A stretch of 16,007 nt of DNA, from the NCBI GenBank assembly GCA_036170655.1, contig JAVHPP010000048.1:1-16007 (forward strand), written 5' to 3'. A model generated the notes under the pieces. It ran no database searches and was not told where the DNA came from. It saw only the letters and a list, made by a program, of their open reading frames with translations. The translations under genes and the position numbers were made by a program. This document shows positions 1 to 16,007 of this stretch, one piece after another. Position 1 is the stretch's first letter, and each line of letters begins with the position of its first letter. Source of the stretch: Candidatus Zixiibacteriota bacterium. Its GTDB lineage: Bacteria > Zixibacteria > MSB-5A5 > WJJR01.

Positions 1-511
1 CCCGGAATCGTCCCTCGCACACGGCGCCACAGGTGTCCGTGCACTTAACACCGACGTAAGTCTCAATGGTGTGGTCGGGTGTGAAGCACCACATTCCGTT
101 GGAGATTGTGCCGACGCCAGCGGTCTTCGTGCAGATGATCGTGCCATTCCCATCATCCGTTGCATAGACGGGCAGGCAAATCTTCTTGGGCTCACACTGA
201 TAGATTGTGGTGTCGTTCGGTAAGCGGCAGATCGGCGGATTGTTGACCGTACTGGTGACGATCACTGTGTCGTAGTCGGTGGCGCCGCATGGATCAACCA
301 CTTTGACGACGAACGTGACACTGCCGTTGGCCGTCGGTGTGAAGCAGACCCTATTGTTCAGTGTGTCAATCGATCCCGGTCCTGACACGAGCAATTCCAC
401 CAGACCGGAGAGGCCGTTGGGATCGGAGACCGTGTATGGAACGCAGATGGCCGTAGCACCGCACTGGAACACTGTCGTGTCGTTGCCGAAACCAATGCGC
501 GGCGCACCGTT
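1..511 (-). repeat. Protein-level tandem repeat, ~89 aa per unit (unit 1 511-245; unit 2 from 244, nearly complete at the edge)
   Basis: Unit 1 NGAPRIGFGNDTTVFQCGATAICVPYTVSD...GPGSI...VCFTP...DPCGA vs unit 2 NNPPICRLPNDTTIYQCEPKKICLPVYATD...GVGTI...WCFTP...DTCGA. Confidence 0.85.
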
Positions 512-1399
512 GAGCGTCGTCGAGAATTGAATCCCGTCTCCCTGATAGACGAATGCGCCGCTATAGTGGACGCCGTACGAGTGGTCACACGGATAGTTAT
601 CGGCCGGCAGAATCTTCCCCAGCAAATTGTAGGATTCGCCAACCCCCGTGTAGGGGGTAAATACGCTGGTGTTGGGGTCCTTATCGGGGGACAAACCGAT
701 GGCCGACTGATAGGGATCCAAGGCCTGTAAGCCGCCAAAATCGGTCCAGCCTGCAATGCTGGACAGTGTCCGCTTGTTCTTTCCCAGAAAGATCTGGTTC
801 GCGCCAAAGGCCGGCGAACCGTGCCCGCTTGACCACACGTTGAAGTCGATGGCGCAGCCCTTCAGGCAGAATGTCAGAAAGTCATTGGGATCGCCAGCGC
901 CGTTCTTCCACTCTTTCGTGGTGACATCCCACCAGATTTCATACAATCCGCTGGTATCCCGGCGCACCCAGCCCCAGCGGTCGTTCTGCAGCAGACACTT
1001 ATTGGCCGTTGTGTCGCGCCAGAGTTCAAACCCCTGAATGAAGACGTTGACATTCAGTTGCGGTGGTTCGGTCATCATCGCCAGAATCGAACCGTGGAAT
1101 TGTTCGAGGGAATTCCCGGCTGAGTAGATGTGGTTTGCAACCGTCAAGCAGCCGTTGGCCGGATCCCGATAGATATAGACGCCGCCGCTGTCGGGTGGCG
1201 GCAGCGGAAGGGATGGGACGCCGCTGAAAAACGACGTATCGACGGCATTGTAATTCGGCGGCGGTCCGGGAGGAATGTGGGTGGGAGGCCAGTAGAACGC
1301 CCACGCCGCAGCCGGTCCTGTCAGGGTGATTGCCAGGACGATGAGCAAGATCGTCGCGATTCCGTGCCACGCAATGCGTGTCTTGAGTAGTCGTCTCAT
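1..1399 (-). CDS. Large secreted Cys-rich repeat protein (5' part, 466 codons, continues off the left edge); probable surface/extracellular protein with Ig-like repeats
   Basis: Manual translation from ATG at 1399 (GAGGGAG RBS 5 nt upstream) is stop-free to base 1. Signal peptide MRRLLKTRIAWHGIATILLIVLAITLTGPAAAWA|F, then a Pro-rich start, a ~260-aa unique domain and Cys-rich repeats. Missing from the ORF track because no stop lies in the window. Confidence 0.9.
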   Translation of the reverse strand, partial: MRRLLKTRIAWHGIATILLIVLAITLTGPAAAWAFYWPPTHIPPGPPPNYNAVDTSFFSGVPSLPLPPPDSGGVYIYRDPANGCLTVANHIYSAGNSLEQFHGSILAMMTEPPQLNVNVFIQGFELWRDTTANKCLLQNDRWGWVRRDTSGLYEIWWDVTTKEWKNGAGDPNDFLTFCLKGCAIDFNVWSSGHGSPAFGANQIFLGKNKRTLSSIAGWTDFGGLQALDPYQSAIGLSPDKDPNTSVFTPYTGVGESYNLLGKILPADNYPCDHSYGVHYSGAFVYQGDGIQFSTTLNGAPRIGFGNDTTVFQCGATAICVPYTVSDPNGLSGLVELLVSGPGSIDTLNNRVCFTPTANGSVTFVVKVVDPCGATDYDTVIVTSTVNNPPICRLPNDTTIYQCEPKKICLPVYATDDGNGTIICTKTAGVGTISNGMWCFTPDHTIETYVGVKCTDTCGAVCEGRFR

Positions 1400-1606
1400 G
1401 GTAGCTCCCTCAGAAATTTGGATATGATGAGTTCTCTGACTGATTTCGTTTGCAACGGACTGGGAACTGACTCTTGCCAACGTCATGATTACCTTCCCGT
1501 TTTCGTCGTACTCTGATGGCTCCCAGGTCCGGGTAGCGTACCAGACACCGTGGGTCAGCAGGCCCATGCGGGCAATCGAGACTCATAAGCATGTTCAAGC
1601 AATCAT

Positions 1607-1625
1607 GTTGACAATCATTATCAAC
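1607..1625. promoter_or_regulatory. Fur-box-like 9-1-9 palindrome (candidate operator)
   Basis: GTTGACAAT-C-ATTATCAAC has one mismatch between arms. The core TGACAATCATTATCA differs at one position from the 7-1-7 Fur consensus TGATAATnATTATCA. It overlaps the predicted -10/TSS of the minus-strand gene. Confidence 0.5.
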
Positions 1626-1652
1626 GATAACTCATTTTCAGTCCGCCGTCAA
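1624..1652 (-). promoter_or_regulatory. Candidate sigma70 promoter for the Cys-rich repeat gene
   Basis: Minus strand TTGACG (1652-1647), 17-nt spacer, TATCGT (1629-1624). Confidence 0.45.
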
Positions 1653-2229
1653 GAGGACTTTTCCTCCCCCACCGGTGTGGAGCGAGCGGGGCCTGGATAA
1701 CAGACGACCGCCAGACACCCCGCAGCTTGGCACAGGTGGCCCTGGGCCCTGCTTCGGGCCTCCTCTCGCGGTCGCTGTTAGAGTATATCGTCACGCCTTT
1801 GAGAATCACGAGCCACAGAATGATTCTGACAAGGGTAGTAACAGGCGGTGACACGTTTTTGACATGGCCAACGACACCTGGTGGCGCTACTGTCGAAATC
1901 CTCAGCCGTCAGCGGTCACTAACGCCGACGGCATCGGACGATCAGGCAAAGATAGCGAGCAGCGTTGCCATCGCCTGGGGCTAGGATTCGCGATTAAAGA
2001 ACCACTTTCATGCGGCGGCCTATCATATTGTAGTGCCAGCGCTTACGTCGTACGCTCAGTTGTGGCTTCGCCCATTCCGATTCGGTATCGAGCATCGGTA
2101 CTTAAGGCGTCAGAACAGGGACGATCCAATATTCCGTCACGGGCAAGCTGAACCGCTCATTTCGCAATGAGTTATAGAAAGCGAGGGAATCACGACAAAT
2201 TCTATCATGACATATTGCAAATATTTTGC

Positions 2230-2259
2230 TTGACACGGCGCCGACGATTCAGAGATAAT
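2230..2259 (+). promoter_or_regulatory. Candidate sigma70 promoter for the pilin-like/secretin cluster
   Basis: TTGACA (2230-2235), 18-nt spacer, GATAAT (2254-2259), preceded by an AT-rich tract. Confidence 0.5.
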
Positions 2260-2529
2260 GGCATGTCACTCAGCCATCGCAAGCCCTACTCGTGCTGGGG
2301 TGACGTGTGTTGCCAAGGAATTAGTTCGGGGAAAAGGATTTCCCAAGAGGGTGGTTTGCCAGTTGTGCTCCGGAGCTGAGGATGCCGGTGCGACAGTCAG
2401 CATATGTCTGCGCGGAGGATCAGAGTGGATTACATAAACGAACGGATTGTTCCCGTGTTCACAGGCATACCCAGTACCAAAGGCCATGTCAATTTGTTGG
2501 CTTCGTTGAACGGGAGACTGAAAAAGCAT

Positions 2530-2556
2530 TTACACTATGCTTACGCGATAGTGTAA
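2530..2556. promoter_or_regulatory. Perfect 9-bp inverted repeat (operator or leader hairpin)
   Basis: TTACACTAT-gcttacgcg-ATAGTGTAA, about 50 nt upstream of the 2609 start. Confidence 0.4.
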
Positions 2557-2608
2557 TTGAACGCATCGATCTGACTGACTCGTACTCTTTATGTTTGGAG
2601 AGAATGGC

Positions 2609-3280
2609 ATGAGTCATCCTTCACTGCGATCCATCTGCATCACGGGCGCCGTCGCTGTCGTTCTCATTCTCACAAGTAATGGGCTGGTAACTGCCGACGG
2701 GATTCGTGCTCTCGCTCCCAAGAACGCTCCACGCAGCGCGCCACGCGGAATCGCTGACAAGAGTGGCAATCAAGGTATGACGAGAGAGGCGATCATCGTC
2801 CGCAAAGGCGACGAACCCATGGGAGTGTCGCTGGGAATGCCGCAACAGGTCCGGGAGCGCCCTTGGGTGGAATGGTCCATCTCATCGACGGCGCTCACTT
2901 ACGCTGTGCGTACCCCCGGGCGTTATGCTTCCCGATGGGGCGCCATCGGTATTCGGTCCAACTCTGCTGTCATTCTTGATTTTGACCACTTTGGCGATCT
3001 GAAGCAGACGACTGACGGTCGCAGCATGGAGATGGAGCTGGGTGTTGCCGAAGGCGCCACGAATCCGAATCAGGTCAATTTCTGTTCCGCGGGAAAGTTC
3101 AACGAGCAGGATATCCACCTGACAAAGGCGCAGGCCGGCGCCTTCCAGTGCGATCTTTGGTGCCGGGTCAACGTGACACGTGCCGTTGGGGCGGGCGACT
3201 ACGAGCGTAAAGCGACGATTACAGTGGCCTTGGTAAACGGATACGACTGGACCGAACTGACAGACGAAACTTCAAAATGA
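2609..3280 (+). CDS. Exported hypothetical protein, pilin-like; paralog of 3437-4213 (223 aa)
   Basis: ATG 2609 follows GGAGAG RBS (track start 2591 lacks one). N-terminal hydrophobic signal. Shares W-x-x-x-S-x-S-x-T...VRxPGxYA...SN..V..D...F..L and a C-terminal R.xV.R...A..Y...A.IT block with the next gene. Confidence 0.8.
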   Translation: MSHPSLRSICITGAVAVVLILTSNGLVTADGIRALAPKNAPRSAPRGIADKSGNQGMTREAIIVRKGDEPMGVSLGMPQQVRERPWVEWSISSTALTYAVRTPGRYASRWGAIGIRSNSAVILDFDHFGDLKQTTDGRSMEMELGVAEGATNPNQVNFCSAGKFNEQDIHLTKAQAGAFQCDLWCRVNVTRAVGAGDYERKATITVALVNGYDWTELTDETSK

Positions 3281-3297
3281 AGGCCATTCTTTTCTGT

Positions 3298-3460
3298 GGC
3301 AGTAGATCGTACCAATACCCATCACATCCGGCGTACTCCGGAAGGAGGAAGTACCATGAAGAAAATACTGTTGTTCACGGCAGTAGATCGTACCAAAACC
3401 CACCACATCCGGCGTAGTCCGGAAGGAGGAAGCACCATGAAGAAAGTACTGTTGTTCACG
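3298..3460 (+). repeat. Tandem direct repeat, 2 x 81 nt, each copy containing a hairpin, an AAGGAGGA RBS, an ATG and the first 8 codons of the downstream gene
   Basis: Copies 3298-3378 and 3379-3459 match at 76/81 nt. ATGs at 3356 and 3437 are in frame (MKKILLFT / MKKVLLFT). Confidence 0.95.
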
Positions 3461-4213
3461 ATGGTCGGCTTGTTCGTCATGGCCGTCTCGGGGCTGGCTC
3501 AGACACCCGTCCCGCCCGTCGGAATCTACGAGGTCGAGGTATTCGATTGCGACTCCGTGACCGGTCTCTACCTCGGCGGGCCCGGGCACCTCGGCCAGGG
3601 CGATTGGTTGGCGCGCTGCTTTGCTTCCAACGAAGCGAAGGGGAACTGCAACAAGAAGAACTGGCTGATCCCAGTCACCGTCCATGCGTCGGTCGCGCAG
3701 TGGATCGATTTCAGCATGAGCGGAACCCGCTGGGACTGGTTTGTCCGCAAGCCGGGATACTACGCTGCCAACTGCATTACTGCCAAGGTGGCGTCTAACG
3801 GCAACGTTGCGATCGACTACAGTGGTTTCGACAGTCTGCGCAGCCTTACATACCCGACCGGGCCCAACACGCCGATTGGGATCGACTACTCCTTCGGCGG
3901 CAGCATCACCGAGGCCGTGGCGAATGGCTGGGTACCGGCTCCCCTTCTCAACAACGACGACGATCTGCTGGTTGAGAACGACTACTGGTACACCAATCCC
4001 GTCGGCGGCGGCACTGGCGGCAATCGGCTCCACGAGAGCTTGACTTGGAAGCTGTTCAACCGGATTCATGTCGTGCGCTGCAACACCGCGTGCGAGTATC
4101 AAAACGTGGCTTTGATTACGCTTGTCGAGGCCGGGCAGAAGCCCTGGATCGAACCGGAACTCGGCGGCTATAAACAGCCCCTTATTGATTGGGTGGGTGT
4201 CCCGATACCGTAG
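3437..4213 (+). CDS. Secreted hypothetical protein, candidate major fibre subunit (258 aa; alternative in-frame start 3356)
   Basis: Strong RBS AAGGAGGA. Classic Sec signal MKKVLLFTMVGLFVMAVSGLA|Q. Six Cys in the mature part, beta-strand-like patterning, C-terminal ACEYQNVALITL. Confidence 0.88.
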   Translation: MKKVLLFTMVGLFVMAVSGLAQTPVPPVGIYEVEVFDCDSVTGLYLGGPGHLGQGDWLARCFASNEAKGNCNKKNWLIPVTVHASVAQWIDFSMSGTRWDWFVRKPGYYAANCITAKVASNGNVAIDYSGFDSLRSLTYPTGPNTPIGIDYSFGGSITEAVANGWVPAPLLNNDDDLLVENDYWYTNPVGGGTGGNRLHESLTWKLFNRIHVVRCNTACEYQNVALITLVEAGQKPWIEPELGGYKQPLIDWVGVPIP

Positions 4214-4242
4214 TTGCACATAACGTGTGACAGGTGAGATCC

Positions 4243-5979
4243 ATGGCCGTCGTAGTCGAATACGTGTGGCGCCCCGTTCGCAAAGAACGGGGCGCCGCCG
4301 CATTGGTTGTGTTGCTGACCGCCATGCTTCTGACGGTCTGGATCAATCCCCCTGTTGCCTTTGCGCAGGGGGATTTCAAGCTTCTCCTAACACCGCAGTT
4401 GGCCCAGATTCAGTTGGGGCCGGGCTCCCGCACGGAACTGAGTTTTCAACTGTCGAACAACGACAAGACGAAGCCGCTCCGCGCGAAGGTCTTTCTCAGT
4501 GATATCAAGCAGGGTATCCGCGGGCAGTACCTGCTCAGCGATTCCGCCATGCCGTATTCATGCGTATCGTGGATGAAGCTGAAGGACACTCTCCTTGAAA
4601 TCCCCGCGAATACGACCGCGGAGGTCAGAGTTCCAGTTAAGGTCCCCGGTTATGCGAAAGGCGGAGCCTACGGCGCCGTCGTCTTTGAGATGTTGCCGGA
4701 GGCGGCGCCACGAGGGGAAAAGCCACAAGCGTCTAACATGTATCGCCTCCGTCTGCCCGCGTACGTGGAGATCGCTATCAAGCGCACCGGTGGCAGCGTG
4801 CGGCGCTTGAAAGCAGGCGAGATCCTGATCGAGACGGCCGCCGACAACGCGGAACTCGCCAAAGAATATGGGAAGGACCATTTCCTTGTGGCGGCAGAGA
4901 TTGAGAACACCGGCAACATTCTGCTCGAAGTTCGCGGGCGGCTCGCGATTCGCGACGAGAAGGGGCATCTGGCGAAATTGGTGCCGCTGGGCGCCGGACG
5001 CGGCGCCATCTTGCCGGGAGCGAAGACCAAGGTGCGGTCCATCCTGAAGCGTCTCAATCCCGGGAAATACACGATTCGCGCCATCATCCAGTACGGGGCG
5101 CATTCTCCCGCCATATCACAGACCACCTTCAATGTGTCCCGTACGGGGGCACAGCGGCTTGGGGGCGTGGACGTTTCGGTCCCCGTGGAAGTCGATATCC
5201 GCCCGGAGTTGATCCGTCTCAACGCTCCGGCCAAGTCTTTCCGCTCACTCGGGCTGACGTTGCTCAACCGTGAAGCGTACCCTGTTGCGATCGATGTGCG
5301 CATCGGGCAATTCTACCACGATATTGATGGACAAGTGTGGACAACACCGATGGCCGACTCGGGCCGGACGATCAAGCGTTGGATGACCTATGAACCGGAT
5401 TCGGTCACCATCGGTCCCAGCCGCCAGCAGAATGTCCGTCTCACGCTCAATGTTCCCGATTCTGCCGCGGGAGGCTATTATGGCTGTGTGCTTCTGATTG
5501 CCAGGCCTTTGGATAGCGCCGGCGCGCCGACTACAGCCATCCCCGCCGAGTTGAATGTGCCGATCTATCTGGTCGTGAATCCGGGTTCGCAGTACAGTGG
5601 TGAAATCGATAATGTTGAAGCAGACCGCACGGGGGGAGGCGTGACGTTCAAAATAGTCGCGCGCAATACCGGCAACATCCATACGGTCGCGACCGGATCT
5701 GTCACAGTTCAGAAGTGGGCGGAGGACAAATCTGTTATCGACAGCCTGATTGTCTTGTCGAAACCGACGTTCGAGGATGTCGGCACGGTGGCAATTGAGG
5801 TCGATTCCGTGTTTATTCTTCCCGGCGAACGGCACATGCTCTCGTCCCAGACGGTTGAGCGGTTGCCGGTCGGCAAGTACAAGGCCATTGTGCAAGTCGC
5901 ATTTGGTCCCAAGCAATCACCCGTGACGAAGGAGAAGGAATTTGTTATCACTAAGCCGGTCGAGCAAAAAGAAGAGTAA
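4243..5979 (+). CDS. Exported protein with two tandem copies of a two-domain PapD/DUF916-DUF3324-like (pilus chaperone-like) module (578 aa)
   Basis: ATG 4243 after AGGTGA. Signal peptide ending VAFA|Q. Both halves contain WM, VP..A.GG.YG, NTGNI, ILPG and GKY motifs. The family assignment is by motif recognition only. Confidence 0.75.
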   Translation: MAVVVEYVWRPVRKERGAAALVVLLTAMLLTVWINPPVAFAQGDFKLLLTPQLAQIQLGPGSRTELSFQLSNNDKTKPLRAKVFLSDIKQGIRGQYLLSDSAMPYSCVSWMKLKDTLLEIPANTTAEVRVPVKVPGYAKGGAYGAVVFEMLPEAAPRGEKPQASNMYRLRLPAYVEIAIKRTGGSVRRLKAGEILIETAADNAELAKEYGKDHFLVAAEIENTGNILLEVRGRLAIRDEKGHLAKLVPLGAGRGAILPGAKTKVRSILKRLNPGKYTIRAIIQYGAHSPAISQTTFNVSRTGAQRLGGVDVSVPVEVDIRPELIRLNAPAKSFRSLGLTLLNREAYPVAIDVRIGQFYHDIDGQVWTTPMADSGRTIKRWMTYEPDSVTIGPSRQQNVRLTLNVPDSAAGGYYGCVLLIARPLDSAGAPTTAIPAELNVPIYLVVNPGSQYSGEIDNVEADRTGGGVTFKIVARNTGNIHTVATGSVTVQKWAEDKSVIDSLIVLSKPTFEDVGTVAIEVDSVFILPGERHMLSSQTVERLPVGKYKAIVQVAFGPKQSPVTKEKEFVITKPVEQKEE

Positions 5980-7387
5980 GACTCTCCAATCCAGCTTGGT
6001 CATCCTCTGGGTGATATCGGTCGCGTGCATGTCTGCGCGTCCAGCAGCGTACGCGCAGGATCTTCTCAACCACGCTGACTCAACGGTCGTGGATACGACG
6101 GTAACGGGTGGTCGGTTAGTCCGCTCGGCGGAGCCACCCCCTGACCGCACACCTGCAGTAGCCGACGACCGGCGTGTCGAGCAGATCGAAACATTGCCGT
6201 CACAAGAAGACCCCGCCGGTGGTGCGTCCGAGTGCCGGGTGACCAACGCGTTTTTCGATACCGACTTGCGTGAAGTCCTTAATACAATCTCGAGTCAGTG
6301 CGGCCTGACAATCATCGCCGATGAGACTGTGACAGGCATAATCACGACTGATCTTGTGGACGTCCCGCTCGAGGAAGCGTTGCACCGCATATTGATGCCT
6401 TTTGGTCTGACCTACCGCTGGATGGGTACATACTACCTGGTCGGTTCCCCACGGCCCGATAACCCGTCATTCCCTTATCTCACCGTGACCGAACTGTATC
6501 GCCCCAGCTACATCAAGGCCGAAGACGTGCCCAATCTCCTGTCCACGCACTATGAACCGTTCTTGCGCATTGACAAGGAAACGAACACGATTTCTCTGAA
6601 TGGTTCTCCAGAATTGATTGCGCGCATCAAGAGGGACCTTGCCGTCGTGGACCGGGCGCCGCGTCAGGTTATGATTGAAGCGCTGGTGACGGAGATGTCC
6701 TCCGATGTCAGTCACCAACTGGGGATTTCCTGGGATCTCAGTGGTTCCAAAGGATCGGGTCAGAGGCTGCAAGCCGGTGGTCTCCCGGGAAGAAACGGGT
6801 CGGCTGACACGTCTCTCTCCATGATCTTCGACCGCATTGGGATCCAGAAGTCAGGATGGCTCGGGAACTATCAAGTCCGGCTGAATGCCCTGGTCACGGA
6901 GGGGAAAGCACACATTCGCGCCAACCCTCGCGTCGCGACCGTGGAAGGCAACAAGGCCAGCATTTTCATAGGGCGTGAAGAGTATTTTTCAATCCTGACC
7001 GGATCTGTCACTTTTGCGTACGCACAACTTGAAGTCATCAAGACGGGCATCGTTCTCACCATCACTCCTTATGTGTCAGAGGATGGCTTTATCACGCTCG
7101 AAGTGGCACCCGAGGTTACGGACGTCATTGGCTCGGGCAACACGGGCCTGCCCATCACCAATAAGCGCAGTGTCAGCACCAAGGTCAGAGTCAGTGACGG
7201 GGAAACCGTCGTGATCGGCGGACTGCTCGTGAAGAACCGTGTGGACATTGTTCGGAAGATTCCTCTGCTGGGATCGATCCCCATTCTGGGGTACCTGTTC
7301 CGGCACACGTCGACGACAGTGGAGGAGAAGGAAATCTCCATTCTCATCACGCCTCGACTCTGGGTTGCGACTCCGGAAAAGCAGTAG
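5942..7387 (+). CDS. Outer-membrane secretin (type II/III secretion, GspD/PilQ family), 481 aa
   Basis: TTG start after AAGGAG, overlapping the upstream gene by 38 nt. Signal peptide ending AYA|Q. STN/N0-like domain (FFDTDLREVL...VPLEEALHRIL), one N3-like domain ending DRAPRQVMIEA, and a secretin domain with ANPRVAT, TGIVLTITP, DGETVVIGGL, KIPLLGSIPILGYLF, ILITPR. Confidence 0.95.
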   Translation: MLSLSRSSKKKSKTLQSSLVILWVISVACMSARPAAYAQDLLNHADSTVVDTTVTGGRLVRSAEPPPDRTPAVADDRRVEQIETLPSQEDPAGGASECRVTNAFFDTDLREVLNTISSQCGLTIIADETVTGIITTDLVDVPLEEALHRILMPFGLTYRWMGTYYLVGSPRPDNPSFPYLTVTELYRPSYIKAEDVPNLLSTHYEPFLRIDKETNTISLNGSPELIARIKRDLAVVDRAPRQVMIEALVTEMSSDVSHQLGISWDLSGSKGSGQRLQAGGLPGRNGSADTSLSMIFDRIGIQKSGWLGNYQVRLNALVTEGKAHIRANPRVATVEGNKASIFIGREEYFSILTGSVTFAYAQLEVIKTGIVLTITPYVSEDGFITLEVAPEVTDVIGSGNTGLPITNKRSVSTKVRVSDGETVVIGGLLVKNRVDIVRKIPLLGSIPILGYLFRHTSTTVEEKEISILITPRLWVATPEKQ

Positions 7388-7814
7388 GTCCGGTCGACTC
7401 ACTGTCCCAACGGTGACAGGGGATTCGCAGCCGTTGCGCACCGTTCCATACTTAATCTAATGTGATTCTTTTACGGCGCGGTGCAACATCTTGTGTGATA
7501 GCGTCTTATGAATATCCAGCAGGCTTCGCCCCCACGGTAACTTCCATTTCACGCCTCCCTGAACAGAAGCACGGTAGTGCCAAGTTGACGCGGATTCAGA
7601 TGCCCCGTCATCGACGATCCGGTCCTCCCCCTTACTAAACTAAAGTGTGATCACGGGACGATCTTGAGGGAGAAAAAGACGCCGCGATTTTGACAATTTG
7701 GGAACACAATAAGAATATTGCTGTTTGAACAGGACTGGGCCATTATCTTCGGCCCGGTTTGAGTCCGCGCAGGGAGCGGCACGCAACAACGAACGGTACC
7801 TAAGGAGGAGCAAG

Positions 7815-8621
7815 GTGAATTCCAAGAATCCAGTTCGGCAGAGCCTTGTCGGTATTGTGATCATGACAGGGATTATCATTGTCAACGGTTGTGGCGGCGG
7901 GTCGCAAGAGTCAGCCAAACCGGCAACACAAACCAGCGGGGCACCCGCGAAAAGCGCCGCTGAGGCGGCTAAGCCGGCCTCCGCGACATTAAAGGGGCAC
8001 ATCACCCTTCAGGGGCAAGTTCCCAAGAACACGGCCATCAAGATGGATGCCGATCCCGTGTGCAAAGGCCAGCATTCCACCGAGGTGACGAGTCAAGACT
8101 ACATCGTTGGCGCTGCCGGCGAGCTGACCAATGTCTTCGTCTACGTGAAATCCGGGGTGAGCGGCGTTTTTCCAGTGCCGGCCGATACGATGGTGTTCGA
8201 CCAGAAAGGATGCGAGTACTATCCGCACGTTTTTGGTATGCGTGTCGGCCAGCCGCTGGCGATCGTCAACAGCGATCAGACGCTCCACAATGTCCACCCG
8301 CAGCCGAAGAACAGCGCGGGATTCAATCTTGGCATGCCCAAGCAGGGGATGCGCATCACCAAGACCTTCAGCGCTCCTGAAGTGATGGTCAAGATCAAGT
8401 GCGACGTCCACTCGTGGATGTCCGCCTATGCGGGCGTGCTCGACCACCCGTTTTTCGCGGTGACGGGCAAAGACGGCAACTTCTCCATCGGTCCGCTGCC
8501 AGCGGGAACCTACACGGTTGAGGCCTGGCACGAGAAGCTGGGGACAATGACGCAAACCGTAACGGTCGCTGATAACGAAGCCAAGGATATCCCCTTTGCG
8601 TTTACCGTGGCGGGTAAGTAG
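7815..8621 (+). CDS. Lipoprotein with cupredoxin-like and carboxypeptidase-regulatory-like domains (268 aa)
   Basis: GTG 7815 after AAGGAGGAG. Lipobox IVNG|C, Ala/Pro-rich linker, motifs DQKGCEYYPHV, HNVH, CDVHSWM, and C-terminal LPAGTYTVEAWHE. Confidence 0.85.
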   Translation: MNSKNPVRQSLVGIVIMTGIIIVNGCGGGSQESAKPATQTSGAPAKSAAEAAKPASATLKGHITLQGQVPKNTAIKMDADPVCKGQHSTEVTSQDYIVGAAGELTNVFVYVKSGVSGVFPVPADTMVFDQKGCEYYPHVFGMRVGQPLAIVNSDQTLHNVHPQPKNSAGFNLGMPKQGMRITKTFSAPEVMVKIKCDVHSWMSAYAGVLDHPFFAVTGKDGNFSIGPLPAGTYTVEAWHEKLGTMTQTVTVADNEAKDIPFAFTVAGK

Positions 8622-8760
8622 AGCGTAATCGTTGCCGAACGGCCCGGTGTATGGTGGCGTGCAGAATGCCGACAGTTATTGTTACGTATGTCAACGCGCG
8701 CGGCCTGCCCGGACCAAACCTATCATCGAAAGAACAGACTTGGGAGCGCGATAGAATCGC

Positions 8761-10524
8761 ATGACTGAAAGCACACAGATTCCGCACGAAGTTCACTCGG
8801 AGCATCATCAGGAGGTCAGCTTCTGGCGCCGGTACGTGTTCTCCCAGGACCACAAGGTCATCGGGATCCAGTACGGCCTGACCAGTCTGGTATTCCTGTT
8901 GTTCGGCTTCTCTCTGATGATGCTGATGCGCTGGCAACTGGCTTTTCCGGGGCGTTCCCTTCCCCTCATCGGCAAGCTGATTGGCGAGACCTTCATGCCG
9001 GGCGGAGTGATGGTGCCTGAGTTTTACAACCAGCTGGGGGCGATGCACGGCACGATCATGGTGTTCCTTGGCGTCGTACCGCTGAGTGTTGGCGCTTTCG
9101 GGAACTACTTCGTGCCGCTGCAAATCGGCGCCCCGGACATGGCATTCCCGAAGCTGAACATGGCCAGTTATTGGGCGTATTTTGTGGGCGGGGTGACCAT
9201 GCTCGCCAGCTTCTTTGTACCGGGCGGCGCGGCCAACTCGGGATGGACGTCCTATCCCCCGCTGGCGGATATTGCCACAACTGGACAGACGGTCTGGCTG
9301 TTCGGAATGGTGTGCTTGATCACATCGTCACTTCTGGGTTCGGTCAATTTTATTGTGACGATCGTCCAGCTTCGGGCGAAGGGGCTGACATTCATGCGCC
9401 TGCCGTTTTTCGTGTGGGCGCAGTTCGTGACGTCCTTCCTCTTGTTGCTGGCCTTCCCGCCATTGGAGGCTGCCGGCGTTTTGCAATTGATGGACCGTCT
9501 GGTCGGGACCAGCTTCTTCCTGCCGAGCGGTCTGGTGATCAGCGGCCAGCCTCTGGCGGTGAGCGGGGGTGGCAGTCCCCTGCTGTGGCAGCATCTCTTC
9601 TGGTTTCTTGCGCATCCGGAGGTCTATGTTTTGATCCTGCCGGCCATGGGAATCGTGGCAGAGATTATCGCCAACAATACCCGTAAACCACTCTGGGGAT
9701 ACCGTTCGATTGTTTATTCGGCCGTGTTCCTGGGATTCATGTCATTCATGGTTTGGGCTCACCACATGTTCCTGACAGGCATGGGCACGGCCATCAGCAC
9801 GTTTTTCCAGACGACGACGATGATCATCTCAATCCCCTCGGTCATCATCATCTCGTCGCTGGTTATTTCCCTGTGGGGCGGATCCATTCGTTTCACGACG
9901 CCAATGCTGTTTGCCCTCGCCTTCCTGCCAATGTTTGGCATCGGGGGGTTGACGGGCTTGCCACTCGGGCTGGCCACATCTGACATACACCTGCATGACA
10001 CTTACTACGTGATTGGCCACTTCCATTATATCGTTGCTCCAGGCACGATATTGGCTCTGTTCGCCGGGATTTACCACTGGTTCCCAAAGATCACCGGCCG
10101 CAAGATGAACGATACACTGGGCCGAATTCATTTCTGGGGCACGTTCGTCTGCATGAACGTGATTTTTATGCCGATGTTCATCCAGGGGCTGGCGGGCGTT
10201 TCACGGCGGCTCTATGATGGCGGCGCACAGTATGCCCACGCTCAGGGGGTCCTGCAATGGAACGTGGTCATGTCGGTTGGTGCCTGGGTCATGTTTGTAT
10301 TTCAGTTGCCATTTATCTACAACCTCTTCCGCAGTATCAAGAAAGGCCAAAAGGTTCCGGAGAACCCCTGGGGGGCGACCACGCTCGAGTGGGCGGCTCC
10401 CTCTCCCCCGCCGCATGGGAACTTCGTCACGCTGCCCGAGGTTTATCGTGGGCCGTATGAGTACAGTGTTCCTGGCGAGGCACGTGACTTCACACCGCAA
10501 CATCAGCAACCGGCAGGAGCCTGA
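8761..10524 (+). CDS. coxA: Cytochrome c oxidase subunit I (A-family heme-copper oxidase)
   Basis: [25 protein letters not shown] and RR motifs; multiple TM helices; DMAFPKLN D-channel entry. Confidence 0.98.
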
Positions 10525-10529
10525 ACGCG

Positions 10530-11120
10530 ATGCAGATCCCATATACATCAACGGCACGACCCGACACTGGTCTCTACAATGCCAAGCTCGGCGTCTGGCT
10601 GTTCCTGGCCTCTGAGGTCATGCTCTTCGGAGCGTTGTTTTCCACGTATGTCCTGCTGCGGGTGGGCGCCGCCGTCTGGCCGCATGGCGCGGACATTCTC
10701 AATGTGCCTCTGGCCACTGTCAACACGATGATCCTGATTGGATCGAGTGTGACCATGGTCATGTCATGGGCTTCTCTGATGATGGGGAAGTTCGGCCGCT
10801 TCCGGCTCTACATGGGGGTGACCATTCTTCTGGGATTCATGTTTCTCGGAATCAAGAGCGTTGAGTACGGCGCCAAGTTTGAGCATCATCTCTATCCGGG
10901 CAACAGCACTTTTCTGGCGATCTACTTTGCCCTCACCGGTCTGCACGGGCTTCATGTCATCGGCGGCATGATCGTCAACGCGTACCTTTGGGTGACGGGA
11001 AGCCGGATGTGGAAGAGTGATCCGCAGCGTTTCACAAACCGCGTCGAGGTCGCAGGCCTTTACTGGCACTTCGTGGATCTCGTCTGGATCTTCCTCTTTC
11101 CACTTCTGTATCTGTTATAG
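10530..11120 (+). CDS. coxC: Cytochrome c oxidase subunit III (short form)
   Basis: [29 protein letters not shown] and [20 protein letters not shown] motifs. Confidence 0.97.
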
Positions 11121-11161
11121 GAGAGTGTCATGGGAGCAGCAACCGGCAAGCGGAGGGCTAC

Positions 11162-11464
11162 GTGAACGAGGCTCATGCAGAGGATATCAAAAAGCATGTA
11201 CGGGCGTACATCGGCGTGTTTGTCGCGCTGGCCCTGCTGACAGTGCTCACTGTCTTCGTCTCGTATCTTGACTTCTCGCGAGGCGGGCACATTACCATCG
11301 CTCTGTTGATTGCCGTGGTCAAGGCCGGGCTGGTGGCGAGCTATTTCATGCACTTGATCTCGGAGAAGAAACTGATCTACGGGGCGCTGATCCTGACGGT
11401 CCTGCTTTTCGCCGCCTTGATGTTCCTGACGTTGTCATCGCACATGGACCAGCGGGGGATTTGA
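11162..11464 (+). CDS. Cytochrome c oxidase subunit IV (prokaryotic CtaF/CyoD-like)
   Basis: GTG after GGAGG. Three TM segments with YIGVFVALALLT...IAVVKAGLVASYFMHL motif. Confidence 0.9.
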   Translation: MNEAHAEDIKKHVRAYIGVFVALALLTVLTVFVSYLDFSRGGHITIALLIAVVKAGLVASYFMHLISEKKLIYGALILTVLLFAALMFLTLSSHMDQRGI

Positions 11465-11467
11465 GTC

Positions 11468-11674
11468 ATGTCGCTGAAAACTTTTCACGTGGGTTTCATC
11501 ACATTGTCAGTATTGCTGGCGTTCGGCTTCGGGGTGTGGAATCTGCTCGACCCGTCGGCTCGCGGAAACGCCGCGTATCTGACTCTGGCCATAGTCGCTT
11601 TTGCCGCCGGGATCGGACTGATTGTTTACGAGATCCGTTTTCTGCGCAAGCTGAAAGGGGTGAGTTTCCTATGA
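11468..11674 (+). CDS. Small 2-TM membrane protein in the oxidase operon (68 aa)
   Basis: Starts 3 nt after the subunit IV stop; its stop overlaps the next ATG (ATGA); two hydrophobic helices. Confidence 0.75.
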   Translation: MSLKTFHVGFITLSVLLAFGFGVWNLLDPSARGNAAYLTLAIVAFAAGIGLIVYEIRFLRKLKGVSFL

Positions 11675-11997
11675 GACGCAAATCTGTTTCTGGGTCGATC
11701 TTCTGCCAGAACGTGTGTTTTAGTCGGTTGGCGCCACGCCTGTTGTTTTTTGCGGGATTGTCGGTCATCCTCCTGCATTCGCGTTTTGCTCAAGCCTGTG
11801 CGGTCTGCTATGGAGCTGCCGATGCGCCCATGACGAATGGAATGAACATGGGAATCCTGACATTACTCGGGACGATCGGGACTGTCCTGCTTGGTTTTGT
11901 GACGTTCTTCCTGTTCCTCCTGAAGCGAGCCAGAAGTGCATCTCGCCGGAGCCAGCCGATGGCTGTCTGGGCTGGGCCGGAAAGGGCTAAAGCATGA
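11671..11997 (+). CDS. Small membrane protein with CxxC after a signal-like segment (108 aa)
   Basis: ATGA coupling at both ends (11671 and 11994). AQA|CAVCYG...GMNMG, then a TM helix and basic tail. This is the C-terminal part of track ORF 11461-11997. Confidence 0.75.
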   Translation: MRRKSVSGSIFCQNVCFSRLAPRLLFFAGLSVILLHSRFAQACAVCYGAADAPMTNGMNMGILTLLGTIGTVLLGFVTFFLFLLKRARSASRRSQPMAVWAGPERAKA

Positions 11998-12746
11998 CAC
12001 ATCTTCTGGGACTGCCACCTGAGGCCTCAGCCCAAGGGGTAAAAGTCGACAGTTTGATTGGCTGGGTACACTGGCTGATGTTGTTGCTCTTCATCGGCTG
12101 GGGAACGTTCTACGTTATCTCATTGATACGATTCCGCCGCTCCCGGCACGCCAAAGCAGACTACACCGGCGTCAAGAGCCATACGTCGAGCTACCTGGAG
12201 ATCGGCGTGGCCGCCTTCGAGGCGATCCTGCTGATCGGCTTCTCAATCCCTTTCTGGGCGAAATCTGTCGTCGCCTTGCCCAATGAAAAGGACGCCGTGG
12301 TCGTGCGGGTTGTCGCCGAGCAGTTCCTCTGGAATGTTCACTACCCCGGCCCCGATGGGATATTTGGCCGCGCGGACGTCAAGTTGATCGACTCGGAGAG
12401 CAATCCGTTGGGAATGGACCACACCGATCCCAACGGCAAGGATGACATCATCACGATCAATCAGCTTCATCTTCCGGTCGACAAGCCGGTGATCATCTAT
12501 CTGTCCAGCAAGGATGTCGTGCATTCTTTCTCTCTGCCGGTGATGCGGGTCAAACAGGATGTCATCCCCGGGATGAGCATTCCCGTGACCTTCACGCCGA
12601 CGGTTGTTGGGAATTACGAAATCGCATGTGCGCAGCTTTGCGGATTGGGGCATTACCGGATGCGGGGGTATCTGATCATTCAGACAGCCGAAGATTTCGC
12701 CGCCTGGCTGGCCGAGCAGGAAGCCGCACTGAATCCGCCGAGTTGA
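11994..12746 (+). CDS. coxB: Cytochrome c oxidase subunit II (CuA, no fused cytochrome c)
   Basis: Two TM helices, QFLW, DVVHSF, CAQLCGLGHYRM CuA ligands; no CxxCH. Confidence 0.97.
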   Translation: MTHLLGLPPEASAQGVKVDSLIGWVHWLMLLLFIGWGTFYVISLIRFRRSRHAKADYTGVKSHTSSYLEIGVAAFEAILLIGFSIPFWAKSVVALPNEKDAVVVRVVAEQFLWNVHYPGPDGIFGRADVKLIDSESNPLGMDHTDPNGKDDIITINQLHLPVDKPVIIYLSSKDVVHSFSLPVMRVKQDVIPGMSIPVTFTPTVVGNYEIACAQLCGLGHYRMRGYLIIQTAEDFAAWLAEQEAALNPPS

Positions 12747-12830
12747 GTGCGCAGCATGGCGGCCGACCGACTGGCCGATGACCAGCTTCTGTCCGTATCG
12801 CTGAATCACGGTGACGTAAGCACTTTCCCC

Positions 12831-13802
12831 ATGACTGAAACAAAACACACTCCGCGCTGGCTGGGACGTCTCTCCAAAGCGACGTTTGCGGCCACACTGG
12901 CTCTGGTATTCGTTGGTGGACTGGTGACCAGCACAGGCTCCGGCTTGGCGGTCCCGGACTGGCCGTTGTCGTTCGGTCAGTACTTTCCCCCTATGCAGGG
13001 CGGTGTTCTATTCGAGCATGGCCATCGCATGGTGGCTGGGGCCGTGGGCATCTTGATGACGATCCTCGCGATCGCAATATGGTTCGTCGAGCGGCGACGG
13101 TGGGCCAAATGGCTTGCTTTGGGGGCGTGGTGCGCCGTTGTGATCCAGGCGATTCTGGGCGGGATCACTGTCCTGTACAAGCTGCCCACGGCGGTTTCTG
13201 CGGGCCATGCGGGATTGGCCACAATCTTTTTGTCGCTGACCGGAATACTCGCTCTGATCAACTCCGAGTTCTGGCAACGGGAAAAGCCCTTGTCCTTTCA
13301 CGCGTCGCGTTCGCTGGTGTGGCTCTCTTGTGCGGCCGCGTTCATCGTCTTTGTTCAGATCATTCTGGGGGCGACGATGCGGCACATGGGGATGGGGCAG
13401 CAGGGACTGGCGATCCCCGATTTTCCGCTCGCGTACGGCCGCCTGATCCCGCCGCGGTTGGATCTGGCGCCCATCCTGGTGCACTTTCTGCATCGTGTGG
13501 GCGCGCTGGTCGTCGGCGGGTTTATCTTCGTGCTGTCGTGGAAAATCAGCCGTCTGCACGGAGTGCCCAAAGTGATCCGTTCTTTATCGCGTTTGCTGCC
13601 GTTGCTGTACATTGTGCAATTCGCTTTGGGTGCTTTTACGATTTGGACAATTCGCGGTGTCACTGTCACGACATTTCACGTTATGGTTGGCGGACTCACA
13701 TTTGCGCTGACCGTGCTGCTGGCGGCGCTGCTCTTGCGGTATCAGGTGCGTGAGCGTCCGCTTGAGGCGATGTCCCCGCTCATGGGAGAGATCGCCGCGT
13801 GA
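12831..13802 (+). CDS. ctaA: Heme A synthase (COX15/CtaA)
   Basis: GGLVTSTGSGLAVPDWP, EHGHR, H in SAGHAG, HFLHR, TTFHV. Start uncertain (12747, 12756 or 12831). Confidence 0.92.
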   Translation: MTETKHTPRWLGRLSKATFAATLALVFVGGLVTSTGSGLAVPDWPLSFGQYFPPMQGGVLFEHGHRMVAGAVGILMTILAIAIWFVERRRWAKWLALGAWCAVVIQAILGGITVLYKLPTAVSAGHAGLATIFLSLTGILALINSEFWQREKPLSFHASRSLVWLSCAAAFIVFVQIILGATMRHMGMGQQGLAIPDFPLAYGRLIPPRLDLAPILVHFLHRVGALVVGGFIFVLSWKISRLHGVPKVIRSLSRLLPLLYIVQFALGAFTIWTIRGVTVTTFHVMVGGLTFALTVLLAALLLRYQVRERPLEAMSPLMGEIAA

Positions 13803-14743
13803 GCGCTTTTTCGTACCCGCCTTCCACGCGAGGATCCGGCCAGGATTCCGCTGTCGCAGCATGTGGTCGTTCCGTTGGGGATGTCATAGGGCACATCGCC
13901 GATTACCTGATCCTGACAAAACCACGGATCGCGGCGCTGGTGCTGGTGACAACGTGGGTTGGATTTCTCATGGGTTCGCCGGGGCCGCTGGTGGTCCCGC
14001 TATTGCTGCACGCATTGCTTGGTACCGCCATGGTGTCGGGCGGGGGCGCGGCGCTCAACCAGTACCGGGAGCGTGTCTGGGACGGGAGAATGCGTCGCAC
14101 TTGTGAGCGGCCACTTCCGGCGGGACGGCTTGAACCGGTCGCGGCGCTTGCCTTTGGTCTGACACTGACCGTGTTGGGATGGGTATACCTCGCGCTTTTT
14201 GTCAATGTCCTCACGGCACTCCTTGGTCTGGCGGCAAATGTGATCTACGTTCTGGCCTATACGCCGCTCAAGCGCATGACCTCGTGGTGTGTGCCGGTCG
14301 GCGCCGTTTCAGGAGCCCTGCCTCCGGTGATGGGTTGGGCGGCGGCACAGGGACACCTTGATATTGGTGCATGGGTCATTTTCGCGGTGATGTTTGTCTG
14401 GCAGATTCCTCATTTTATCGCGATCGCCTGGCTCTACCGTGAAGACTATGCGCGGGCTGGGTTTGCCGTCGCGTCACTGGTCAGTCCCGATGGACGCTCG
14501 GCCACCTGGCAGATTCCCATCTATGCATCGATACTGGCGCTCATTGTAATTCTGCCAACAGTTCTGGGCATGGCGAATATCGCGTACGTGATCGGCGCCC
14601 TCATGCTGGGGCTGGGTTTTCTGGGCGCTGGGATCCGGGTAGGCAACATGGACATGACAGGGTATATGCGCCGTGTGTTTCACGCCTCGCTGGTGTACCT
14701 GCCGCTTCTGTTGATCTGGCTGGCAGTGAATCGAAGCGTTTGA
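13799..14743 (+). CDS. ctaB: Protoheme IX farnesyltransferase (heme O synthase, CtaB/CyoE)
   Basis: LTKPRI, LNQYRERVWDGRMRRTCERPLPAG, YTPLKR, GALPPVMGW, WQIPHF, DYARAG. Confidence 0.96.
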   Translation: MSAFSYPPSTRGSGQDSAVAACGRSVGDVIGHIADYLILTKPRIAALVLVTTWVGFLMGSPGPLVVPLLLHALLGTAMVSGGGAALNQYRERVWDGRMRRTCERPLPAGRLEPVAALAFGLTLTVLGWVYLALFVNVLTALLGLAANVIYVLAYTPLKRMTSWCVPVGAVSGALPPVMGWAAAQGHLDIGAWVIFAVMFVWQIPHFIAIAWLYREDYARAGFAVASLVSPDGRSATWQIPIYASILALIVILPTVLGMANIAYVIGALMLGLGFLGAGIRVGNMDMTGYMRRVFHASLVYLPLLLIWLAVNRSV

Positions 14744-14851
14744 CGAGAGGGAACCGCTGCCGCATCTTTAGTGTCTCTAACAGAATGAATGTCAACGTAC
14801 GCCATGATGGTGGAGAGCAATCTGGATCAATCAGGATGCCATCAATTCCGC

Positions 14852-14921
14852 GGGAGGGCGAGGCTCCTGCCGAACCTTTCCCTCCCCCAGCCAAGAGGCT
14901 CGGCGGGAGCCTCGCCCTCCC
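14852..14921. repeat. REP-like long palindrome (26-bp arms, 18-nt loop)
   Basis: GGGAGGGCGAGGCTCCTGCCGAACCT (14852-14877) and AGGCTCGGCGGGAGCCTCGCCCTCCC (14896-14921) are complementary at 24/26 positions; no U-tract follows. Confidence 0.8.
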
Positions 14922-15019
14922 ATCGCTGGGCGGTCAACTGACCCCGCCATATTTATCAGTTGCGCGGTTATTTTGTTGCAGGTTCTTAGTAGCGCGGCCC
15001 ACTTGATCGGGCGCCGGAT

Positions 15020-15988
15020 ATGACGCAATCTGATCACACAACCCATCCCGCTGTCGTCGCGGAGGGCCTGTCGCACGCTTATAATGGGCGCGTTGCGCTG
15101 GCGGGTGTCAGTTTCACCGTCGCGCCGGGAGAATTGTTCGGCATTCTTGGTCCGAATGGCGGCGGCAAGACGACGATGTTCAAGATTTTATCCACGCTGC
15201 TTCGTCCGGATAGCGGGCGGGCTCGCATCTGGGGACTGGACGTCGTCTCACAGCGCGATCAGGTCCGTCATCTGATCGGCGTTGTCTTTCAGTCGCCCGC
15301 GCTCGATGTCAAGCTCACGGTGCGCGAGAATCTCCTCCATCATGGCCATCTTTATGGAATTGCCGGGCGTGCGTTGCGCGATGGCATCGACGCGTGCCTT
15401 GACCGGATGTCGCTTCGCGATCGTGCGAGCGATCTCGTGGAAACACTGTCCGGCGGCTTGCGCCGACGGGTGGAGCTGGCCAAGGCCGTCTTGACCCATC
15501 CCCGCGTTTTGCTGATGGACGAGCCCACGGCGGGATTGGACCCGGGCGCGCGCGACGATTTCTGGCATTTGATCAACACGATGCGTATGGACACCAGTAT
15601 GACTGTGATTCACACGACACATCATCTCGAAGAAGCTGACATCTGCGACCGGATCGGGATTGTCGACCGTGGACAACTGGTTGCGCTCGATTCCCCGGCC
15701 GCTCTCAAATCGGAAATCAAGGGTGAAATGGTGACACTCAAGGGCGCCGCCCTTGCGGCGCTGCAGCAACGTGTCACCACAGAGTTTGACGTCCACGCAC
15801 AGATCGAAGGCGACAGCATCCGGATTCTATCGCCCAACGGGCATGAGTTGGCGGCGCGGGTCAAGTCGGTCTTGGGCGACGCTGTCGACAGTATCAACAT
15901 CGCACGACCCACGCTGGCCGATGTGTTTCGTCAGCGCAGCGGGCATGAGTTCTGGACCGGGACAACAAAGAATGGGGAACCGTCATGA
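15020..15988 (+). CDS. ABC transporter ATP-binding protein (ABC-2 / DrrA-NodI-like exporter)
   Basis: Walker A GPNGGGKT, Q-loop VFQ, signature LSGG, Walker B LLMDEP, H-switch TTH. Confidence 0.95.
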   Translation: MTQSDHTTHPAVVAEGLSHAYNGRVALAGVSFTVAPGELFGILGPNGGGKTTMFKILSTLLRPDSGRARIWGLDVVSQRDQVRHLIGVVFQSPALDVKLTVRENLLHHGHLYGIAGRALRDGIDACLDRMSLRDRASDLVETLSGGLRRRVELAKAVLTHPRVLLMDEPTAGLDPGARDDFWHLINTMRMDTSMTVIHTTHHLEEADICDRIGIVDRGQLVALDSPAALKSEIKGEMVTLKGAALAALQQRVTTEFDVHAQIEGDSIRILSPNGHELAARVKSVLGDAVDSINIARPTLADVFRQRSGHEFWTGTTKNGEPS

Positions 15989-16007
15989 TCATGACGGCGA
16001 CACCAGA
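15985..16007 (+). CDS. Start of next CDS (truncated), probably the ABC permease
   Basis: ATGA overlap with the ATPase stop; only MIMTATP is visible; product inferred from context. Confidence 0.4.

Follow-up and report, generated by a model that had tools for sequence, protein, structure and literature searches.

A four-gene cassette in the genome of a Candidatus Zixiibacteriota bacterium (contig JAVHPP010000048.1) encodes two pilin-like subunits, a tandem chaperone and a secretin. It probably specifies a route, known here from genes alone, by which a fibre of chaperone-primed subunits held together by donor strands leaves diderm bacteria via its own dedicated secretin. No description of such a cassette or pilus system was found in the literature searched.

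The window, i.e., the whole stretch of DNA analyzed, comprises 16,007 nucleotides. The four co-oriented genes described in an earlier note on this DNA were all found as ORFs (Table 1). The spacing given there was also confirmed, with a 29-nt gap between P0002 and P0003 (4213/4243) and a 38-nt overlap of P0003 and P0004 (5942-5979), as were the boundaries, a ~1.2-kb divergent region (1400 to 2608) and downstream genes that read as oxidase-like from their sequences. Each of the four proteins has a single N-terminal hydrophobic stretch, which by hydropathy agrees with the claimed export signals. Between 1400 and 7900, nine sigma-70-like sites were counted, compared to 3.3 +/- 1.7 in shuffles. The 81-nt repeat at the start of P0002 was rejected as an assembly artefact because single contigs span it without indel in records X1, X3, and X4; one copy is absent in a related strain of X5. 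A plasmid search gave no match.

Table 1. Features of the cassette, with positions in the window
Feature	Position	Strand	Remarks
P0001, minor tip-like pilin ORF	2609-3280	+	223 aa; signal-like N-terminus, C-terminal pilin domain
P0002, major pilin ORF	3437-4213	+	258 aa; other in-frame ATG at 3356
P0003, tandem chaperone ORF	4243-5979	+	578 aa
P0004, secretin ORF	5942-7387	+	481 aa; TTG start, uncertain
Predicted donor strand, P0002 residues 74-88	3656-3700	+	Monomer model and covariation
Direct duplication of P0002 RBS/start, 81 nt, 94% identical	3298-3459	+	Yields ATGs 3356 and 3437
Sigma-70-like promoter match (11/12), 5' of cassette	2230-2259	+	Consensus match only

Neither P0001 nor P0002 was named by Pfam or NCBIfam, and PDB sequence searches with pilin profiles returned nothing credible. 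P0002 (monomer model at pLDDT 91) comprises a signal-like N-terminus, a small N-terminal part, a donor strand, an incomplete Ig pilin domain and a short tail; Cys71, Cys113, Cys215, and Cys219 are conserved. At E<=0.001, Foldseek gave seven matches to this model (five CfaB chains, CS17, and TasA). VIA placed the filaments of CS17 and Csu in its top rows with a Z of 7.8, a value inside the tool's stated background range (7-8), with an rmsd of 11.9 to CS17; model residues from 76 onward aligned to CS17 residue 1. Residues 64-89 lack a strand partner in the monomer model, and the donor strand within them is unpaired at high pLDDT. In 262 sequences (Neff 199), this strand covaried antiparallel with strand 219-233, and no pair covaried more strongly than S85-E220. 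Of 256 diagonals, a+b=305, an antiparallel register, was the best; it alternated at every second residue and was top in 9/10 subsamples. When S85-E220 was removed, it was top in only 4/10 subsamples and was not best by median. Covariation of this kind reports intra- and intermolecular contacts alike. At the level of prediction, these results support P0002 as a chaperone-usher-type incomplete Ig pilin whose donor strand is N-terminal, which speaks against the possibility, raised in the earlier note, that the subunits are not Ig/pilin folds.

The same pilin fold occurs in the alternate and archaic chaperone-usher pili (CFA/I CfaA-CfaB-CfaE, CS17, Csu, and CupE), which supplied the top Foldseek and VIA matches. 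In these pili, too, the donor strand is N-terminal and runs antiparallel to the last one, the periplasmic chaperone is PapD-like and the tip subunit has no donor strand. In contrast, both the cassette and its genome lack a Pfam usher, the cassette chaperone is a tandem, and P0002 has additional N- and C-terminal parts and an identity of only 10-22% to the chaperone-usher pilins.

P0001 is a paralogue of P0002 (profile E 4.6e-33). The A-x-x-Y-x-x-x-A-x-I-T motif, which had been placed at the end of both subunits, is indeed in both, but it forms the last core strand and not the protein end; in P0002, it is followed by ~28 residues. P0001 lacks the donor-strand motif of the family. The motif was present in 52 of the 56 anchored chaperone-proximal pilins compared to 4 of the 46 anchored distal ones (10 proximal and 16 distal pilins could not be anchored), and 27/46 anchored distal pilins carry >220 residues ahead of the pilin motif. 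P0001 thus looks like a tip subunit without a donor strand, and it would cap the tip because this strand is absent and a variable N-terminal payload is often present. It is distinctly improbable that no long fibre is made and that the secretin instead bears a short complex of the pilin-like proteins and the chaperone, in the periplasm or at the surface, as a plug, scaffold, or adhesin stub. This reading draws on the fact that the cassette is known from its genes, and on the static-platform interpretation long applied to WxL clusters (bioRxiv 10.64898/2026.10.17.759780, Discussion). However, the self-complementing donor strand is conserved in the major subunit and missing from the tip-like one, and the major subunit is duplicated at some loci; these features fit polymers of the open-ended kind, for example CFA/I, Elr, and Pam.

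The double chaperone-like protein of PapD/DUF916 type that the earlier note saw in P0003 is borne out by its predicted model, in which a two-domain PapD-like fold occurs in duplicate. The two WxLIP/PapD-like modules cover residues ~44-302 and ~312-572, and hhalign recovered the internal repeat at a probability of 100. The top structural match was WxLIP (Z 14.5, rmsd 5.9, 230 aligned), with structures 9i25/9i1y matched at Z 14.5/14.1. In Pfam, neither PF06030 (E 8e-5) nor PF11797 (E 0.17) reached its cut-off, and PF00345 did not match P0003. At Z 11-12.7, the PapD-like domains resemble MSP/ASH and glycosidase domains as well; therefore, chaperone function is unproven by the fold alone.

Two usher-free pili resemble the cassette. 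The WxL/Elr pilus of Enterococcus (bioRxiv 10.64898/2026.10.17.759780) likewise uses chaperone-guided donor-strand exchange and has tip subunits in which a variable payload accompanies a pilin domain at the C-terminus. Its chaperone ElrE, a DUF916/DUF3324 protein, is of the WxLIP type to which P0003 is structurally nearest. Elr is a monoderm system, reported only from Bacillota (mostly Bacilli), with sortase anchoring and a single-module, membrane-anchored chaperone, whereas the cassette encodes, beside a secretin, a doubled chaperone that has no C-terminal anchor. The word secretin was not found in the main text of the Elr paper, and Pfam WxL (PF13731) did not match the cassette pilins at E<=1. 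In the Atlas, a WxL-bearing cluster was listed at 0.88 only and is a lead. The Pam pilus of CPR bacteria, as described in PMC13278184, likewise builds on donor strands without an usher and has PapD/FimC-like chaperones and pilins in which a domain precedes the donated strand. Its chaperones are membrane-anchored, the cells lack an outer membrane, trans-envelope machinery is not proposed and there is no secretin. In contrast to Pam, a C-terminal hydrophobic anchor was present in 0/58 cassette chaperones, and Omp85 was present in 27/29 carriers tested.

The chaperone and the secretin are linked far beyond chance. A secretin follows the chaperone in 39/44 genome loci with a full chaperone and is present in 16/16 loci of a further set and 53/74 metagenome loci; nearly all loci without one lie at contig ends. 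These counts speak against homologues that are unlinked to secretins or linked to ushers, a possibility that had been raised for this DNA. The secretins of G002, G003, and L025 were detected by six-frame search. Locus L065, with a chaperone, room, and no secretin, was rejected as a true exception because L191 has its secretin upstream, and the downstream half of that locus is near-identical to L065. The metagenome loci L222, L230, and L233, which have no secretin, were matched via proteins of 312-348 aa that have a single module; the contig of L222 measures 1.9 kb. As a control, single-module PapD-like loci were without a secretin in 4/4 cases and had a ~857-aa partner gene and DUF4402-like pilins. 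Cassette records came from Zixiibacteriota, Thermotogota, and diderm Bacillota, and in a divergent subfamily the gene order is reshuffled and the secretin retained. Pilin homologues were found in Thermotoga neapolitana, RQ2, and RQ7.

P0004 is a secretin, as claimed (PF00263, E 1.9e-41), with N0/STN and N3 domains in a minimal N0-N3-secretin layout. It shares the secretin domain, N0 and N3 with T2SS GspD, T4P PilQ, Tad RcpA, T3SS SctC, and filamentous phage pIV, but the cassette lacks the ATPase, platform, alignment proteins and class III pilins of those systems. The best solved relatives are GspD/PilQ (E 1e-33 to 1e-29), RcpA (2e-22), and a phage export protein (1e-16). That P0004 is simply the displaced PilQ or GspD of this genome, with incidental neighbours, is scarcely credible, and the tree and the counts of neighbouring genes already go most of the way to refuting it. 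Its best NCBIfam scores were to the PilQ and GspD models, although it stayed under every NCBIfam secretin cut-off. In strain RQ7, the copy TRQ7_08710 is catalogued as competence pilQ, two locus tags from the pilin TRQ7_08720 (PMC5637354, Table 6); this paper was the only result of a literature search on T. maritima locus tags. However, the source genome has two further secretins in their own gene contexts, one after PilM/PilO genes, and the linkage is kept across phyla. Moreover, four secretins retrieved irrespective of context (L083, L084, L090, and L091) all have a chaperone upstream.

The tree of 28 cassette secretins and 34 others from the same genomes split the two groups at 100/99. For this tree, 91 rows were thinned to 62, 11 long-branch or degenerate rows were excluded, including the divergent cassette secretin L136, and L132 was assigned to the cassette after its gene context was seen. 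In an earlier quick tree with long branches kept (102 rows, with 14 left out as duplicate or short), the split had an SH-aLRT of 80-92 only. Both trees were built without Tad, T3SS, and phage secretins. By phylogeny, P0004 belongs to a cassette-specific secretin group, and the PilQ/GspD-type secretins sampled from these genomes fall outside it.

The claimed absence of an usher held, as Pfam PF00577 was found neither in the source genome (0/1, 100% complete) nor in other carriers (0/50). A divergent ~857-aa usher-like family of the phylum escapes PF00577; it was not found in the source genome and gave strong matches in 3/54 carriers, at other loci. The absence of an ATPase stood for the cassette but not for the genome, which encodes ATPases and platforms elsewhere. 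No assembly ATPase, inner-membrane platform or class III pilin was found in the window or in the flanking ORFs that were scanned. Well-studied secretins operate together with inner-membrane motors. T4P and Tad secretins are so described in PMC13721041. The cassette might accordingly be a substrate module of a T2SS or T4P encoded elsewhere, whose borrowed inner-membrane motor pushes chaperoned pilins via the dedicated secretin for polymerization outside. T2SSF platform genes in 51/54 carriers, and two PilB/GspE-like ATPases and three PilT-like loci in the source genome, are consistent with this arrangement. Nevertheless, we consider it unlikely: a PilP/GspC-like coupler or ATPase family was found in none of the 50 flanking ORFs scanned, the motors of the genome are already served by its two other secretins, and 3/54 carriers, all MAGs of unstated completeness, are without T2SSF.

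A barrel-like fifth gene, judged by sequence pattern only, follows the secretin in ~23/38 genome cassettes. In some cassettes, it is fused to a degenerate secretin, and in L036 a FadL/PorV-like region, with weak paralogues on five contigs of the source genome, is fused to the secretin. An outer-membrane beta-barrel, encoded by this gene or by a paralogue elsewhere, could then be the true pore or anchor, with the secretin as an accessory. This is very improbable, as the secretin is constant but the source-genome cassette and some ten of its relatives have no such gene beside them, and FadL-type barrels are narrow and plugged.

In the preferred reading of a fibre exported by its own secretin, Sec would carry all four proteins over the inner membrane, as suggested by their hydrophobic N-termini. 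The tandem chaperone, predicted from its fold, would bind the pilins in the periplasm, complete their incomplete Ig fold and prime them. Residues 74-88 of the major pilin would then insert antiparallel to the last strand of a neighbour, in line with the covariation, with P0001 at the tip of the fibre. From the strict linkage, the cassette-specific secretin group and the absent ushers, we infer that the subunits or the growing fibre pass through the secretin; the folding energy of strand exchange would drive export, as in chaperone-usher pili. More speculatively, the two chaperone modules may offer the two docking sites normally given by the periplasmic domains of the usher. The chances are about even for the most specific form of this model, in which the secretin is a motor-free usher substitute shared by Thermotogota, diderm Bacillota, and Zixiibacteriota. 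Here, the doubled chaperone would hold two successive subunits at the N-domains and catalyze their exchange, and polymerization would open the gate and push the fibre out. The fibre likely serves adhesion or biofilm formation.

The known routes of donor-strand pili to the surface are an usher in Gram-negatives, sortase anchoring in Elr and membrane anchoring in Pam, and the known secretins are the exits of ATP-driven machines. A cassette that joins donor-strand pilins to a secretin would, if true, be a fourth route to the surface and give a secretin without its own motor. With the motor-free route, a chaperone-secretin pathway, pilus assembly and secretion would gain a new class. The cassette makes two questions testable: whether a secretin can be gated by the energy of strand exchange alone, and whether catalysis, or only pore formation, is what requires an usher. 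The system is accessible in cultured organisms, namely the Thermotoga carriers of pilin homologues. Since the RQ7 pilin TRQ7_08720 lies near the "pilQ" TRQ7_08710, some secretins of deep-branching diderms that are counted as PilQ or GspD may belong to this system.

The earlier note described four co-oriented genes, with an intergenic gap before the third and an overlap before the fourth, and this arrangement agrees with the ORF coordinates (see table). By hydropathy, each of the four products contains one hydrophobic stretch, located at the N-terminus. The window makes up all of contig C48, from a 2.6-Mb genome with a completeness score of 100%. The divergent secreted-protein gene was not seen as a conserved cassette neighbour among related loci. 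The lipoprotein gene on the other side is unrelated to the cassette, as are the genes after it, which we take to encode a heme-copper oxidase subunit, heme A synthase-like and heme O synthase-like proteins, and an ABC ATPase. The 81-nt duplication was seen in contigs from three runs, and a related strain is without one copy. The repeat might affect how the pilin is translated, or lengthen its N-terminus by 27 residues.

Coordinates of the cassette genes, their flanks and features of related loci
Feature	Position	Strand	Description
Secreted-protein gene	window, 2-1399	-	divergent, cut by contig end; Ig-like (Big_9) and Cys-rich repeats
P0001	window, 2609-3280	+	ORF; tip-like pilin
81-nt duplication	window, 3298-3459		in frame; spans ribosome-binding site and start of P0002
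P0002	window, 3437-4213	+	ORF; major pilin
P0003	window, 4243-5979	+	ORF; tandem chaperone
P0004	window, 5942-7387	+	ORF; secretin
Region 3' of cassette	window, 7725-16007		carboxypeptidase-regulatory-like lipoprotein gene (scanned) first
Fifth gene, locus L021	7499-8512		3' of secretin
Fifth gene, locus L051	12014-13174		3' of secretin
Fifth gene, locus L058	12362-14164		3' of secretin
Related fusion, locus L036	10377-12689		FadL/PorV-like region fused ahead of secretin
Second small module (L157), window's genome	C47, 14017-16078		179-aa secreted pilin-looking protein; 305-aa single-module chaperone-like protein (E 2e-7 to tandem profile); 164-aa protein with type IX-like C-terminal sorting domain

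Linkage is reported here as counts and not as tests, because kin are not independent. The pilin query was present in 9 of 41 related genomes; across GTDB species it recovered 49 loci, 44 of them with a full chaperone, and 39 of these 44 have a secretin gene downstream. Of the other five, four reach a contig end no more than 201 nt further on and the fifth is a satellite pair. Of the phylum's 201 genomes, 22 gave strong matches to the chaperone (E<=2e-18), and a secretin was found in all 16 strong-match loci examined (four of them met before). These 16 include a divergent subfamily whose secretins bear TPRs (observed for L148 and L149), where the pilins and gene order differ and the secretin is kept; its reshuffled loci are L148, L149, L151, L152 and L132. 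Among 74 metagenome loci, some of them duplicates, 53 carry a secretin; 18 of the remaining 21 are cut at contig ends, and three were matched via single-module proteins. Cassette records are titled Zixiibacteriota, Thermotogota and Bacillota, among others. One cassette (L057) lies on a 2.7-kb contig titled CPR (Nealsonbacteria), which is likely misbinned because neither Omp85 nor a full secretin was found in that genome. Loci L191, L194, L196, L213 and L065 have second pilin-chaperone pairs or second whole cassettes downstream of the first, preceded in L191 and L196 by a histidine-kinase-like gene.

A barrel-like fifth gene, absent from the window cassette, accompanies about 23 of 38 genome cassettes. 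In Bacillota it stands alone; in Thermotogota and other groups it follows a degenerate secretin-like part within one fused gene.

The PF00577 usher was absent from this genome and from 50 genomes carrying a cassette. Weak single-module chaperone matches occurred in about 90 of the 201 genomes of the phylum. All four such loci examined (L153-L156, in G116, G157, G102 and G162) lack a secretin and combine a PapD-like chaperone and several DUF4402-like pilins with a ~857-aa partner. Pfam, through PF00577, does not identify the partner as an usher, and its family was not found in the window's genome; its size and position make it a probable divergent usher. Taken with the tandem-locus counts, these loci divide the phylum: an usher-like gene accompanies the single chaperones, and a secretin accompanies the tandem ones. 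In the window's genome, no secretin or usher was seen in the listed region of the second small module, whose contig ends just upstream.

A word search found 42 homologues of the major pilin P0002, none with a Pfam domain or informative name; a profile search found 368 cluster representatives (E<=0.001). P0001 is paralogous to P0002 (profile E 4.6e-33). The P0002 model (150 sequences) reached pLDDT 91, with residues 64-89 confidently modelled yet without a strand partner. Foldseek gave seven matches at E<=0.001, namely CfaB (five), CS17 and TasA. An unbiased VIA search ranked CS17 (rmsd 11.9, 127 aligned) and Csu (rmsd 2.9, 114 aligned) filaments first, with Z 7.8, a value inside the tool's background range; its top 30 rows were pilins almost throughout. 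Hydrophobic conservation alternates along residues 76-88, ending A-S-V-A-Q-W. S85-E220 was the top covarying pair (262 sequences), and the antiparallel register of 75-85 with 230-220 was the best among 256 diagonals, with signal at every second pair. This register ranked first in 9 of 10 subsamples, and in 4 of 10 once the top pair was dropped. According to section 8 of bioRxiv 10.64898/2026.10.17.759780, donor-strand exchange in Elr and chaperone-usher pili is an antiparallel pairing with the last strand, a geometry that the P0002 covariation matches.

The donor-strand motif is present in 52 of 56 anchored chaperone-proximal pilins vs 4 of 46 anchored distal ones, these four all from loci with duplicated major pilins. 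Since the motif is mostly absent from distal pilins (frames of ~230 to 745 residues) and their pilin domain is C-terminal, they would fit a tip-subunit pattern. Cys71, Cys113, Cys215 and Cys219 of P0002 are conserved, one on the N-terminal extension, and an inter-subunit disulfide is possible.

The chaperone P0003 consists of two homologous halves (hhalign probability 100, E 6.6e-40). Its matches to WxLIP Pfam models were below cut-off, and those to WxLIP PDB sequences had E of about 0.008. The best structural match of its model (pLDDT 81) was WxLIP (Z 14.5), followed by ciliary/centrosomal ASH, MSP and PapD-family chaperones (Z 11-12.7), with matches mostly on the second module. Prediction supports the folds, as it does the donor-strand register. 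By hydropathy, all 58 P0003 homologues lack a C-terminal anchor, in contrast to ElrE of Elr and to PamC/D of Pam (PMC13278184).

P0004 contains N0, N3 and secretin domains and scores under every NCBIfam secretin cut-off. The cassette secretins were compared in a tree with others encoded by these genomes. Once 11 long or degenerate rows had been dropped and near-copies thinned, 28 cassette copies separated from 34 others with support 100/99; the full quick tree gave the same split at 80-92. The sequences themselves establish the genes, their linkage, paralogy and duplication, the secretin group and the lack of ushers. Most simply, the cassette would build a donor-strand fibre that the chaperone primes and that has the secretin as its outer-membrane exit. 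We infer that the chaperone would bind the pilins, which would polymerise and pass through the secretin independently of a motor. According to PMC13721041, chaperone-usher pili elongate on energy that is stored when the chaperone primes the subunits; an ATPase would therefore not be required in principle. The main rival, a borrowed type II/IV motor driving the system, arises because 51 of 54 carriers hold T2SSF genes. The window's genome has three secretins, one non-cassette copy being preceded by PilM and PilO genes, and elsewhere two PilB/GspE-like and three PilT-like loci. PMC10160955 reports PilQ from the toga of T. maritima, together with periplasm-spanning tubes that are assigned to T4P/T2SS.

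By the tests that define each, the cassette falls outside the chaperone-usher, WxL/Elr, Pam and type II/IV systems. The literature searched, which lacks most subscription journals, contained no account that pairs a secretin with donor-strand pilins; every part has a known fold, and the combination is undescribed in that literature. The cassette is real and conserved, and it would work most like the chaperone-usher and WxL/Elr systems.
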